From an uncultured Candidatus Binatia bacterium (GTDB taxonomy: Bacteria > Desulfobacterota > Binatia > Bin18): a stretch of 64,000 bases of DNA. The notes beneath the pieces are model-generated. The model did not search any database and was not told the origin of the DNA. It saw only the letters and a program-made list of their open reading frames with translations. The position numbers and the translations under genes were made by a program. This document shows, one piece after another, positions 1 through 64,000 of this stretch. Position 1 is the first letter of the stretch. The number at the start of each line of letters is the position of its first letter. The DNA lies in NCBI GenBank assembly GCA_965214755.1, contig OZ243979.1, positions 3,669,022-3,733,021 of the forward strand. Reading direction: 5' to 3'.

Positions 1-566
1 TGGAAGGGATAGGCGACTTTGCGCCAGGAACGACACCGACCGTTTTTGCTCTTCCCTTAAAGCGTCAACCTGTCCTCCCCTCGGACGGCAAAGCTATGGA
101 TGCTGACTCTTTTGAGACCTTCGGCGTGCTCATCTGCTATGAGGGCGTTTTTCCTGACCTCGCGCGTCGCTTCGTTCATAATGGCGCGCGGCTGCTGATC
201 AATGTGACCAATGATGCCTGGTTTGGAGAGACCTCGGCCCCCTATCAACATCTAGCCATGGAGGCCATGCGGGCCGTCGAGAATCGCGTTCCCCTAGTGC
301 GGTCCGCAAATACCGGGATTTCAGCTATTGTGAATATCGATGGACAGATTCAGGCCCAAACAGCGCTCCTGGAGACCACCTTTATTGCCGACCAGCTTGT
401 CTGGCCCCACGTGACCTCTTTCTATACCCGGTACGGTGATTGGTTCGTGACGTTGTGCGTCGTCGGGACGCTCGTTATGCTAAGCTACGCAGGGATAATT
501 GTATTATTCGTAAAGCGAAACGGAGGAGGCGGAGATGCTGGCAGAAATCAGAGAAAAACTAAATGA
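1..566 (+). CDS. lnt: Apolipoprotein N-acyltransferase, C-terminal part (5' partial; CN-hydrolase domain)
   Basis: Reading frame is open from position 3 to the stop at 566; translation ...VLICYEGVFPDLARR...NVTNDAWFGETSAPYQHL... matches the Lnt nitrilase-like domain; a TM-like C-terminal stretch follows. Confidence 0.6.
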   Translation, partial: EGIGDFAPGTTPTVFALPLKRQPVLPSDGKAMDADSFETFGVLICYEGVFPDLARRFVHNGARLLINVTNDAWFGETSAPYQHLAMEAMRAVENRVPLVRSANTGISAIVNIDGQIQAQTALLETTFIADQLVWPHVTSFYTRYGDWFVTLCVVGTLVMLSYAGIIVLFVKRNGGGGDAGRNQRKTK

Positions 567-1639
567 GTTGAGCGCACGCATTGAGAGTCTTGGGAGGCAT
601 CTTTGACATCCCGGACAAAGAAGCCCGTGCCGCAGCACTGGAAGAACAAACGCTGGCCGACGGATTCTGGCAAGATCAGGAAAAGGCGCAAGCCATCCTC
701 AAGGAGCGAGCAAGCCTACTCGACACGGTAACGGAGTGGAAAAAGCAGACCCAGGCCGCATCTGACGCGCTGATCTTTCTGGAACTGGCCGAAGCCGGAG
801 ACGCCGAGGCGGTTGAAGAAGTCGAGCGGGCGGTGCCCGAGCTTGAGGCGACCGTGAGTCGGGCGGAGTTGCAGCGGATGCTGGGCGGAGAACACGATGC
901 GCAGAGTGCCATCGTCAGTCTCCATCCTGGTGCGGGTGGTCTTGAGGCCCAGGACTGGGCCGATATGCTCCTCCGACTCTATCTGCGCTGGGCGGAACGA
1001 CGCAGCTATGGCGTAGAGATGGCCGAACACCTGCCTGGTGAGGGTGGTGGCGTAAAAAGTGCCACCTTTACCGTTGAGGGGGCCTACGCTTACGGCTATC
1101 TGCGGGCAGAGGCGGGCATTCATCGGCTCGTTCGGATTTCGCCGTTTGATGCCAATGCCCGGCGACATACCTCCTTTGCCTCTGTCTTTGTCTACCCGGA
1201 TATTGATGAGGCTGTCGAGGTCGATATCCGGCCTGAGGATTTGCGCGTTGATACCTACCGAGCCAGTGGAGCCGGGGGACAGCACGTCAACAAAACCGAC
1301 TCAGCGATTCGTCTGACCCACCTCCCGAGTGGGATTGTCGTGGCGTGTCAGAACGAGCGCTCCCAACATCGGAATCGAACCATGGCGATGAAAATTCTCC
1401 GTGCCCGTTTATACGAGTTGGAGATGGAGAAGCAAAAGGAGAAGATGGAGGGTCTGCATAAAAGCAAAAAGGATATTGCCTGGGGGAGTCAGATCCGCTC
1501 GTACGTCCTCCATCCCTACCGAATGGTCAAAGACCATCGCACCGGCGTGGAGGTCGGGAACGCCGACGCGGTTCTGGATGGCGATATCGATCAGTTTATT
1601 GAAGCCTATCTGCTCCAACAATCGACGGCAGCCGAGTAA
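535..1639 (+). CDS. prfB: Peptide chain release factor 2, with programmed +1 frameshift (535..603 joined to 605..1639)
   Basis: ATG at 535 gives MLAEIREKLNELSARIESLGRHL, then CTT TGA C at 601-607 preceded by GGGAGG; the +1 frame continues DIPDKEARAAALEEQ...SPFDANARRHTSFASVFVYP...GAGGQHVNKTDSAIRLTH (GGQ motif); colinear with E. coli RF2. Confidence 0.9.
592..607 (+). other. prfB programmed +1 ribosomal frameshift site (internal SD GGGAGG + CUU UGA C)
   Basis: GGGAGG at 592-597, 3-nt spacer, CTT(601-603) TGA(604-606) C(607); the downstream ORF is in the +1 frame. Confidence 0.85.
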
Positions 1640-1729
1640 CGGTCTCGACCGTTCTTGGTCCGTGAACCGGGTCACGAGACCAGCGCAATCTCTTGGCAAT
1701 CATCTGGGAAGCAGGTACACTCCTGCGAC

Positions 1730-1783
1730 AAAGAGGAAACGTGTCCACCAATCAGGCACAGAGGCTGGATACGTTTCCTCTTT
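1730..1783. repeat. Palindromic repeat element copy 1 (family consensus AAAGAGTAAACGTGTCC-N20-GGACACGTTTACTCTTT)
   Basis: aaagaggaaacgtgtccacc...ggatacgtttcctcttt; the two arms are complementary with compensatory changes; intergenic between prfB and the next gene. Confidence 0.8.
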
Positions 1784-1817
1784 CTGTCCTTGCCTGAGAC
1801 CAAGGGGTAAGCGCCTC

Positions 1818-1871
1818 AAAGAGTAAACGTGCTCTCCAACAGGCATGAGATGCTGAGCACATTCACTCTTT
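1818..1871. repeat. Palindromic repeat element copy 2 (tandem with copy 1)
   Basis: aaagagtaaacgtgctctcc...gagcacattcactcttt. Confidence 0.8.
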
Positions 1872-1885
1872 ACTAGGGGGAGACC

Positions 1886-2803
1886 ATGAACGCGCTGACG
1901 ATTGAACGAATTCCAGAACTGAACGATCCCGTCCTGATTGTCGCCTTTGCCGGCTGGAACGATGCTGGCAGTGCGGCGACGCATGCCACGCAATTCCTTA
2001 TCAAACGACTCCAGGCACGGCGTTTCGCGAAGATCGATCCTGAAGAATTTTATAATTTCAGTGAGGTCCGTCCCCACGTGCGTCTGCGAGATGGACTCTA
2101 CCGCGAGATTCGCTGGCCGGCCAACGAGTTCTTTGCGAGTAGTGCAGAGCAGCTCAAACGCAGCATGGTCCTTGGTCTGGGCATTGAGCCGCATCTCCGC
2201 TGGAAGGCGTATTCAGCGGCCTGCCTGGAGGTTGCCAAGCAATGCGGAGTACGCTTGGTGATTACCCTGGGTGCGCTCTTGGCCGATGTTGCCTACTCCA
2301 GACCGGTGCGCGTGGTCGGATTTAGCAGCGATCCCGATATTGCGACGCAACTCCAACTCACTCCGTCCCGTTACGAGGGCCCAACGGGCATCGTCGGGGT
2401 GCTGAACGATGCCTGCCGGCAGGCTGGACTGACGTCCATCAGTTTCTGGGCCAACGTGCCGCACTATATTTCCGCGTCTCCAAACCCCAAGGCGGCCCTG
2501 GCCCTCGTTAGCCGTCTCGAGTCCTTTCTCCACTTCGCCCTGGATACGACCGAGCTGGTGACCGGCGCGGCGGAGTTCGACGCCCAGGTCGCAAAGGCGA
2601 TTGCCGAGAATCCCAACCTGGCCGCCTATGTCAAGCGCCTGGAAGAACAGGAGCAGGAAGAGGGGCTGGAAATGGAGACGGCTGCTCAGGACAAAGCCGG
2701 CAACGGACACGGCAACGGCAATGGGCATGCCAATGGCAAAGATATGGCCGAAGAACTCCAGCGCTTTTTGCAGCAGCGTAAGGACCGCAAAGATGACGAG
2801 TAA
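1886..2803 (+). CDS. PAC2-family (proteasome assembly chaperone-like) protein with a C-terminal GNGH low-complexity tail
   Basis: 305 aa; LIVAFAGWNDAGSAATHA motif typical of the PAC2/DUF75 family; C-terminal GNGHGNGNGHANG encoded by a short tandem nucleotide repeat. Confidence 0.5.
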   Translation: MNALTIERIPELNDPVLIVAFAGWNDAGSAATHATQFLIKRLQARRFAKIDPEEFYNFSEVRPHVRLRDGLYREIRWPANEFFASSAEQLKRSMVLGLGIEPHLRWKAYSAACLEVAKQCGVRLVITLGALLADVAYSRPVRVVGFSSDPDIATQLQLTPSRYEGPTGIVGVLNDACRQAGLTSISFWANVPHYISASPNPKAALALVSRLESFLHFALDTTELVTGAAEFDAQVAKAIAENPNLAAYVKRLEEQEQEEGLEMETAAQDKAGNGHGNGNGHANGKDMAEELQRFLQQRKDRKDDE

Positions 2804-4307
2804 AACCCGGTCCGATCCGGACAAGTCCGTCTATCTGGTGAATCTGGGCTGTCCCAAAAATCTGGTGGATGGCGAGGTCATGCTCGGCCTGCTGGCGGAG
2901 GCGGGCTATACGCTGAGCCTTGACCCGGAACAGGCCGGGGTCCTGATGGTCAATACGTGCAGCTTTATTGATGAGGCCAAGGAAGAGTCGATTGAGACGA
3001 TCCTGGACCTGGCGGCCTATAAGGCGACGAAGACAAAGCGGAAACGTGTCCTCCAATCATCCAAAAAAGCTGGACACGTTTCCGCTTTCGAGAAACAGCT
3101 CATCGTGACCGGTTGTCTGGCCCAGCGCTACGGCCAAGAGCTGCGCGAAGTATTGCCCGAAGTGGACGTTTTTGTAGGAACGGGCGAGTTTCTGCGGATC
3201 ACCGAGATATTGGCACAGAAGCGGCGCGCGCTTGAAAAGCGGGAACGTGTCCTCCAATCATCCAAAAAGGCTGGACACGCTTCCTCTTTTGGCCCCACCC
3301 TGTATCTGGGGGCCTCCCACATCCTGCCGGACCACACCGTTCCGCGTATTCCGACCACCCATTTTTACTCGGCCTATCTCAAGGTTGCCGAGGGCTGCAA
3401 CCATAAATGCGCCTTTTGTATTATTCCGAAAATTCGCGGCTTACAGGAAAGTCGGCCGATCGCCTCTCTCGTGGAGGAGGCCACCGGACTGGTTGCGCAC
3501 GGGGTCAGAGAAATCAATCTCATTGCGCAGGACCTGACCGCCTATGGGCGAGAGCGCCGCGATGGGACAACCCTGCTCGCTCTGCTCAAATCTCTTGTGC
3601 GCGTTGAGGGTCTGGACTGGATTCGGCTGCTGTATTGCTATCCGAATTATCTTGATGAACCCCTGTTGCGTCTCATCGCTGAAGAAGAACGGGTGTGCTC
3701 GTATATTGATATGCCACTCCAGCACATCAGCGACCGGATGTTGAGGCGGATGAAGCGCGAGAAAAGTGGGGACGGCATTCGCCGCGTATTGGACCGGATT
3801 CGAGCCGCTATTCCGGGTGTGGTCTTACGCTCGTCTTTTATTGTTGGCTTTCCCGGTGAGCGGGAGGACGATTTTCAACAACTGAGCGATTTCGTGACCG
3901 AGGCAGCGCTCGACCACGTGGGGGTGTTTCGCTATTCCCAGGAGGAAGGGACGGCCGCGGGCACAATGGCCGACCAGATCAGCGAAGAGATCAAAGAAGA
4001 CCGCTGGCACAGGTTGATGGCCCGCCAGGCCGAGGTCGTGCGTAAAAAAAATATGGCGCTGGTGGGTGAGGAACGAGCGGTACTAGTCTGTGGCCAGGAC
4101 GATCACGACCGTTGGTGGGGACGGACGCAAGGCCAGGCTCCGGATATCGATGGCATCGTCTTCCTGGAACAGTGCCTGGCTGACAGCGGCGATATGATCC
4201 GCACCCGGATTACCGGGGCGTCCGGCTATGACCTGCAAGCTTTATGTCTTCCCGAACAGCCGCTTCAACAGCTCACAGCTCTTGACTTGGCCGCCGCTTC
4301 TCCCTAA
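2793..4307 (+). CDS. rimO: Ribosomal protein S12 methylthiotransferase RimO (MiaB-family radical SAM + TRAM), carrying two in-frame repeat-element insertions
   Basis: MTSKTRSDPDKSVYLVNLGCPKNLVDGEV...CNHKCAFCIIP (radical SAM CxxxCxxC)...TRAM-like C-terminus; about 60 aa longer than typical RimO because of two ~19-aa insertions (KRKRVLQSSKKAGHVSAFE and KRERVLQSSKKAGHASSFG) encoded by repeat copies 3 and 4. Confidence 0.8.
   Translation: MTSKTRSDPDKSVYLVNLGCPKNLVDGEVMLGLLAEAGYTLSLDPEQAGVLMVNTCSFIDEAKEESIETILDLAAYKATKTKRKRVLQSSKKAGHVSAFEKQLIVTGCLAQRYGQELREVLPEVDVFVGTGEFLRITEILAQKRRALEKRERVLQSSKKAGHASSFGPTLYLGASHILPDHTVPRIPTTHFYSAYLKVAEGCNHKCAFCIIPKIRGLQESRPIASLVEEATGLVAHGVREINLIAQDLTAYGRERRDGTTLLALLKSLVRVEGLDWIRLLYCYPNYLDEPLLRLIAEEERVCSYIDMPLQHISDRMLRRMKREKSGDGIRRVLDRIRAAIPGVVLRSSFIVGFPGEREDDFQQLSDFVTEAALDHVGVFRYSQEEGTAAGTMADQISEEIKEDRWHRLMARQAEVVRKKNMALVGEERAVLVCGQDDHDRWWGRTQGQAPDIDGIVFLEQCLADSGDMIRTRITGASGYDLQALCLPEQPLQQLTALDLAAASP
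3035..3089. repeat. Palindromic repeat element copy 3, in-frame inside rimO
   Basis: aaagcggaaacgtgtcctccaatcatccaaaaaagctggacacgtttccgctttc; lies entirely within the rimO reading frame without a stop. Confidence 0.8.
3235..3290. repeat. Palindromic repeat element copy 4, in-frame inside rimO
   Basis: aaaagcgggaacgtgtcctccaatcatccaaaaaggctggacacgcttcctctttt; same orientation and frame as copy 3. Confidence 0.8.
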
Positions 4308-4338
4308 GGTATCTGTCCTTTTTATCTCGACCGTGGTG

Positions 4339-4394
4339 AAAAAGGATAAACGTATCCAGCTTTTTTAGATTATTGGAGGATACGTTTATTCTTT
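4339..4394. repeat. Palindromic repeat element copy 5 (opposite orientation; arms carry a compensatory GTATCC/GGATAC change)
   Basis: aaaaaggataaacgtatccagcttttttagattattggaggatacgtttattcttt; the loop is the reverse complement of the loops in copies 3/4. Confidence 0.8.
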
Positions 4395-4406
4395 GGAGAA
4401 GGTGTC

Positions 4407-4826
4407 ATGAGAAAAACATTCCTCAAAAAAATGCGGACGACGCTCGCCGGCCAAAAACAGCAAATCCTGTTGCAGCTTGACGAAGAAATCCGAGAGGGAA
4501 AAGAGAGTGAGCTGGACGAAGGGATGGATACCTACGATCTCGCCAGCGAGGAGCGCGAACGGGAAATTCATCTGATTCTGAGTGACCGCGATCGGGACAA
4601 ACTGCAAGCCATAGAAAACGCACTGGAGCGGATCGAAGAGGGCGAATACGGCATTTGCGAAGACTGCGAAGAAGAGATCGCCCAAGCCCGTCTCGAAGCC
4701 TTGCCATTCACCAGACTGTGTATTGCCTGCCAAGAGGAACGCGAAAAGGAAGCGCGCTTTCAGCGCCGTATTGATGATGGGGGTGGATTCAGTCGGTCCA
4801 ACCTAGTTGATCTGGACGACGGGTAA
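4407..4826 (+). CDS. dksA: DksA/TraR-family C4 zinc-finger transcription factor
   Basis: 139 aa; acidic coiled-coil with DTYDLA (DxxDxA tip motif) and CEDCEEEI...CIAC zinc finger. Confidence 0.6.
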   Translation: MRKTFLKKMRTTLAGQKQQILLQLDEEIREGKESELDEGMDTYDLASEEREREIHLILSDRDRDKLQAIENALERIEEGEYGICEDCEEEIAQARLEALPFTRLCIACQEEREKEARFQRRIDDGGGFSRSNLVDLDDG

Positions 4827-4903
4827 GATCAGCCTCGCCTTTTTTCTCGGCCCATTCCGGTTGCCCGCACAAGGTGCCCCCTCTGTCGGCCCGCTGTGAT
4901 GAG

Positions 4904-6355
4904 ATGCGACCCGACGACCGACACACGCTGCTCACGGCACTCTTTTGGACGGCCATTGACGCGGTTCATCCGCGCCATCTGATCCCACAGACTGTTACGA
5001 TTGAAAAGGAACGGCTGATCGTTCGGCCACGTTCCCTCTTCGAGACCGCTGGCACGTTGACGCTCGCTCTGACGGGTCGCCTCTTCCTGATTGGGGCAGG
5101 GAAGGGGGCAGGCAGCATGGCCCAGGCGCTGATGTCCGTGCTCGGCCAGAGGAGAGAAAGAGTACGTGTGCCCTCCAACCATACAAAAAAGCAGGCCACG
5201 TGCCCTCTTTTTGGCGGCTGTATCATCATTCCGAGCGAGCAAGCGGTGTCTGAGCTGTCTCTGCCTGGAGTGCGGGTAGTGCAAGGCGAGCATCCCTTGC
5301 CTGGACCGGGCAGTGGGTACGCGACTCAAGCGCTTATGGAGAGCCTCTCCCAGACCCAACCCCACGACCTCGTCCTATTGTGTCTGACCGGCGGGGCTTC
5401 CAGTCTGCTCGTGCGCCCCGCGGTCGGGCTGACACTTTCAGACAAGACCATCACCAATGCTGTTTTATTGGAATGCGGAGCAGACATCCTGGCGCTGAAC
5501 ACCGTACGCAAACACATATCCCAGATAAAGGGCGGCTGGCTCGTGCACCACGCTCAGCCCGCGACTGTGGTCAGTCTGATTCTGTCGGACGTAATCGGTG
5601 ACGATATGAGCGTGATCGGCTCGGGCCCGACCGTCGCCGATCCAACGACGTTTATGGATGCCTGGCGGGTAGTGGAGCATTACGGCATCGCACCGCGGCT
5701 CCCTCAGTCCGTGCGTGCGCATCTGCAGAAAGGAGTCCGTGGAATCAGACCTGAGACGCCAAAACCCGGAGCCCCGATATTCTCTCGCGTCCACAATATA
5801 TTGATTGGGTCGAATCGCTTGGCCTTACAGGCTGTTCGCGAGGCTGCCGCGCACCGGGGGCTGCGCTCCCACCTGATTTCTCAGCCCCTCGCTGGTGACA
5901 CCCTCGTGGCCGGACGCGCTTTTGCCCAGACCCTGCGTACCGTTCGTCAACACTGCTCTGGCCCGACGTGCGTTCTGGCTGGTGGCGAGACAACGGTGCA
6001 GGTCCGGGGCACTGGGAAGGGAGGGCGCAATCAGGAGTTCGCGCTGACTGTCGCCCAAGAGCTCGCCGGGGAAGCCGGGTGGAGCCTGCTGAGTGCGGGA
6101 ACGGACGGCATAGATGGTCCGACCGATGCTGCCGGAGCCTTTGTGAACGGCCAGACGCTGAATCGAGCGCGTCGAAAAAATCTCGATCCCGCTCAATTTC
6201 TGCGCAATAATGACACTTATACTTTCTTTGCTGCTCTCGGTGACGTGTTTCGCCCAGGCCCAACGGGAACAAACGTGATGGACATTAAAATTGCGCTTGT
6301 GTATCCTCCCGGCGCTGAAGAGTGCTCCGGCAAAAAAGAACAGAACAGAGAGTAG
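4904..6355 (+). CDS. Glycerate 2-kinase / hydroxypyruvate reductase-like protein (MOFRL family) with an in-frame repeat-element insertion
   Basis: LIGAGKGAGSMAQAL, DVIGDDMSVIGSGPT, GGETTVQVRGTGKGGRNQEFAL motifs; alternative start at 4874; insertion RRERVRVPSNHTKKQATCPLFGG is encoded by repeat copy 6. Confidence 0.65.
   Translation: MRPDDRHTLLTALFWTAIDAVHPRHLIPQTVTIEKERLIVRPRSLFETAGTLTLALTGRLFLIGAGKGAGSMAQALMSVLGQRRERVRVPSNHTKKQATCPLFGGCIIIPSEQAVSELSLPGVRVVQGEHPLPGPGSGYATQALMESLSQTQPHDLVLLCLTGGASSLLVRPAVGLTLSDKTITNAVLLECGADILALNTVRKHISQIKGGWLVHHAQPATVVSLILSDVIGDDMSVIGSGPTVADPTTFMDAWRVVEHYGIAPRLPQSVRAHLQKGVRGIRPETPKPGAPIFSRVHNILIGSNRLALQAVREAAAHRGLRSHLISQPLAGDTLVAGRAFAQTLRTVRQHCSGPTCVLAGGETTVQVRGTGKGGRNQEFALTVAQELAGEAGWSLLSAGTDGIDGPTDAAGAFVNGQTLNRARRKNLDPAQFLRNNDTYTFFAALGDVFRPGPTGTNVMDIKIALVYPPGAEECSGKKEQNRE
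5155..5212. repeat. Palindromic repeat element copy 6, in-frame inside the glycerate-kinase-like gene
   Basis: agaaagagtacgtgtgccctccaaccatacaaaaaagcaggccacgtgccctcttttt. Confidence 0.75.
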
Positions 6356-6367
6356 AGAGAGTGGGGC

Positions 6368-6718
6368 ATGCCTCGTCGCCTGTTGTTACGCGGAGTGGCG
6401 GCTTTTAATGCGGGCCGCTTCTTCGATGCGCATGAAATCTGGGAAGTGCTCTGGAATGAGACGATTGGCGAAGAGAAACGCTTTGTCCAAGGGCTTGTGC
6501 AGTTGGCTGCCGGCTACCTCAAGCTTTCCAGCGCTCAGTATCCAGGCGCTCTCAAACTGCTCACGCGCGGTTGCCAGACCTTGCAGACCTATCCACCACT
6601 ATATGCCGGAATCCAGGTCAGCCTGCTGTCTGACGCCAGTCTCACCGTTATCCACCAACTGGAAACGGGGAGGACGGATACAGACATTCAGCCCCCGCAA
6701 ATCCAAACTGTTCCATAA
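6368..6718 (+). CDS. DUF309-domain protein
   Basis: FNAGRFFDAHEIWEVLW...QGLVQLAAGYLKL pattern typical of DUF309. Confidence 0.5.
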   Translation: MPRRLLLRGVAAFNAGRFFDAHEIWEVLWNETIGEEKRFVQGLVQLAAGYLKLSSAQYPGALKLLTRGCQTLQTYPPLYAGIQVSLLSDASLTVIHQLETGRTDTDIQPPQIQTVP

Positions 6719-6738
6719 GAACTCTCGATTCTCGTATT

Positions 6739-6762
6739 CTGAATGGGCATTCAGTCAGTTTT
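6739..6762 (+). terminator. Putative rho-independent terminator after the DUF309 gene
   Basis: ctgaatgggcattcag hairpin followed by tcagtttttc T-run. Confidence 0.35.
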
Positions 6763-6764
6763 TC

Positions 6765-6791
6765 TTGACAAAACCCAAGCGTCAATAGTAT
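6765..6791 (+). promoter_or_regulatory. Putative sigma70-like promoter (TTGACA, ~15-nt spacer, TAGTAT) upstream of the kinase gene
   Basis: ttgacaaaacccaagcgtcaatagtat; -35 is perfect, spacing suboptimal. Confidence 0.25.
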
Positions 6792-6840
6792 GACTGTATG
6801 TCTGGACAGTACGAGGATGGAGTGGAAAAGGTTGAGGCCG

Positions 6841-7899
6841 ATGTCCGAAGAAGTCTGCATGGCCGTCTATACTCCCCTTGACCGTAAAGCAGTTAATCGC
6901 CTCGTCAAAGACTATGGATTAGGGCGTTTGTCGACCATTCAGGGCATCTCTGCCGGATCGGTGAACACCCATTATTGCCTTGAGGCAGCGAAGGGAAAAT
7001 TCATTCTACGGATTGATGAGGTCAAAGACACCAGCGACGCGCAACGCGAAATCGACTTCCTGCTCTTTTTGCGTAAACATGGCTTCCCGTGTCCACGGCC
7101 GATGGCCGATAAAAACGGCTCCTATCTTCAGCCCTACGAAAAGAAGGCGGTCTCAATCTATCGCCATCTGTCCGGCAAAGACTTCTCGGCCGCAACGCTC
7201 ACCGATGATCATATAGAAAAGATTGGACAGACCCTGGCCCGACTCCATATCATTGGCCAGGAATATGATACCCCGATCAGAAACCGGTTTGCTTTTGACC
7301 GCGTACGCAGTATTTATCAAAACCTGCGCGGCCGTATTGCGGTCCATCTGAAGCATATCGGCCACGTCCTGGATGATGAAATCGCGCATCAGGAAGAATA
7401 TCGAGAGGAAAAGCTGCCAAAAGGTATGATCCACGGAGACCTCTTTCCTGATAACGTCCTGTTTCGTGGTGGGAGGGTCGTTGGTGTGCTCGACTTTGAA
7501 GCGGCCTGTTTTGGAAAGTTCATTGCTGACCTGGCCACTGCTGTCAACGCTATGTGCTATCACGAGGAGCGCTACCATATTGGCCGGTTCAATGCCCTCC
7601 TTGACGGTTATCAGTCCGAACGTACGCTTTCGCTGGCCGAGTGGGATGCCTTTCCGAATGAACTCCGCTTTTCCGCTTTCCGCTTTACCCTGACCCGGCT
7701 GCGTGATTTCTTCTTTCGCCATATAGATGAAAAACGACGGGTGAATAAGGATTATCGGGAATTCTTTCACCGTCTCAGAATCCTCCGCCGGGAGCGGAGC
7801 GGTGGGATGGACCAGATGCTCCTCACGATGGCAACCGGATATGATTACCGTAAGTATCAAAAGATCCCTGCGGAGGAAAAAGGCGTGAACGCCTCATGA
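6841..7899 (+). CDS. Homoserine kinase type II / aminoglycoside-phosphotransferase-fold kinase
   Basis: MAVYTPLD...; IHGDLFPDNVLF and LDFEAACFGKFIADLA motifs of the APH/ThrB-type-II family; start uncertain (6790, 6841 or 6859). Confidence 0.6.
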   Translation: MSEEVCMAVYTPLDRKAVNRLVKDYGLGRLSTIQGISAGSVNTHYCLEAAKGKFILRIDEVKDTSDAQREIDFLLFLRKHGFPCPRPMADKNGSYLQPYEKKAVSIYRHLSGKDFSAATLTDDHIEKIGQTLARLHIIGQEYDTPIRNRFAFDRVRSIYQNLRGRIAVHLKHIGHVLDDEIAHQEEYREEKLPKGMIHGDLFPDNVLFRGGRVVGVLDFEAACFGKFIADLATAVNAMCYHEERYHIGRFNALLDGYQSERTLSLAEWDAFPNELRFSAFRFTLTRLRDFFFRHIDEKRRVNKDYREFFHRLRILRRERSGGMDQMLLTMATGYDYRKYQKIPAEEKGVNAS

Positions 7900-7917
7900 T
7901 CTGTCCGGTACAGGAAA

Positions 7918-7973
7918 CGAAGAGGAAACGTGTCCAGCTTTTTTGTCTGATTGGAGGACACGTTCACTCTTTG
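7918..7973. repeat. Palindromic repeat element copy 7
   Basis: gaagaggaaacgtgtccagcttttttgtctgattggaggacacgttcactcttt. Confidence 0.8.
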
Positions 7974-8018
7974 CCCACCCCTGCGCCCTGACCGCATTGC
8001 GGAGACATCCAGACCACT

Positions 8019-9515
8019 GTGTTTTCAAAGATACTCATTGCAAACCGAGGTGAGATCGCCACTCGTATCGCTCGGACCTGTCGCGAAATGGATATTACGA
8101 CAGTGGCCGTGTACTCGGAGGCTGACCGTTCTTCACCCCATCTGTATGCGGCAGACGAGGCTGTGTGCGTGGGGCCGGCCCAGGCAAGCGAGAGCTATCT
8201 CAACGTGGAGTCTATCCTGGCCGTGGCCCGCCGGACCGGAGCCGACGCGGTCCATCCAGGGTATGGCTTTTTATCGGAGAATGCAACATTTGCTCGGGCC
8301 GTGGCTGATGCCGGTCTGACCTTTATCGGTCCTGCTCCAGATGCCCTGTCTGCGGTTGGAAATAAGATTGTTGCGCGCCGGACCGTGGCTCAACTCGGCG
8401 TTCCGGTGATTCCCGCCCTCGAAGACCCGGCGACCGACCCTGAGACTGTACGGGAGCAAGTTGCCGCACTCGGCTACCCCCTCTTGATTAAAGCAGCTGC
8501 GGGTGGGGGCGGTAAAGGAATGCGTATTGTGCGCCAGGAGGCCGAGTTGGTTGACGCCTTGTCCGCGGCGCAACGCGAAGCCGAAGCCGCCTTTGCCGAA
8601 GGCACGGTGTATGTCGAGCGTTTTCTCGAACGTCCACACCATGTGGAAGTCCAGATTCTTGGTGACACCGCCGGCAACATCGTCCATCTTGGCGAACGGG
8701 AGTGCTCCATTCAGCGCCGCTATCAAAAAATAGTCGAAGAGACCCCCTCGCCAGCCGTGTCCGAGTCCTTGCGGCAGGAGATGACGAGGGCCGCGCTGAC
8801 TGTGGCCAGGGCTGCGGGTTATGACAACGCCGGAACCGTAGAGTTCATCCTCGACAACGCCGGGAAATTCTATTTCCTGGAAGTCAACGCCCGTCTCCAA
8901 GTTGAGCATCCGATTACCGAGTGGATTACTGGTCTGGACCTGGTGCACGAACAAATTCGGATTGCCGCCGGAGAAACGCTGGGCTTCCAGCAAGACGACA
9001 TCTACCGTAATGGCCACGCCCTTGAGTGCCGTCTGTATGCGGAAGATGCCGCCCACGGGTTCCTGCCGTCACCCGGACATGTCCTGGCCTGGCATGCGCC
9101 CCAGGGGCCAGGAGTGCGGGTTGACTCCGGGGTCGAGTCGCAGACCGAGGTCCCGATATACTACGATCCCATGATTGCCAAGATTTCGACCTGGGGAGCG
9201 GACCGTGAACAAGCCCGGCGACGCATGGCCGGGGCGCTTCGTCAAACGGCAATTCTGGGACTCACGACCAATCTGCCTTTTTTGATTGAGCTCATGGACC
9301 ACCCTGCCTTTGCCGCCGGCGATACCCACACCGGCTTTCTGCCCGAGCATTTTCCGAACTGGCAGCCTGGCGAGCAGCCGCATACGCTTGCTGCCGCTTT
9401 GGCCGCCAGCCTGCACCGCGGTCCATATCGAAACGCTGATGGACAGACCGCTCTGCCCTCGCAGGACCCCTCGACACCGTGGCGACAGCTTGGCGGCTGG
9501 CGCCTCGGCTCCTGA
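8019..9515 (+). CDS. Biotin carboxylase subunit of an acyl-CoA carboxylase (BC domain + start of BT region)
   Basis: MFSKILIANRGEIATRIARTCREMDI...HPGYGFLSENA...ATP-grasp...EHPITE; 498 aa. Confidence 0.85.
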   Translation: MFSKILIANRGEIATRIARTCREMDITTVAVYSEADRSSPHLYAADEAVCVGPAQASESYLNVESILAVARRTGADAVHPGYGFLSENATFARAVADAGLTFIGPAPDALSAVGNKIVARRTVAQLGVPVIPALEDPATDPETVREQVAALGYPLLIKAAAGGGGKGMRIVRQEAELVDALSAAQREAEAAFAEGTVYVERFLERPHHVEVQILGDTAGNIVHLGERECSIQRRYQKIVEETPSPAVSESLRQEMTRAALTVARAAGYDNAGTVEFILDNAGKFYFLEVNARLQVEHPITEWITGLDLVHEQIRIAAGETLGFQQDDIYRNGHALECRLYAEDAAHGFLPSPGHVLAWHAPQGPGVRVDSGVESQTEVPIYYDPMIAKISTWGADREQARRRMAGALRQTAILGLTTNLPFLIELMDHPAFAAGDTHTGFLPEHFPNWQPGEQPHTLAAALAASLHRGPYRNADGQTALPSQDPSTPWRQLGGWRLGS

Positions 9516-9540
9516 TACCCGAATGATTCTGAAACGACTC

Positions 9541-9594
9541 AAAGAGTAAACGTGTCCTCCACTAGACATGATATGCTGGACACGTTTACTCTTT
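9541..9594. repeat. Palindromic repeat element copy 8, between the BC ORF and the BT/BCCP ORF
   Basis: aaagagtaaacgtgtcctccactagacatgatatgctggacacgtttactcttt. Confidence 0.85.
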
Positions 9595-10121
9595 CTGAAA
9601 TGAAGACCTTCCTCTATGCCGCGGGTGAAGAACTGGTGCTGGAGTATAACCAACACGGCGAGCGCGACGATCTGTACGAGCTTGTCTGGAACGGCCAGAC
9701 TCAGCAACCGGCACACGTGGTCGCTATCCGGGATGGTACGATCACCTTCCTGGTTGATGGTCTCCCTCTTCATGCCTATGTGGTCCGGGATGGTGACCGC
9801 AGCCTGATATCCATCGAGGGGCGGACCTACGAATTCAATCACACTCCACCTCAGCACACCCGAGCCCGTCAGCGGGGGACGAGTGGAAGCTTTGAGCCTG
9901 AGATCCGCTCTCCCATGCCAGGGAAAATTCTCAACGTCAAAGTCGTCGAAGGCGAGGTTGTAGGAGACGGCCAAACCCTCGTGCTCCTCGAAGCGATGAA
10001 AATGGAGAATGCGCTGACTGCCGAGGGGAATGCCCGGGTGGCAACCATCCATGTGGCCGACGGAGACCTTGTCGAGCTTGGTCAGGTTCTGGTCGAGCTT
10101 GAGCCAATCGAAGCAGAGTAA
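9552..10121 (+). CDS. Biotin carboxyl carrier (biotinyl domain) protein with an N-terminal BT-like region; the annotated start lies within repeat copy 8
   Basis: C-terminal EAMKMEN biotinylation motif; the N-terminal ~100 aa resemble the BT-domain hairpins of PCC/MCC alpha subunits; true start may be 9573 or 9601. Confidence 0.65.
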   Translation: MSSTRHDMLDTFTLSEMKTFLYAAGEELVLEYNQHGERDDLYELVWNGQTQQPAHVVAIRDGTITFLVDGLPLHAYVVRDGDRSLISIEGRTYEFNHTPPQHTRARQRGTSGSFEPEIRSPMPGKILNVKVVEGEVVGDGQTLVLLEAMKMENALTAEGNARVATIHVADGDLVELGQVLVELEPIEAE

Positions 10122-10138
10122 GCCCAGTGAACGTACTC

Positions 10139-11053
10139 TCAGTCGAGTTGGGAACCTATCTGAAGCCCGATATGCCGAGCGAGCTCGTCAGCGGCGATCT
10201 TTCCCTGCTCACCGCGAAGCTTTTTGGCGACGACCGTGCCACCGTTCAGGGCAATACTGACCGTCCCACCCCCAAGAGCGACCACTTGGCCTGGGGTTGC
10301 TGATCCGCCAGTCGGCTGCAGGCGACAGTCATACAAACGAATTTTCTGTCCGCGCCATGTTGTTGATGCGCCGGGCTGCGGGTCGCAACCGCGAATATGA
10401 TCAAAGACGGCGTGTGCTGGCTTAGACCAGTCAATGCCAGCATGTTCGTCCCGACACAACGGATCGTAATTGGCCTGGGATTCGTCTTGGACAATGCGCG
10501 GCGGACTGCCGGCTTGAATCAGATCGATCGCTTCGCCAGCGGCCTCAATACCGAGCGGGAAGAGTTTGTTGAAATACAGGGTTCCGGTTGTATCTTCCGG
10601 GCCAATTTCGACTTCTTTTTGAAGCAGTATCGGACCGGTATCAATGCCCTCGTCTACCCAGAACCAGGAGATCCCGGTCTTTTTCTCACCATTGATCAGG
10701 GTCCAGTTAATCGCACTCCCACCACGATACTTGGGTAAGAGTGACGGGTGAAAACAGATACTGCCGAGTTTGGGTGCGTTGAACACTGGAGGCGGAACAA
10801 TTTGGGTCACAAATGCCAATACGGCGAGGTCAGCGTCGAGTTCCTGAAATTTCTCCAGGACCTCAGGGCCCTTCATGGAGCGGTGTTGATACACGGGAAT
10901 GTCGAGTTCCCCTGCCCGCTTTTTGACCGGATCAAACTTTCCTTCGATTCTGTCCGGGGGGCAGAACACCGCCGGGATGTCCTGACCCTTGTCGCGGAGC
11001 TTATCGAGCGTTTTTTCCGCAAACGCGGCTTGACCGATGAGAATGATACGCAT
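10139..11053 (-). CDS. Formyltransferase-family protein (methionyl-tRNA formyltransferase-like)
   Basis: HPSLLPKYRGGSAINW and DTGPILLQ motifs of the formyl-transferase fold plus a C-terminal Fmt-like domain. Confidence 0.55.
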   Translation of the reverse strand: MRIILIGQAAFAEKTLDKLRDKGQDIPAVFCPPDRIEGKFDPVKKRAGELDIPVYQHRSMKGPEVLEKFQELDADLAVLAFVTQIVPPPVFNAPKLGSICFHPSLLPKYRGGSAINWTLINGEKKTGISWFWVDEGIDTGPILLQKEVEIGPEDTTGTLYFNKLFPLGIEAAGEAIDLIQAGSPPRIVQDESQANYDPLCRDEHAGIDWSKPAHAVFDHIRGCDPQPGASTTWRGQKIRLYDCRLQPTGGSATPGQVVALGGGTVSIALNGGTVVAKKLRGEQGKIAADELARHIGLQIGSQLD

Positions 11054-11801
11054 GTGGGTTCTCCTTTCCGTGTGGTGGGAATACGTCCTTCAGCACGTGG
11101 CTCAGCTTTTGGCCCATTGCAGCAATACTCATCCTGTTCAGCAATAAGCGGTTATTGATTTCGATTTCGAGATAGACGAGATGATGACGCTCGCCATGGT
11201 TCCGGGCGCTAAAGATAAGACCATCATAACCGGAGTAGGGCTCGTTATAGCGCACCCGATAGCCGGCGTGGCCCAGCCGTTGCCCGAACTCCTGAGCAAG
11301 GTCTTCGTAGCGGTCGAATAGGATACCTAAATCAAACGACCTTTTCTTCTCACCGAGGACCGGGGTAAAGCTGTGAACGCTGAGCAGAAAAACAGGCAGT
11401 GGCATTTTTTGCGTCAGCACGTGGTCAATAGCCGCATGATAGGGTTGGTAGAATTGCGTAATACGTTGCTGTTGTTCTACCTCGGTCAGATGCCTATTGG
11501 CCGGAACGCGCGTACCATTGCTCTCAGGAAGAATGAGATCATCGTCTGACAGGGCACGGTTGCAGTCAATTAAGAGGCGCGAGTATTGAGATAAAATAGC
11601 TGTGGAATCGACATGTTGGGTGATCTCCTGGACAACCGCCCGCGCACCAATGTCCCAGCCGATATGTCGTCGTAACTCGTCAGGAGGAATCCCGAGCGTC
11701 TCGTATTCAGGCGGGAGCGCGTATGACGCGTGTTCACAGGTCAGCACCACCGGAAAGGTGCCGTTCGGGTTGAGAAGCGTGAAGGGAGGCGCTGTGTGCA
11801 C
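11001..11801 (-). CDS. N-formylglutamate amidohydrolase family protein
   Basis: 266 aa; N-terminal LTCEHASYALP... pattern typical of FGase/HutG-like zinc amidohydrolases; overlaps the downstream formyltransferase by 53 nt. Confidence 0.55.
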   Translation of the reverse strand: MHTAPPFTLLNPNGTFPVVLTCEHASYALPPEYETLGIPPDELRRHIGWDIGARAVVQEITQHVDSTAILSQYSRLLIDCNRALSDDDLILPESNGTRVPANRHLTEVEQQQRITQFYQPYHAAIDHVLTQKMPLPVFLLSVHSFTPVLGEKKRSFDLGILFDRYEDLAQEFGQRLGHAGYRVRYNEPYSGYDGLIFSARNHGERHHLVYLEIEINNRLLLNRMSIAAMGQKLSHVLKDVFPPHGKENPHAYHSHRSSRVCGKNAR

Positions 11802-11863
11802 GTCGAAAATTCCTACAGAACAATTTTATAACTCTGTTGACAATCGAAGAGGGTTTAAATTAG

Positions 11864-11890
11864 AACAGTTTTTCCATTAGAAAACCGTTC
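11864..11890. promoter_or_regulatory. Imperfect palindrome in the divergent promoter region upstream of the iclR-family gene (candidate operator)
   Basis: GAACAGTTTTTccattagAAAACCGTTC. Confidence 0.3.
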
Positions 11891-11913
11891 TTGTTTCTGG
11901 CCAAGGAGATACC

Positions 11914-12693
11914 GTGGTGCGACGAGAGAAAAGCAATTATATTATCCAAGCGGTCGCCCATGCCCTCGACGTTCTTGAGCAATTCCATACTGATGCGGAG
12001 CTCGGTGTGACCGAACTGAGTAAACGACTCACCCTTCACAAAAATAACGTCTTCCGAATCCTAGCAACATTGGAATCACGCGGCTATATCGAACAAAACC
12101 GTTCGACCGAAAACTATCGTCTGGGCACAAAATGTCTGCAGCTCGGGCAGACCTATATCCAACACATGGGGCTGTTGCAACAAGCCAAGCCGGTCCTGTG
12201 TGAGGTCGTCCAAGCCTGTCGTGAGACGGCCTATGTGACCGTGATGCGGCAGGGAAAAGTCGTGCCGGTTGACATGGTTGAACCCGACCAGGCCGTTCGT
12301 ATCGTCTCGCATATTGGAGAGAGCCTGCCGCTGCACTGCACGGCTGCAGGGAAAGTCCATTTAGCCTTTGAGACCAGAGAAGAGGTACAACGTTCCCTGC
12401 TTGATTCGCTCCAGACGCATACCGAGCAAACCATTACCGACCTTACGCTGTTAGAAGCCCAACTCAAAGAGGTGTCACAGAAAGGCTATGCGCTCGAAAA
12501 CGGTGAGCACCTGACCGATGTCCGCGCGGTGGCCGTGCCGATCCGAGATTACACCCGTACGGTCGTCGGAAGCTTAGCGGTCAGCGGCCCTGCCTATCGG
12601 ATTGGGCTCGAACGGCTGGAGCAAGAGTTGGCCCCTTTGACAATCCAGGCGGGGAAAGATCTCTCCAGCCGCCTTGGTCATCCGCTTTCTTGA
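11914..12693 (+). CDS. IclR-family transcriptional regulator (GTG start)
   Basis: N-terminal wHTH (LGVTELSKRLTLHKNNVFRILATLESRGYIEQ) + C-terminal IclR effector domain. Confidence 0.8.
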   Translation: MVRREKSNYIIQAVAHALDVLEQFHTDAELGVTELSKRLTLHKNNVFRILATLESRGYIEQNRSTENYRLGTKCLQLGQTYIQHMGLLQQAKPVLCEVVQACRETAYVTVMRQGKVVPVDMVEPDQAVRIVSHIGESLPLHCTAAGKVHLAFETREEVQRSLLDSLQTHTEQTITDLTLLEAQLKEVSQKGYALENGEHLTDVRAVAVPIRDYTRTVVGSLAVSGPAYRIGLERLEQELAPLTIQAGKDLSSRLGHPLS

Positions 12694-12817
12694 GTGAGAC
12701 AGGTCGGAGGGCGGTCCTGATCGTGCACGCTTGACAGCCAGGGTGTGAAGCGTTGAACTAGGAGCCGTACCTGAAGCGATATAGATCTGCGCAATTTATG
12801 ACAGGAGGAAAACACTG

Positions 12818-13573
12818 GTGAAAGTACTTGTGACGGTCAAACGGGTCCCTGACCCGGAGACAACGATCCGTGTGAAATCTGATGGATCTGGCATTGAGAC
12901 GGATAATATCAAATATGTCATCAACCCGTTTGATGAGATCGCCCTTGAGGAAGCCCTGTGCATCAAAGAAAAGCTGGGCTCCGGTGAGGTGGTGTTAGTC
13001 AGTATTGGAGACCGCGTGGTGACTGAGCAACTCAGGACCGGGCTGGCGATGGGTGCTGATCGGGCCATCTTGGTTGGCTGTGACCAAGACTTGGATTCCT
13101 TGGCCGTCGCCCGGGTTCTGGCCAGAATTGTTGAAGAAGAAAGTCCTCAGCTCGTCCTCATGGGTAAACAGGCGATTGACGACGACGCCAACCAGGCCGG
13201 TCAGATGTTGGCAGCGCTGTTGGGGTGGCCTCAAGCGACCTTTGCCTCTGAAGTCGTGCTGTCCGATGACCAGCAAGCCGTCAAGGTCACGCGCGAAGTG
13301 GACGGTGGCCTGGAAACAATCGGCTTTGCCCTGCCCGGTATTATTACCTCTGATTTGCGGCTCAACGAACCCCGCTACGCCTCACTGCCCGGTATCATGA
13401 AGGCACGCAAAAAAGAGATCAAACAGATTGCCGCGGCCGACCTCGATGTTGATATGAGCCCCCGCTTGACGATCAATAGCCTTGAACCGCCAACCCAGAA
13501 AGAGGCCGGTAAAAAAGTCGAGACCGTGGAGGAGTTGATTGGTCTGCTGCACGATGAGGCGAAAGTGATCTAA
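12818..13573 (+). CDS. etfB: Electron transfer flavoprotein beta subunit
   Basis: MKVLVTVKRVPDPETTIRV... Confidence 0.9.
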   Translation: MKVLVTVKRVPDPETTIRVKSDGSGIETDNIKYVINPFDEIALEEALCIKEKLGSGEVVLVSIGDRVVTEQLRTGLAMGADRAILVGCDQDLDSLAVARVLARIVEEESPQLVLMGKQAIDDDANQAGQMLAALLGWPQATFASEVVLSDDQQAVKVTREVDGGLETIGFALPGIITSDLRLNEPRYASLPGIMKARKKEIKQIAAADLDVDMSPRLTINSLEPPTQKEAGKKVETVEELIGLLHDEAKVI

Positions 13574-13620
13574 CGCGGCTGCGCGGTTGCGCTATGCGAT
13601 GACATCTGGAGACGAGAATA

Positions 13621-14589
13621 ATGGGAAATATACTTGTTTTTGCAGAAACTCAAAAAGGGCGTGTCCCCAAGAGTTCGCTGATTGCCATTCAAGCCGGTAA
13701 AGACGCGGCGAGTAAACTCGGTGGTGACGTACTCGTGGCAGTCTTGGGCTCGGCCACCGCTGCCGCCGCCCAGGAAGCCGCAGGCTACGGGACGGCAAAG
13801 GTATTGGCCGTCGATGATGCGGCATTGGAAAACTATCTCGCAGACGCCTATGCGGCTACGCTCGAACAACTTGTGCAGGCCAATGATGTCACGCTGGTGG
13901 TGGCGACCGCGACGGCGGTGGGCAAAGATCTTTTGCCGCGGGTAGCAGCCCGACTGGGAGTGGGTATGGCCAGCGATGTGGTCAGCTTTCATGACGATGG
14001 GACCTTGCTGCGGCCCATGTATGCCGGCAATACCATGGCAACCGTAACGCTTGCGGACACGGTCAAGGTCGTGTCTGTCCGCAGCACTGCATTTGATGCC
14101 GCTCAGCCAGGAGAGCAGTCCGCAGTCGAGCAGATCAGTGTCAGCCTCGACGCGGACGTAACCAAAATGCAGTTTGTCGAGTTTAATGAAACCAAGTCCG
14201 ACCGGCCCAACCTGACGGAGGCCAGCATTGTGGTGTCTGGCGGGCGTGGGCTGAAGTCGGGTGAGAACTTCACAACCTATCTGGAGCCTTTGGTGAACGA
14301 GCTGAACGCGGCCATGGGGGCCAGTCGGGCGGCGGTTGATGCTGGCTTTGTTCCCAACGATCTGCAAGTTGGGCAGACCGGGAAAGTCGTGGCGCCGGAG
14401 TTGTATATTGCGGTGGGGATTTCCGGCGCGATTCAGCACTTGGCCGGCATGAAGGACTCAAAAGTCATTGTGGCGGTGAATAAAGATCCTGACGCACCGA
14501 TTTTCAACGTGGCTGACTACGGCTTGGTCGCGGACCTGTTCAAGGCCGTGCCCGAGCTGACCGAGGCAGTAAAAAAAGCCAAGGAGTAG
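13621..14589 (+). CDS. etfA: Electron transfer flavoprotein alpha subunit
   Basis: [13 protein letters not shown]...; FAD-binding C-terminal domain ([10 protein letters not shown]). Confidence 0.9.
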
Positions 14590-14725
14590 AAAATCGCGTC
14601 CCGCGAGGACCGCGTAACATAGACCCACCATGTAGGCCGCGGAATTCTCCGTGGCCCCATCTACACATTACATTTTGGGTAGGTCCGTTCAGTGTTCCTC
14701 GTCGTATGAAAGAATTATAGTGATA

Positions 14726-14779
14726 TCATATGATCGAATGATAGTCTTGCACCAGGCTCTGATAGATCATATGGTCGAT
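14726..14779. promoter_or_regulatory. Two direct repeats, each containing a CATATG palindrome, upstream of the MqsR-like gene (candidate TA operator)
   Basis: atcatatgatcga (14726-14738) and atcatatggtcga (14767-14779) in an AT-rich leader. Confidence 0.3.
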
Positions 14780-14808
14780 TCTAATGGAATCTCGCCAAAA
14801 CGTATGGG

Positions 14809-15174
14809 ATGACCGCTCCTGTGAGCATCGACGACTCGATAAGGCGTCAACTCGTTGTCCTCGCACGGCGAAGCAATGCTCGCGTGACCGAGCTCAGCTC
14901 CACCCGTCCGACAGACTGGCGGCCTGGAGAGGTTCGTGACCCGGCTGGAACGCTCTGGCCCTATTTTACCCGTACCTCGGCCTGGGAACTGATTGCGGAC
15001 ATGCTGGAAGGCGGGCACGATGTGGAAACTATTGAACTCCAAAAGCCTCCGGGAGCCAAAGGCTCTGTCATGAAAATCGACCTTGAGCCAAACAAACCAC
15101 TCCTGTACGTCAAGCTCCAATTGGGTTCTGGAAAGATCATTGGACGTAGTTTCCATTATTCGGAGTCGGAATAA
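14809..15174 (+). CDS. MqsR-like toxin (putative mRNA interferase)
   Basis: 121 aa; C-terminal LYVKLQLGSGKIIGRSFHYSE resembles the MqsR beta-strand core (YLKITVIHDVLIVSFKE); toxin-first order as in mqsRA. Confidence 0.45.
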   Translation: MTAPVSIDDSIRRQLVVLARRSNARVTELSSTRPTDWRPGEVRDPAGTLWPYFTRTSAWELIADMLEGGHDVETIELQKPPGAKGSVMKIDLEPNKPLLYVKLQLGSGKIIGRSFHYSESE

Positions 15175-15185
15175 GGAATTTGCGA

Positions 15186-15755
15186 ATGGAATCTCACACC
15201 TCGACAACCCCTATACCTACAGAAAACACAGCCTACGCCTGCCCACAGTGCGGAGAAAAAGGTGCGGTTACGACCTCGCCATACCTCTATACGTTTTGCT
15301 ACGGCTCTGGAGAGCCAACCGTTGATTTGACGGTTGAGTTACCGCTACGCCGATGTAGCTCCTGTGAGTTTGAGTTCTTGGATGATGAAGCCGAGAGACT
15401 TGAGCACGAAGCGATTTGCCAACACCTTGGGGTTCTTTCTCCCACTGAGATAGAAAGAATCAGGAGGAGTCACGACATGACACGTGCCGTCTTCGCGCAG
15501 GCTACAGGGCTTGGAGAGGCAACGCTGAACCGCTGGGAAAACGGTATCAAGATTCAGACGCTTGCGAATGACCGCTATCTCCGACTTCTGGCTGTACCCC
15601 TGAATATGCAGATACTCAAAAGGTTCGGTTCATCCGCACAGACATCGTCATATAGTGCGAATCTTAACGCCGGTAAATTCCAGGCGTTGAGTGAGTCCGA
15701 CCTTGTTCGGCATCGACGAGAACAAACATCTTTTGCCCTGCGATCGGCTGCCTGA
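15186..15755 (+). CDS. MqsA-like antitoxin (N-terminal CxxC..CxxC zinc ribbon + C-terminal XRE HTH)
   Basis: CPQCGEKG...CSSCEFEF zinc ribbon; HTH region LGEATLNRWENGIKIQTLANDRYLRLLAVP parallels MqsA GVNAFSRYEKGNAQPHPSTIKLLRVLDKHP; AAGGAA RBS upstream of ATG 15186 (ORF track begins at TTG 15180). Confidence 0.55.
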   Translation: MESHTSTTPIPTENTAYACPQCGEKGAVTTSPYLYTFCYGSGEPTVDLTVELPLRRCSSCEFEFLDDEAERLEHEAICQHLGVLSPTEIERIRRSHDMTRAVFAQATGLGEATLNRWENGIKIQTLANDRYLRLLAVPLNMQILKRFGSSAQTSSYSANLNAGKFQALSESDLVRHRREQTSFALRSAA

Positions 15756-15767
15756 CGACCTGACGAG

Positions 15768-17630
15768 ATGTACGTTACCACATTCTATTCTTTTAAAGGC
15801 GGCGTTGGGCGCACGATGGCGCTCGTGAACGCAGCCGTCGAACTTGCGAACACTGGCCGCCGAGTACTCGTGGTGGACTTTGACCTTGAAGCGCCCGGCC
15901 TCGACACCTTCGACATATTACACTCCGAAACTCAGGTCCCGGGAATCGTTGACTTCGTTAGCGGATATATAGCCTCTGGCCAAGCACCCGAAGTCGCCCA
16001 TTTTGTCAGCAAATCACCTAGCATCGGTGACAAGGGCGGCGGATTATGGATCATGCCGTCCGGCGCGCATGATAAGAGCTACGCGACGAATTTCAGTCAA
16101 ATCGACTGGGGGGCGCTCTATGAGCAGCATGACGGTTATCTTCTGTTCGAGGATCTCAAGGAGCAGTGGAGGCAGGTTCTCAAGCCCGATTATGTACTGA
16201 TTGATTCGCGCACGGGTCACACAGACAGCGGTGGCATCTGTACTCGGCAGATCCCCGACGCGGTGGCGATATTGTTTTTTCCGAATGAGCAGAATTTGCG
16301 GGGCTTGACCAAGGTCGTTCGTGACATTCGCGCGGAAGCAGAGGGACCACGCAAAAAGGAGATTGAACTCCACTTCGTGATGTCCAACGTGCCGGACTTG
16401 GACGACGAAGACCGGATTCTGGAGAGAAAAATTAAAGCGTTCCAAGACCAGCTTGGATTCAAGCGCGAACCGATGGTCGTACACAGATACGCCAGTATGT
16501 CATTGCTAAATCAAGTAGTGTTTACGAAGGACCGCCCGAGAAGTCGGCTCGCGCAGGAGTACCGTGACATCGTTCAAGAGATTGTCAGCCGCAATTTAGC
16601 AGACCGGGAGGGAGCGCTGGACTACATCCGACGGGCGAGCAGACGTTGGCGCCGTCGACCGATTGAGGAAGAATCTTCACACAGTACAAACAAGAAACTC
16701 CAGCAGATTGAGGATGTACATTCGGGCGATGGTGAGGTGTTGTTCAACCTTGGGGTACTTTGGAAGGATAACAGGCAGTTGGAACAGGCAGGGTTGTTAT
16801 TCGACCATGCGATTGAGGTGGGATACGACGAACCTGAGGCGTATCTAGAACGGGCTCGTCTTCGCGCCGAAAACAATGATCCGGACGGTGCGGGCAAGGA
16901 CGCATTAAAGGTTCTGCAGTCTGACAGATTACCCCCTTATATTGTCAGAGCGGCGATGGCGTTGATACGTGGTAATTCCGAAGATGTTATGGAGTCCCGG
17001 GCGCTGATGTCTTTGGAGACGGATGAACGTCTCTGGCTTGCGGATGAACTAGAGGGGTCGCCAGAAGAGATCAAAGCTACCATATCTATCTTACAGCCGC
17101 TTCTCGGCGACAATACTCTATCCGACGAAGACCGTCGTTCAGTAAGAGGTCAATTGGCGCTTGCGTATATTGGAAGCGGAGAATTTGCCCGGGCGACAGA
17201 ACTTCTCAGTTATGGAGGACGGCGCGTTGGTGATATGGAAATCCAAGACGCGTTCAACTATGGCATGGCGGTATGGGGGGCTACCTGCCATGTTGTTTCG
17301 GAGCCGTTTGCACGGGCAGTTGAACTTGATCGGGCAAATCAGGGCCCACCCGACAATAATCCGAATTACTTTCAGTGTATGGCGGTTGCCTATTGGGCCT
17401 ACGGCGATGTGGAGACCGCGCTAGAATTCATGCAAAAAGCGCGAGCGACACTAGACAAGATACGTCGTCCAGTGTTCAGCTGCTGGCGATATTACAGAGT
17501 GGGGGCAAAGGCATTTATAGACGACCTTGATGAGATCGTTGAATTGATTAGTGGTGATGCCTCACGAATCCCCCGCTTCATGGATGCTGCGGCTGAACCG
17601 GAGAAGACGGGACCTGCTGAATCCGATTAG
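15768..17630 (+). CDS. ParA/MinD-like P-loop NTPase (deviant Walker A FKGGVGRT) fused to C-terminal TPR-like repeats
   Basis: 620 aa; N-terminal ~260 aa align with MinD/ParA (FKGGVGRT; VVDFDLEAPGLD; YVLIDSRTG); C-terminal ~330 aa alpha-helical TPR-like; starts 13 nt after the MqsA-like stop. Confidence 0.6.
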   Translation: MYVTTFYSFKGGVGRTMALVNAAVELANTGRRVLVVDFDLEAPGLDTFDILHSETQVPGIVDFVSGYIASGQAPEVAHFVSKSPSIGDKGGGLWIMPSGAHDKSYATNFSQIDWGALYEQHDGYLLFEDLKEQWRQVLKPDYVLIDSRTGHTDSGGICTRQIPDAVAILFFPNEQNLRGLTKVVRDIRAEAEGPRKKEIELHFVMSNVPDLDDEDRILERKIKAFQDQLGFKREPMVVHRYASMSLLNQVVFTKDRPRSRLAQEYRDIVQEIVSRNLADREGALDYIRRASRRWRRRPIEEESSHSTNKKLQQIEDVHSGDGEVLFNLGVLWKDNRQLEQAGLLFDHAIEVGYDEPEAYLERARLRAENNDPDGAGKDALKVLQSDRLPPYIVRAAMALIRGNSEDVMESRALMSLETDERLWLADELEGSPEEIKATISILQPLLGDNTLSDEDRRSVRGQLALAYIGSGEFARATELLSYGGRRVGDMEIQDAFNYGMAVWGATCHVVSEPFARAVELDRANQGPPDNNPNYFQCMAVAYWAYGDVETALEFMQKARATLDKIRRPVFSCWRYYRVGAKAFIDDLDEIVELISGDASRIPRFMDAAAEPEKTGPAESD

Positions 17631-17657
17631 CGTGGACGGTGGTGTCCTAATAGCTGG

Positions 17658-20600
17658 ATGGTGGAAATGAGCCTGACGAGTCTTTTGATCGCTAATCGAG
17701 GGGAAATCGCTATCCGTGTCGCCCGCGCGGCGGCTGAACTCGGCATACGGACCGTTGCTATTTTCTCTGAAGATGATGCGCAGTCACTCCATACCCAAAA
17801 GACGGATGAAGCTCTGCCGCTCCAAGGCCGGGGTGCCGCGGCCTACCTCGATATCGAGCAGATCCTTGCGCTGGCCGAACAGGCGGGCTGCGATGCAATT
17901 CATCCCGGCTATGGGTTTCTGAGCGAAAACGCAGAGTTCGCCAGGCGCTGTGCCGAGGCTGGGATGACGTTTGTCGGACCCCAGGTCGAAACGCTGGCGC
18001 TGTTTGGTGACAAAGGACAGGCTAGAACGCTGGCCGAAAGATGCGAGGTGCCGGTCCTGCCCGGGACGTCCGGTCCGACGAGCGTCGACGAGGCCCAAGA
18101 GTTCCTGACTTCCTTGGGTGCCGACGGAGCTGTGATGATTAAAGCCCTGGCTGGTGGGGGCGGCCGCGGTATGCGGGCGGTGCAGGCGGGCGATGACCTT
18201 GAAGCGGCCTACGCGCGGTGTCAGTCCGAAGCAACTGCAGCGTTTGGCAACGGCGATGTGTATGTCGAGCAACTCATTCCCCGCGCGCGGCATATTGAGG
18301 TCCAGGTCGTCGGTGACGGGTCTGGCGCGGTCAGTCATCTTGGTGAGCGTGAGTGCAGCATCCAGCGCCGCAACCAGAAGCTGGTGGAACTCGCTCCGTC
18401 GCCCGGGCTGTCGTCTGCGCTCAGAGCGCGCTTGACCACCGCTGCGGTTCGACTTGCCCGGGAGGTGTACTACGCCAGCCTGGGTACGTTCGAGTTCCTG
18501 GTTGATGCGGAACATGGGAGCGATAACGCGATATTTGCCTTTATTGAGGCCAATGCGCGGCTACAAGTCGAGCACACCGTCACCGAAGAAGTGACGGGCG
18601 TGGACTTGGTCAAGGCGCAATTACACCTGGCCGGCGGCAGTTCGCTCGCTGACCTGGGACTCACTCAGGAACGTATTCCCGAGCCACGCGGCTTTGCCAT
18701 GCAGGTTCGTATCAATATGGAGACCATAGCGTCTGACGGCGCGCCGCGCCCGTCGGGTGGGACCTTAGCGGCGTTTGAAGTCCCGTCAGGCCCCGGCCTG
18801 CGAACCGATACCTTCGGCTATGTCGGCTATACCACTAGTCCGAGCTTCGATTCCCTGCTGGCCAAATTGGTCGGTTCTTCTCCCTCATCGGATTTCTCCG
18901 ATGTCGTGACCAGGACCTACCGGGCGCTGTGTGAATTCAAGATTGAAGGCGTGGCAACGAATATCCCATTCTTACAGAGCCTCTTACGGCATCCGGCGTT
19001 TGTGAAGAACCAGCTCTATACCCGCTTTGTCGAAGACCACAGTGCGGAGCTGATTCGGGCGGATCATCATCAACGCTTCTTTTTTCACACCGACCAGACC
19101 CAGCCAGAAGCTCCAGCGCTGGCTGGTGTGAAAGTGGATAGTATTGATCCTTTGGCCGTGCTTGAGCACGGCAGGTCTGCGGACCCGACAGCTACCGTTG
19201 CCATGACTCCGGTCGGACATGCACCCGAGGTGAGCGGTCCTGACGGGACCGTCGCCGTTCCGGCTCCTCTTCAGGGAACTATTGTCAGCCTTGACGTGAG
19301 TGAAGGCGACGAGGTGCATGTCGGCCAGCAGCTCCTCATCATGGAGTCCATGAAAATGGAACACGTGATCTCGACGGAAACGAGCGGCATTATCCGCCAA
19401 CTGACCGTCAGTCAGGGAGACGCGGTTTTTGAAGGCCACCCGCTTGCCTTTATTGAAGAGATCGAGGTGGAGATGACGGCAGTCGAAAAAGCGGCCGAGC
19501 TTGACCTCGACTATATCCGTCCGGACCTGGCTGAGATCGTTGAGCGGCATGAACTGGGCATGGACGCCGCTCGGCCCGAGGCGGTTGCGCGGCGGCGGAA
19601 GACCGGCCAACGCACGGCGCGTGAGAACATCTACGATATCTGTGACCCCGATAGCTATGTCGAGTACGGGCCCATGGTCATTGCGGCCCAACGGCAGCGG
19701 CGCTCGTTGGACGATTTAATCCGCCGCACCCCGGCAGACGGCATGATCGCCGGGGTCGGGAGTGTCAATGGCGATCTGTTTGATGAAAAAGCGGCTCAGT
19801 GTATCGTCATCTCCTACGATTACACTGTGCTGGCCGGGACACAAGGCTTTAAGAATCACTATAAAAAAGATCGTATGTTTGAGCTGGCCGAGCGCTGGAA
19901 GCTGCCGGTTGTCTTCTTTGCCGAAGGCGGCGGTGGTCGTCCGGGTGACACCGACTGGTCAAGTCCCTCCGGACTGGACGTGCCGGCCTTTTACCTGTGG
20001 GGCAAGCTCAGCGGCATGGTGCCCCTGGTCGGCATTACCTCAGGCCGGTGCTTTGCCGGCAATGCCGTGATTCTGGGCTGCTGTGATGTGATTATCGCGA
20101 CCGCAGGATCGAATATCGGCATGGGTGGCCCGGCCATGATTGAGGGGGGCGGCCTTGGGGTCTTCCGGCCGGAAGAGGTCGGGCCGATGGAAGAACAGGT
20201 GCCGAACGGCGTAGTGGATATCCCGGTCACAGACGAAGCCGAAGCAGTCCAGGTGGCGAAGCAATATCTCTCCTATTTTCAAGGACCAGTCGCCGAGTGG
20301 AACTGTGCCGACCAACGCCTGTTGCGTTATATCGTGCCGGAGAACCGCTTGCGCATTTATGAAGTCCGCGATGTGATCGAGATCCTGGCCGACACCGGTT
20401 CTGTGCTGGAAATCCGCAAGCATTTTGGTATCGGCATGGTCACCTCCTTTGTGCGGATTGAAGGCCGCCCGGTTGGGGTGATTGCCAACAACCCCAAACA
20501 TCTGGGCGGAGCCATTGATTCTGATGCGGCGGACAAAGCCACGCGGTTCATGCAGTTGTGTGACGCGTTTGACATTCCCATTCTCATGCTGTGCGACACT

Positions 20601-21071
20601 CCGGGTAATATGGTTGGCCCCGAGTACGAAAAGACCGCTCTGGTGCGTCACTGCTGTCGCATGTTTGTGACCGGTGCGAGCCTGACCGTGCCGTTCTTCA
20701 CCATCGTGTTGCGAAAATCGTATGGACTCGGCGCGCAGGGGATGGCCGGGGGGAGCTTCAAAGCCCCGGCTTTTGCGGTGTCCTGGCCAACGGGTGAGTT
20801 CGGGGGCATGGGGCTGGAGGGCGCGGTGAAGCTGGGTTACCGCAAGGAGTTGGAGGCGGAGACGGCCCCGTATAAGCGCAAGGAACTCTACGAACAACTC
20901 GTTGCCAAGATGTATGAAAGCGGCAAGGCGCTCAGCACCGCAACTTATTTTGAAATTGATGACGTAATTGATCCTGCCGAGTCTCGACGCTGGATTATGG
21001 CCGCCCTGCGCTCCTCGCCTCCGCCCGTTCCCCGTACGGAGAAAAAACGGCCGTGTATTGATACGTGGTGA
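17658..21071 (+). CDS. Single-chain biotin-dependent acyl-CoA carboxylase (BC-BCCP-carboxyltransferase fusion, LCC-like)
   Basis: 1137 aa; N-terminal BC (LIANRGEIAIRVARAA...), central biotinyl motif IMESMKMEH, C-terminal carboxyltransferase domain (GGGRPGDTD...GITSGRCFAGNAV...). Confidence 0.8.
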   Translation: MVEMSLTSLLIANRGEIAIRVARAAAELGIRTVAIFSEDDAQSLHTQKTDEALPLQGRGAAAYLDIEQILALAEQAGCDAIHPGYGFLSENAEFARRCAEAGMTFVGPQVETLALFGDKGQARTLAERCEVPVLPGTSGPTSVDEAQEFLTSLGADGAVMIKALAGGGGRGMRAVQAGDDLEAAYARCQSEATAAFGNGDVYVEQLIPRARHIEVQVVGDGSGAVSHLGERECSIQRRNQKLVELAPSPGLSSALRARLTTAAVRLAREVYYASLGTFEFLVDAEHGSDNAIFAFIEANARLQVEHTVTEEVTGVDLVKAQLHLAGGSSLADLGLTQERIPEPRGFAMQVRINMETIASDGAPRPSGGTLAAFEVPSGPGLRTDTFGYVGYTTSPSFDSLLAKLVGSSPSSDFSDVVTRTYRALCEFKIEGVATNIPFLQSLLRHPAFVKNQLYTRFVEDHSAELIRADHHQRFFFHTDQTQPEAPALAGVKVDSIDPLAVLEHGRSADPTATVAMTPVGHAPEVSGPDGTVAVPAPLQGTIVSLDVSEGDEVHVGQQLLIMESMKMEHVISTETSGIIRQLTVSQGDAVFEGHPLAFIEEIEVEMTAVEKAAELDLDYIRPDLAEIVERHELGMDAARPEAVARRRKTGQRTARENIYDICDPDSYVEYGPMVIAAQRQRRSLDDLIRRTPADGMIAGVGSVNGDLFDEKAAQCIVISYDYTVLAGTQGFKNHYKKDRMFELAERWKLPVVFFAEGGGGRPGDTDWSSPSGLDVPAFYLWGKLSGMVPLVGITSGRCFAGNAVILGCCDVIIATAGSNIGMGGPAMIEGGGLGVFRPEEVGPMEEQVPNGVVDIPVTDEAEAVQVAKQYLSYFQGPVAEWNCADQRLLRYIVPENRLRIYEVRDVIEILADTGSVLEIRKHFGIGMVTSFVRIEGRPVGVIANNPKHLGGAIDSDAADKATRFMQLCDAFDIPILMLCDTPGNMVGPEYEKTALVRHCCRMFVTGASLTVPFFTIVLRKSYGLGAQGMAGGSFKAPAFAVSWPTGEFGGMGLEGAVKLGYRKELEAETAPYKRKELYEQLVAKMYESGKALSTATYFEIDDVIDPAESRRWIMAALRSSPPPVPRTEKKRPCIDTW

Positions 21072-21213
21072 TGAGCGCGGGTTACGGCCTGCCCTGTGTA
21101 CACCGGCCGCTCATACGCCGTTTACTATGACCCATCCCGAAGGCGCGCTCCGTGTTGCGGCTTGAGGCAGACCGCCCGCAGAGCCTTGCGCCCATTCTGC
21201 TCTTGGATTGAAG

Positions 21214-21996
21214 CTACCGTCCCACAAAATTTCCAGGTCGCCGCTCAGCTACGGCTTTAATGCCCTCTTTGTGATCTTCCGTTTGCTGGAGTCGGTGCTG
21301 CTCTCGAAACTCGTGATCCGTCGCCGCTTTGATCGCGGCGGCAATGCCGTCTCGCATGGTTGCCCGCACGGACTGCACGGCCAGGGGTGCATTCTCGGCA
21401 ATTTCCTTGGCGAGTTCCAGCGCCGCAGAGCGGATGTTCTCCTTTGTGGTCAGGACCTCGCCCAAGCCCCAGCTATAGGCCTCCTCGCCTCCAATCCTCC
21501 TGCCGGTTTGAAAGATCAGGTTTGCGCGTGGATCACCGATCAGACGGGGTAGGGTATAGGTCAGGCCGAAGCCCGGATGAAAGCCGAGTTTGACAAAGTT
21601 TGCCGCAAATCGTGTTTCCGGGCAGAGCACGCGGAAATCGGGTACCAGTGCGAGTCCAAAGCCGCCCCCAATGGCCGCTCCCTGGATCGCGCCAACAACC
21701 GGCTTTTTGCAGGAAAACAGGCGCACAGCCTGGGCGTAGAGCGGATTGCCCGTTTCAACATCGCGCAGATCACGCTCTGCCTGGCCACTGTGAAAATTTG
21801 CCCCGGCACAAAAATGTTTACCGTCTGCCGCGAGGACGATGGTTCGACAATCCGTTTCTGTATCCAAAGCTTCAAACGCATCAGCCAGGGACTGAATGAG
21901 AGCCGTATCAAAGAAATTGTTTGGCGGCCGTTGAATCTCGGCGGTCGCCACATGATCGGTCAAGCTTACTTCAACATCTCCGTAGCGTGTCTCCAT
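21214..21996 (-). CDS. Enoyl-CoA hydratase/isomerase (crotonase family)
   Basis: IVLAADGKHFCAGANF... crotonase fold. Confidence 0.8.
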   Translation of the reverse strand: METRYGDVEVSLTDHVATAEIQRPPNNFFDTALIQSLADAFEALDTETDCRTIVLAADGKHFCAGANFHSGQAERDLRDVETGNPLYAQAVRLFSCKKPVVGAIQGAAIGGGFGLALVPDFRVLCPETRFAANFVKLGFHPGFGLTYTLPRLIGDPRANLIFQTGRRIGGEEAYSWGLGEVLTTKENIRSAALELAKEIAENAPLAVQSVRATMRDGIAAAIKAATDHEFREQHRLQQTEDHKEGIKAVAERRPGNFVGR

Positions 21997-22153
21997 CGGT
22001 GTGCTCCTTTTACGGTATCAGTCTTACTCTCACAGCAGGGCTGGCGTTGCCCATCGGATATAGCATTATCCGCTCGCTCCCGGTAGCGTTCTCCTTCTTG
22101 CCTTGTCCACTGTCATCTTCTGCACTACATTGCCGTACGCGAGAGGTCTCAGT

Positions 22154-22384
22154 ATGGATACTCAACTGTCCCTTCGTCTGCCCGCCTCACTTGCCAAAAA
22201 GCTCGATGAGGCTGCTCTACGGCTGAAGCGCAAACGCTTCGAGGTCGCCCGCTTGGCCCTGGAACAATTCCTTGAGACGGATATCGAGGTTCGCCCTATC
22301 GAACGCGTGGGTGACCTTTCGGGGAAAGTCGAAAGTGGGATTCCAGACCCTGGCGAACGGCACCGCGATTACCTCCTCCCATAA
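22154..22384 (+). CDS. Ribbon-helix-helix (CopG/Arc-like) protein, orphan
   Basis: MDTQLSLRLPASLAKKLDEAALRLKRKRFEVARLALEQFLE; RHH pattern. Confidence 0.4.
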   Translation: MDTQLSLRLPASLAKKLDEAALRLKRKRFEVARLALEQFLETDIEVRPIERVGDLSGKVESGIPDPGERHRDYLLP

Positions 22385-22396
22385 GAAAGGACATGC

Positions 22397-23296
22397 ATGG
22401 CGGGACAACACATTCTCGGACCGACCTCGCATTACTTCTACTCGCAGCGCCTCAAGCTGCACTATGTTGACTGGGGCAACCCTGACAGACCTCTGCTCGT
22501 CCTGATTCATGGCGGGCGGGATCATTGTCGGAATTGGGACTGGGTCGCTCAGGCCCTGCGCGAAGACTATCACATCGTTGCCCCGGATTTACGCGGACAT
22601 GGCGACTCGGAGTGGGCTCGCGGCAGTGAGTATTCGATGATTGACCACGTTGTCGATATTGCGCAGTTGCTGGCTCAGCTCGACTCGTTTCCGGTCACGT
22701 TGATCGGGCATTCTCTCGGCGGTGGCATCGTGCTCCAGTACGCCGGTGTGTACCCCGAAAAGGTACAGAAGGTCGTATCCATTGAGGGCTGGGGACCCCC
22801 TCCGCAGATGCTCAAAGAGCAGCCGAAAAGCGCGTTTGAGCGGATGCAGCACTGGGTTGATGAAATGCGTGGGTTCGCCGGTCGCCTGCCAAAACGCTAT
22901 CGGACGCTGGAGGAGGCGGTCGAACGCATGCGTGAAGCCAATCCGCCTCTCAGCCCGGAGCAGGCCCACCAGCTGACCTTGTATGGGACCCACCGCAACG
23001 AGGACGGGACCTATACCTGGAAGTTTGATAATTATGTCCGTGCCCGCTCACCGTATCGCTTTAATATGGCGGATGCCCAAGAAATCTGGGGACGTATTAC
23101 CTGCCCGCTCCTCCTCCTTCGAGGCAGCGAATCCTGGGCGGTTGATCTGGAGAAAGATAGTGAGCGCGCCAAGGCATTCCACGATCCCTGTCTGGTGACG
23201 ATCCCCAAGGCCGGCCACTGGGTTCACCATGACCAACTTGAGCACTTCCTGCGGGTGACCACGGAGTTTCTGTTTCAGTCCAAGTCGGCCGGATAG
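22397..23296 (+). CDS. Alpha/beta-fold hydrolase
   Basis: HGGRDH...GHSLGGGI nucleophile elbow. Confidence 0.7.
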   Translation: MAGQHILGPTSHYFYSQRLKLHYVDWGNPDRPLLVLIHGGRDHCRNWDWVAQALREDYHIVAPDLRGHGDSEWARGSEYSMIDHVVDIAQLLAQLDSFPVTLIGHSLGGGIVLQYAGVYPEKVQKVVSIEGWGPPPQMLKEQPKSAFERMQHWVDEMRGFAGRLPKRYRTLEEAVERMREANPPLSPEQAHQLTLYGTHRNEDGTYTWKFDNYVRARSPYRFNMADAQEIWGRITCPLLLLRGSESWAVDLEKDSERAKAFHDPCLVTIPKAGHWVHHDQLEHFLRVTTEFLFQSKSAG

Positions 23297-23316
23297 CTCT
23301 ACCCGGTGAAGCGGAT

Positions 23317-23973
23317 TCAGGACGCCAGGACCACCTCTTCCTGGAGCCAGTTCGACAGGTCGGTCAGGCTGCGAGCATTGATTTCGTGCCCCATATCATA
23401 CTCCCGGTAGGTCACGGGCGCTTTGACATCACGCAGGATTTCGACGGATTGACGGGCGCGGCCCACATCAATCAACTCGTCCTTACTGCCGTGTTGGACC
23501 AGCACGGGAAGCTGCTCGGTTGCCGGCACATCCGGTAATACCGTCAGCATATCTTTCGGCAGCCACGAGCTGAGTGCTGCTAGTCCGGCAAAGCGCTCGG
23601 GCTCGCCCAGGGCCAGGCTATAGGCCATGACCCCGCCTTGACTGAAACCCACCATACATAGTTTCTTGGAATCAACAGGGTAGCGCTGCATTGCTTCGTC
23701 AAGAAAGGTGCGAACGGTCTCGCGCGCAGAGAGAACCGCCTGGACATCGATCGGTCCGCCACTCGTCAGCGGAAACCAGCCATGACCAACCATGTTCGGA
23801 CCGATGGGGACCTGAAGCGGGCCCTGCGGACAGAGGACGAGGAACCGGCCGCGACACAGATGGGGAGATAAGCCCAGGAGGTCAAGCGCATTGGCACCCC
23901 AGCCGTGCAGGGCGAGAATGGTGGGATGTAGGCCTGCGCCTTCGGGTTCAAAAACCGTGTGGATAAGATTCAT
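23317..23973 (-). CDS. Phospholipase/carboxylesterase-family alpha/beta hydrolase
   Basis: LHGWGANALDL...GFSQGGVMA. Confidence 0.65.
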   Translation of the reverse strand: MNLIHTVFEPEGAGLHPTILALHGWGANALDLLGLSPHLCRGRFLVLCPQGPLQVPIGPNMVGHGWFPLTSGGPIDVQAVLSARETVRTFLDEAMQRYPVDSKKLCMVGFSQGGVMAYSLALGEPERFAGLAALSSWLPKDMLTVLPDVPATEQLPVLVQHGSKDELIDVGRARQSVEILRDVKAPVTYREYDMGHEINARSLTDLSNWLQEEVVLAS

Positions 23974-24059
23974 AGTCCCTATCTTGCCATGACTCTTATC
24001 TCTCTGCGAGGGGCAGGAAAAGTGAGATAAAGTCAGGAATACGGCGGACAGGACTTTCC

Positions 24060-25079
24060 TTATTTTTTGGGGACGTGTTTCAGCAGCAGTTGGATGAGCT
24101 GGTCGGCACTAATGCCCTCGGCCTCAGCCTGAAAGTTCAGCAGGCAGCGATGCCGCAGGGCCGATAGCGCAACATCGGTGATGTCCTCAAAACTGACATG
24201 TACCCGCCCGGCGAGCAGGGCGTTGACCTTGGCCCCTAAGGTGAGCGCCTGAGCCCCACGCGGGCTGGGACCATAGCGGAGATACTGCGTGACCTCGGGC
24301 ACCGGAGAATTCGGGCTGCTGGGCGTGGCGGCCTCAATAAGCCGGGCAATATACAAACTCAGCGGAGGAGCCAGCAGGACTTCGCGCACCAGATTTTGCA
24401 TCTCGGTGATGACCGTCGGAGCCGTCTCTGCCGAGAGGACCGGACTGATGCGGTACTGCGTCTCTTTTGTGGTGCGCTCAAGAATTTCGGCCACCTCATC
24501 CGCGCTGGGCGATTCGATAATCAGCTTGAGCAGAAAACGGTCTAGTTGGGCTTCGGGGAGCGGGTAGGTCCCCTCGATCTCAACCGGGTTCTGGGTCGCC
24601 ACAACAAGAAAAGGGGGCGTGAGGGTATGCGTCTCCCCAAAAACCGTAACCTGCTGCTCCTCCATTGCTTCAAGGACAGCCGACTGGGTCTTGGGCGTGG
24701 CACGGTTAATTTCGTCTGCCAGAACGATGTTGGCAAAGACCGGACCGGGCTTGAATTCAAAATAGCGCCGGCCGTCCGCGCCTTCAGACAGGACTTGGGT
24801 CCCAACAATATCAGACGGCATGAGGTCTGGCGTAAACTGAATACGCTTGGCGCTCAGCGCCAGGGCCTGGCTGAGTGACTTGGCCATCAACGTCTTGCCC
24901 AGACCCGGCACGCTTTCAATAAGGACGTGCCCGCCGGCAAAAAAGGCGGTTAAGATCTTCCGCAAGATACTCCGCTGGCCAACGATCACCTGCCCGACCT
25001 CTTCTTCGATGGTCGCAAAGATGTGTCGAAAGCGTTCAACCCGTTGTTCTGAGGATAATGGCGAGGGCGAAGCTGGCAT
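24060..25079 (-). CDS. MoxR-family AAA+ ATPase
   Basis: VIVGQRSILRKILTAFFAGGHVLIESVPGLGKTLMAKSL; alternative upstream start 25106 lies inside repeat copy 9. Confidence 0.8.
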   Translation of the reverse strand: MPASPSPLSSEQRVERFRHIFATIEEEVGQVIVGQRSILRKILTAFFAGGHVLIESVPGLGKTLMAKSLSQALALSAKRIQFTPDLMPSDIVGTQVLSEGADGRRYFEFKPGPVFANIVLADEINRATPKTQSAVLEAMEEQQVTVFGETHTLTPPFLVVATQNPVEIEGTYPLPEAQLDRFLLKLIIESPSADEVAEILERTTKETQYRISPVLSAETAPTVITEMQNLVREVLLAPPLSLYIARLIEAATPSSPNSPVPEVTQYLRYGPSPRGAQALTLGAKVNALLAGRVHVSFEDITDVALSALRHRCLLNFQAEAEGISADQLIQLLLKHVPKK

Positions 25080-25088
25080 GCTGCTCCT

Positions 25089-25143
25089 AAAGAGTAAACG
25101 TGCCAACAGCTATGCATGATACGGACGGCACGTCTACTCTTTC
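25089..25143. repeat. Palindromic repeat element copy 9
   Basis: aaagagtaaacgtgccaacagctatgcatgatacggacggcacgtctactctttctg. Confidence 0.75.
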
Positions 25144-26600
25144 TGTAAAATTGCTTGATATTCGAGCGGAATGCGCTGCTGGGGGGCATTTTTCTCCGGC
25201 GGACGATCAGCGAGCGGGGCGTTGCTATACGGTGTGGACGGGACAGCCGGGCTGGTATTTTCGGTCAATTCCTGGCTGTCCTGTTCCGCCCTGATACCGG
25301 TCGGAATACGAATTTTGACATAGCGGGCAGCCTGCGTCAGAAATCCGCCGGGCCGCTCGCCCGGTTGGTAAAAACGCTCGCCTTTTCCCTGCCCGCCAGA
25401 TTGTCCGGGCTGCTGGCCTGACTGCTCTGGGGCCTGCTGAGGCTGTTTTCTCTCATTGCTCTGCTGCGTGGCGTGACGGCGCTGTTCGTGCCCTGCTTTG
25501 TGCGGATCTACCCCGGAAGGTGGCTGCTGGGCGTCCGGTTGTTGGCCTGGTTGCGGTGTTTGTTGTTGCTGACCGGAGGTATTCTGTTGGGCCTGTTGCT
25601 TGCCTTTTTGTTCTTGAGACTGGGGCTGGTCAAATTTGATGCCGCCGCCGGATTCCTGGGGAGCGCTTTGGTGCTGTGACTGTTGCTTGTCTGATTGATC
25701 CGTCTGGTTTGTATTTTGCGCGCCCGGCTGCGTCTTGTCTCTCTGAGCAGACAGCGACTGCTTGAGGTGCTCCAGATTTTCATGTGTTTTCGCTAGCGGC
25801 GTATGCTCCGGCTGCGGGCTGTCGCCCTGGTTGCCCGGACTATCGTTTTGCTTGCTGTCGCTCCCGAAGAGCTTGGGATCAAGCGGAAGAATCTGCGGCA
25901 TTGGCAGCGGCAGATTCATGCGTTTTTGCGCCTCATCAATCAGGCGCATCTTCTCCTGGGGAGTCAGCGCTGGATTCTTGAGCTCCTGAGAGAGTACGAG
26001 GAGTTGGGCTCCGACTTGCTGTTCTTCAGGAGAAGACTGTGAGCGGATTAACTGCCGGGCCATGTCTTCAATATCCCGGAGCAGGGTTTCAGGCGTCGGC
26101 GCAACAGGTGAGGGGCGGCTTGGAGCCAGGGCTGCGCTGCCGGATGGTAAAAACACGAAGAGCAGACCACTCAGGACGGCACCGACGCACGCAAAAGGAA
26201 CACGCCTGTCGAGTTGGAAAGGTAGGTCTCGATCAGGAACGAAGAAGGCTGCCTTCCGAGCGGCTTCGCTCCGAACCTGGGCCACGAAGTCTGAGGAAGA
26301 GGGCAGGGTCGCCAGGGTGAGAAAACGCTCTTGGCCATCCGTCTTCTCGTCTAGCAGGCTTGCAATGTTCTCGTCTTGGCACCCCTTTTTTCCCTGTCTG
26401 AGGGATTTGAGTAGAAAGCTGAAGACGACGACGGATGGAAGAAAGGAAAATCCAATGGGTAGCGCATATGCCAGGATCAGACGGTACCCCAGGAAAAAAA
26501 CAGCAATCCCCAGGGGTAGAAAAAATCCGAGGGCATTGGCGCTCCGCTGCCACAATACCCGGCGGGCCGTAGTCGTGAACAGGTGAGACAAGCTATCCAT
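25134..26600 (-). CDS. Membrane protein with a long Gln/Pro-rich low-complexity C-terminal region (MoxR partner?)
   Basis: Start MDSLSHLF at 26600 (ATGgaTAG overlap with the mltG stop); TM helices then a Q/P-rich segment; the longer ORF-track start 26924 overlaps mltG and is rejected. Confidence 0.5.
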   Translation of the reverse strand: MDSLSHLFTTTARRVLWQRSANALGFFLPLGIAVFFLGYRLILAYALPIGFSFLPSVVVFSFLLKSLRQGKKGCQDENIASLLDEKTDGQERFLTLATLPSSSDFVAQVRSEAARKAAFFVPDRDLPFQLDRRVPFACVGAVLSGLLFVFLPSGSAALAPSRPSPVAPTPETLLRDIEDMARQLIRSQSSPEEQQVGAQLLVLSQELKNPALTPQEKMRLIDEAQKRMNLPLPMPQILPLDPKLFGSDSKQNDSPGNQGDSPQPEHTPLAKTHENLEHLKQSLSAQRDKTQPGAQNTNQTDQSDKQQSQHQSAPQESGGGIKFDQPQSQEQKGKQQAQQNTSGQQQQTPQPGQQPDAQQPPSGVDPHKAGHEQRRHATQQSNERKQPQQAPEQSGQQPGQSGGQGKGERFYQPGERPGGFLTQAARYVKIRIPTGIRAEQDSQELTENTSPAVPSTPYSNAPLADRPPEKNAPQQRIPLEYQAILQKE

Positions 26601-27600
26601 TGCGCGAGCCACGTTTCTGAAACCGGCGAACCGCGCGATTATGATCCGCAAGCCGGGAAGAGAATACGTGTGTGCCATCTCCCCGAGCAACAAAATAGAG
26701 GTAGTCCGTTTCGGCTGGGGAGAGGACGGCTTGAATAGCCGCGAGTCCCGGGTTGGCAATCGGGCCAGGCGGAAGGCCAGTAAACAGATAGGTATTATAC
26801 GGCGTGGGCGTCCGTAGATGGCGACGGGTGATATTCCCGTCAAAGTTCGGAATGCCATAGATGACGGTTGGATCACACTGGAGTGGAATATTTTGCCGGA
26901 GCCGATTGTGAAAGACTCCGGCAATCAGCGGACGTTCCTCTGCCGCCCCGGTTTCTTTCTCAATGAGCGAGGCCAAGGTCAGGACCTCATGCCGGGAGAA
27001 CCCCAACTCTTGGGTCTGTTGTTGCATGGCCGGGGTGAAGACTTCGGACAGACGTGTGACCATACGTCCCAGAATATCAGCCGCAGAGCTTTGCTTTGAA
27101 AAAAAATAGGTGTCCGGGTACAGGTAACCTTCAAGTCCGTATTCCTGGAGGTCCCATCTGGCTAAGAACTGAGCAGAGGTGCTCAGAGACAGGAATTGCT
27201 CTTGGGGGCCCAACCCCTGGTCTTCCAGTCTTTTGGCAATTTGTTTGAGTGTCAGTCCTTCCGGGATCATAACCATGTGGTGGATGACCTGACCTTGGGT
27301 CAATGTCTCAAGCAACCTCCGCGGGGTCAGCGGGGTTTCCAGGAGATACTCCCCACTCTGTATGGAATGGTCTTTGCCTGTGAATTGCGCCCAGAAACGA
27401 AATGGCTGAACGCTTGCCAGGATGCCTTCGACAACAAGCATCTGCGCCGTCTGTTGGAGAGTACTGCCCGGAGAGATAAAGATTCGAGCAGGAGCCGCTA
27501 AAGACGGGCCTGGTGTGTTGAGCCGGGCATAGACGTAACAGGCGGTGAGTCCGCTGACGCCAATGACAAGCCACGCGGTGAGAGGCAGAACTTTTTTCAC
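26593..27600 (-). CDS. mltG: Endolytic murein transglycosylase MltG (YceG family)
   Basis: C-terminal YLYFVARGDGTHVFSSRLADHNRAV; likely GTG start near 27600 (VKKVLPLTAWLVIGV TM helix); the ORF track extends to 27735. Confidence 0.65.
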   Translation of the reverse strand: MKKVLPLTAWLVIGVSGLTACYVYARLNTPGPSLAAPARIFISPGSTLQQTAQMLVVEGILASVQPFRFWAQFTGKDHSIQSGEYLLETPLTPRRLLETLTQGQVIHHMVMIPEGLTLKQIAKRLEDQGLGPQEQFLSLSTSAQFLARWDLQEYGLEGYLYPDTYFFSKQSSAADILGRMVTRLSEVFTPAMQQQTQELGFSRHEVLTLASLIEKETGAAEERPLIAGVFHNRLRQNIPLQCDPTVIYGIPNFDGNITRRHLRTPTPYNTYLFTGLPPGPIANPGLAAIQAVLSPAETDYLYFVARGDGTHVFSSRLADHNRAVRRFQKRGSRNG

Positions 27601-27685
27601 CGCCGCCCACCCTATCACCGGTATGACAGCGAAACAATGTCGGACTGTATCTCCTTGACTTTTCTGTGTTCTGCTGGCACTCTCT

Positions 27686-29194
27686 GTGAGCATGAAAAGC
27701 CGGTGGGTGGAGTATTGCAAGGAAATACTCTGCATCTCTCTTGGGCGCCAGAACGGCCACGTTCAGGCGCTGCTTATTGCCCCCATCCTGGTAGTCGGTT
27801 TTCTTGGGTTTGTTGTTCGGGCGGCGAGCCCGGCCGTTGATTCTACGCTTGCCAAGAATGGGGTGATCGCTCAACTCCAACAGCGTCTCAGCGAGATTCG
27901 GCAAAAAAGCGTGCCGGGAGGCGACGTTCCGAACAGTGTGGAAACGCTTCCGGCCGAAGAGCCACCGGCTCTGGAAGAAAAAACAGTTGCCCTCCTATTG
28001 CCGTCCGAGCCGGGAGCCCCGCTCCGTAAGCCGCGCCAAATCGTACATCTCATCAAGCAGAATGAGACATTTGAGACCATCCTGAAAAAAGAAAAGCTTC
28101 CCTGGAGACAGTTCGCCGCCTGGATTACTGCGGCGCAGAAAATAGACGAGTTGCGGCGTTTGCAGATCAATCATGCGATAATGCTCTCCTATGCTCCCGA
28201 TCAAAAAGGGCTGCCAACGCTACGGACTGTTGCCTACAGCATTGATAAGCGTTCCATGCTCGTGCTTGAGAAGGATGAGAACGGGCGTGTTCAGTCACGA
28301 CTCGAGACCGCTCCCACGACCCTTGTCTGGCGTGCCGTTGGTGGCCGTATTACCCATAGTTTGGGTCGGGCAGCCAGCAAGATAGGTGTCCCGGCCAGTA
28401 TCATCGACGCGGTGGCAGATATGGGCTGGGATCTGAACCTTTCATACGACCTTCAGCCGGGTGACCCGTTCAAAATCATTTTTGAGGAAATTCAGCATAA
28501 CGGGCAAGCAGTGAAGCATGGTAAAGTGCTTGCCGCAGAAATCGTGAACAAGGGGAAAAAACATAGAGTCTTTCCCCTTGACGAAGAAGAAGGGATGGGG
28601 GTTGGGCGGCAGTTTCTGCGTTACCCTGTCCGATTCACCCGTGTCTCGTCGGTCTATAGCGATGCCCGGCTGCATCCCATTTACAAACGGAAACGTCCCC
28701 ACCGTGGCGTGGATTTCGCTGCCCCAACGGGAACACCGGTACGCGCGGTGGCAGATGGCAAGGTCACCTACGCCGGCTGGAAAGGCAACTATGGCCGTTT
28801 TCTCAAGATTGACCATAACGGACCCTATAGTTCGGCATACGCCCACCTGCGACGGATCAAAAAAGGAGTGAGAGCAGGAACTTTTGTAAAAAGGGGCCAG
28901 GTTATCGGCTATGTCGGGTCTTCGGGGGCCGCAACCGGGCCGCATCTGCACTTTGAGATGCATAAAAATGGCAAGTATATCAATCCATTAAAAAAAGTGC
29001 CGGCGCCAAAGACCCTTGCTTGGCAAAAAAGATCGCCTGCGGTGCGGCCTGACCCACAGCTCACGGCAATACGAAAGAAACTGGAAGAGTATCTCGCCGG
29101 GTTGAGCGTACAGAACGGACCCGAGAGCCGTGTCTATACAGCTATCCCACGGATTCAAACCGCGGCCCGTGAGGCTGCTGAGCCACAAGCGTAA
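27686..29194 (+). CDS. M23-family peptidase (LytM-like), membrane-anchored
   Basis: HRGVDFAAPTGTPVRAVADGKVTYAG...GPHLHFEMHKNG; start uncertain. Confidence 0.7.
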   Translation: MSMKSRWVEYCKEILCISLGRQNGHVQALLIAPILVVGFLGFVVRAASPAVDSTLAKNGVIAQLQQRLSEIRQKSVPGGDVPNSVETLPAEEPPALEEKTVALLLPSEPGAPLRKPRQIVHLIKQNETFETILKKEKLPWRQFAAWITAAQKIDELRRLQINHAIMLSYAPDQKGLPTLRTVAYSIDKRSMLVLEKDENGRVQSRLETAPTTLVWRAVGGRITHSLGRAASKIGVPASIIDAVADMGWDLNLSYDLQPGDPFKIIFEEIQHNGQAVKHGKVLAAEIVNKGKKHRVFPLDEEEGMGVGRQFLRYPVRFTRVSSVYSDARLHPIYKRKRPHRGVDFAAPTGTPVRAVADGKVTYAGWKGNYGRFLKIDHNGPYSSAYAHLRRIKKGVRAGTFVKRGQVIGYVGSSGAATGPHLHFEMHKNGKYINPLKKVPAPKTLAWQKRSPAVRPDPQLTAIRKKLEEYLAGLSVQNGPESRVYTAIPRIQTAAREAAEPQA

Positions 29195-29294
29195 TTACCC
29201 ACCCTGGGCTTCCCTATTTTACCGTGTGTGCCCGTGTTTTACCCTTATCCTTTGAGGACACGCGCCCTGCCGGTTAAGGAAATTCCATAAAACC

Positions 29295-29693
29295 ATGCTG
29301 TCCCATACGGAAAAACTTCGGGTTCGGTGGGTCGACACTGATGCGTCGGGTCGCATTCATTACACAGCAGCGTTCCGGTATTTTGAGATAGCCGAGTGGG
29401 AATTGATGCGGCAGGCCGGGTTCCCGTTGTCCGATCACCGCAAAATATCAGGGCTGCCGCGGGTGAACGTCTCGGCAACATTTTATGCTCCCCTCTGTGT
29501 CGATGAACCGATTGAGGTAAAGGTCTGGGCTGAGCGGATTGGGACCACCTCCATTACCTTTGCCGGGGAAATCCACCGAGCCGGAGAGCGCTGCGTCAGT
29601 GGGTTGATTACCGCGGTTTTTGTGAATCCGCAGGACCAGCCTCAGCCCATTCCCGAGGCCGTTCGCCATGCTCTGAGCGCTGCGAAAGAGTAA
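29295..29693 (+). CDS. Acyl-CoA thioesterase (hotdog / 4HBT family); stop codon supplied by repeat copy 10
   Basis: RVRWVDTDASGRIHYTAAFRYFEIAEWELMRQAG. Confidence 0.7.
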   Translation: MLSHTEKLRVRWVDTDASGRIHYTAAFRYFEIAEWELMRQAGFPLSDHRKISGLPRVNVSATFYAPLCVDEPIEVKVWAERIGTTSITFAGEIHRAGERCVSGLITAVFVNPQDQPQPIPEAVRHALSAAKE

Positions 29694-29738
29694 ACGTGTC
29701 CAGCTGTGTAGCGGTAGAGAAGGACACCTTTATTCTTT
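29685..29738. repeat. Palindromic repeat element copy 10
   Basis: aaagagtaaacgtgtccagctgtgtagcggtagagaaggacacctttattcttt; its AAAGAG-TAA supplies the last two codons and the stop of the thioesterase gene. Confidence 0.75.
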
Positions 29739-29757
29739 GTGACGAAGTGCTTGGGAG

Positions 29758-29786
29758 TTGACAGAAAAAACCCGCTCGCATAGGTA
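29758..29786 (+). promoter_or_regulatory. Putative promoter of the rplU-rpmA-obg operon (TTGACA-17 nt-TAGGTA)
   Basis: ttgacagaaaaaacccgctcgcataggta, then GGGAG RBS before the rplU ATG. Confidence 0.3.
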
Positions 29787-29793
29787 ACGGGAG

Positions 29794-30114
29794 ATGTCAT
29801 ACGCAGTGATTCGTACGGGTGGAAAACAATATCGAGTGACGCAGGGCGAGTTCCTGCGCGTGGAATCTCTCCCAGGAGAGACAGGGAGTGATATTACGTT
29901 CTCTGATGTGCTGCTCACCTCAGCCGAGGGCGCTATTCAGGTTGGCACTCCGCTTGTTCCCGGCGCTTCGGTCACGGCCCGCGTTGTTGAGCATGGGAAA
30001 GAGAAAAAGATTATTGTTTTTAAGAAGAAGCGGCGCAAAGGGTATCGGCGCAAACAGGGTCATCGGCAGCCCTTTACGGCCGTACAGGTCAAATCCATCA
30101 ACCTGGGAGGATAA
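29794..30114 (+). CDS. rplU: 50S ribosomal protein L21
   Basis: [15 protein letters not shown]. Confidence 0.95.
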
Positions 30115-30116
30115 AG

Positions 30117-30371
30117 GTGGCACATAAAAAAGGACAAGGCTCCAGTCGGAATGGCCGAGACAGCCCAGGCCAACGCCGCGGCGTCAAGCTTTTTGCCGGG
30201 CAGTTTGCAAAAGCCGGGAATATTATTGTCCGGCAGCTCGGAACGCGTATCTACCCAGGAACCAATGTCGGCATGGGACGGGATTATACGCTGTTTGCGA
30301 AGACTGACGGAGTAATTCAGTTCGAACATATGGGCAAAACGCGGAAGCGGGTCTGCGTCTACCCGCAGTAA
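30117..30371 (+). CDS. rpmA: 50S ribosomal protein L27
   Basis: [16 protein letters not shown]. Confidence 0.95.
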
Positions 30372-30407
30372 ACCGCTCGGCCGCACGCGTGAGCACAAGG
30401 TTATAGG

Positions 30408-30434
30408 AAAAGCCCCACTTCGGGGCTTTTTTTA
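30408..30434 (+). terminator. Rho-independent terminator after rpmA
   Basis: aaaaGCCCCacttcGGGGCttttttt. Confidence 0.75.
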
Positions 30435-30474
30435 TTGGCCTTCTGCAGTCCTGCATTCTTGATATACATGGGCC

Positions 30475-31518
30475 ATGAACTTCGTTGACGAAGTGACCAT
30501 GACAGTCAAAGCCGGTGATGGCGGGCGCGGCTGTGTCAGCTTTCTGCGCGAGAAGTTCCGGCCCTGGGGGGGGCCGAACGGCGGAAATGGCGGAAATGGT
30601 GGAGATGTCGTCCTGCGCGTTGACCCGCAACGCCACACCCTGCTTGATCTCGCCCATCGGCATCACGTCAAAGCGGCACGGGGCGAACATGGACGCGGCA
30701 AGGACCAACACGGGAAAAATGCAAAGTCCCTCATTCTTCCTGTCCCAGCCGGAACCATTGCGCGCGATATGGAGAATGGAGAAATACTCGCCGACCTGCG
30801 AACTGCCGGGCAACAGGTTGTGGTCGCTCAGGGCGGAAGAGGTGGAAGAGGGAATGCCGCTTTCGCCACCTCCACCAATCGTGCCCCCCGGTTCGCTCAA
30901 CCGGGATTGCCTGGAGAGACGCGGCAGGTCCGGCTGGAACTTCGCTTATTGGCTGACGTTGGCCTGGTTGGGTTTCCCAATGTCGGGAAGTCGACGCTGA
31001 TATCTGCTGTGTCCGCGGCGCGTCCACGGGTTGCTGCCTTTCCCTTTACGACCCTCGTTCCCCACCTCGGCGTTGTGCGCTATGGCGATACAGGCTCATT
31101 TGTCATGGCTGACGTGCCAGGGCTCATTGAGGGCGCGCATACCGGACATGGCCTGGGCGTGCGTTTTCTGCGCCACCTCTCGCGGACTTCTATTCTGGTT
31201 CATCTTCTTGATATATCTGATCCAGCACGAGACCCGTATGCCGACTTCAGCGTCATCAACTGTGAACTTACCGCTTTTGATACTGCCCTGGCTCGTCGTC
31301 CGCAGATCGTGGTCGTCACAAAAGCGGACCTGCCGGGCACACGCGAACGTTTTCCTGAGGTGCAGGAAGTTTTTGTCCGGCATGAGAAAAAATTACATCT
31401 CATTTCTGCTGCAACCGGGGAGGGGAAACAGGAATTGGTAAGAGCAATTGCCCATCTGCTTGAACAGAGACAACGCCGGGTGGGCGACGAAGGGGAGACC
31501 GAGGGTTCCCCACCATGA
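30475..31518 (+). CDS. obg: GTPase Obg/CgtA
   Basis: MNFVDEVTMTVKAGDGGRGCVSFLREKF...GGNGGNGGDVVL; G1-G4 motifs. Confidence 0.95.
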   Translation: MNFVDEVTMTVKAGDGGRGCVSFLREKFRPWGGPNGGNGGNGGDVVLRVDPQRHTLLDLAHRHHVKAARGEHGRGKDQHGKNAKSLILPVPAGTIARDMENGEILADLRTAGQQVVVAQGGRGGRGNAAFATSTNRAPRFAQPGLPGETRQVRLELRLLADVGLVGFPNVGKSTLISAVSAARPRVAAFPFTTLVPHLGVVRYGDTGSFVMADVPGLIEGAHTGHGLGVRFLRHLSRTSILVHLLDISDPARDPYADFSVINCELTAFDTALARRPQIVVVTKADLPGTRERFPEVQEVFVRHEKKLHLISAATGEGKQELVRAIAHLLEQRQRRVGDEGETEGSPP

Positions 31519-32660
31519 GCGACTACACTATCCAACTCACACATAAAGCGCGTATTCTTGAGAAGACGAGGCGTATTGTGGTGAAGGTCGGGAGCAGTGT
31601 GCTATCCAATGGAGACGGTGTCTATCCTCCACGGATCGGCCAACTCGCGACGACCCTTTCTACCTTGCAGCAGGCGGAGGTGGTCTTAGTCACTTCGGGA
31701 GCCGTGGCTGCTGGAATGGGCGTCCTCAATATGAAACAGCGCCCGAGGACGATACCGGCGAAACAGGCGGCGGCAGCCATTGGACAGATTACGCTCATGG
31801 CGTTGTATGAAGAATGCTTTTCGCAGCACGCTACCCGGGTGGCGCAGATTCTGCTCACCCATGACGATCTGGCCAACCGCAGACGCTATTTGAACGCCAA
31901 GCATACCCTCCTGACGCTGATTGAATCCGGGGTTGTGCCCATCGTGAACGAGAATGACACGGTGGCGGTTGAAGAAATCCAGTTTGGCGACAACGATAAT
32001 CTCTCTGCCCAAGTCGCCGTCCTGGTCGAGGCGGATCTGTTGATCATCTTGAGCGATGTTGCTGGTCTATATGAAACAGACCCCCGTCTGGACCAGCACG
32101 CGAAACGTATTGCTCTGGTCGATCAGTTCGACGAACAATTGATACAGCGGTGCGGTGCAGCCGGTCCGTTAGGCCGCGGCGGGATGACCTCTAAAATCGA
32201 AGCCGCTCAAAAGGCGGCCCTGTCGGGTATTCCGTCCCTTCTTATAGATGGGCGACGCGCTGAAGAGCTCGGTGCCGCTTTTGACCCGCAGCAGGAAGTG
32301 GGCACGCTGTTTCTGCCAGTCTCGGACAGGATTGCGAGTCGGAAACATTGGATTGCCTATACATTGAAGCCGGCCGGCTCACTCCATCTCGATGCTGGGG
32401 CCGCGGCGGCGATTCGGCGGGATGGGAGGAGTCTGTTACCTGCCGGGGTGCGTGGCGTATATGGGAGCTTTGAGGAAGGGGACTGTGTGACCTGTCTCGA
32501 CGAAAGCGGATATGAATTTGCGCGGGGCTTAGTGAATTATAGCGCCGCCGCTCTGATGCAAATTCAAGGCGTCCACACGAGCCAGATCGAACAGACGCTC
32601 GGCTATAAGGTGAGTGATGAAGTGATTCATCGGGACGACTTGGCCCTGCTACAAGACTAG
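31515..32660 (+). CDS. proB: Glutamate 5-kinase (with PUA domain)
   Basis: VVKVGSSVLS... amino-acid kinase fold + C-terminal PUA. Confidence 0.9.
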   Translation: MSDYTIQLTHKARILEKTRRIVVKVGSSVLSNGDGVYPPRIGQLATTLSTLQQAEVVLVTSGAVAAGMGVLNMKQRPRTIPAKQAAAAIGQITLMALYEECFSQHATRVAQILLTHDDLANRRRYLNAKHTLLTLIESGVVPIVNENDTVAVEEIQFGDNDNLSAQVAVLVEADLLIILSDVAGLYETDPRLDQHAKRIALVDQFDEQLIQRCGAAGPLGRGGMTSKIEAAQKAALSGIPSLLIDGRRAEELGAAFDPQQEVGTLFLPVSDRIASRKHWIAYTLKPAGSLHLDAGAAAAIRRDGRSLLPAGVRGVYGSFEEGDCVTCLDESGYEFARGLVNYSAAALMQIQGVHTSQIEQTLGYKVSDEVIHRDDLALLQD

Positions 32661-32684
32661 TGAAGAGACACAAAGGGAGAGGCG

Positions 32685-33941
32685 ATGAGTCTTGAAAATA
32701 TGGTGATCGCATTAGCCCACACCGCAAAAAAAGCCGCCCGGGTACTGGCAACAATGTCAACGCAGACGAAAAATAATGCACTTCTTGCCGCCGCCCAGCA
32801 ACTCCGGGATCAGACGGAAGTCCTCCTCGCTGCCAATGCACAGGATGTTGCTCGGGGGAAAGACAACGGTTTATCTACCGCTCTGCTCGACCGGCTGACG
32901 CTGAATCAATCGCGCATACACGCTATGGCCACAGGGCTCGAAATTATGGTCGATCTGCCGGACCCGGTCGAGGAAACGGTCGCGACCTGGAAGCGACCAA
33001 ATGGCCTGGAAATCAGCCAGGTCCGCGTTCCGCTCGGTGTTGTCGGAATTATTTACGAGTCGCGGCCGAATGTCACGGCCGATGCCGCCGGCCTGTGTCT
33101 CAAGGCTGGCAATGCGGTTGTTCTCAAAGGGGGGTCGGAGGCGTTTACAACGAACAGCGCTATTGTCGATATTCTCGCGCAGGCCTTTGCCGAAGCGGGT
33201 TTGCCGGCCGGGGCAGTCCAACTGGTCCGTTCGACCGACCGACAGGCCGTCACCTTTCTCCTCCAACAAGACCGCTATATTGATGTCATTATTCCGCGTG
33301 GCGGAGAGGAATTGATACGCGCCGTCACGCGCGAATCCGCTATCCCCGTCATTCAGCATTTCTCCGGCCTGTGTCACACCTATGTCGATGCTGCGGCTGA
33401 TATTGAAAAAGCGCACCAAGTTTGCCTGAACGCCAAGGCACAAAGACCCTGGGTGTGCAATGCGATGGAGAACCTGCTGGTGCATGAGGCCGTTGCGCCT
33501 CGTTTTCTGCCAGACTTTGTGGCGCGACTCGAACAAGAGGGCGTCGAGGTTCGTGGCTGCGACCAGACGCGCCAGGTCGTCCCTCAGGTGGGCGTCGCGA
33601 CTGAGACGGATTGGCAAACCGAGTATCTTGATAAAATTCTCTCGGTCAAAGTGGTACGCTCGCTTGATGAGGCGCTGGATTTCATTCATACCAACGGGTC
33701 AGGACTGGCCGATTGTATCGTGAGCGAAGATTACACCTGCGTCCGGCGGTTTCTGCGTGAAGTCGACTCTGCGACGGTCTATGCAAACGCTTCGACGCGA
33801 TTCACCGATGGCTTTGAGTTCGGATTTGGGGCTGAGGTTGGCATTTCGACGAACCGACTCCACGCCAGGGGACCCATGGGGCTGCGTGAGCTGACAACGT
33901 ATAAATATGTGGTCTACGGAGATGGTCAGATACGAGCATAA
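32685..33941 (+). CDS. proA: Gamma-glutamyl phosphate reductase
   Basis: 418 aa aldehyde-dehydrogenase-like; position after proB. Confidence 0.9.
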   Translation: MSLENMVIALAHTAKKAARVLATMSTQTKNNALLAAAQQLRDQTEVLLAANAQDVARGKDNGLSTALLDRLTLNQSRIHAMATGLEIMVDLPDPVEETVATWKRPNGLEISQVRVPLGVVGIIYESRPNVTADAAGLCLKAGNAVVLKGGSEAFTTNSAIVDILAQAFAEAGLPAGAVQLVRSTDRQAVTFLLQQDRYIDVIIPRGGEELIRAVTRESAIPVIQHFSGLCHTYVDAAADIEKAHQVCLNAKAQRPWVCNAMENLLVHEAVAPRFLPDFVARLEQEGVEVRGCDQTRQVVPQVGVATETDWQTEYLDKILSVKVVRSLDEALDFIHTNGSGLADCIVSEDYTCVRRFLREVDSATVYANASTRFTDGFEFGFGAEVGISTNRLHARGPMGLRELTTYKYVVYGDGQIRA

Positions 33942-33962
33942 CATGCCAATAGGCTCTGACGT

Positions 33963-34631
33963 ATGAAAGTCGGCCTGTTCGGCGGAACGTTTAACCCCAT
34001 CCATTGCGGTCATTTGCGCAGTGCGGAAGAAGTCTGCGCAGCGTTTACCCTTGACCGCATCTACTTCGTTCCTTCTGCCTCTCCTCCGCACAAGCGCACA
34101 ACGGATATTGCCCCTGCTCATCATCGCTACAATATGGTGGAGCGGGCCGTTGCCGCCAACCCTGCTTTCTTTGCCTCTCGTATCGAACTCGACCGTGCAG
34201 GCCCCTCGTTTTCGATTGATACGATACGCACCTTTCGGACAAGAGGAACATGGACCTCTCTCGCTTTTCTTATCGGGATGGATGCGTTCCGTGAGATAGA
34301 GACGTGGAAGGATTACCTGGAAATCCCCAGCTTATGCGACCTGATTGTCACCTCGCGTCCCGGGGTTCCCACACCACCACTTGACCAGTTCCTTCCCGTT
34401 GCTCTGCGGTCCGCCTTTTGGTATGATTCAGTTCGGCAGAGATATCAGCACGAATCAGGGCATACGTTGACGCTCTATACACTGAACGGTCTCCATATTT
34501 CGGCCTCCAGCATCCGCGACAACCTGCGCGCCGGTCGGCCCACATCCTGCCAACTCCCGCCTGCCGTGGCAGACTACATCGCTACTCACGCTCTCTATCG
34601 TCCGCAAAAGGCTCTTTCCCTTGAAGGCTGA
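33963..34631 (+). CDS. nadD: Nicotinate-nucleotide adenylyltransferase
   Basis: MKVGLFGGTFNPIHCGHL. Confidence 0.9.
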   Translation: MKVGLFGGTFNPIHCGHLRSAEEVCAAFTLDRIYFVPSASPPHKRTTDIAPAHHRYNMVERAVAANPAFFASRIELDRAGPSFSIDTIRTFRTRGTWTSLAFLIGMDAFREIETWKDYLEIPSLCDLIVTSRPGVPTPPLDQFLPVALRSAFWYDSVRQRYQHESGHTLTLYTLNGLHISASSIRDNLRAGRPTSCQLPPAVADYIATHALYRPQKALSLEG

Positions 34632-35016
34632 CGCCAGCTGGCAAAAAGTCCTGAGGTGCGCTCAATCCGCGCTGGATAAAAAGGCCTACGACCTGGTTGT
34701 CCTCGACGTCGAAGCGCTGACGTCTGTTGCCTCTTATTTTGTGATTTGTACCGGGCGGTCGGATATTCAGGTACAGACGATCAGCCAAGCGATTGAGGAG
34801 GCCCTCCGGCGGGAAGGCCACCGCCCGTTAGCCCTTGAAGGCGTCTCGCACGGACAATGGATCCTCATGGATTTCGGGGATGTCATTGTCCATATTTTCT
34901 ACGAAACAGTCCGAGCGTTTTACAATCTTGAAGGACTCTGGGCCAAGGCTCCACGCTGTACGCTACCTGAACCCTACTCGACGCAAGCCATGGACCTCCG
35001 ACTCGAAACCGGCTAG
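34621..35016 (+). CDS. rsfS: Ribosomal silencing factor RsfS (Iojap), TTG start
   Basis: KKAYDLVVLDVEALTSVASYFVICTGRSDIQVQ...HIFYETVRAFYNLEGLW. Confidence 0.85.
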   Translation: MKADASWQKVLRCAQSALDKKAYDLVVLDVEALTSVASYFVICTGRSDIQVQTISQAIEEALRREGHRPLALEGVSHGQWILMDFGDVIVHIFYETVRAFYNLEGLWAKAPRCTLPEPYSTQAMDLRLETG

Positions 35017-35122
35017 CAGCCTTTCCCTGGTGCTGAGAAAATCCGCCTTCTCTTTCTTTCCACACGACTTTCCTCGTATACTAGGAGCAGGAACCAGCGA
35101 GCACACCTCGGTGGGAGATGCT

Positions 35123-35527
35123 ATGGGTCGAACGGCTTCTGCGCAAGAGATTCTGTATTACGGCAGTACCCCTAAACACCAGTATTGGGAAAACGAAAAA
35201 CAGACCCTGCGTCTCGTCCGCGACCGGGCTGCGTCCGTCTGGCGGGCGTATCACAAGCAAAACGGTCGGTATCGCCCCTTGCTCGGGAAGTCTCGCCCCC
35301 CAGCCGGACCCCGAAAAGGGAAACGGAAATCGACGCCGCTGACGGGCAGAAGCGCTGAAGAAGTCGTGGCTAATATCAAACATGACTATCAGCTGCGGTT
35401 GGTGCTTGAGCAACGACTGCGTCGCTGGATGGACAAGTCGTCAGGAAAGCGTGTGCTGGCCTTTCTCGATCCAAACCAGGGAGGTGCGCCAGCAATGACG
35501 GACCCAGGCACGTATAATGCCCAATAA
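35123..35527 (+). CDS. Hypothetical basic protein
   Basis: 134-aa ORF from ATG 35123; no recognisable family; ORF-track upstream extension (34835) overlaps rsfS and is rejected. Confidence 0.3.
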   Translation: MGRTASAQEILYYGSTPKHQYWENEKQTLRLVRDRAASVWRAYHKQNGRYRPLLGKSRPPAGPRKGKRKSTPLTGRSAEEVVANIKHDYQLRLVLEQRLRRWMDKSSGKRVLAFLDPNQGGAPAMTDPGTYNAQ

Positions 35528-35659
35528 TACCAGCTCATCTCTCTCAGCAGAAAAATACAGAAAAATCAGTTGTCTACCGAGCGTGGCAGACTACAGGGAC
35601 GCCGGGAGCAGAGAACCTTCACCACGGGAATATGTCTCTGCAGCGCGGATGTGTTGACC

Positions 35660-36634
35660 CTACCAGCGCGCAACCGATGCCCCCCAGGTGAGCCCGCCCC
35701 CACAGCCGTTGAGCACGACAATATCGTCCTCCTGCACTTTGCCTGCTCGAACCGCCTCATCCAGGGCTATCGGAATAGAAGCCGCAGACGTATTTCCGAA
35801 GCGGTCCACATTGCAGTGCACCTTGTCCATACTCGCACCCAAACGGTCGGCCACCGCTTGGATAATGCGTAAATTTGCCTGATGGGGGACCATCAGCTTG
35901 ATATCTTCTGGAGCGAGGCCAGCTTTTTCAAGGGCTTTTTTTGTCACGTCGGACAGGGCGCGAACGGCGACCTTGAACAGTTCAGGGCCTCGCATCTGAA
36001 TTCCCCAGTCCGGTTCCTGCTCTCCGGCTTGATCAAACGTTTGCCGCAGACCGGACCGAACGTGGAGCAATTGCCACAGGGCTCCGCTGGACTCGACGAC
36101 CGTGCTGAGCAGACCTCGATCGTTTGGCTGATTGTCTAACACGACGGCCCCGGCGCCATCCCCGAACAGGACACACGTCGTCCGGTCTCCCCAGTTGACC
36201 ATGGAACTCAGGGCATCTGCGCCAACCAGCAGAATACGGTTATACTCGCCGCTTTTGAGGTAGCTATGGGCAACCGACATGCCGTACACAAACCCGGCGC
36301 AGGCCGCCGCAACATCAAAGGCAGGAATATTATCCACGCCCAGGCGCGTTTGGAGTAAGCAGGCCGTGGAAGGAAAGGCATATTCCCCGGAGACTGTGGC
36401 GATCAGGATCACATCCAAGTCCTGCGCAGACAGGCCTGCCGCCTTGAGCGCCGTTTCACTCGCCGCGTGAATGAGGTCGAGCAAGTCCTCATCCTTGCGG
36501 AGGACTCGTCGCTCCTGTATGCCGGTTCGCGTGACGATCCATTTATGATTGGTGTCAACTCGCCCGGCCAGATCATCATTGGTGAGACAGGTCGAAGGGA
36601 CGGCGGAACCCGTGCCGATAATACGTGCGCCCAT
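35660..36634 (-). CDS. fabH: 3-oxoacyl-ACP synthase III
   Basis: MGARIIGTGSAVPSTCLTNDDLAGRVDTNHKWIVTRTGIQERR. Confidence 0.9.
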   Translation of the reverse strand: MGARIIGTGSAVPSTCLTNDDLAGRVDTNHKWIVTRTGIQERRVLRKDEDLLDLIHAASETALKAAGLSAQDLDVILIATVSGEYAFPSTACLLQTRLGVDNIPAFDVAAACAGFVYGMSVAHSYLKSGEYNRILLVGADALSSMVNWGDRTTCVLFGDGAGAVVLDNQPNDRGLLSTVVESSGALWQLLHVRSGLRQTFDQAGEQEPDWGIQMRGPELFKVAVRALSDVTKKALEKAGLAPEDIKLMVPHQANLRIIQAVADRLGASMDKVHCNVDRFGNTSAASIPIALDEAVRAGKVQEDDIVVLNGCGGGLTWGASVARW

Positions 36635-36668
36635 GCGCTACCTCTTTAGTCCTTCTTGCCCAGCGAGA

Positions 36669-36725
36669 TAAAGAGTACACGCGCCCTCCAAACCATACAA
36701 AGCTGTTGGCACGCTTACTCTCTCA
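36669..36725. repeat. Palindromic repeat element copy 11 (degenerate arms)
   Basis: aaagagtacacgcgccctccaaaccatacaaagctgttggcacgcttactctctc. Confidence 0.65.
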
Positions 36726-36812
36726 GGCCAATCAATACGTTTCATGCTGTGTCGCTCAAGGCAGGTTCTGATTGCTTCGGTTCCAGTGTTCTCGTTATGC
36801 CGCCCGCCCGTT

Positions 36813-38090
36813 CTACCGATTTGTGCTCTGTCCGCTTTGATCGTTGTCCCATTTGCGAAAGACGAGACAGGCATTAGTGCCCCCAAAGCCGAAGGAATTG
36901 GATAAGACGGCCCGGACTGGTGTCGGGCGGGCCGTGTTGGGCACATAGTCTAAATCACACTCCGGATCAGGCTCCTCATAGTTAATGGTTGGCGGTATGA
37001 TCTGATGATGGAGCGCCAAAGCGGAATAGACGGCTTCGACGCCGCCGGCAGCCCCAAGTAAGTGGCCGGTCATAGACTTGGTTGAGCTGATAGCGAGCTT
37101 TGCGGCGTGTTCGCCAAAGACTCTTTTCAGGGCCAGGGTTTCGGTTGCGTCGTTATACGGTGTTGAAGTTCCGTGCGCGTTGACGTAATCGATCTCAGTG
37201 GGATCAAGTCCGCTGCTCCGGAGGGCCAGCCGCATGCATCGGACTGCTCCCTCACCTTCGGGCGAGGGGGCAGTGATATGATGCGCGTCCCCATTGGCAC
37301 CGTAGCCGACCACTTCAGCGTAGATGGTTGCCCCATGACTCTTTGCGAACTCGAGTTCCTCCAACACAATGATACCGGCGCCTTCGGCCATGACAAAGCC
37401 GTCACGATTCTTGTCAAACGGACGGCTGGCCCTCTCAGGCTCGTCGTTTCGCGTCGAGACCGCTCGCATGGCAACAAAGCCGCCCAGCCCTAAAGAGGTC
37501 AACGCTGCCTCTGCTCCCCCAGCAATAACCGCGTCTTGGTCGCCCAGTCGAATGGCCCGGTACGCTTCACCAATGGCATGCGCACCAGAAGAGCAGGCAC
37601 TCGTTGGCGTATAATTAATACCTTTGGCGCCATAGCGAATAGAGATTTGGCCGGGTGCCAGGTTGCTCAACAGCTTGGGGATAAAGAAGGGAGAAACGCG
37701 TTTGAGACGGGTATCGAGAAAGAGCAGATGATTCTCCTCAATACTGGTCAGCCCACCAATCCCCACCCCGATAATACACCCCACCAGATCCTCATTGTCC
37801 GGCGTGATCGGGAGCTTGGCCTCATCCATTGCCATCTGGGCCGCGGCCACACTGTACTGGATGAAGAGGTCCATCTTTTTGACCTCTTTCTTCTCGATAA
37901 AATCGGTGGGCGTGAAGTCAGTGACCTCACCAGCGATCCGCGTGGGAAAGTCTGAGACGTCAAAGCGGGTTAACGGTCCTACCCCAGAACGGCCTTCAAG
38001 CAGTGCTTGCCAGTTTTTCTCCACCCCAGTGCCCAGTGGAGTGACCGCTCCCAGCCCAGTAATGACGACACGGCGTTGCCCGTCTTGCAT
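36813..38090 (-). CDS. fabF: 3-oxoacyl-ACP synthase II
   Basis: [15 protein letters not shown]...; KAS II motifs; alternative start 38108. Confidence 0.9.
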
Positions 38091-38353
38091 GATATCCTGC
38101 CTTAACACACTACTGCTGCCACCGTCCCAATGATGGGCTCAACAGTTTTTTCCCAGCACCTCTCTGTTCCCCAAACACGCTGCTCAGGCCGTGTATCTTA
38201 AAGACTCCGGGAACCCCCTGCAACCAGCATAGCCATCTCATCAAGAATCCGGATCGGGTGAACGAGGACCAAAGGGAGTCCCTTTTCTGACAGTGGGCTG
38301 CTATACGGAATGCTCCAAAGACCATACCGTGATCAGGAGGAGTTGCCAGGCGT

Positions 38354-39619
38354 ATGCCAGAACAGGGACAGGATCGATACTCCCAAACGGTGTGCCTGAA
38401 CCAACGGGCCTACGCCTTCCCGCATCGGCCTGTAGTCGTGATCTGTATAGACGGGTGCGATCCAGCTTATATCAAGACCGGGCTGGCCCAGAACATTCTA
38501 CCCAACATCCAGCGCTTTCTCACCCAAGGGTTTGGCACTTGGGCGGACGCGGTCGTCCCAACGTTTACGAATCCGAACAACCTGTCCATTGTCACGGGCA
38601 GTCCGCCCGCCGTGCATGGGATTTCGGGGAATTACTTTCTTGATCCGACAACAGGACAGCCGGTCATGATGACCGATCCCCGCCAACTCCGCTCAGAAAC
38701 CCTGCTGGCGCGCTTCTCCCACAGCGGGGCCAAAGTCATCGTCATCACCGCCAAAGAGAAACTGCGCCGTTTACTTGGCCACGGCATCGCCGACGGGATG
38801 TGTTTCTCTGCCGAAAAAGCGGAGGAGTGTACCATCCCCGTGCATGGTATTGAGAACGTGTGTCAGCGGCTTGGTCGTCCACAGCCCGCCGTCTACTCTG
38901 CCGAGCTGTCACTTTTTGTCTTGGAAGCCGGCCTCGCCCTGCTCGAACAACACCGACCGGATCTGATGTATCTCTCGCTGAGCGACTACGTCCAACATAA
39001 ACATGCGCCGGGGAGTGCAGAAGCGAACGCGTTCTATGCCGCGCTTGACCGGGCGTGCGGTCAGCTGGCTCAGGCAGGAGCCTTGGTCGCCCTCGCCGCC
39101 GACCATGGGATGAACGCCAAACCGCGGGTCGTATTTCTCCAGGATATCCTGGACACGAGTTGCGGTCAGGGCAAGACACGCGTGATCTGCCCGATTACCG
39201 ACCCCTACGTAGCCCATCATGGTGCCTTGGGGTCCTGTGTCCGCGTCTACTGTCCTGGTACGGACCGGGCTGCCGTGCGGGCTATCATCGCAAACATTCC
39301 TGGGGTTGAGGCGGTCTATGAGAGGCCCACCGCGTGTGCACAGTTTTGCCTGCCGCCCGACCGTGAGGCTGATCTCCTTGTACTTGGCGATCAACTCACG
39401 GCCGTTGGTGCGGCAGAACGAGACCATGATTTGTCCGGGTTAGGAGGTACGCCGCTCCGCTCTCATGGCGGACGCGCGGAACAGGTGGTGCCATTCATTC
39501 TTTCTGAGCCCGTCTCCGAGGCGTACCATACCCGCGCGGCAACCGTTCGGCCCAGCAACTTTGACCTGTTCGACTACGCTTTGAATGGGACAAAAAGAGT
39601 AAACGTGCCAACCGTTTGA
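38354..39619 (+). CDS. Alkaline-phosphatase-superfamily hydrolase (phosphonoacetate hydrolase / nucleotide pyrophosphatase-like); C-terminus and stop encoded within repeat copy 12
   Basis: VVICIDGCDPAYI...TFTNPNNLSIVTGSPPAVHGISGNYF (AP-superfamily metal-site motifs). Confidence 0.55.
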   Translation: MPEQGQDRYSQTVCLNQRAYAFPHRPVVVICIDGCDPAYIKTGLAQNILPNIQRFLTQGFGTWADAVVPTFTNPNNLSIVTGSPPAVHGISGNYFLDPTTGQPVMMTDPRQLRSETLLARFSHSGAKVIVITAKEKLRRLLGHGIADGMCFSAEKAEECTIPVHGIENVCQRLGRPQPAVYSAELSLFVLEAGLALLEQHRPDLMYLSLSDYVQHKHAPGSAEANAFYAALDRACGQLAQAGALVALAADHGMNAKPRVVFLQDILDTSCGQGKTRVICPITDPYVAHHGALGSCVRVYCPGTDRAAVRAIIANIPGVEAVYERPTACAQFCLPPDREADLLVLGDQLTAVGAAERDHDLSGLGGTPLRSHGGRAEQVVPFILSEPVSEAYHTRAATVRPSNFDLFDYALNGTKRVNVPTV

Positions 39620-39646
39620 TCTGTTTGGAGGCGCGTTTACTCTTTT
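39593..39646. repeat. Palindromic repeat element copy 12 (opposite orientation)
   Basis: aaaaagagtaaacgtgccaaccgtttgatctgtttggaggcgcgtttactctttt; its left arm encodes the last residues (KRVNVPTV) and TGA of the upstream gene. Confidence 0.75.
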
Positions 39647-39723
39647 GCGAGCGGTAGTCTCCCGCGCTTTTTCCGTGGTCTCACGCCTTGTGTCAGGAAA
39701 ATGGAGTCTATAGACTGGAGGCA

Positions 39724-40356
39724 ATGGATGTCTCAGGCGTGGTGCAGCAACTGTCCATTTGGGGACTACCGGTCCTTGTGGCGGTTATCCTGCACGAACT
39801 CGCGCATGGCTATAGCGCCTATCTGTTAGGAGACCCGACCGCCGCCCGAATGGGCCGACTGACCCTGAATCCGCTTGCCCATATCGATCTGTTTGGAACC
39901 CTCTTGTTACCCTTCCTGCTGATCATGACTGGCGCGCCGTTTCTGTTTGGCTATGCCAAGCCCGTTCCCGTAAACTTTACGAATCTGCGTAACCCCCGGC
40001 GAGACATGGTGCGCGTGGCCGCGGCTGGTCCGATTATGAACCTGATATTAGCCGGGCTGTCCGCCTTTGCGCTGAAGTTCCTGCTGTCCTTACAACTCAT
40101 CACCGATGGACTGGTCGCCCGCAGCCTGTTGGCGAGTGTCCTGATCAATGTTGTACTGGCCGTCTTTAATTTATTTCCGCTCCCGCCGCTCGACGGCGGG
40201 CGAGTCGCCACGGGACTGCTGCCGCGGCAACCGGCTCTGGCGCTCGCCAAGCTTGAGCCCTATGGCATGTTGATTGTGATCCTGCTGTTGATGACCGGGA
40301 TTCTTAGCGACCTGCTCCAACCGCTGACGCTATTCGTCCTCAGCACGCTCCTGTGA
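39724..40356 (+). CDS. Site-2 protease family (M50) membrane metalloprotease
   Basis: HELAHG zinc motif; polytopic membrane protein. Confidence 0.7.
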   Translation: MDVSGVVQQLSIWGLPVLVAVILHELAHGYSAYLLGDPTAARMGRLTLNPLAHIDLFGTLLLPFLLIMTGAPFLFGYAKPVPVNFTNLRNPRRDMVRVAAAGPIMNLILAGLSAFALKFLLSLQLITDGLVARSLLASVLINVVLAVFNLFPLPPLDGGRVATGLLPRQPALALAKLEPYGMLIVILLLMTGILSDLLQPLTLFVLSTLL

Positions 40357-40366
40357 GATTTTCTTC

Positions 40367-41392
40367 ATGACCGACAACACAACGACGCGACAAACGATTG
40401 TGAGTGGATTTCGTCCAACCGGTAAGCTTCATCTTGGGCATTTACACGGCACGCTCACCAACTGGGTCCGGCTCCAGAGCGAGTACCGGTGTTTTTTCTT
40501 CGTGGCTGACTGGCACGCCCTGACCACCGGGAAGACCGATGCCGCAAGCATTCGGAGCAATACCGAAGAGATGGTAATTGACTGGTTGAGCGTTGGACTC
40601 AACCCAGCCCAGTCTGTGATTTTTCGTCAGTCCGATGTGAAAGAGCACGCCGAGCTGCACCTCTTGTTTTCGATGATTACACCGACGCCGTGGCTGATTC
40701 GGAACCCCACCGTCAAAGAGCAAGCGCGTGAGCTGGGTTTCATCGACTCCGATGATGAAGCCGCGGTGACCACGATTCACTATGGTCTGCTCGGTTATCC
40801 CGTGCTCCAGGCTGCCGACATCCTGATGTATAAGGCGCAACGGGTTCCCGTCGGGGTCGATCAGGTTCCGCATATTGAGCTGACCCGCGAGATTGCTAGG
40901 CGCTTTAATGCGGTCTATGAGGCCGGCATCTTTCCTGAGCCCCGGGCCCTGCTGACGGAGATTCCAAAAATTCTTGGCGTTGACGGCCGTAAGATGAGCA
41001 AGAGCTATGGCAACGCGGTCGTCCTGTCAGACCCGCCGCAAGAGGTCGATACGAAGCTGTCACGAATGATGACCGACCCGCGTCGGGCGCGGCGGCGCGA
41101 CCCTGGCGACCCAGCCGACTGCCCGGCTTTTCACCTGCACCGCCTCTACTGCACGCCGGAAGAAATCGAGTTTGTCACGAACGGGTGTAAAACAGCGGAC
41201 ATTGGCTGTCTTGAATGTAAGAAGATTATGATCAAGCATGTGCTTGACGATCTGGCCCAATTCAGGGAAAAACGAAAGTACTGGGAAAACCACCGCGGCG
41301 ATGTGCGCGACGTCCTCCGGGAAGGGGAACGCCAGGCTCATGAAATCGCCCGTCAAACCATGGCGGAGGTACGGGAGGTGGTTGGTGTGTAA
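40367..41392 (+). CDS. trpS: Tryptophanyl-tRNA synthetase
   Basis: SGFRPTGKLHLGHLHG (HIGH) ... KMSKS. Confidence 0.95.
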   Translation: MTDNTTTRQTIVSGFRPTGKLHLGHLHGTLTNWVRLQSEYRCFFFVADWHALTTGKTDAASIRSNTEEMVIDWLSVGLNPAQSVIFRQSDVKEHAELHLLFSMITPTPWLIRNPTVKEQARELGFIDSDDEAAVTTIHYGLLGYPVLQAADILMYKAQRVPVGVDQVPHIELTREIARRFNAVYEAGIFPEPRALLTEIPKILGVDGRKMSKSYGNAVVLSDPPQEVDTKLSRMMTDPRRARRRDPGDPADCPAFHLHRLYCTPEEIEFVTNGCKTADIGCLECKKIMIKHVLDDLAQFREKRKYWENHRGDVRDVLREGERQAHEIARQTMAEVREVVGV

Positions 41393-41459
41393 GCTGGCGG
41401 AAGGGGCAGGCCACGAGAGTTGGTGAGACGGTGCCGGCCCTCCCTTTTTGCCACATGGG

Positions 41460-41516
41460 AAAAAGAGTCGACACGCTAGCAGCTTTGCATGACTTGGAGA
41501 GTGTGTTGACTCTTTA
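41460..41516. repeat. Palindromic repeat element copy 13 (degenerate)
   Basis: aaaagagtcgacacgctagcagctttgcatgacttggagagtgtgttgactcttta. Confidence 0.6.
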
Positions 41517-41557
41517 TGACGAACGGCGAAGCGTGTTCAGCCGATAAAGCCCCTACC

Positions 41558-42304
41558 ATGTTCTATCGCGTTAAACTCAGCGTCTTTGAAGGTCCGCTCG
41601 ACTTATTGCTCCATCTCATCAAAAAGAACGAAGTGGAGTTGCCCGACATCCCCATTGCCGAAATTACCGACCAGTATTTAGCCTATCTCGACCTCCTCAA
41701 ACAGCTCGACCTTGACATCGCGGGAGAATACCTGGTGATGGCGGCGAGCCTGCTCTACCTTAAATCGCGTCTCCTGCTGCCTATCGAGGAAACACCCGAA
41801 GAAGAAGAGGGCGAAGACCCGCGCGCGGAACTGGCCCGCCAACTGCTCGAATACCAGCGCTTCAAAGAAGCGGCCGAGGCGCTGGTTGGCCGGGAGATGC
41901 TCAACCGCGACGTGTTTATTCGCCCACCCATGCCCGTTGAACCGGATGGCAAAAACGATGTCGTGTATGAGCTGTCGCTGGGCGATCTGCTTGATGCCCT
42001 GCACGATGTGATGACCCGCGCGGACTCTCAAGAAGCGCATCAGATCATGCTTGAGCATGTGTCTTTACGTGACCGATTGTGTGCGGTGCTTGATACCTTA
42101 CGGGAAAAAAGAGAGGTGCTCCTCGAACAGCTCTTTCCCCAGGACTCAACCCGACTGCAGGTCCTAGTGACCTTCCTGGCCGTTCTCGAACTGGTCCGCA
42201 ATCGGATGATCCATGTGCGCCAAGAGAATCTCTTCGGCCCGATCGTTGCCTCCCTGGCGGTGAGCCTAGAGGAGCCTTTGCCCGAGGCGCTCGGACACCT
42301 ATGA
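41558..42304 (+). CDS. scpA: Segregation and condensation protein A
   Basis: MFYRVKLSVFEGPLDLLLHLIKKNEVEL; ORF-track start 41516 begins inside repeat copy 13. Confidence 0.85.
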   Translation: MFYRVKLSVFEGPLDLLLHLIKKNEVELPDIPIAEITDQYLAYLDLLKQLDLDIAGEYLVMAASLLYLKSRLLLPIEETPEEEEGEDPRAELARQLLEYQRFKEAAEALVGREMLNRDVFIRPPMPVEPDGKNDVVYELSLGDLLDALHDVMTRADSQEAHQIMLEHVSLRDRLCAVLDTLREKREVLLEQLFPQDSTRLQVLVTFLAVLELVRNRMIHVRQENLFGPIVASLAVSLEEPLPEALGHL

Positions 42305-42996
42305 AAACAGATCACATCAAGGCGATCGTCGAAAGTCTGTTATTTGCATCCGGCGTACCCTTACCGCTCCGCCGTCTGGTTGAGGTCACTGGCGCAACCA
42401 AGGCAGAAGTAAAGGCAGCCCTCGTCGCCCTGCGCGCCGAGTATACCGGCCCCTACCGGGGGGTGCGGCTCAGAGAAGTAGCGAGCGGCTATCAGTTTCG
42501 GACGGTGGCCGACCATGCCGACTACGTGAAGGCCCTCGGTCGGGATAAGCCGGTCAAGTTGAGCCGTGCGGCACTCGAAACGCTCGCCATTATTGCCTAT
42601 CGTCAACCCGTGACCAAGATCGAGATTGAAGCCATTCGTGGCGTCGATGTGGACGGCGTGTTACACTCGCTCCTCACCCGCAAGCTCATCACGGTCCTGG
42701 GGCGCAAGGACGTGCCCGGTCGACCGTGGATATACGGAACGAGCCAGCAGTTTCTTGAGATTTTCAATCTGGAGAGTATTACCGACCTTCCCCCGTTGCC
42801 TGACATCCACGAGCCAACGGCAAATGCGCATGCAGAAGACCTCCCAGACCCAGCGGCTCCAGAAAATCCTGAGTCAGGCCGGGATCTCTTCGCGACGGGC
42901 GGCGGAGCGGTTGATCCAGGCCGGTCGCGTGCGGGTGAATGGACAAACGGTCACACGTCTGGGAACAACGGCGGACCCGCGACAGGACCACATTGA
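42301..42996 (+). CDS. scpB: Segregation and condensation protein B
   Basis: LFASGVPLPLRRLVE...LETLAIIAYRQPVTKIEIEAIRGV; the 3' end may be shorter than the ORF. Confidence 0.8.
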   Translation: MKTDHIKAIVESLLFASGVPLPLRRLVEVTGATKAEVKAALVALRAEYTGPYRGVRLREVASGYQFRTVADHADYVKALGRDKPVKLSRAALETLAIIAYRQPVTKIEIEAIRGVDVDGVLHSLLTRKLITVLGRKDVPGRPWIYGTSQQFLEIFNLESITDLPPLPDIHEPTANAHAEDLPDPAAPENPESGRDLFATGGGAVDPGRSRAGEWTNGHTSGNNGGPATGPH

Positions 42997-43573
42997 AGTT
43001 GATGGGCACTTGATCGATTTGCCCACCGGTTGGCTGTATTTTCTGCTGCACAAACCGCCTCGCGTGGTCAGTACCCTGAGAGACCCAGAGGGGCGTCCAA
43101 CAGTCCGCGACCTACTCTCCGGCGTTCGCGAACGCGTCTTTCCGGTCGGTCGCCTTGACTATGACTCGTCCGGGCTGCTGCTGCTGACAAATGACGGCGC
43201 GCTGACGGAACGCCTCCTGCATCCACGTTTTCAGGTGCCTCGTACTTACCAGGCAAAGGTCGGCGGCGTGGTTGCCAGAAGAGCGCTGGCTGAGCTTCGC
43301 CACGGCGTACGCTTGGACGATGGCACGCTCGCAGCCCCCGCCAAGGTATATATCCTCCGGGCAACGACCCGCAAAACCTGGCTTGAACTTGTGCTGCGCG
43401 AAGGCCGCAACCGCGCGGTACGCCGGATGTGTGAAGCGCTCGGCTATCGGGTGGAGAAACTGGTCCGCGTGCAGTACGGCCCACTCAGTTTGGACGTGCC
43501 GGTTGGTACCTATCGCCCGCTCACTCCCAAAGAGATCAAACAACTGAAGCGCCTGGTCGAAAAGCCCGCGTAA
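42824..43573 (+). CDS. rluB: 23S rRNA pseudouridine synthase (RluB/RsuA family, S4 domain + PUS core)
   Basis: MRMQKTSQTQRLQKILSQAGISSRRAAERLIQAGRVRVNG...VGRLDYDSSGLLLLTNDG. Confidence 0.8.
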   Translation: MRMQKTSQTQRLQKILSQAGISSRRAAERLIQAGRVRVNGQTVTRLGTTADPRQDHIEVDGHLIDLPTGWLYFLLHKPPRVVSTLRDPEGRPTVRDLLSGVRERVFPVGRLDYDSSGLLLLTNDGALTERLLHPRFQVPRTYQAKVGGVVARRALAELRHGVRLDDGTLAAPAKVYILRATTRKTWLELVLREGRNRAVRRMCEALGYRVEKLVRVQYGPLSLDVPVGTYRPLTPKEIKQLKRLVEKPA

Positions 43574-43663
43574 TCACGGCCCGAACTGTACTCTCGGTCT
43601 TGACTCTCCCTTTTTAGAGCGATACATCTATACCCACGCGGCACACGCTGTATTGCCGTCCTG

Positions 43664-43739
<76 letters not shown>

Positions 43740-43818
43740 TATGAGAGCTCCGTAAGTTCAAGAACTTCGGGGCTCTCGCCATTTATACGGCCCGTCAAAC
43801 AAGCGAGATGGTGGAGGT

Positions 43819-45558
43819 ATGGAAGCAGATACGACGCGTGGCAAAGACTCTATTCGCTACCAGCCTGACGAAAACCCACCGCCCCTCCTCTCCTTCGGTA
43901 TCGGCTTTCAGGCGGCCATGCTCGTGATAGGTGGGATCGTGTTGACCCCTGCGATTGTGCTCCGGGCGGCCGACCAGAGCGAGGTCTATCTATCCTGGGC
44001 GATCTTCGCAGCGCTCATCATCAGTGGGGCAACCACCGTCCTGCAATCCGTCCGGGTCGGGCGCTTCGGAGCCGGTCACATCCTGATCATGGGGACCTCC
44101 GGCGCTTTCATTGCGGTGTGTATCACCGCCCTGGTGGAGGGCGGGCCGGCCTTGCTGGCGACACTCATCTTTATCTCATCCTTGTTTCAGTTCGCCTTGG
44201 CGACTCGACTGTCGCTCCTGCGACGAATCATTACGCCGGTTGTTTCGGGCACGGTGGTCGCGCTGATTGCCGTGACCATTATGCCCATCGCATTTCAGAT
44301 GGTGTCGGACGTGCCTCAGGGCGCGCCGCCGGCCGCAGCGCCAGTGTCCGCTACGGCCACCCTGATCGCCATTGCGGCGCTGGCCTTGCGCACGTCGGGT
44401 GTATGGCGGCTCTGGGCGCCGGTCATCGGCATTGCGGTGGGCTGTCTGGTGGCCTCGTTCTTCGGGCTCTATGACATTGCACGTGTGGCCGAGACAGCGT
44501 GGATTGGCATACCGACATCTGGCTGGCCCGGCTTTGACCTGTCGTTTGGGAGCGAATTCTGGGTACTGCTGCCGGCCTTCGTGTTTGTGACCCTGGTCGG
44601 TGCCATTGAAACAATAGGTGATTCGGTGGCCATTCAGCGCGTCTCATGGCGTACCCCCCGGGCGGTCGATTTCCGGACGGTCCAGGGTGCGGTTAATGCC
44701 GATGGTCTGGGCAATCTGTTGTCCGGTCTGGCCAGTACTGTGCCGAATACGACCTATTCGAGCAGCATCCCGCTCACCGAACTGACCGGAGTGGCGGCGC
44801 GCAATGTCGGGGTCAGCCTTGGTCTCATCTTCATCGCGCTCGCCTTTCTGCCCAAGGGAGCGGCCCTGATACTCGCCATTCCCAGCCCGGTGGTGGCCGC
44901 CTATCTCATGGTGCTGATGGGCATGCTTTTCGTCCAGGGTATGAAGATCATCATGCAGGACGGGCTCGACTATCGGAAAGGCGTGGTGGTCGGGATTTCC
45001 TTCTGGCTCGGTGCGGGCTTTCAGAACCAGGCTATCTTCGCCGACCAACTCGGCGAGCAGTGGAGGGCGCTGCTTGGCAACGGCATGACGGCCGGCGGCT
45101 TGGCCGTCCTCGCCCTGACCCTGTTCACGGAACTGACAGGTCCGCGTCGCCACCGTCTGGAAATGGACCTGGACATAGCGGCCCTGCCCAAGATCAACGG
45201 GTTTCTGCGTGAGTTGGCCTCACGCTTCGGCTGGAATACTGCCTCGATGGAGCGCTTGTGCGCGGCTGGTGAGGAAACGCTGCTGAGTCTTGTGCAGCCG
45301 GAGGACGAAACCATCCCCGACAAGCGGCAGCTCTTCGTTGTTGCACATGGCGACCGCGCGGAAGTCGAGTTGGAATTTGTGGCCGCGGTCGGGGATGAAA
45401 ATCTTGAAGACCGCCTGGCCCTGCTCGGTGAGGGGAGCGCCACACCCGAAGAGCACGAGATTTCCCTCCGTCTGCTGAAACATTTTGCGGCCTCGGTCCA
45501 TCACCAGCAATACCACGATATCGACATCGTGACCGTGCGGGTCGAAGCGGCGCGCTAG
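43819..45558 (+). CDS. NCS2-family nucleobase (xanthine/uracil) permease with a ~140-aa C-terminal cytoplasmic extension
   Basis: Polytopic membrane protein with NCS2-like N-terminal helices; hydrophilic C-terminal domain. Confidence 0.6.
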   Translation: MEADTTRGKDSIRYQPDENPPPLLSFGIGFQAAMLVIGGIVLTPAIVLRAADQSEVYLSWAIFAALIISGATTVLQSVRVGRFGAGHILIMGTSGAFIAVCITALVEGGPALLATLIFISSLFQFALATRLSLLRRIITPVVSGTVVALIAVTIMPIAFQMVSDVPQGAPPAAAPVSATATLIAIAALALRTSGVWRLWAPVIGIAVGCLVASFFGLYDIARVAETAWIGIPTSGWPGFDLSFGSEFWVLLPAFVFVTLVGAIETIGDSVAIQRVSWRTPRAVDFRTVQGAVNADGLGNLLSGLASTVPNTTYSSSIPLTELTGVAARNVGVSLGLIFIALAFLPKGAALILAIPSPVVAAYLMVLMGMLFVQGMKIIMQDGLDYRKGVVVGISFWLGAGFQNQAIFADQLGEQWRALLGNGMTAGGLAVLALTLFTELTGPRRHRLEMDLDIAALPKINGFLRELASRFGWNTASMERLCAAGEETLLSLVQPEDETIPDKRQLFVVAHGDRAEVELEFVAAVGDENLEDRLALLGEGSATPEEHEISLRLLKHFAASVHHQQYHDIDIVTVRVEAAR

Positions 45559-45585
45559 GCGAGGGTCATCTTCGACCCGCAATCC

Positions 45586-47001
45586 CTACGCAATGGACGG
45601 TTTAGCGTCCTGCCAGGGGCACATCTTCTCGAACGCAGCGGAGGCACGTAGCACGCCGGCGTCGTCAAACCGTCGTCCCACAATCTGGAGGCCAACCGGT
45701 AAGCCATCTTTGGTAAACCCACACGGAATGGACGCCGCCGGATTCCCGGTCAGGTTGAAGGGAAACGTAAAGGTAAGCCACTCGTACGGGGCCAGCCGGG
45801 TGCCGTTGACTGATTGGGCGTTGTCGAGCCCGACCGCAAATGGCGGGCAGGGCAGGGTCGGGGTGAGCAGCAGGGTGTATTTCTCAAAAAATTTCTGGAC
45901 CCCGGTATTCCAGTCCAGGCGCTCAAACCACGAGTCAATATAGTGGTTGGCTTTCCATTTATGTGTTTTCTCAATCAGCTTCACCAAGTTGGGATCAATA
46001 TCCGACCGGCGCGTTTTAAGTGCCGGCCCCAACCGGGCGGCAATCCCGCCACAAAACAGACCCTCCCAGGCCCGTTGCGGATTTGGCCACTTGGGCTTGA
46101 CGTTTTCGACCCGACACCCCAGGCCCCTGAACCGTCGGGCCGCTTTGGCGCACAGGGCTTTGACCTCTGGATCGAGCGCCTTGGTAAAGCCAAGATCATC
46201 GCACCATGCTACCCGCCAGCCTTGCAGTGAGCCCTTGAGGGCTTTGACATAGTCGGTCGTGTCCGCCGGCAGAGAGTACTGATCGTGCCCGTCCGATCCT
46301 GCTGTGACGTTCAGCATGAGTGCGGCATCGGCCACCGTCCGCGTCATCGGCCCAACATGAGACAAACTCCAGGCTCCGCTCGGCGGATACACGGGAATCC
46401 GGCCAAAAGACGGCTTGAGCCCATACACCCCGCTGAACGACGACGGGATACGAATCGAGCCGCCCCCGTCCGTTCCTATGGCGAGGGGTCCCAGGCCGGC
46501 TGCAATCGCCGCTCCGGCCCCACCGCTTGAGCCACCCGGTGTCAGGGCGACATTCCACGGATTCCGGGTTGGCCCGAACAAGAGATTGTGCGTGACTCCC
46601 AGCCAGCCAAATGTTGGTGTGTTTGTTTTGCCGAGTTGGATAGCCCCCGCCGCTTTCATACGCGCCACCATGGGCGCATCTTCGGTCGGGATATTGTCGG
46701 CGAAAAGCGGCGTCCCAAACGTCGTGCGAATGCCTTTGGTTATCACCAAGTCCTTGGTTGAGAACGGAACGCCATGGAGTGGGCCAAGTGAAGCCGAGTG
46801 CTGCATGAGCATTTTCTCGGCTCTACGCGCGGCGCGCAGCGCGGCTTTGTCCGTCAGGGTGACAAACGCGTTGAGCTGCGGGTTGAGTTGGTCAATTCGA
46901 TCAAGGATCGCTCTCGTGACTTCGACCGGGGAGATCTGTTTACGCCGAATCGCTTTCGCTAGTTCGGTTGCGGACAGCCAGCAGATGTCGTCCTTTGCCA
47001 T
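45586..47001 (-). CDS. Amidase (amidase-signature family, GatA-like)
   Basis: GGSSGGAGAAIAAGLGPLAIGTDGGGSIRIPSSFSGVYGLKPSFG (AS signature, Ser-cisSer-Lys). Confidence 0.85.
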   Translation of the reverse strand: MAKDDICWLSATELAKAIRRKQISPVEVTRAILDRIDQLNPQLNAFVTLTDKAALRAARRAEKMLMQHSASLGPLHGVPFSTKDLVITKGIRTTFGTPLFADNIPTEDAPMVARMKAAGAIQLGKTNTPTFGWLGVTHNLLFGPTRNPWNVALTPGGSSGGAGAAIAAGLGPLAIGTDGGGSIRIPSSFSGVYGLKPSFGRIPVYPPSGAWSLSHVGPMTRTVADAALMLNVTAGSDGHDQYSLPADTTDYVKALKGSLQGWRVAWCDDLGFTKALDPEVKALCAKAARRFRGLGCRVENVKPKWPNPQRAWEGLFCGGIAARLGPALKTRRSDIDPNLVKLIEKTHKWKANHYIDSWFERLDWNTGVQKFFEKYTLLLTPTLPCPPFAVGLDNAQSVNGTRLAPYEWLTFTFPFNLTGNPAASIPCGFTKDGLPVGLQIVGRRFDDAGVLRASAAFEKMCPWQDAKPSIA

Positions 47002-47206
47002 GTCATCCTCCTTGGCCCTCCCTGTGTACGAATCTTCCGAGAGAGAGGCAAGCGCTCACGTTCCGGTTGCAGCTTAATTGAGAGATATTGCTAATCATCT
47101 TGACGAAGGGCTAGGAATGGGAGAAAACCAAGCCCCTGACTAAGTTTGAGACAGCGACGATTGCCTATCAGATATTTATGAGGGGCTTCTAAAAGGTGAC
47201 CGTATT

Positions 47207-47875
47207 ATGCGTCATTTCTATTGGATAGGATTGGTTCTTTTTGGATTTTTCCTATTCCCTGATTTTCTTTTTGCCCAATCCTCTACGCTCCAATATACAC
47301 AAGACGATATGACTGATGAGATTACCGGTGCGAGTCTTGAGATTGCTCATGCTCACGGATTCTTTGGCTGTACTTGTGATACTGAAGAAACGAAGGCTGT
47401 TCGCCAGCTAGCAGAAGCCGCACAAATATCGCGATATTTTTTGGATCGTATGCCAAAAGGGATCGGCATTACGTTTGTGTACAGACCAAAAGAATTTCTG
47501 GTTCATTTAGAGGAATTCATTGATGTTTCTATGCGGATTGATTCTCAACCAGTGACAGAAGCTTCATGGAAATGGGCAGATAACGCCGCGTTTCTTGTGT
47601 CAGGAACGGATATTTTTGGAGAAACTGTCTCTGGACAACTACGGTCTAAGATAAGCTTTGCTATTCGTAACCGTTTTGGATTCACCCACCCTAGTTTAGA
47701 AGCCCTTTCTTTGTTTCTTCGAGCACCAAGTACTCGTGATTTATTAAAAACTATAAGTACTGCACAACAAGTGAGAATAAAAATAGAAGGGGGTAAGGCA
47801 CTTCGATTTGATTTAGTCAAAGCACGGAAAGACATCCAGGAGTTCAAGAAGATTTGTTATAATTATAGATTCTAG
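47207..47875 (+). CDS. Hypothetical secreted protein (signal peptide), in an AT-rich island
   Basis: MRHFYWIGLVLFGFFLFPDFLFAQSS signal peptide; ~42% GC versus ~60% in flanking DNA. Confidence 0.5.
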   Translation: MRHFYWIGLVLFGFFLFPDFLFAQSSTLQYTQDDMTDEITGASLEIAHAHGFFGCTCDTEETKAVRQLAEAAQISRYFLDRMPKGIGITFVYRPKEFLVHLEEFIDVSMRIDSQPVTEASWKWADNAAFLVSGTDIFGETVSGQLRSKISFAIRNRFGFTHPSLEALSLFLRAPSTRDLLKTISTAQQVRIKIEGGKALRFDLVKARKDIQEFKKICYNYRF

Positions 47876-47891
47876 AACTGGAGTATAGCTC

Positions 47892-48269
47892 ATGAAAAGA
47901 GACATGGATTTGGTCAGGAACCTCCTTCTTGCTATTGAGAGTGCGGAAGGGTCATTGACGAATACAACGCTCAGTATTGCACTTAAAAAGTTATACATGG
48001 ACGATTCTCAAATTCCGTCTTACCAGACAATCGTTGGTCACATCGAGATCATGGAAGAAGCAGAGCTTGTGTCTGTGAAACTGGTTCCGCATATGGGTGG
48101 CCCGCCTGCCTTCCTGGGGTTGAGGATGACCTGGCATGGACAAGATTTTCTAGCCAATGCCCGTAACTCTTCCATTTGGGAAAAGGCACGGCCAAAGATG
48201 GAGTCGCTAAGCTTTGACTTGGTAAAACAACTCTTGAGCCTCCTGGTGAAAGAGGCAATGCTGCCCTAA
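47892..48269 (+). CDS. DUF2513-like small protein, in the AT-rich island
   Basis: MKRDMDLVRNLLLAIESAEG... N-terminus characteristic of DUF2513 phage-associated proteins (from memory). Confidence 0.4.
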   Translation: MKRDMDLVRNLLLAIESAEGSLTNTTLSIALKKLYMDDSQIPSYQTIVGHIEIMEEAELVSVKLVPHMGGPPAFLGLRMTWHGQDFLANARNSSIWEKARPKMESLSFDLVKQLLSLLVKEAMLP

Positions 48270-48330
48270 TCAGCATCCTTTCCCGCCACACAGAGTCTCT
48301 CCTTGGTGACTTGACTCAGAAATTCCGTCT

Positions 48331-48361
48331 TCTATCAAGCGCCTGGAAAAATCTTGATAGA
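48331..48361. repeat. Inverted repeat at the right edge of the AT-rich island
   Basis: TCTATCAAG-cgcctggaaaaat-CTTGATAGA. Confidence 0.4.
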
Positions 48362-48488
48362 GGAAGGGACGCTACGAAATGTGCCCAGAGCCTTCCGTCC
48401 GTACCTTGTCACTGTTCGGGCTGAATGGTAGGGTTCCCCTCGATTTTACGGCTCGTCCCTCGACTGGAACGTATTCAGGAGTGCATAC

Positions 48489-49367
48489 ATGTCCGAACAG
48501 CAAGCAGACATTTCAGCCCAGCGCGTGACCTATCGTGTCGAAGAAGAACTCACCATTATCGGCGACGCCTGGGGAAACGCCGACAATCCGCCCGTCCTGC
48601 TCTTGCACGGCGGCGGCCAAACGCGCTTTGCCTGGGGCAATACGGCCCGGACCCTGGCCGAGCAAGGCTGGTATGCAGTATCCCTGGACCTGCGTGGTCA
48701 TGGAGAGAGCGGCTGGGCTCCGGACGGCAACTATAATATCGAGAAGTTTTCCGCGGACCTCCACGTCGTGTTGGGTCATTTCGACCGGCGTCCGGTCCTG
48801 GTGGGGGCCTCCCTCGGCGGCATTACCTCAATGCTGACCGAAGGGGAAGCGCCGCAGCCGGTGAGTGCCGGGGTGGTGCTGGTTGATGTCACGCCGCGGG
48901 TGGAGCAGAAAGGCGTAGACCGCATTCGAGCCTTCATGACCGCCCGGCCCGATGGCTTTGAGAGCCTGGAAGAAGTTGCCGATACCATCGCTGCGTATAT
49001 TCCTCACCGTCCTCGCCCCAAGGATGTGAGCGGTCTGGCCAAAAACCTGCGTAAGGGAGAGGACGGCCGCTATCGCTGGCACTGGGACCCGAACCTCATG
49101 CACCCGGCCCGCTTTCGGCGCGACCCCGAACGGCTCATGGCCGCGGCCCGCGGGCTGCGGCGGGTGCCGACCCTGCTGGTCCGGGGGAAGCTCAGCGATG
49201 TGATCAGCGACGAAACGACCCAGGAATTTCTCGACGCCGTGCCGCACGCCAAATATATAGACGTGTCTGATGCCGGCCATATGGTCGCCGGAGATAAAAA
49301 CGATATCTTCAGCCAAGCGGTGATCGAGTTCCTGACTGATATCAAGACAACCGCGCCGGCCGCCTAG
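48489..49367 (+). CDS. Alpha/beta-fold hydrolase
   Basis: VLLLHGGGQTRFAW...GASLGG nucleophile elbow. Confidence 0.7.
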   Translation: MSEQQADISAQRVTYRVEEELTIIGDAWGNADNPPVLLLHGGGQTRFAWGNTARTLAEQGWYAVSLDLRGHGESGWAPDGNYNIEKFSADLHVVLGHFDRRPVLVGASLGGITSMLTEGEAPQPVSAGVVLVDVTPRVEQKGVDRIRAFMTARPDGFESLEEVADTIAAYIPHRPRPKDVSGLAKNLRKGEDGRYRWHWDPNLMHPARFRRDPERLMAAARGLRRVPTLLVRGKLSDVISDETTQEFLDAVPHAKYIDVSDAGHMVAGDKNDIFSQAVIEFLTDIKTTAPAA

Positions 49368-49626
49368 GCAAATTGCGATTCCGTGTAGCCGCCCGCTGGA
49401 TGCCGGATTACGTCCGGCATGACGGGAGCCCCCTGCACGGCTGGAGCTTATCGTGCAACGCTCTAGGCAAGCTCTTCGGCAGAGCCGGGTCTACCGCCCT
49501 CGGCCCATGGTGTAAAACTCGGCGTTGGGTCGCATAAGTGCTTGCCAAAGAATCTTGGCTTTCACCATGGAGCCGGCTAGGCTAGGGGCTCGCCCGTGAG
49601 CCCTTGGGAGGCGAAAGGAGGACCCC

Positions 49627-50049
49627 ATGGAAAACAAGCCGGAAAAAACCGCACTGCAAGACGATTACTCCTACCGGGCGGTTGACGCCTATAACACCCG
49701 GATATACCTCCTCCCGGCTTTGGCCGACCCCGAGCGCCGCGCCGCGCTTATTGCCGAGCACCGCGCCCGCCCGCTGTATGAGGCCGCCCAGCCCGGCAAG
49801 CCGGCACCCATGGACAGCCCGGCCCTGGCCCGTCTGCTGGACCGCCTGCGCGTTGTCCCCCAACAGGACAAGCACGTCATTATCGAAACGCGCCCTTGGG
49901 AAGAATATCGTATTGGGGTTCTGCCCGGCGTCCGGGGCAAGGCGGTTGAAATAACGGACGAAGCCTATCCCACCCGCGAAGACGCCGAGCATGCGATTTT
50001 CCTCAAACGCCTCAACGCCTTACTCGACGCGTACGGGATTACCGACTGA
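49627..50049 (+). CDS. N,N-dimethylformamidase small (alpha) subunit-like protein
   Basis: 140 aa; C-terminal ...RPWEEYRIGVLPGV...EDAEHAIFLKRL parallels the Paracoccus DmfA1 C-terminus (...WDAYRIAT...EEAMHAVFLRRI); located immediately upstream of the large subunit. Confidence 0.55.
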   Translation: MENKPEKTALQDDYSYRAVDAYNTRIYLLPALADPERRAALIAEHRARPLYEAAQPGKPAPMDSPALARLLDRLRVVPQQDKHVIIETRPWEEYRIGVLPGVRGKAVEITDEAYPTREDAEHAIFLKRLNALLDAYGITD

Positions 50050-50073
50050 GCCGCCATTTGTCAGGAGGGACGT

Positions 50074-52443
50074 ATGACGACACTGGGTATTACCGGCTAT
50101 AGCGACCGTATTTCCGTGCAGCCCGGACAGACTGTTCGATTCTATGTGCACTCCGAACGCAACCAAGCCTACCGGGCCGATATCGTGCGGCTCATCCATG
50201 GCGACACCAATCCTGACGGTCCCGGCTATAAGGAAGAAGAGATTGCGAGCTGTGGTGAATATCCGGGGCGTCACCAAGCCGTCCATGCCGGCTCGTATAT
50301 TTGTGTGCCACACGATACGCGGTTCGATATCAGCAGCTTTACCCTGATGGCCCTGGTTTTTCCCACGACGCCAACCAAAGGGGTGCAGGGCATTGTCACG
50401 AAATGGTCCGGGCCGGAAGAGACGGGCTACGGCCTGTTTATTGACGAGCAGAGCGAGCTGGCCGTGCGCATAGGCCGGGGAAAGGGCGTGGTCGAACAGC
50501 TTTCCTCAGGCAAACCGCTGTTCCGTAAGGTGTGGTATCTGGTGGCCGCGAGCTTTGACGCGGCCAGCGGTCATATCAGCCTGGTGCAAGAACCGATTGT
50601 GACCAGCACCAACACGGGACACGGGATGCGTTTTATCCATCCTATCGAAGAAACCCGTGCCGCAGTTGAGCGGTCTGGCTCTCCCCAGGCACCCGCCGCG
50701 AATGACTGTCCGGTGCTGATTGCCGCGGCAACGACCCAGGCGCATTCAGGGCGGTCTGTCTGGGGCGGACACTTCAGTCATGTGCACTCGCCCATCGAGA
50801 TTCCAGAACACGAAGCCAAGTTCAACGGACGGATCGAACGCCCGACTATTGCCAATCGCGTGCTCAATCGGGCGGAAATCGAACGTGTCCTGCACGGTCC
50901 TCGGCCCCTCCCGACCGAGCTGCGACCGGCGCTGGTTGCAGCCTGGGATTTTGCGGCCAATATCGTTCCAAACGCGTCCTCAACCCAGGTGCTGGACGAC
51001 TCCCTGCACCGTCTGCACGGCCACTGCATTAATATGCCGTCACGCGGCATGCCCGGTCACAACTGGACTGCGGATCAGATGAGTTTTACTGCCGCGCCAC
51101 AGGAGTACGGGGCGATTCATTTTCATGACGACGCCATAGACGACGCGCGCTGGGAGGTTGATTTCGAGTTTCCTATTCCCGACGACCTGAAAAGTGGGGT
51201 GTACGCCGCCCGGCTGCGTTTGGGCGGGCAGGACACACCCGGCAATGAAGACTATATCCCCTTCTTTGTGCGTCCTCCGGCCGGTCGCCCTACCGCCAGG
51301 ATCGCAGTAATTATTCCGACGGCCAGCTATATGGCCTATGCCAACGAAAATCTCAGCGCGGACTCACAAGTCGCCCAACTCCTGACCGGCCGCGTGCCGC
51401 TGATGCAGCCTGGGGACCTCTTACTCCAAGAGAAAGACGGCTACGGCTACGGCACCTACACCGTTCATAGTGACGGCTGGGGGGTGCATATCTCCTCGCG
51501 GCTGCGGCCCATTCTCAATATGCGGCCCAAATACACCCACGTGCTGTCGCCGTCGGTCTGGCAACTGAACGCCGACCTCCATCTGACCGACTGGCTTGAA
51601 GCCATGGCGTTTGACTTTGACGTGCATACGGATGAAGACCTGCAACGCGAAGGGGTCGAACTGCTGAAGCAATACCGCGTCGTGCTGACCTGTCATCATC
51701 CCGAGTATTGCTCGGAAGAAATGCTGGACGCCTACGAAGCCTACCAGCAGCAAGGCGGCCGCTGGCTGTATCTGGCGGCCAACGGCTTTTACTGGTGTAC
51801 GGTGTTTCATCCTGATAATCCCGCTCTCATCGAAGTCCGTAAGGGCGACAACGGCACGCGGGCCTGGACCATTAGCCCAGGGGAATACTGCAATGCCTTC
51901 GATGGAAAACACGGCGGCCTGTGGCGGGTACGGGGTCGGAATATGAGTAAGCTGACCGGTGTGAGTTTTACCTCGTTCGGTCTGACGGCCTCCAGCTATT
52001 ACCGCCGAGCCCCGGACAGCTTCCGACCGGAATGTGCCTGGATGTTCGCAGGCATAGGCGAAGACGAGCCGATTGGAAATTTCGGTCTGGTCGGGGGTGG
52101 AGCCGCCGGGCTGGAGCTCGACCGCTACGACCTGGAACTCGGGACGCCCCACAACGCCTTTCTGCTCGCCCACTCCGAGGGACATAACGATATCTTTGTG
52201 ACGGTCTCAGAGGAATCGACGTTCAATGCGCGTGGCTATTTTGCGGCTGGTGGTACCGGCGACCAGAATCCCTATATCCGGGCGGACATTGTCTACTTCA
52301 AAACGCCAAATGACGGGGCGGTGTTCTCGGCTAGCTCCATGGCCTGGTGTGGGAGTCTTTCGCACAACAACTATGACAATAATGTGTCGCGTCTGACCGC
52401 CAATGTCATTCGCGGCTTTCTCCAAGACGGACCGTTGCCGTAG
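50074..52443 (+). CDS. N,N-dimethylformamidase large (beta) subunit-like amidohydrolase
   Basis: 789 aa; many blocks shared with DMFase large subunit: RLIHGDTNPDGPGYKEE, QEYGAIHFHDDAIDDARWEVDFEF, IPFFVRPP, ASYMAYANE, LNMRPK, ADLHLTDWL, GLVGGGAAGLELDRYDLELGTP, VRADIVYF, SLSHNNYDNNVSRLTANV. Confidence 0.7.
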   Translation: MTTLGITGYSDRISVQPGQTVRFYVHSERNQAYRADIVRLIHGDTNPDGPGYKEEEIASCGEYPGRHQAVHAGSYICVPHDTRFDISSFTLMALVFPTTPTKGVQGIVTKWSGPEETGYGLFIDEQSELAVRIGRGKGVVEQLSSGKPLFRKVWYLVAASFDAASGHISLVQEPIVTSTNTGHGMRFIHPIEETRAAVERSGSPQAPAANDCPVLIAAATTQAHSGRSVWGGHFSHVHSPIEIPEHEAKFNGRIERPTIANRVLNRAEIERVLHGPRPLPTELRPALVAAWDFAANIVPNASSTQVLDDSLHRLHGHCINMPSRGMPGHNWTADQMSFTAAPQEYGAIHFHDDAIDDARWEVDFEFPIPDDLKSGVYAARLRLGGQDTPGNEDYIPFFVRPPAGRPTARIAVIIPTASYMAYANENLSADSQVAQLLTGRVPLMQPGDLLLQEKDGYGYGTYTVHSDGWGVHISSRLRPILNMRPKYTHVLSPSVWQLNADLHLTDWLEAMAFDFDVHTDEDLQREGVELLKQYRVVLTCHHPEYCSEEMLDAYEAYQQQGGRWLYLAANGFYWCTVFHPDNPALIEVRKGDNGTRAWTISPGEYCNAFDGKHGGLWRVRGRNMSKLTGVSFTSFGLTASSYYRRAPDSFRPECAWMFAGIGEDEPIGNFGLVGGGAAGLELDRYDLELGTPHNAFLLAHSEGHNDIFVTVSEESTFNARGYFAAGGTGDQNPYIRADIVYFKTPNDGAVFSASSMAWCGSLSHNNYDNNVSRLTANVIRGFLQDGPLP

Positions 52444-52459
52444 GGGGTCAGAGCATGTC

Positions 52460-52759
52460 CTATTGAGATGAAAGACGTTCTGTAATGCGTGTGTAGACAT
52501 CGCGCCGATGAATAACTCCGTAAATCAACACTTCTCTTCGGAGGATGCGAAAGACGACCCGATAGTCTCCAACCCGGAGCTTCCAATAGCCCTTGAGTGT
52601 TCGTTTCAGAGGTTCCCCATACTGCTGTGGTGCTGTCCCCAGTCTGGTCTGAATGGCGCGGGCGATACGTTTGCGAAGATTCCGATTGATCCGAGGGATA
52701 TCTTCAGAGTGGACAGAGGGATGGTAGAGCAACCGATAGGGCGGAGCGGTATCAGTCAT
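52460..52759 (-). CDS. RelE/ParE-family type II toxin
   Basis: 99 aa; ...KGYWKLRVGDYRVVFRILRREVLIYGVIHRRDVY. Confidence 0.7.
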   Translation of the reverse strand: MTDTAPPYRLLYHPSVHSEDIPRINRNLRKRIARAIQTRLGTAPQQYGEPLKRTLKGYWKLRVGDYRVVFRILRREVLIYGVIHRRDVYTRITERLSSQ

Positions 52760-52982
52760 CCCAGGTCGCCTGATGCGTCAGGGCCTGAGTTCGTTGAAAG
52801 GTGCGTGCCCGCTCTTCAGCAAACCGCCCAAGCTCTTCGTCTTCCTGAGCGTCCAGCGCTTCTCGAACGAGGTCGCGGATTTTAAGGGAGAGGGAGATGT
52901 GCTCTTTCTTGGCGAGCTTCTGGACCCGCTCATACAAGGGCTTTTCCAAAACAACGTTGATACGTGGATTCCTGGTTGGCAT
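52752..52982 (-). CDS. Ribbon-helix-helix antitoxin (cognate of the RelE/ParE toxin)
   Basis: MPTRNPRINVVLEKPLYERVQKLAKKEHISLSLKIRDLVREALD; overlaps the toxin start by 8 nt. Confidence 0.6.
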   Translation of the reverse strand: MPTRNPRINVVLEKPLYERVQKLAKKEHISLSLKIRDLVREALDAQEDEELGRFAEERARTFQRTQALTHQATWDD

Positions 52983-53055
52983 ACGTTTGTCTCCTGAGTG
53001 GTTGCAGTAGTGTATCATTTGTGGAGAACCATACTCAAGCGGCGGTAGTCTTCAG

Positions 53056-53646
53056 ATGGGAGAATCAATGGACCCGGTTACCCGCTGCGCGTGGGCCAAA
53101 AACGAGTTGTCGATTCAGTACCACGACGAGGAATGGGGCGTATCGGTGCGCGACGACCGGACGCTGTTCGAGCTTCTCATCCTCGAAGGGGCCCAGGCTG
53201 GTCTGAGTTGGGACACCATCCTCAAAAAGCGCGCTCACTATCGGACCGTCTTTGACCACTTCGACCCCGTTCGTGTCGCCCGATACACCCCGCGTAAAGT
53301 TGAGCGGCTACTGGCCGACCCCGGTATCGTGCGAAACCGGCTGAAGGTCGAGTCCGCCATAAAGAACGCGAACGCCTTCCTCGCTGTCCAGAAAGAGGCG
53401 GGTAGTTTCGATACTTATATCTGGCAGTTTGTCGGTGGGCGGTCGCGTCAGAACACGTGGCGCACACGGCAAGAGGTCCCGGCGCGCACCGCGCAGTCGG
53501 ACGCGATGAGCAAGGGCCTCAAGAAGCGTGGCTTCTCTTTTGTGGGATCAACAATCTGTTACGCCTTCATGCAGGCCACCGGTATGGTCAACGACCACAC
53601 CACAGACTGTTTTCGCTATGCTGAAGTGGAATCCCTTAACCCGTAA
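53056..53646 (+). CDS. tag: DNA-3-methyladenine glycosylase I
   Basis: YHDEEWGVSVRDDRTLFELLILEGAQAGLSWDTILKKR. Confidence 0.85.
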   Translation: MGESMDPVTRCAWAKNELSIQYHDEEWGVSVRDDRTLFELLILEGAQAGLSWDTILKKRAHYRTVFDHFDPVRVARYTPRKVERLLADPGIVRNRLKVESAIKNANAFLAVQKEAGSFDTYIWQFVGGRSRQNTWRTRQEVPARTAQSDAMSKGLKKRGFSFVGSTICYAFMQATGMVNDHTTDCFRYAEVESLNP

Positions 53647-54646
53647 TGACGATCTTGCCAAAATGCGTGGCACTTTCCATGAGTTTCAGGGCTTCTTGGG
53701 CTTCCTCGAAAGGATACACCCGATCAATCACCGGCTTGATATGATTCACGGTCATGGCCGTATTCATGTCTTCAAACATCTCGCGTGAGCCAACATAGAC
53801 ACCCTGGAGTCGCAGGCTCTTCATCAGCACCGGAATGGGATTGACCTCACCATCCGTGCCGGCCAGAATCCCGATCAGACCAATAAAACCGCCGACCCGC
53901 GTGGCTTCCATCGATTGCACCAGCGTCCCGGCTCCAGCCACTTCGACTACCTGATTGACCCCCACACCATCGGTGAGTTCCAACACCTTTTTGCCCCACT
54001 CTTGTGTGGTCTTGTAATTAATCACTTCGGACGCGCCGAGCTGTGTGGCGCGTCCGAGTTTTTCGTCACTGCTCGAGGTAATAATCGTGCGCACCCCGGC
54101 GGCCTTGGCAAACTGAAGGGCAAAGATCGACACGCCCCCGGTTCCCAGAATCAAGATCGTGTCACCGGCTTTCATATTGCCCAGCGTGACCATACTCTGC
54201 CAGGCGGTGACCGCGGCGCAGGGAAGCGTGGCCGCGTCTTCATACGTCATATAATCGGGGAGCTTCACGACCCCGTCTTCGTGCAAGACGACCAGTTCGG
54301 CCCACATGCCGTCCAGGGCACCACCGAGCGCCGAGGCCGCATGGGACGCGTCCGACCCACCGGCCAGCCAGTTCTGAAAGAAAATACCCGCGACCCGGTC
54401 GCCCGGTTTGACCCGAGTGACGCCCTCGCCAGTGGCCACCACCTCGCCCGCGCCATCGGACAGGGGAATCAACGGCAGCTTGAGGCCCCGCATTCCACCG
54501 TATTTGACGGTCATGAGGTCCCGATAATTGAGTGACGTGGATTTGACCTGAATGACGATCTGACCGTGACCGGGCTGCGGGTCTGGCCGGTCTGCGAGGG
54601 TTAAATTTTCAATGCCGAATTCCTGATTGATTTGCCACGCGCGCAT
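53636..54646 (-). CDS. Zinc-type alcohol dehydrogenase-like / NAD(P)H quinone oxidoreductase (MDR family)
   Basis: MDR fold with GTGGVS Rossmann motif. Confidence 0.75.
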   Translation of the reverse strand: MRAWQINQEFGIENLTLADRPDPQPGHGQIVIQVKSTSLNYRDLMTVKYGGMRGLKLPLIPLSDGAGEVVATGEGVTRVKPGDRVAGIFFQNWLAGGSDASHAASALGGALDGMWAELVVLHEDGVVKLPDYMTYEDAATLPCAAVTAWQSMVTLGNMKAGDTILILGTGGVSIFALQFAKAAGVRTIITSSSDEKLGRATQLGASEVINYKTTQEWGKKVLELTDGVGVNQVVEVAGAGTLVQSMEATRVGGFIGLIGILAGTDGEVNPIPVLMKSLRLQGVYVGSREMFEDMNTAMTVNHIKPVIDRVYPFEEAQEALKLMESATHFGKIVITG

Positions 54647-54669
54647 GTCACAGACTCCTTATTTATATT

Positions 54670-55686
54670 TTATGCGGAAAACGCTTTGACTATCGAGCGC
54701 CAGCGGGCATCGTTCACGCCCGGGCGGTCGGGATGATAGAAGGCCACCCGGTCGAGCAGGCCGTCGTATTTTTCTTTGAGCATGGCCGGAACTTCAGCTG
54801 GGGAACCGGTCACCGCGTACGCGTCCAGCATCTCGTCGGTCACGTCCCTGGCCATGGCCTGCCACTCGCCCTTGGCCGCTTTGGCGTTCAGGCGGAGACA
54901 CACGTCGCCCCAGCCGTGGACGTCCAGCACGGGTTTATACGTTCGGGTAGAGGCATAGAACGCAATCTGCATACGCACCTTTTCGCGCATGGCGTCCATT
55001 TCTTTTTGCGTGTCACCCATAATCACAAAAGACGAGCTTGAGACTATGATGTCTTTTCGGCTACGATCGGATTTCTGCGCTCCCTCTTCAATCTGGGGGA
55101 GCACCCGTTCGCGCAGAAATTTCGCCGAATGAAACGGGTGGGCGTGAAAGCCGTCGCACAACTCGCCCGCCAAACGGCAGATATACGGGTTCACCCCGGC
55201 GATATAGATGGGAATCTGCGGATGGTCGATTTTTCCTGGCGAAAAGGCCGGGGTCATCAGCGTATGCTGATAAAACTCGCCCTGAAAGTCCAACGGCGCG
55301 CCGTTCTGCCAGCAGTCCCAAATCGCTCGCAGCGCCAGAACAATCTCGCGCAGCTTCGGACCCGGCGATTCCCATTTTACACTATACCGCCGCTGGTTAT
55401 GGCCCTTCACCTGGGTGCCGAGTCCCAGAACGAAGCGCCCGTTTGAGGCACGTTGCAGGTCCCAGGCCGTATAGGCCAGCGACATCGGGCTGCGCGGAAA
55501 CGCCAGGGCAATCGCCGTGCCGAGGGTGAGCTTGGTGGTGACGGTCGCCGAGACGGCGAGCGAAAGAAAGGGGTCGTGCTGGTTCTCCATGCTCCACACC
55601 CCGTCAAAACCCATGTCTTCGGCAGTGCGCGCAATCGCAATCGCTTCGTCGAGCGAGCGGGCGGTCAGTAAGCTGTCGAGTTTCAT
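54670..55686 (-). CDS. LLM-class (luciferase-like) flavin/F420-dependent oxidoreductase
   Basis: MKLDSLLTARSLDEAIAIARTAEDMGFDGVWSMENQHDPF. Confidence 0.75.
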   Translation of the reverse strand: MKLDSLLTARSLDEAIAIARTAEDMGFDGVWSMENQHDPFLSLAVSATVTTKLTLGTAIALAFPRSPMSLAYTAWDLQRASNGRFVLGLGTQVKGHNQRRYSVKWESPGPKLREIVLALRAIWDCWQNGAPLDFQGEFYQHTLMTPAFSPGKIDHPQIPIYIAGVNPYICRLAGELCDGFHAHPFHSAKFLRERVLPQIEEGAQKSDRSRKDIIVSSSSFVIMGDTQKEMDAMREKVRMQIAFYASTRTYKPVLDVHGWGDVCLRLNAKAAKGEWQAMARDVTDEMLDAYAVTGSPAEVPAMLKEKYDGLLDRVAFYHPDRPGVNDARWRSIVKAFSA

Positions 55687-55757
55687 CGCTTCTCCGTTTC
55701 TGTCATCAGGATGCCCAAGACGCTATGGGAAACACACTCACCGCGGGAAATCAACGT

Positions 55758-57002
55758 CTAGGGTTTTCCCAGTCTCTCTCCCTCTAAGGAATCGACTCGG
55801 CGTAACTGCGGAAAGATACGCACCCACAGACCAACAACGGCCAGGGTGCCGAGTCCGCCCAGCACCACTGCGGGCACAACCCCAAACCAGGCCGCGGTGA
55901 CGCCGGATTCAAATTCCCCGAGCTCGTTTGACGCCCCAATAAAGACCGATTCGACCGCGCTGACCCGGCCGCGCATATCGTCCGGTGTTTTCACTAAAAC
56001 CAGGACCCGACGAATGACAACACTGACCATGTCTGACGCGCCCAGGATGGCGAGGGCCAGCAACGACAGCCAGAGATTGTGAGACAGCCCAAAGACGACG
56101 ATGGACAGACCGAAGACTCCGACTGCCCCCAGAAGAATCGCGCCCGCATGACGCTGAATCGGTCGGCGCGCGACGATCAGCACCGTAATCAGCGCCCCAA
56201 CTGCCGGCGCGCTTCTCAGCAGCCCCAACCCCCAGGGACCAACGTGCAGAATATCCCGCGCATAGACCGGCAGCAGGGCGGTTGCTCCGCCCAACAGGAC
56301 GGCAAACAGGTCGAGGGATACGGCACCTAGGACAACCGGCTGGCCCCGGATAAAAGAAATCCCGGCCACAACAGACTTCCAGGTGGCGGCCATCTGCTCT
56401 TTCTCGCGTTGTTCAATGCGGATGGTATTCACCAAAAAAACGGAAAGAAGGAACATCAGGACACAGCAGCCATACACCGCCTCCGGTCCAATGGCGTAGA
56501 GCAGCCCGCCTATTGCCGGGCCGACAATGGTCGCGGCCTGCCACGCGGACGAACTCCAGGCCGCGGCATTGGTGAAAAGGCGCTGGGGCACGAGATTGGG
56601 CATAAGCGCAACCGAGGCCGGAAACTCGAAGGCGCGGGCCGTCCCGAACAGGATAAGCACCCCAAAGAGGAAGAGCGTGTTTGTGCCGCCTTGCAGCGTA
56701 AACGTCAGAAAGAGCACAGCGCACAGCGCCTCAACAATGATGCATAGCGCCATCACGATTCGCCGGTCATAGCGATCAGCGACGTGACCGGTCACCAGAG
56801 CGAGGCCGAGCGACGGGAGAAATTGAGCCAGGCCGACCAGGCCGAGGTCGAGTGGCCGGCGCGTCAGATCGTAGATCTGCCAGCCAATGGCCACCGCCTG
56901 CATCTGAATGGCCAGAGTGACACACAGCCGGGCGGCCCAATAGCGTTGGAAGCTGGGGTAGGTAAAGGCCGATGCTGAAGAAAGGGCTGTCCGTTGTTCC
57001 AA
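55758..57002 (-). CDS. MFS transporter
   Basis: 12-TM MFS pattern. Confidence 0.75.
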   Translation of the reverse strand: MEQRTALSSASAFTYPSFQRYWAARLCVTLAIQMQAVAIGWQIYDLTRRPLDLGLVGLAQFLPSLGLALVTGHVADRYDRRIVMALCIIVEALCAVLFLTFTLQGGTNTLFLFGVLILFGTARAFEFPASVALMPNLVPQRLFTNAAAWSSSAWQAATIVGPAIGGLLYAIGPEAVYGCCVLMFLLSVFLVNTIRIEQREKEQMAATWKSVVAGISFIRGQPVVLGAVSLDLFAVLLGGATALLPVYARDILHVGPWGLGLLRSAPAVGALITVLIVARRPIQRHAGAILLGAVGVFGLSIVVFGLSHNLWLSLLALAILGASDMVSVVIRRVLVLVKTPDDMRGRVSAVESVFIGASNELGEFESGVTAAWFGVVPAVVLGGLGTLAVVGLWVRIFPQLRRVDSLEGERLGKP

Positions 57003-57168
57003 AAAACCCGCCTAGCCTCGCTATAAGGCAAACTCCATAGCCGCCTCCTGTTGGGCTTGGTCTCAAAAGAAGAGGAGTGTAGACACGAACGCCGAGAGCG
57101 TCAATGAAGCGGGCGCTTGGCGGTGCGCCTCGCTCGGGGCATACTAACAAGCCTAAGGAGGATATCTC

Positions 57169-57954
57169 ATGTCAGAACCAGTCCTCATGGTTGAGAAAAC
57201 CGATGGGATCGCAACCCTGACCCTGAACCGCCCACGGGCGATGAATGCCCTGTCTCGTGAACTCCGGCTCGAAATTGTCAGAGCCTTTGCAGCACTGCAA
57301 AGCGACCCGGCGACTCATGTCGTGATCCTGACCGGTGCCGGTCGGGCATTCTGTGCAGGCATGGACCTCAAAGAGCTGAGCCGGACGAGCGAACCCCTAC
57401 AAGAACCGCAACCAACGCCGGGTAGCATGGATGTGGTGCGGGTCATGGAGGCGTTTGACCGCCCCATTATTGGTGCGATCAACGGTTTTGCCATCACTGG
57501 CGGGTTTGAGTTGGCCCTGGCCTGCGATGTCCTGATCGCGTCCAGCGATGCGCGTTTTGCGGATACGCACGCCCGGATGGGGGTCATGCCGGGGTGGGGC
57601 CTGAGCCAGAAACTCTCTCGCGTGATTGGCATTTACCGGGCGCGTGAATTGTCTCTGACCGGAAACTATCTGTCTGCCCAGCAAGCCGAAGCCTGGGGGC
57701 TGGTGAACCGCGTTGTTGCGCCCGACGACTTGCTGTCGACCTGTCGCTCGTTGGCCACAGATATGCTGTCGTGTCTGCCTGACATGCTGCGCAATATGAA
57801 GCGCGTGATTAACGAAGGCTACGCCCGGACGCTCAGCGACGGGCTCCAACTCGAATCAACCGCCTGGCGTGAACAGGTCCGTGGCGTCACTCCAGAGGCG
57901 ATTGCCACTAGGGTCGAAAGGGTGAAACAATGGGGGCGAACACAGACATCCTGA
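57169..57954 (+). CDS. Enoyl-CoA hydratase/isomerase (crotonase family)
   Basis: VVILTGAGRAFCAGMDLKE. Confidence 0.8.
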   Translation: MSEPVLMVEKTDGIATLTLNRPRAMNALSRELRLEIVRAFAALQSDPATHVVILTGAGRAFCAGMDLKELSRTSEPLQEPQPTPGSMDVVRVMEAFDRPIIGAINGFAITGGFELALACDVLIASSDARFADTHARMGVMPGWGLSQKLSRVIGIYRARELSLTGNYLSAQQAEAWGLVNRVVAPDDLLSTCRSLATDMLSCLPDMLRNMKRVINEGYARTLSDGLQLESTAWREQVRGVTPEAIATRVERVKQWGRTQTS

Positions 57955-58133
57955 GTCAGGTACGCTGGGTTATGCGTGTGAACACGTCCTAGAGCGTTTC
58001 TCGCTAGGCTGTTCCTGTGCCGTTTCGCTCTCGTCATGCCGGCCTTGATCCAGCATCCAGAAGTCGGGGTCTCGGGGGCTGGATTCCTGCTTTCGTAGGA
58101 ATGACGGGTGGCTATAAAAGATTGTAATTTGCC

Positions 58134-59009
58134 CTATACCCGCCCAATAACCGTGTCCCCAATCTCTTTGACATAATCTGTAATTTCTGTCTCAGTAGAG
58201 CTGAGTGTGAACAGGGCGTCTCCTTTGGGCGGGAAGAGCAGAATCAAACGATCCACGCCCAGGTCCGCATAACGTTTGGCCGTGTCGAGATCGATCCGTC
58301 CAACCGGAGTCACGCTGATTTCGAGCGTGCCTAAGCTACTCGGGCGTTCATTTTGTTCTTCTGCAGCTTTCAGGCCATCGAAGCATTTTTTGGTTCCGTC
58401 CACATCGAGGGCAAAGCCGTACCAGCCGTTGCCATGGGTCACGGAACGCTGAAACGCCTGGGGGGTCATACCGCCAAACACGACCGGCGGACCGGGCTGC
58501 TGCACCGGCTTGGGAAATGCCTTGATCCCACTAAAAGAGGCAAACTGGCCCTGGTAGGACGGGTCGTCCTGACTCCAAATAGTCCGCATGGCATCAACGT
58601 AATCAAGCGTGCGCGGCCCTTTATGGCTGAACGGCGCTCCGAGGGCGTCAAATTCCGGCTTGAGATAGCCAATGCCAACACCAAAGATCAGGCGTCCGCC
58701 TGACAGAACATCCAGGCTGGCCATCTCTTTTGCCAGCACCAGCGGATTCCGTTGCGGCAAAATAATAATGCCGGTTCCCATGCGGATGGTTTGGGTCTGG
58801 CCGGCCAGAAAGGCAAAGGCGATATTGGGGTCGAGCATGGGGTAGGTTGGCGGTAACGGCGAAGGCGGCTCCTGCGGGTCCGGCAACACAATGTGTTCGC
58901 CCGCCCAGACGGATTCAAACCCAGCGGCCTCGGCTGCCTGCGCCACCCGCGCTGATGCGTCCGGCGTACTGCACGGTCCCATATTGATGCCAAAGAGTCC
59001 AAGTTGCAT
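58134..59009 (-). CDS. LLM-class flavin/F420-dependent oxidoreductase
   Basis: MQLGLFGINMGPCSTPDASARVAQAAEAAGFESVWAGEHIVLP. Confidence 0.75.
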   Translation of the reverse strand: MQLGLFGINMGPCSTPDASARVAQAAEAAGFESVWAGEHIVLPDPQEPPSPLPPTYPMLDPNIAFAFLAGQTQTIRMGTGIIILPQRNPLVLAKEMASLDVLSGGRLIFGVGIGYLKPEFDALGAPFSHKGPRTLDYVDAMRTIWSQDDPSYQGQFASFSGIKAFPKPVQQPGPPVVFGGMTPQAFQRSVTHGNGWYGFALDVDGTKKCFDGLKAAEEQNERPSSLGTLEISVTPVGRIDLDTAKRYADLGVDRLILLFPPKGDALFTLSSTETEITDYVKEIGDTVIGRV

Positions 59010-59099
59010 GTCTTTCCTCCTTTATTATCAAGTGTAGAGAGACATACGCCGAAATGGCACAGATGAGAAGGTGGGCGAGAAATAACGTTCCCGTGGTTC

Positions 59100-59870
59100 T
59101 AGGCTGAATCGGCATTGAATGCTGCCGGAGGGCGAAGGCGGCGAGGTGTAAGCAGGCGAGGAAGGGGGCGGTCTTGCGGGCATAGCGGGAAGCAAGGCGG
59201 CGGCAGTGTTTGCGCCGATTGCAGGTGCGCTCAATCCAGTTCCGCTGCTTGTAGAGCGTCCGGTCATAGGGCCGGGCCACCCGGCGCCCGGGCCGGGATC
59301 ACCGGCGTGGCTCCTTGGCCTTTAATGGACGCAATGAGGGCCGGATTATCAGAGGCGTTGTCGACAATGCCGGAGCGGGCGCGGAGGCCGGTGAGCAGCG
59401 CCTTGGCCTGCGGCCTGTCGTGCCGCGGCCCAGCAGTGCCCAGCAAGCAGCCGGGCCGCCCGTGGCCGTCTACGGCCAGAGGAAGCGTGGGGGTCAATCC
59501 GCCTCGGGCACGCCCCACAGGCGGCCGGGCGGCCCCCCTTTTCCAGTCACCGCTTGCTGCTGCGCTCGCCCGCTCGTACGGTCGAGCATAAGAGAGGCGT
59601 TGGGACGGGCCGCCGTCAGGGGCGCCAACACGCGCGCCTACACCCCGGCCCGCGCCCCGCGCGTCAAGCGTTTCTGGATGCGCTTCCAGTGGCCGGAGCG
59701 CGCCGGGAGGGCACCCCACCGCGCCCCGCTCCGCACGCCCCACAGGCCGCCGTTGACGAACCGGCGATTATCGCCCGCCGGCCGCCCGCGGTCCGTTCCC
59801 TTGCCGGGGTGGCTATCCTTGAGCTGCTCCCAGTGCTGCGGACTCCATTCATACCGCTTCGCCATGCTCC
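59100..59870 (-). mobile_element. IS5-family (IS427-group-like) insertion sequence, very GC-rich; transposase reading frame split over three frames
   Basis: Minus-strand ORF fragments: 59865-59638 (KRYEWSPQHWEQLKDSHPGKGTDRGRPAGDNRRFVNGGLWGVRSGARWGALPARSGHWKRIQKRLTR, the classic IS427 orfA N-terminus), 59743-59264 (DGHGRP...TAGPRHD...VIPAR), 59280-59130 (DRTLYKQRNWIERTCNRRKHCRRLASRY, the IS5 C-terminal signature); ends not mapped. Confidence 0.7.
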
Positions 59871-59970
59871 CGCCCTGGCCTGCCTTGCATGGCTTTATCG
59901 CTTCCTCCCTAAACCTGTGTTAATTGTCGAGTCGCCCTAGTCCCTTACCAGGGACGAGAGAAAATTTAAG

Positions 59971-60615
59971 ATGAATGAGAAGTTTCTGAAACGATTTGAA
60001 GAACTCCAGGAGCAATCGGATTCGTTGCCGTTTGAACAAGGTGGATATTCCCGGTACGTATCGGAAGGAAGGTGGCAAAGATGGGCCACAAGTTGTCAAA
60101 ATCTCATCAGGGCCGTGTTCGGGGAAGAATCTCCTCACTATAACAACTTTGTAGAAGCACTAAAGGGATGTCGCGGAGGTGAGGGCGAGATAAATGCCCT
60201 CCAAGGAGTCTTCCAAAGCGCCAAAGAAGATTTTGAAGGCGGCTACGTTTTCAATGTGGACCTCAGAATTTCTGGAGAGGTCTTCGGCGATTTCGTCGTT
60301 CTGGCTAAGCAGTCTCTTACTGATGGTCACAAAGATGTGGCGGCGGTTTTGGCATCTGCCGCGTTGGAGGACGCGTTGAAACGTTACGCAAACGCTGAAG
60401 GTCTGAATATCGACAACCAATCGATGTCAGAAGTCATTAATGCACTCAAATCAAAAAGGCTAGTGTCAGGAGCCCAGAAATCCCTATTGGACGCCATGCC
60501 ACGTATAAGAAATTTTGCAATGCACGCCAATTGGGAAAAAATATCAGAGCCGGACGTTAACGGGGTTATCGGTTTTGTTGAGCAGTTCCTCCTAACAAAA
60601 TTCAGCCAGGACTAA
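59971..60615 (+). CDS. HEPN-domain protein (DUF4145-like), in an AT-rich island
   Basis: 214 aa; C-terminal RNFAMHANWEKIS contains an Rx4H HEPN motif; ~45% GC. Confidence 0.4.
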   Translation: MNEKFLKRFEELQEQSDSLPFEQGGYSRYVSEGRWQRWATSCQNLIRAVFGEESPHYNNFVEALKGCRGGEGEINALQGVFQSAKEDFEGGYVFNVDLRISGEVFGDFVVLAKQSLTDGHKDVAAVLASAALEDALKRYANAEGLNIDNQSMSEVINALKSKRLVSGAQKSLLDAMPRIRNFAMHANWEKISEPDVNGVIGFVEQFLLTKFSQD

Positions 60616-60617
60616 CT

Positions 60618-61199
60618 ATGCCTGACTCCATACTCAAACGGTGGAACATTACTGTCGAAGAACTTACGCAAGTAGTCGACCAGAACCCCAGTCTCAGAGG
60701 AATGATCCTCGGCTACCTTGCCGAGTTGAAGCTAGAGCAGCTCTGGCTCGGGCGCGAAGGGATTTCTCAGGTATCAAAGCATGATGACCATAACAGGAAA
60801 AAGAAAGGCGACCGTGTCGTTACGTACAAAGGTAAGGAATTCATTTTTGAATCGAAATCTCTTCAGACAAACACCATACGGAAAACGGATGAGGGTTGGG
60901 TTGGCAAAGCCCAGGTAGATGCGAGTGACCTGCGCGCGGTCATTCTCCCTAATGGAACTGAAGTACACACAACCTGTTTACTTCGGGGAGAATTTCATAT
61001 TCTGGCTGTCAATATTTTCGCCTTTGAAGAGAAGTGGAGGTTTGTCTTTGCAAAAAACGATGAGTTGCCCTCATCAAGGTATAGAGGCTACGACGAGTAT
61101 CAACGAGACCATTTACTTGCCACCCTTGTAACGGTTCGTTGGCCCCCCAAGCCTCCGTTTTATGAAGAACCGTTTACCCTGATGAACGAGTTGCTGTAG
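60618..61199 (+). CDS. Hypothetical protein with a PD-(D/E)xK-like motif (candidate restriction endonuclease)
   Basis: 193 aa; [17 protein letters not shown] (D...ExK); starts 3 nt after the HEPN gene; converges on the MTase gene. Confidence 0.35.
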
Positions 61200-61959
61200 C
61201 GAATCGCATCTGCGACGCTTTCGTGTTCCTTGGTATCTTCACAAAGATCAGAAAGTATGAATGATTTTTTCGCGCATGTACCTGATTGATTACTCTACTC
61301 ATCCCCGGTTTGTTAGGGCGAACTACGATAAACAAGTCTTTGCAGAAGAAACCGATTTCGGCGAATGAGTTTATAATCTCGACGTGGGTAAGATTTTGTC
61401 TGTTTGCACTGACTTCGTCTTGACATTTGACGATATATACACCTCTCTCTTTCAGAATGCGGCGCGCCTCCTTCCCTCCCTCATTGTACATCTCTAAAAC
61501 TGCCGCGTGCCATTTCGCGCCATTAGGTTTGGGCGCTTCATCACCGTTGGAGTAATGGTCTCTGAACGCAGTGTGTGTCCCATCGCCCGCCTTTATGGCG
61601 TTACTATTCCTGTAGAATCCTTCCATGTATGGCGGGTCGAAAACGACAACATCAAATGAGCTATCTTCATAGGGAAGCTTCCGGCAGTCTATGCCATCCG
61701 CGATATCGGACGGGAAAAATCGATATTTACTTGTATCTACATTTCTCCAGAAAATCCCTTTGCCATATGTTACGTCGGCAATGCGTGCGCCATCTGCTAC
61801 GTGAAGTTGCAGCACTTTCGGAAAGATATCAGCATTATTACCAATATACGCAGAAAATATGAGGTCTGAGGTTGCCACGCCCTCAGGACTTTTTCTTCCT
61901 GACGGGGTGCGGTGTTCCTCAGTCAGGTCAAAGAGCATTTTAACTTGTTCCGTACCCAT
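61174..61959 (-). CDS. DNA methyltransferase (N6-adenine or N4-cytosine, DPPY motif)
   Basis: VVFDPPY catalytic motif; upstream [14 protein letters not shown]-binding-like block; 261 aa. Confidence 0.65.
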
Positions 61960-61965
61960 ATTATA

Positions 61966-62199
61966 TTAATCGACATTTCCAAACTTCTCTTCCAGAAGTT
62001 TTCTTATTGCGTCTGCCATCTTGATTCCCTGTCGTGCGCAGCCTGCCTTAACGTTGGCGTGGAGTTCGGATGGAATATCAATTGTTAGGCGTTTCATCGC
62101 GGGTCGCCCTTCAAATTGAGGAGAGTGTTCGTGGACCACCGGTTCATACGATAATTTATTTTTTCTGTAATTCATTATTTGCGACTTTACGGAAAACAT
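61966..62199 (-). CDS. Ribbon-helix-helix (ParG/CopG-like) small protein upstream of the MTase
   Basis: MKRLTIDIPSELHANVKAGCARQGIKMADAIRKLLEEKF. Confidence 0.5.
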   Translation of the reverse strand: MFSVKSQIMNYRKNKLSYEPVVHEHSPQFEGRPAMKRLTIDIPSELHANVKAGCARQGIKMADAIRKLLEEKFGNVD

Positions 62200-62261
62200 G
62201 CCCGCAGGTCAAGATTGAAGCGTTCTCATTCAAGTGACACAGGCGTCGGGACCGCGCCGCA

Positions 62262-63134
62262 CTACCTCTCCGGCGCGAATGCCTCAATCGCCCGCTCGTC
62301 CGGCACCATGCCACCCTTGGGGCTCAGTGGCATGATACATACGTGTGACGCTCCCGCCTCATAATAGGCAGCAATCCGCTCGCGAATTTTTGCCTCGTCC
62401 CCCCAGGCAATAACCGCGTCTACGATCTGGTCACTGCCGCCGTTTGCCATGTCGGCGTCAGTAAAACCGACCTCTTTGAAGCGTTGGACGTAGTGATCGA
62501 TTTGGAGATAGGTCTGCATGTAACTGCGGGCGGCCGCACGGGCCGTATCCGCATTCGACTCCAGCATGACGCCCAACTCGGCACACAGCCACGGCTCCGG
62601 TCCAAGGGTCTTGCGGGTTGCCGCAATCTGCTCAAGCACGGTGAAATAGGTATGCGTCCCCTGGGTCTGCGTTGCGGAAAGCGCGAGCATCTTGGGCATC
62701 ATCCCGGCCAGCACCACGGGCGGGTCGTTTTGCGGGGCTGGTGCGGCGTACGGTGCGGCTTTCATCTTGGTCAGATATTCGCGCGTGAAGCTGAGGGGCT
62801 TGCCATACGGAATACCGCGCCGGGCGTTACCCTGCGCATTACTCACGCCCAGGCCGAGCACAAAGCGGTCGCCGTATAGCTCGGCGAGCGTCCGGGTCGC
62901 ATTGGCAATCGCAATCGGCTCATACGCATAGGTCACCACAATACCGGTGGCGATGACCAGACGCTCGGTTTGGCTCAGCAAATACGAGGCAAACGAAAAG
63001 CTTTCGCGGCCCAGGGTCTCGGGAAACCACAGGGCGCTATAGCCGAGCTGTTCGACTCTGCGGGCGAGCTGGCCGGTCTGGGCGCCGGTGAGGCCGTCCA
63101 GAAAGGTAAAAACGCCGGGAGGTCGGAGGTTCAT
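62262..63134 (-). CDS. LLM-class flavin/F420-dependent oxidoreductase
   Basis: LGYSALWFPETLGRESFSFASYLL...; LLM TIM-barrel pattern. Confidence 0.7.
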   Translation of the reverse strand: MNLRPPGVFTFLDGLTGAQTGQLARRVEQLGYSALWFPETLGRESFSFASYLLSQTERLVIATGIVVTYAYEPIAIANATRTLAELYGDRFVLGLGVSNAQGNARRGIPYGKPLSFTREYLTKMKAAPYAAPAPQNDPPVVLAGMMPKMLALSATQTQGTHTYFTVLEQIAATRKTLGPEPWLCAELGVMLESNADTARAAARSYMQTYLQIDHYVQRFKEVGFTDADMANGGSDQIVDAVIAWGDEAKIRERIAAYYEAGASHVCIMPLSPKGGMVPDERAIEAFAPER

Positions 63135-63150
63135 AACCTGCTCCTGGGGA

Positions 63151-64000
63151 CTAGCGAAAGGCCGGAATGACCTTGCTGGTAAACAGCTCTAAATGAGGCT
63201 GAATCCAGCTTGCCGGCAGGCCCGGCGGCAGCGTCCACGAATAATAATGCGTCAGCGGAGTCTCTAAGGCATAGTCGCGAATCATCTGAATGCAGGTGTC
63301 AACATCTACCACCTGGAACAGACCCGATTCACGTAATGCCGCGGTATCCGGCACTTTTGGAAACAGGGGCATGCCGGCCTTTTCCGACCACTCAGCATAG
63401 GCATTGACCTGATAGCGGACGTGTTCGGCTGCTTCGTTCCAGGTCTTGTCCGGGTCTTCGGACGGAATCAGCCAAAAATAGCCACCTGCGAGACGAATAT
63501 CCGTGGTGGATTTCCCGACTTTTTCCAAGGCGGTCACATAGCGTTCATACGCCTCTTTCAGCGGACCGACGCCGATATACCCGTCGCCATACTTTGCCGC
63601 CCGCCGGAGTGCCGGCGGGGTGAAACCGCCGACCCAAATCGGTGGTCGTGGTTGCTGAATCGGCTCCGGGGTGAGCCTGGCTTTGGTCACCGTGTAGTAT
63701 TTCCCCTCAAACGTCAGGGTCTCGCCCTCCCACAGGCGACGAATGATTTCGAGGCCCTCATTCGTGCGCGCGCCGCGTTCTTTGCTCGAAATCGCGAAGC
63801 TCTCAAACTCCTCGACTTTATACCCAACGCCCACACCCAGCTCGAACCGGCCACCCGAAATCACGTCCACCGTGGCCGCATCTTCGGCCAACCGGACCGG
63901 ATTATGAAACGGCAGGAGCACCACGCTCGTCCCGATATGAATTTTCCTGGTCCGCGAGGCAATCGCGGCGGCAATCGGCATCAGCGCAGGAGAATAGCCA
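63151..64000 (-). CDS. LLM-class flavin/F420-dependent oxidoreductase (5' partial, runs off the window)
   Basis: ...IHIGTSVVLLPFHNPVRLAEDAATVDVISGGRFELGVGVGY; N-terminus beyond position 64000. Confidence 0.65.
   Translation of the reverse strand, partial: GYSPALMPIAAAIASRTRKIHIGTSVVLLPFHNPVRLAEDAATVDVISGGRFELGVGVGYKVEEFESFAISSKERGARTNEGLEIIRRLWEGETLTFEGKYYTVTKARLTPEPIQQPRPPIWVGGFTPPALRRAAKYGDGYIGVGPLKEAYERYVTALEKVGKSTTDIRLAGGYFWLIPSEDPDKTWNEAAEHVRYQVNAYAEWSEKAGMPLFPKVPDTAALRESGLFQVVDVDTCIQMIRDYALETPLTHYYSWTLPPGLPASWIQPHLELFTSKVIPAFR

Follow-up and report, generated by a model that had tools for sequence, protein, structure and literature searches.

Within the 64,000-nt stretch of Candidatus Binatia DNA analysed here (the window), four genes are located between two genes that both encode Bac_luciferase (LLM) proteins, as identified by Pfam (Table 1). 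A DUF4145 HEPN gene is followed by a restriction endonuclease gene (R), with 2 nt between the stop codon of the former and the start of the latter, so that R begins 3 nt on. R then converges with a DNA methyltransferase gene (M), overlapping it by 26 nt, and M is in turn preceded by a small ribbon-helix-helix (RHH) gene whose stop codon lies 6 nt from the M start codon. The GC content is 46.7% in this cassette, 57-61% in the flanking LLM genes and 56.9% in the entire window, while an insertion sequence (IS) beside the cassette reaches 69.7%. According to the ORF list and the GC values, the four reading frames and their junctions (3 nt and 26 nt), together with the low-GC block and the IS of high GC content, are where a preliminary description of the DNA had put them, and the insertion between LLM genes that it reported also stands. 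The low-GC block is very probably a horizontally acquired cassette, with a type IIP restriction-modification (R-M) system of the NruI/Sbo13I family as its core.

Table 1. Features of the locus, in window coordinates (L001 and L175 are relatives with the same chromosomal site)
Feature	Position	Strand	Size or detail	Basis
HEPN (DUF4145) gene	59971-60615	+	214 aa	ORF list
R endonuclease gene	60618-61199	+	193 aa	ORF list
M methyltransferase gene	61174-61959	-	261 aa	ORF list
RHH gene	61966-62175	-	69 aa from conserved start; 77 aa from upstream ATG at 62199	
RHH-M promoter-like element	62184-62212	-		promoter scan and conservation in relatives
IS5-family (IS427-like) element	59102-59937	-	836 bp, 69.7% GC	Pfam, NCBIfam, empty-site comparison
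TA target-site duplication	left copy 59100-59101, right copy 59938-59939		original target CTAG	read from sequence
Leftover of HEPN-R operon upstream region	59076-59099	+		three-way alignment: window (IS removed), L175, L001

The R protein has no match in Pfam, NCBIfam, PADLOC or PHROGs. Nevertheless, it is 57% identical across 191 aa to R.Sbo13I, the product of the pSB13 R gene (E 4e-72), a homology that places it among the NruI/Sbo13I-family type II restriction endonucleases. Since both single-sequence and profile searches of R, M and the HEPN protein against solved structures returned chance-level matches only, a comparison of folds was required. The structure model of R displays the PD-(D/E)xK nuclease fold, namely an alpha-beta-beta-beta core with an acidic residue starting strand 2 and the (D/E)xK motif in strand 3; the preliminary description had asked for fold predictions of this protein and of the neighbouring one, and a nuclease fold and a HEPN fold, respectively, were modelled. 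Residues E36, D65 and E78-x-K80 (E78-S-K80 in the window) are conserved across the endonuclease family. This conservation favours D65 as the catalytic aspartate, whereas a 'DD' (D56/D57) was proposed for Sbo13I (PMC2890505). The D...ExK motif of R and the Rx4H motif of the HEPN protein, both pointed out earlier, are present and are no chance matches because each is conserved within its own family. The endonuclease family includes about 950 homologues from many phyla and is represented by no Pfam, NCBIfam or PADLOC model; in those plasmid records that were examined, its members carry the label 'hypothetical', and the homologues listed were named nothing beyond 'hypothetical protein'.

Similar considerations apply to M, which is 57% identical to M.Sbo13I (E 9e-106) and matches Pfam N6_N4_Mtase (32.2 bits, cutoff 26.7) and PADLOC MTase_II. 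In particular, motif I (D62-V-T-x-G-x-G, residues 62-68) precedes motif IV (D108-P-P-Y, residues 108-111) in a gamma-like order that agrees with the description of the M.NruI/M.Sbo13I subgroup (PMC2890505), and both motifs are invariant among 23 relatives in the family alignment. By these sequence criteria M is a cognate DNA amino-methyltransferase of that subgroup. Indeed, M is found in convergent pairing with R in all 87 loci retrieved, never apart from it, which runs counter to the orphan methyltransferase that the preliminary description had named as evidence against its view.

The best reference for the pair is the cloned Sbo13I system, an NruI isoschizomer that restricts and modifies TCG^CGA (PMC2890505). 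The resemblance to Sbo13I (pSB13, NC_019357.1) and NruI concerns the near full-length identity of both proteins, the opposite orientation of R and M, the gamma-like M with its DPPY motif and the PD-(D/E)xK-type motif of R ending in E-x-K. The differences lie in the context, as Sbo13I resides on a small enterobacterial plasmid and the system in the window is chromosomal, in a Binatia-like MAG; moreover, no helix-turn-helix (HTH) C gene is found 5' of R in the window, where the HEPN gene occupies that position and the RHH gene precedes M. The predicted cut site of R would be TCG^CGA. An identity of 57% does not guarantee the same specificity for R and R.Sbo13I. For comparison, NruI and Sbo13I are 46% identical to each other (PMC2890505). 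The window contains 14 TCGCGA sites against 28 expected from dinucleotide shuffles, a two-fold depletion; under a Markov expectation, the hexamer ranks an unremarkable 55th of 64 six-base palindromes and is thus not specially avoided. Avoidance was dropped as evidence for the recognition site, and the site counts in the window lend the prediction no independent support. In the proposed scheme, M would modify host TCGCGA sites, either as N6-methyladenine or as N4-methylcytosine, the two characterised M relatives differing in this respect, and R would cleave incoming DNA at TCG^CGA sites that lack the modification.

The gene upstream of M was correctly recognised in the preliminary description as encoding a small RHH protein, and only its start had to be refined from 62199 to 62175, where the ATG and its context ATGAA(A/T)TAC are kept in homologues. 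The protein matches Pfam ParG (24.5 bits, cutoff 21.4; 3.1e-5), more weakly ParD, 56B_RHH and CopG/CopG_antitoxin, and the PHROG Arc-like repressor (8e-5). Its core, which begins MKRLTIDIP..., is ParG/Arc-like, and on sequence grounds it belongs to the RHH (MetJ/Arc/ParG) DNA-binding proteins. It is encoded by the leading gene of RHH-M, a conserved operon under a promoter of its own, which is made up of TTGACC, a 17-nt spacer and TAAAGT (TAAAAT in relatives); TTGAC and GTAAAATCG.AAAT.ATGAAATAC are kept across 15 loci from several phyla. The RHH ATG lies 9 nt downstream of the -10 box, which suggests a leaderless or near-leaderless mRNA. In relatives, the near-palindrome TCGTAAATCATGAAATACGA overlaps the start codon, and it is degraded in the window. 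The RHH protein is most likely an autorepressor, and predicted controller, of its own promoter.

Control by a small protein is known from type II R-M, for instance from PvuII, AhdI and Esp1396I, which are regulated by an HTH controller, the C protein. These C-protein-regulated systems have been reviewed (PMC3874152). The RHH gene resembles them in that it is the first gene of an operon inside the R-M cassette, encodes a small DNA-binding protein and lies so near its promoter that a leaderless mRNA is possible. It differs in fold, RHH instead of HTH, and in position, as it precedes M and not R; hence it would mainly repress M and itself, and would not act as a delayed activator of R. Among 80 genome loci of the family, 39 have an HTH C gene upstream of R, 15 have an RHH gene before M, and none has both. 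A search of the whole window for a C.Sbo13I homologue found none, the best match having E 2.0 and lying outside the cassette. The RHH protein is probably an alternative R-M controller that, co-transcribed with M from the cassette promoter, would most likely repress that promoter and so fill the regulatory role held in the Sbo13I branch by the HTH C protein upstream of R.

The fold of the small protein also allows a different interpretation, namely a toxin-antitoxin-like addiction module in which the HEPN protein, the nuclease or both are toxins, RHH is the antitoxin and M is incidental or an orphan. RHH proteins are often antitoxins and HEPN proteins often toxins, and ParD and CopG_antitoxin are among the Pfam matches listed above. 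Such a module is very improbable, since the RHH gene is on the strand opposite to the HEPN gene and forms an operon with M, RHH accompanies R-M without HEPN in 13 of the 80 loci, HEPN occurs without RHH in L012 and L175, and M is always found with R. In addition, the cassette has no MNT gene and the HepT model scores 12 bits, below its cutoff of 60 (E 0.14), which also sets it apart from the HEPN-MNT (type VII) systems. Strand, operon layout and co-occurrence all speak against RHH as the HEPN antitoxin, and this role was discarded.

The first gene of the cassette encodes a true HEPN protein. It matches Pfam DUF4145 (29 bits, cutoff 23.1), and its structure model comprises an N-terminal helical domain (residues 1-90, approximately), a low-confidence linker and a C-terminal domain with the helical HEPN fold. 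The Rx4H motif reads R180-N-F-A-M-H185 (RNxxxH), and R180 and H185 never vary in 30 sequences, N181 being conserved to at least 90%. The closest functional parallel is RAZR (PD-T7-4), a single-gene DUF4145 HEPN RNase that acts by abortive infection (PMC13017515). The two share a C-terminal DUF4145-type HEPN domain with the conserved arginine and histidine, a one-gene organization and variable defence neighbourhoods without fixed partners. Whereas the N-terminal part of RAZR is a Cys4 zinc finger, that of the protein in the window is a different, helical domain, which weakly matches the PADLOC candidate PDC-S35; the protein has just two cysteines, C42 and C67, and no zinc-finger Pfam match. Based on the motif and on the parallel with RAZR, the protein would have RNase activity, and it is most likely an autonomous abortive-infection-type RNase that rides along with the R-M system.

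The distribution of the HEPN family is relevant to a second interpretation, according to which the locus is one integrated two-layer system that moves as a unit, with the HEPN RNase coupled to R-M and either kept latent by it or sensing its failure, as in PrrC/EcoprrI. DUF4145 HEPN genes in operons with R-M systems were described in 2013 (Anantharaman et al., PMC3710099), where such a logic was proposed for HEPN genes on the nuclease side of the R-M operon, which is also their side here. In the window the HEPN gene is directly 5' of R on the same strand, at a distance of 2 nt; in L012 the two genes overlap (ATGA), and in L176 they are 16 nt apart. A tight HEPN-R junction is found at at least four unrelated chromosomal sites (the window, L010/L012 and L176, and with a spacer of 119 nt L015 as well), and this recurrence hints at more than accidental neighbourhood. 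Indeed, the HEPN-R-M(-RHH) block has been found between LLM genes, beside tRNA-Met, beside priA and in a Nitrospirales MAG, and the closest HEPN homologues (83-100% identity) are on contigs that match in extent those with the closest R homologues. Against this, the R-M system is without HEPN in 77 of the 80 genome loci and accompanied by it in 3, while R-M is absent from all 85 loci of HEPN relatives. No fixed partner emerges among these 85 loci: of 143 neighbour proteins, 107 are singletons, and each Pfam family is limited to at most 3 of 149 neighbours. The comparison with PrrC/RloC is further weakened by the 214-aa HEPN protein having no ATPase domain and by its partner being a type II system, not a type I hsd locus.

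Two relatives with the same chromosomal site are particularly informative. L001 has kept R-M and bears deletion scars of HEPN and RHH, while L175 has kept HEPN and bears deletion scars of R and RHH. In L175, the HEPN gene is intact and under purifying selection after the deletion of R-M, which argues against a PrrC-like dependence of HEPN on R-M: in PrrC-EcoprrI, an ABC-type ATPase protein is kept latent by a type I system, and with such latency the loss of R-M would be toxic, whereas here HEPN persists without it. The dN/dS ratios of HEPN, R and M (0.06-0.17) are close to those of the flanking genes, and those of R and M against L001 are about 0.1. One integrated system is thus an unlikely account of the locus. 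Equally improbable is the stronger version of it, in which HEPN-R-M-RHH would be a four-gene, two-layer cassette spreading as a unit, RHH would take the place of the HTH C protein as a class of R-M controller not recognised so far, and the RNase would be co-translated with the endonuclease and triggered upon restriction failure. As for the preliminary description, its term 'composite island' is apt as a description, but the parts are modules that can be separated and differ in age, not one integrated system. Of its two suggestions, the one of a type II R-M system to which an RHH controller and an extra HEPN effector are added is borne out by the folds and the constant M-R pairing, while the other, a toxin pair of HEPN and nuclease under the guard of a methylase, finds no support, given the separate occurrence of HEPN and R-M, even at the same site.

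The element on the other side of the HEPN gene is a later arrival, whose insertion point beside the cassette precedes the HEPN start codon by 31 nt. It is a member of the IS5 family, IS427 group, in the ISfinder grouping, with Pfam matches to DUF4096 (2e-13) and DDE_Tnp_1 and an NCBIfam match to transpos_IS5_3 (3.9e-12). The transposase reads leftwards, and three-frame translation reveals a first frame change at the usual DUF4096/DDE junction; two-CDS annotation of such elements has been noted (PMC9241763). The length of about 0.8 kb, the DUF4096 and DDE transposase with a frame change that splits it and the TA duplication at CTAG are as in the IS427 group, but the window copy departs from it in having imperfect terminal repeats (13/21; GGCTGAATCGG... 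/ GGGCGACTCGA...) and a second frame change, which interrupts the DDE region between ...VIPARAPGGPAL and RVARPYDRTLYKQRNWIER. With this extra change, the transposase is not intact (a sequencing error being possible), and the copy is probably defective or mis-assembled. An automatic inverted-repeat search missed the repeats, and the ends were located via the empty sites in relatives, as CTAG is uninterrupted in L175 (empty site CGTGGTCCTAGACCCTTACC) and L001; in this way the termini and target-site duplication, whose mapping had been suggested earlier, were placed (Table 1). No second copy of the IS was found in the window.

The region between the IS and the cassette is relevant to a third interpretation, namely that the locus is in decay, with an orphan-like methyltransferase and transcriptionally silenced HEPN and R genes. 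Upstream of the HEPN-R position, L175 and L001 carry TTGACA-17-TAGCGT; the window misses about 105 nt there, including the TTGACA -35 box, and the IS now parts the remainder from the HEPN gene. No plus-strand promoter-like site was detected between the IS and the HEPN gene by a scan that was limited to the sigma-70 consensus. When an HEPN-R promoter was sought across insertion sites, TTGACA-17-TAGCGT was found only in the same-site relatives, and the lost 'promoter' is a consensus match that is not conserved at the other sites. These losses, together with the modules already shed by the same-site relatives, point towards decay. On the other hand, all four ORFs are intact, the dN/dS values of R and M given above are low, and outward promoters are often supplied by IS ends. 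Decay is possible but rather doubtful; the upstream deletion and the IS insertion may nonetheless have weakened HEPN-R transcription in the window.

All in all, there is a high probability that the locus is a horizontally acquired cassette made of an NruI/Sbo13I-family R-M core, an RHH regulator gene and an optional, autonomous HEPN RNase gene. According to this explanation, an ancestor of the lineage would have had all four genes at this site, after which one relative would have lost HEPN and RHH and another R-M-RHH. The HEPN gene is probably co-transcribed with R and would add a second layer of defence that does not need R-M, as a single-protein RNase of abortive-infection type comparable in principle to RAZR. 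The earlier statement that no named system matches the arrangement does not hold, as the R-M core belongs to a characterised family (PMC2890505) and the linkage of DUF4145 genes with R-M has been published (PMC3710099). The island is a tidy example of modular defence and no new kind of system, and the locus contains no new biological principle.

The value of the locus lies in what it makes accessible. The link between the endonuclease family and Sbo13I/NruI makes its loci annotatable as probable TCGCGA systems. The mutual exclusivity of an HTH C gene 5' of R and an RHH gene 5' of M provides a clean natural experiment on rewired R-M control. Finally, a single chromosomal site with HEPN and R-M in one relative, R-M only in another and HEPN only in a third indicates that the modules of a defence island are gained and lost independently.

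The island between the two LLM (Bac_luciferase) genes is a type II restriction-modification (R-M) system of the NruI/Sbo13I family with two optional accessories, a 214-aa DUF4145 protein (HEPN) and a small ribbon-helix-helix protein (RHH), and a later insertion of an insertion sequence (IS). The feature positions of the preliminary description were borne out by the ORF listing, Pfam and GC content, and its reading as a type II R-M system with an RHH controller and an extra HEPN effector is essentially right; its statement that no named system matches is wrong. The ORFs of the endonuclease (R) and the methyltransferase (M) are convergent and overlap by 26 nt. The GC content of the HEPN-R-M-RHH cassette (59940-62253) is 46.7% versus 69.7% in the left-hand element, as compared with 56.9% in the whole window and 57-61% in the two flanking genes.

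Features of the island and of related sites
Feature	Position	Strand	Basis or content
HEPN ORF, 214 aa	59971-60615	+	ORF listing; Pfam DUF4145, 29 bits (cutoff 23.1)
R ORF, 193 aa	60618-61199	+	ORF listing
M ORF, 261 aa	61174-61959	-	ORF listing; Pfam N6_N4_Mtase
RHH ORF, 77 aa as listed	61966-62199	-	ORF listing; Pfam ParG/RHH
Predicted RHH-M promoter, TTGACC-17-TAAAGT	62212-62184	-	Promoter scan; same site as alignment
IS, 836 bp	59102-59937	- (transposase)	Bounds from uninterrupted sites in L175, L001
GC-rich element			Pfam DUF4096 + DDE transposase pieces
Both genes flanking island			Pfam Bac_luciferase
Bac_luciferase paralogues	54670-55686, 58134-59009, 62262-63134, 63151-63981
tRNA-Met region upstream of block	L010 3194-3269; L012 3189-3265

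R has no match in Pfam, NCBIfam, PADLOC or PHROGs. Its family comprises 946 homologues (435 representatives after clustering at 50%), and a convergent homologue of M is present in all 87 loci retrieved via R, with the identities of R and M declining together from locus to locus. By tblastn, the pair is also found on annotated plasmids: pSB13, one of 3.6 kb from E. coli, and one each from Vibrio and Leptospira. The 5,424-bp Shigella boydii plasmid pSB13 carries in order an HTH gene, a 224-aa 'hypothetical protein' and a convergent DNA methyltransferase, the gene order reported for Sbo13I (PMC2890505). Sbo13I, which was cloned by phage selection and recognises TCG^CGA as NruI does, resides in S. 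boydii C13 on a plasmid of 5.4 kb (PMC2890505). Both window proteins are 57% identical to their pSB13 counterparts (E 4e-72 for R and 9e-106 for M), while NruI and Sbo13I share 46% mutual identity (PMC2890505). On sequence grounds, R and M are best assigned as an R-M pair of the NruI/Sbo13I type.

M.NruI and M.Sbo13I form a gamma-group subgroup whose motif IV is DPPY (PMC2890505), and the window M agrees exactly with this description, as motif I (D-V-T-x-G-x-G, 62-68) lies ahead of DPPY (108-111) in M and 22 relatives. The base that it modifies cannot be inferred, since M.NruI is apparently an m6A and M.Sbo13I probably an m4C methyltransferase (PMC2890505). Across an alignment of 50 diverse R members, conservation of E36, D65, E78 and K80 is 90% or higher. 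The catalytic acid was proposed to be a 'DD' at the position of D56/D57 (PMC2890505); conservation and the structure model favour D65 over D56/D57 as the putative catalytic Asp. M also matches the phage family phrog_24333 (E 1.7e-63), thus phages carry M.NruI-like methyltransferases too, presumably as anti-restriction orphans.

TCG^CGA is the predicted recognition site of the window system. The window contains 14 TCGCGA sites versus 28 ± 5.5 in dinucleotide shuffles, and in the Markov comparison it ranks 55th in avoidance among all 64 six-base palindromes, so that site avoidance gives no independent support for it. Several palindromes, unlike TCGCGA, are strongly avoided in the window (observed versus Markov expected), namely TTCGAA (1 versus 14.5), GGATCC (1 versus 9.3) and CTCGAG (5 versus 20.6), which may be a trace of further R-M systems that this genome has or once had.

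Of 80 genome loci, 15 have an RHH homologue directly upstream of M. In several relatives the upstream translation has a stop codon right before a conserved Met-Lys-Tyr, hence the window RHH probably starts at the ATG at 62175 (69 aa). Alignment of the upstream DNA of the 15 loci (Nitrospira, Binatia, Spirochaetia, Dehalococcoidia, Vicinamibacteria and others) revealed a conserved TTGAC box and, ~17 nt further, GTAAAATCG.AAAT.ATGAAATAC. These boxes read as a putative -35/-10 pair with the start codon 9 nt after it, a spacing suggesting that the RHH transcript would be leaderless or almost so. As 6 nt separate the RHH stop codon from the M start codon, the two genes form an operon. When the Sbo13I C protein was used as query on the same 80 loci, an HTH controller (C) gene was found just upstream of R in 39, in all of which R is at most 63% identical to the window R; RHH is present in none of these 39; 15 loci have RHH alone and 26 have neither. 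No C homologue was found in the window with this query. RHH is probably an alternative controller, the best evidence being the mutual exclusivity of RHH and C genes in one R-M family. In a review of R-M regulation, RHH regulators come up solely in connection with toxin-antitoxin systems (PMC3874152), and the literature searched yielded no account of an R-M controller of the RHH type.

The HEPN family comprises 1,852 homologues, with R180 and H185 invariant and N181 nearly so; DUF4145 matched 30/30 sampled members and the HEPN model 19/30. Linkage to R-M is rare, as the HEPN gene occurs in only three of the 80 genome R-M loci (L010, L012, L015) and in one more case (L176) from a separate look-up, and neither R nor M was found in any of 85 loci retrieved via HEPN relatives. 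In the latter, 107/143 immediate neighbour proteins are singletons, every Pfam family occurs in at most 3/149 neighbours, and integrases, resolvases, type ISP, ResIII, TIR and Bpu10I genes are mixed with housekeeping genes. Relatives ~67-70% identical (L088, L089-L091) are found in two Binatia-like contigs, beside type ISP/IIG R-M genes (N6_Mtase + Type_ISP_C), and in Peristeroidobacter soli, within an integrase/AlpA island. A DUF4145 HEPN protein, RAZR, was shown experimentally to act as a lone abortive-infection RNase (PMC13017515), and the operon linkage of DUF4145 to R-M was noted in 2013, when multi-layered defence was proposed (PMC3710099).

The HEPN-R-M-RHH block recurs beside a tRNA-Met gene (L010; likewise L012, without RHH), beside priA (L176/L177) and in a Nitrospirales MAG (L015), where the HEPN-R spacer is 119 nt. 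In L010 and L012, two Binatia MAGs, HEPN-R-M lies directly 3' of the tRNA-Met gene and its terminator hairpin, a position typical of integration hot spots. Across loci L008-L087 the R-M pair is 70-95% identical in protein among MAGs labelled Binatia, Nitrospira/Nitrospirales, Latescibacterota, Poribacteria, Dehalococcoidia, Spirochaetia, Vicinamibacteria, Gemmatimonadetes and Entotheonella, a pattern implying that the pair spread recently by horizontal transfer in a single type of community. The taxa, like some of the bin names, are presumably typical of marine-sponge microbiomes.

Two related genomes share the window's flanking synteny (MFS, ECH and LLM genes). The first, a Binatia MAG (L001/L040), has only R and M at the site, 87% identical in DNA to the window (flanks 85-91%); dS between window and L001 is 0.41 for R and 0.64 for M, comparable to the flanks (~0.45), hence the R-M pair is older than their split. 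What is left in L001 indicates that HEPN and RHH were deleted: ahead of R stands a fusion of the HEPN upstream sequence with the ~30 nt at the 3' end of the gene, and the final RHH codons persist beside M. The second, L175, has only an intact HEPN gene (77% identical to the window HEPN), after which R codons 1-14 run into an RHH fragment (codons ~35-46); this indicates deletion of R, M and most of RHH. It follows that the ancestor had the whole HEPN-R-M-RHH block here and that its modules were lost independently. Purifying selection is seen on each of HEPN, R and M (dN/dS 0.06-0.17). The window and L175 (4001-4648) HEPN genes have a dS of 0.86 (79.7% nucleotide identity), while syntenic flanking genes are less diverged (dS 0.2-0.35, 89-93%), an excess that could reflect recombinational replacement or a faster rate.

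At least four Bac_luciferase paralogues lie inside 10 kb of the window, and the gaps between them are variable insertion sites in related genomes. The next two LLM paralogues adjoin in the window (junction 63134/63151); in L001 they are separated by an extra ~3.4 kb with three unannotated ORFs (8257-11721). Within this stretch of L001, 9584-9778 has 67% nucleotide similarity to the window M gene (61249-61443) and is perhaps a decayed second copy of an M.NruI-like gene.

The IS lies 31 nt 5' of the HEPN ATG in what was originally a CTAG site, with the TA duplicated on either side of it. It encodes on the minus strand a DUF4096 + DDE (IS5_3-type) transposase (Pfam, NCBIfam) whose reading frame changes twice, once at the usual junction and once within the DDE domain; this copy is probably defective, unless the latter change is an assembly error. 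No other copy was found within the window. Independently of the IS insertion, the window lacks ~105 nt that L175 and L001 have upstream, including a promoter-like TTGACA-17-TAGCGT, and the promoter scan found no sigma-70-like site between IS and HEPN gene; going by consensus matches only, HEPN-R transcription may thus be reduced in this genome.

Collectively, the locus goes beyond an ordinary R-M system in its RHH-M operon in place of the C-R arrangement, in a HEPN-R fusion operon that is recurrent yet dispensable, and in clear deletion scars, which demonstrate that the modules are separable.
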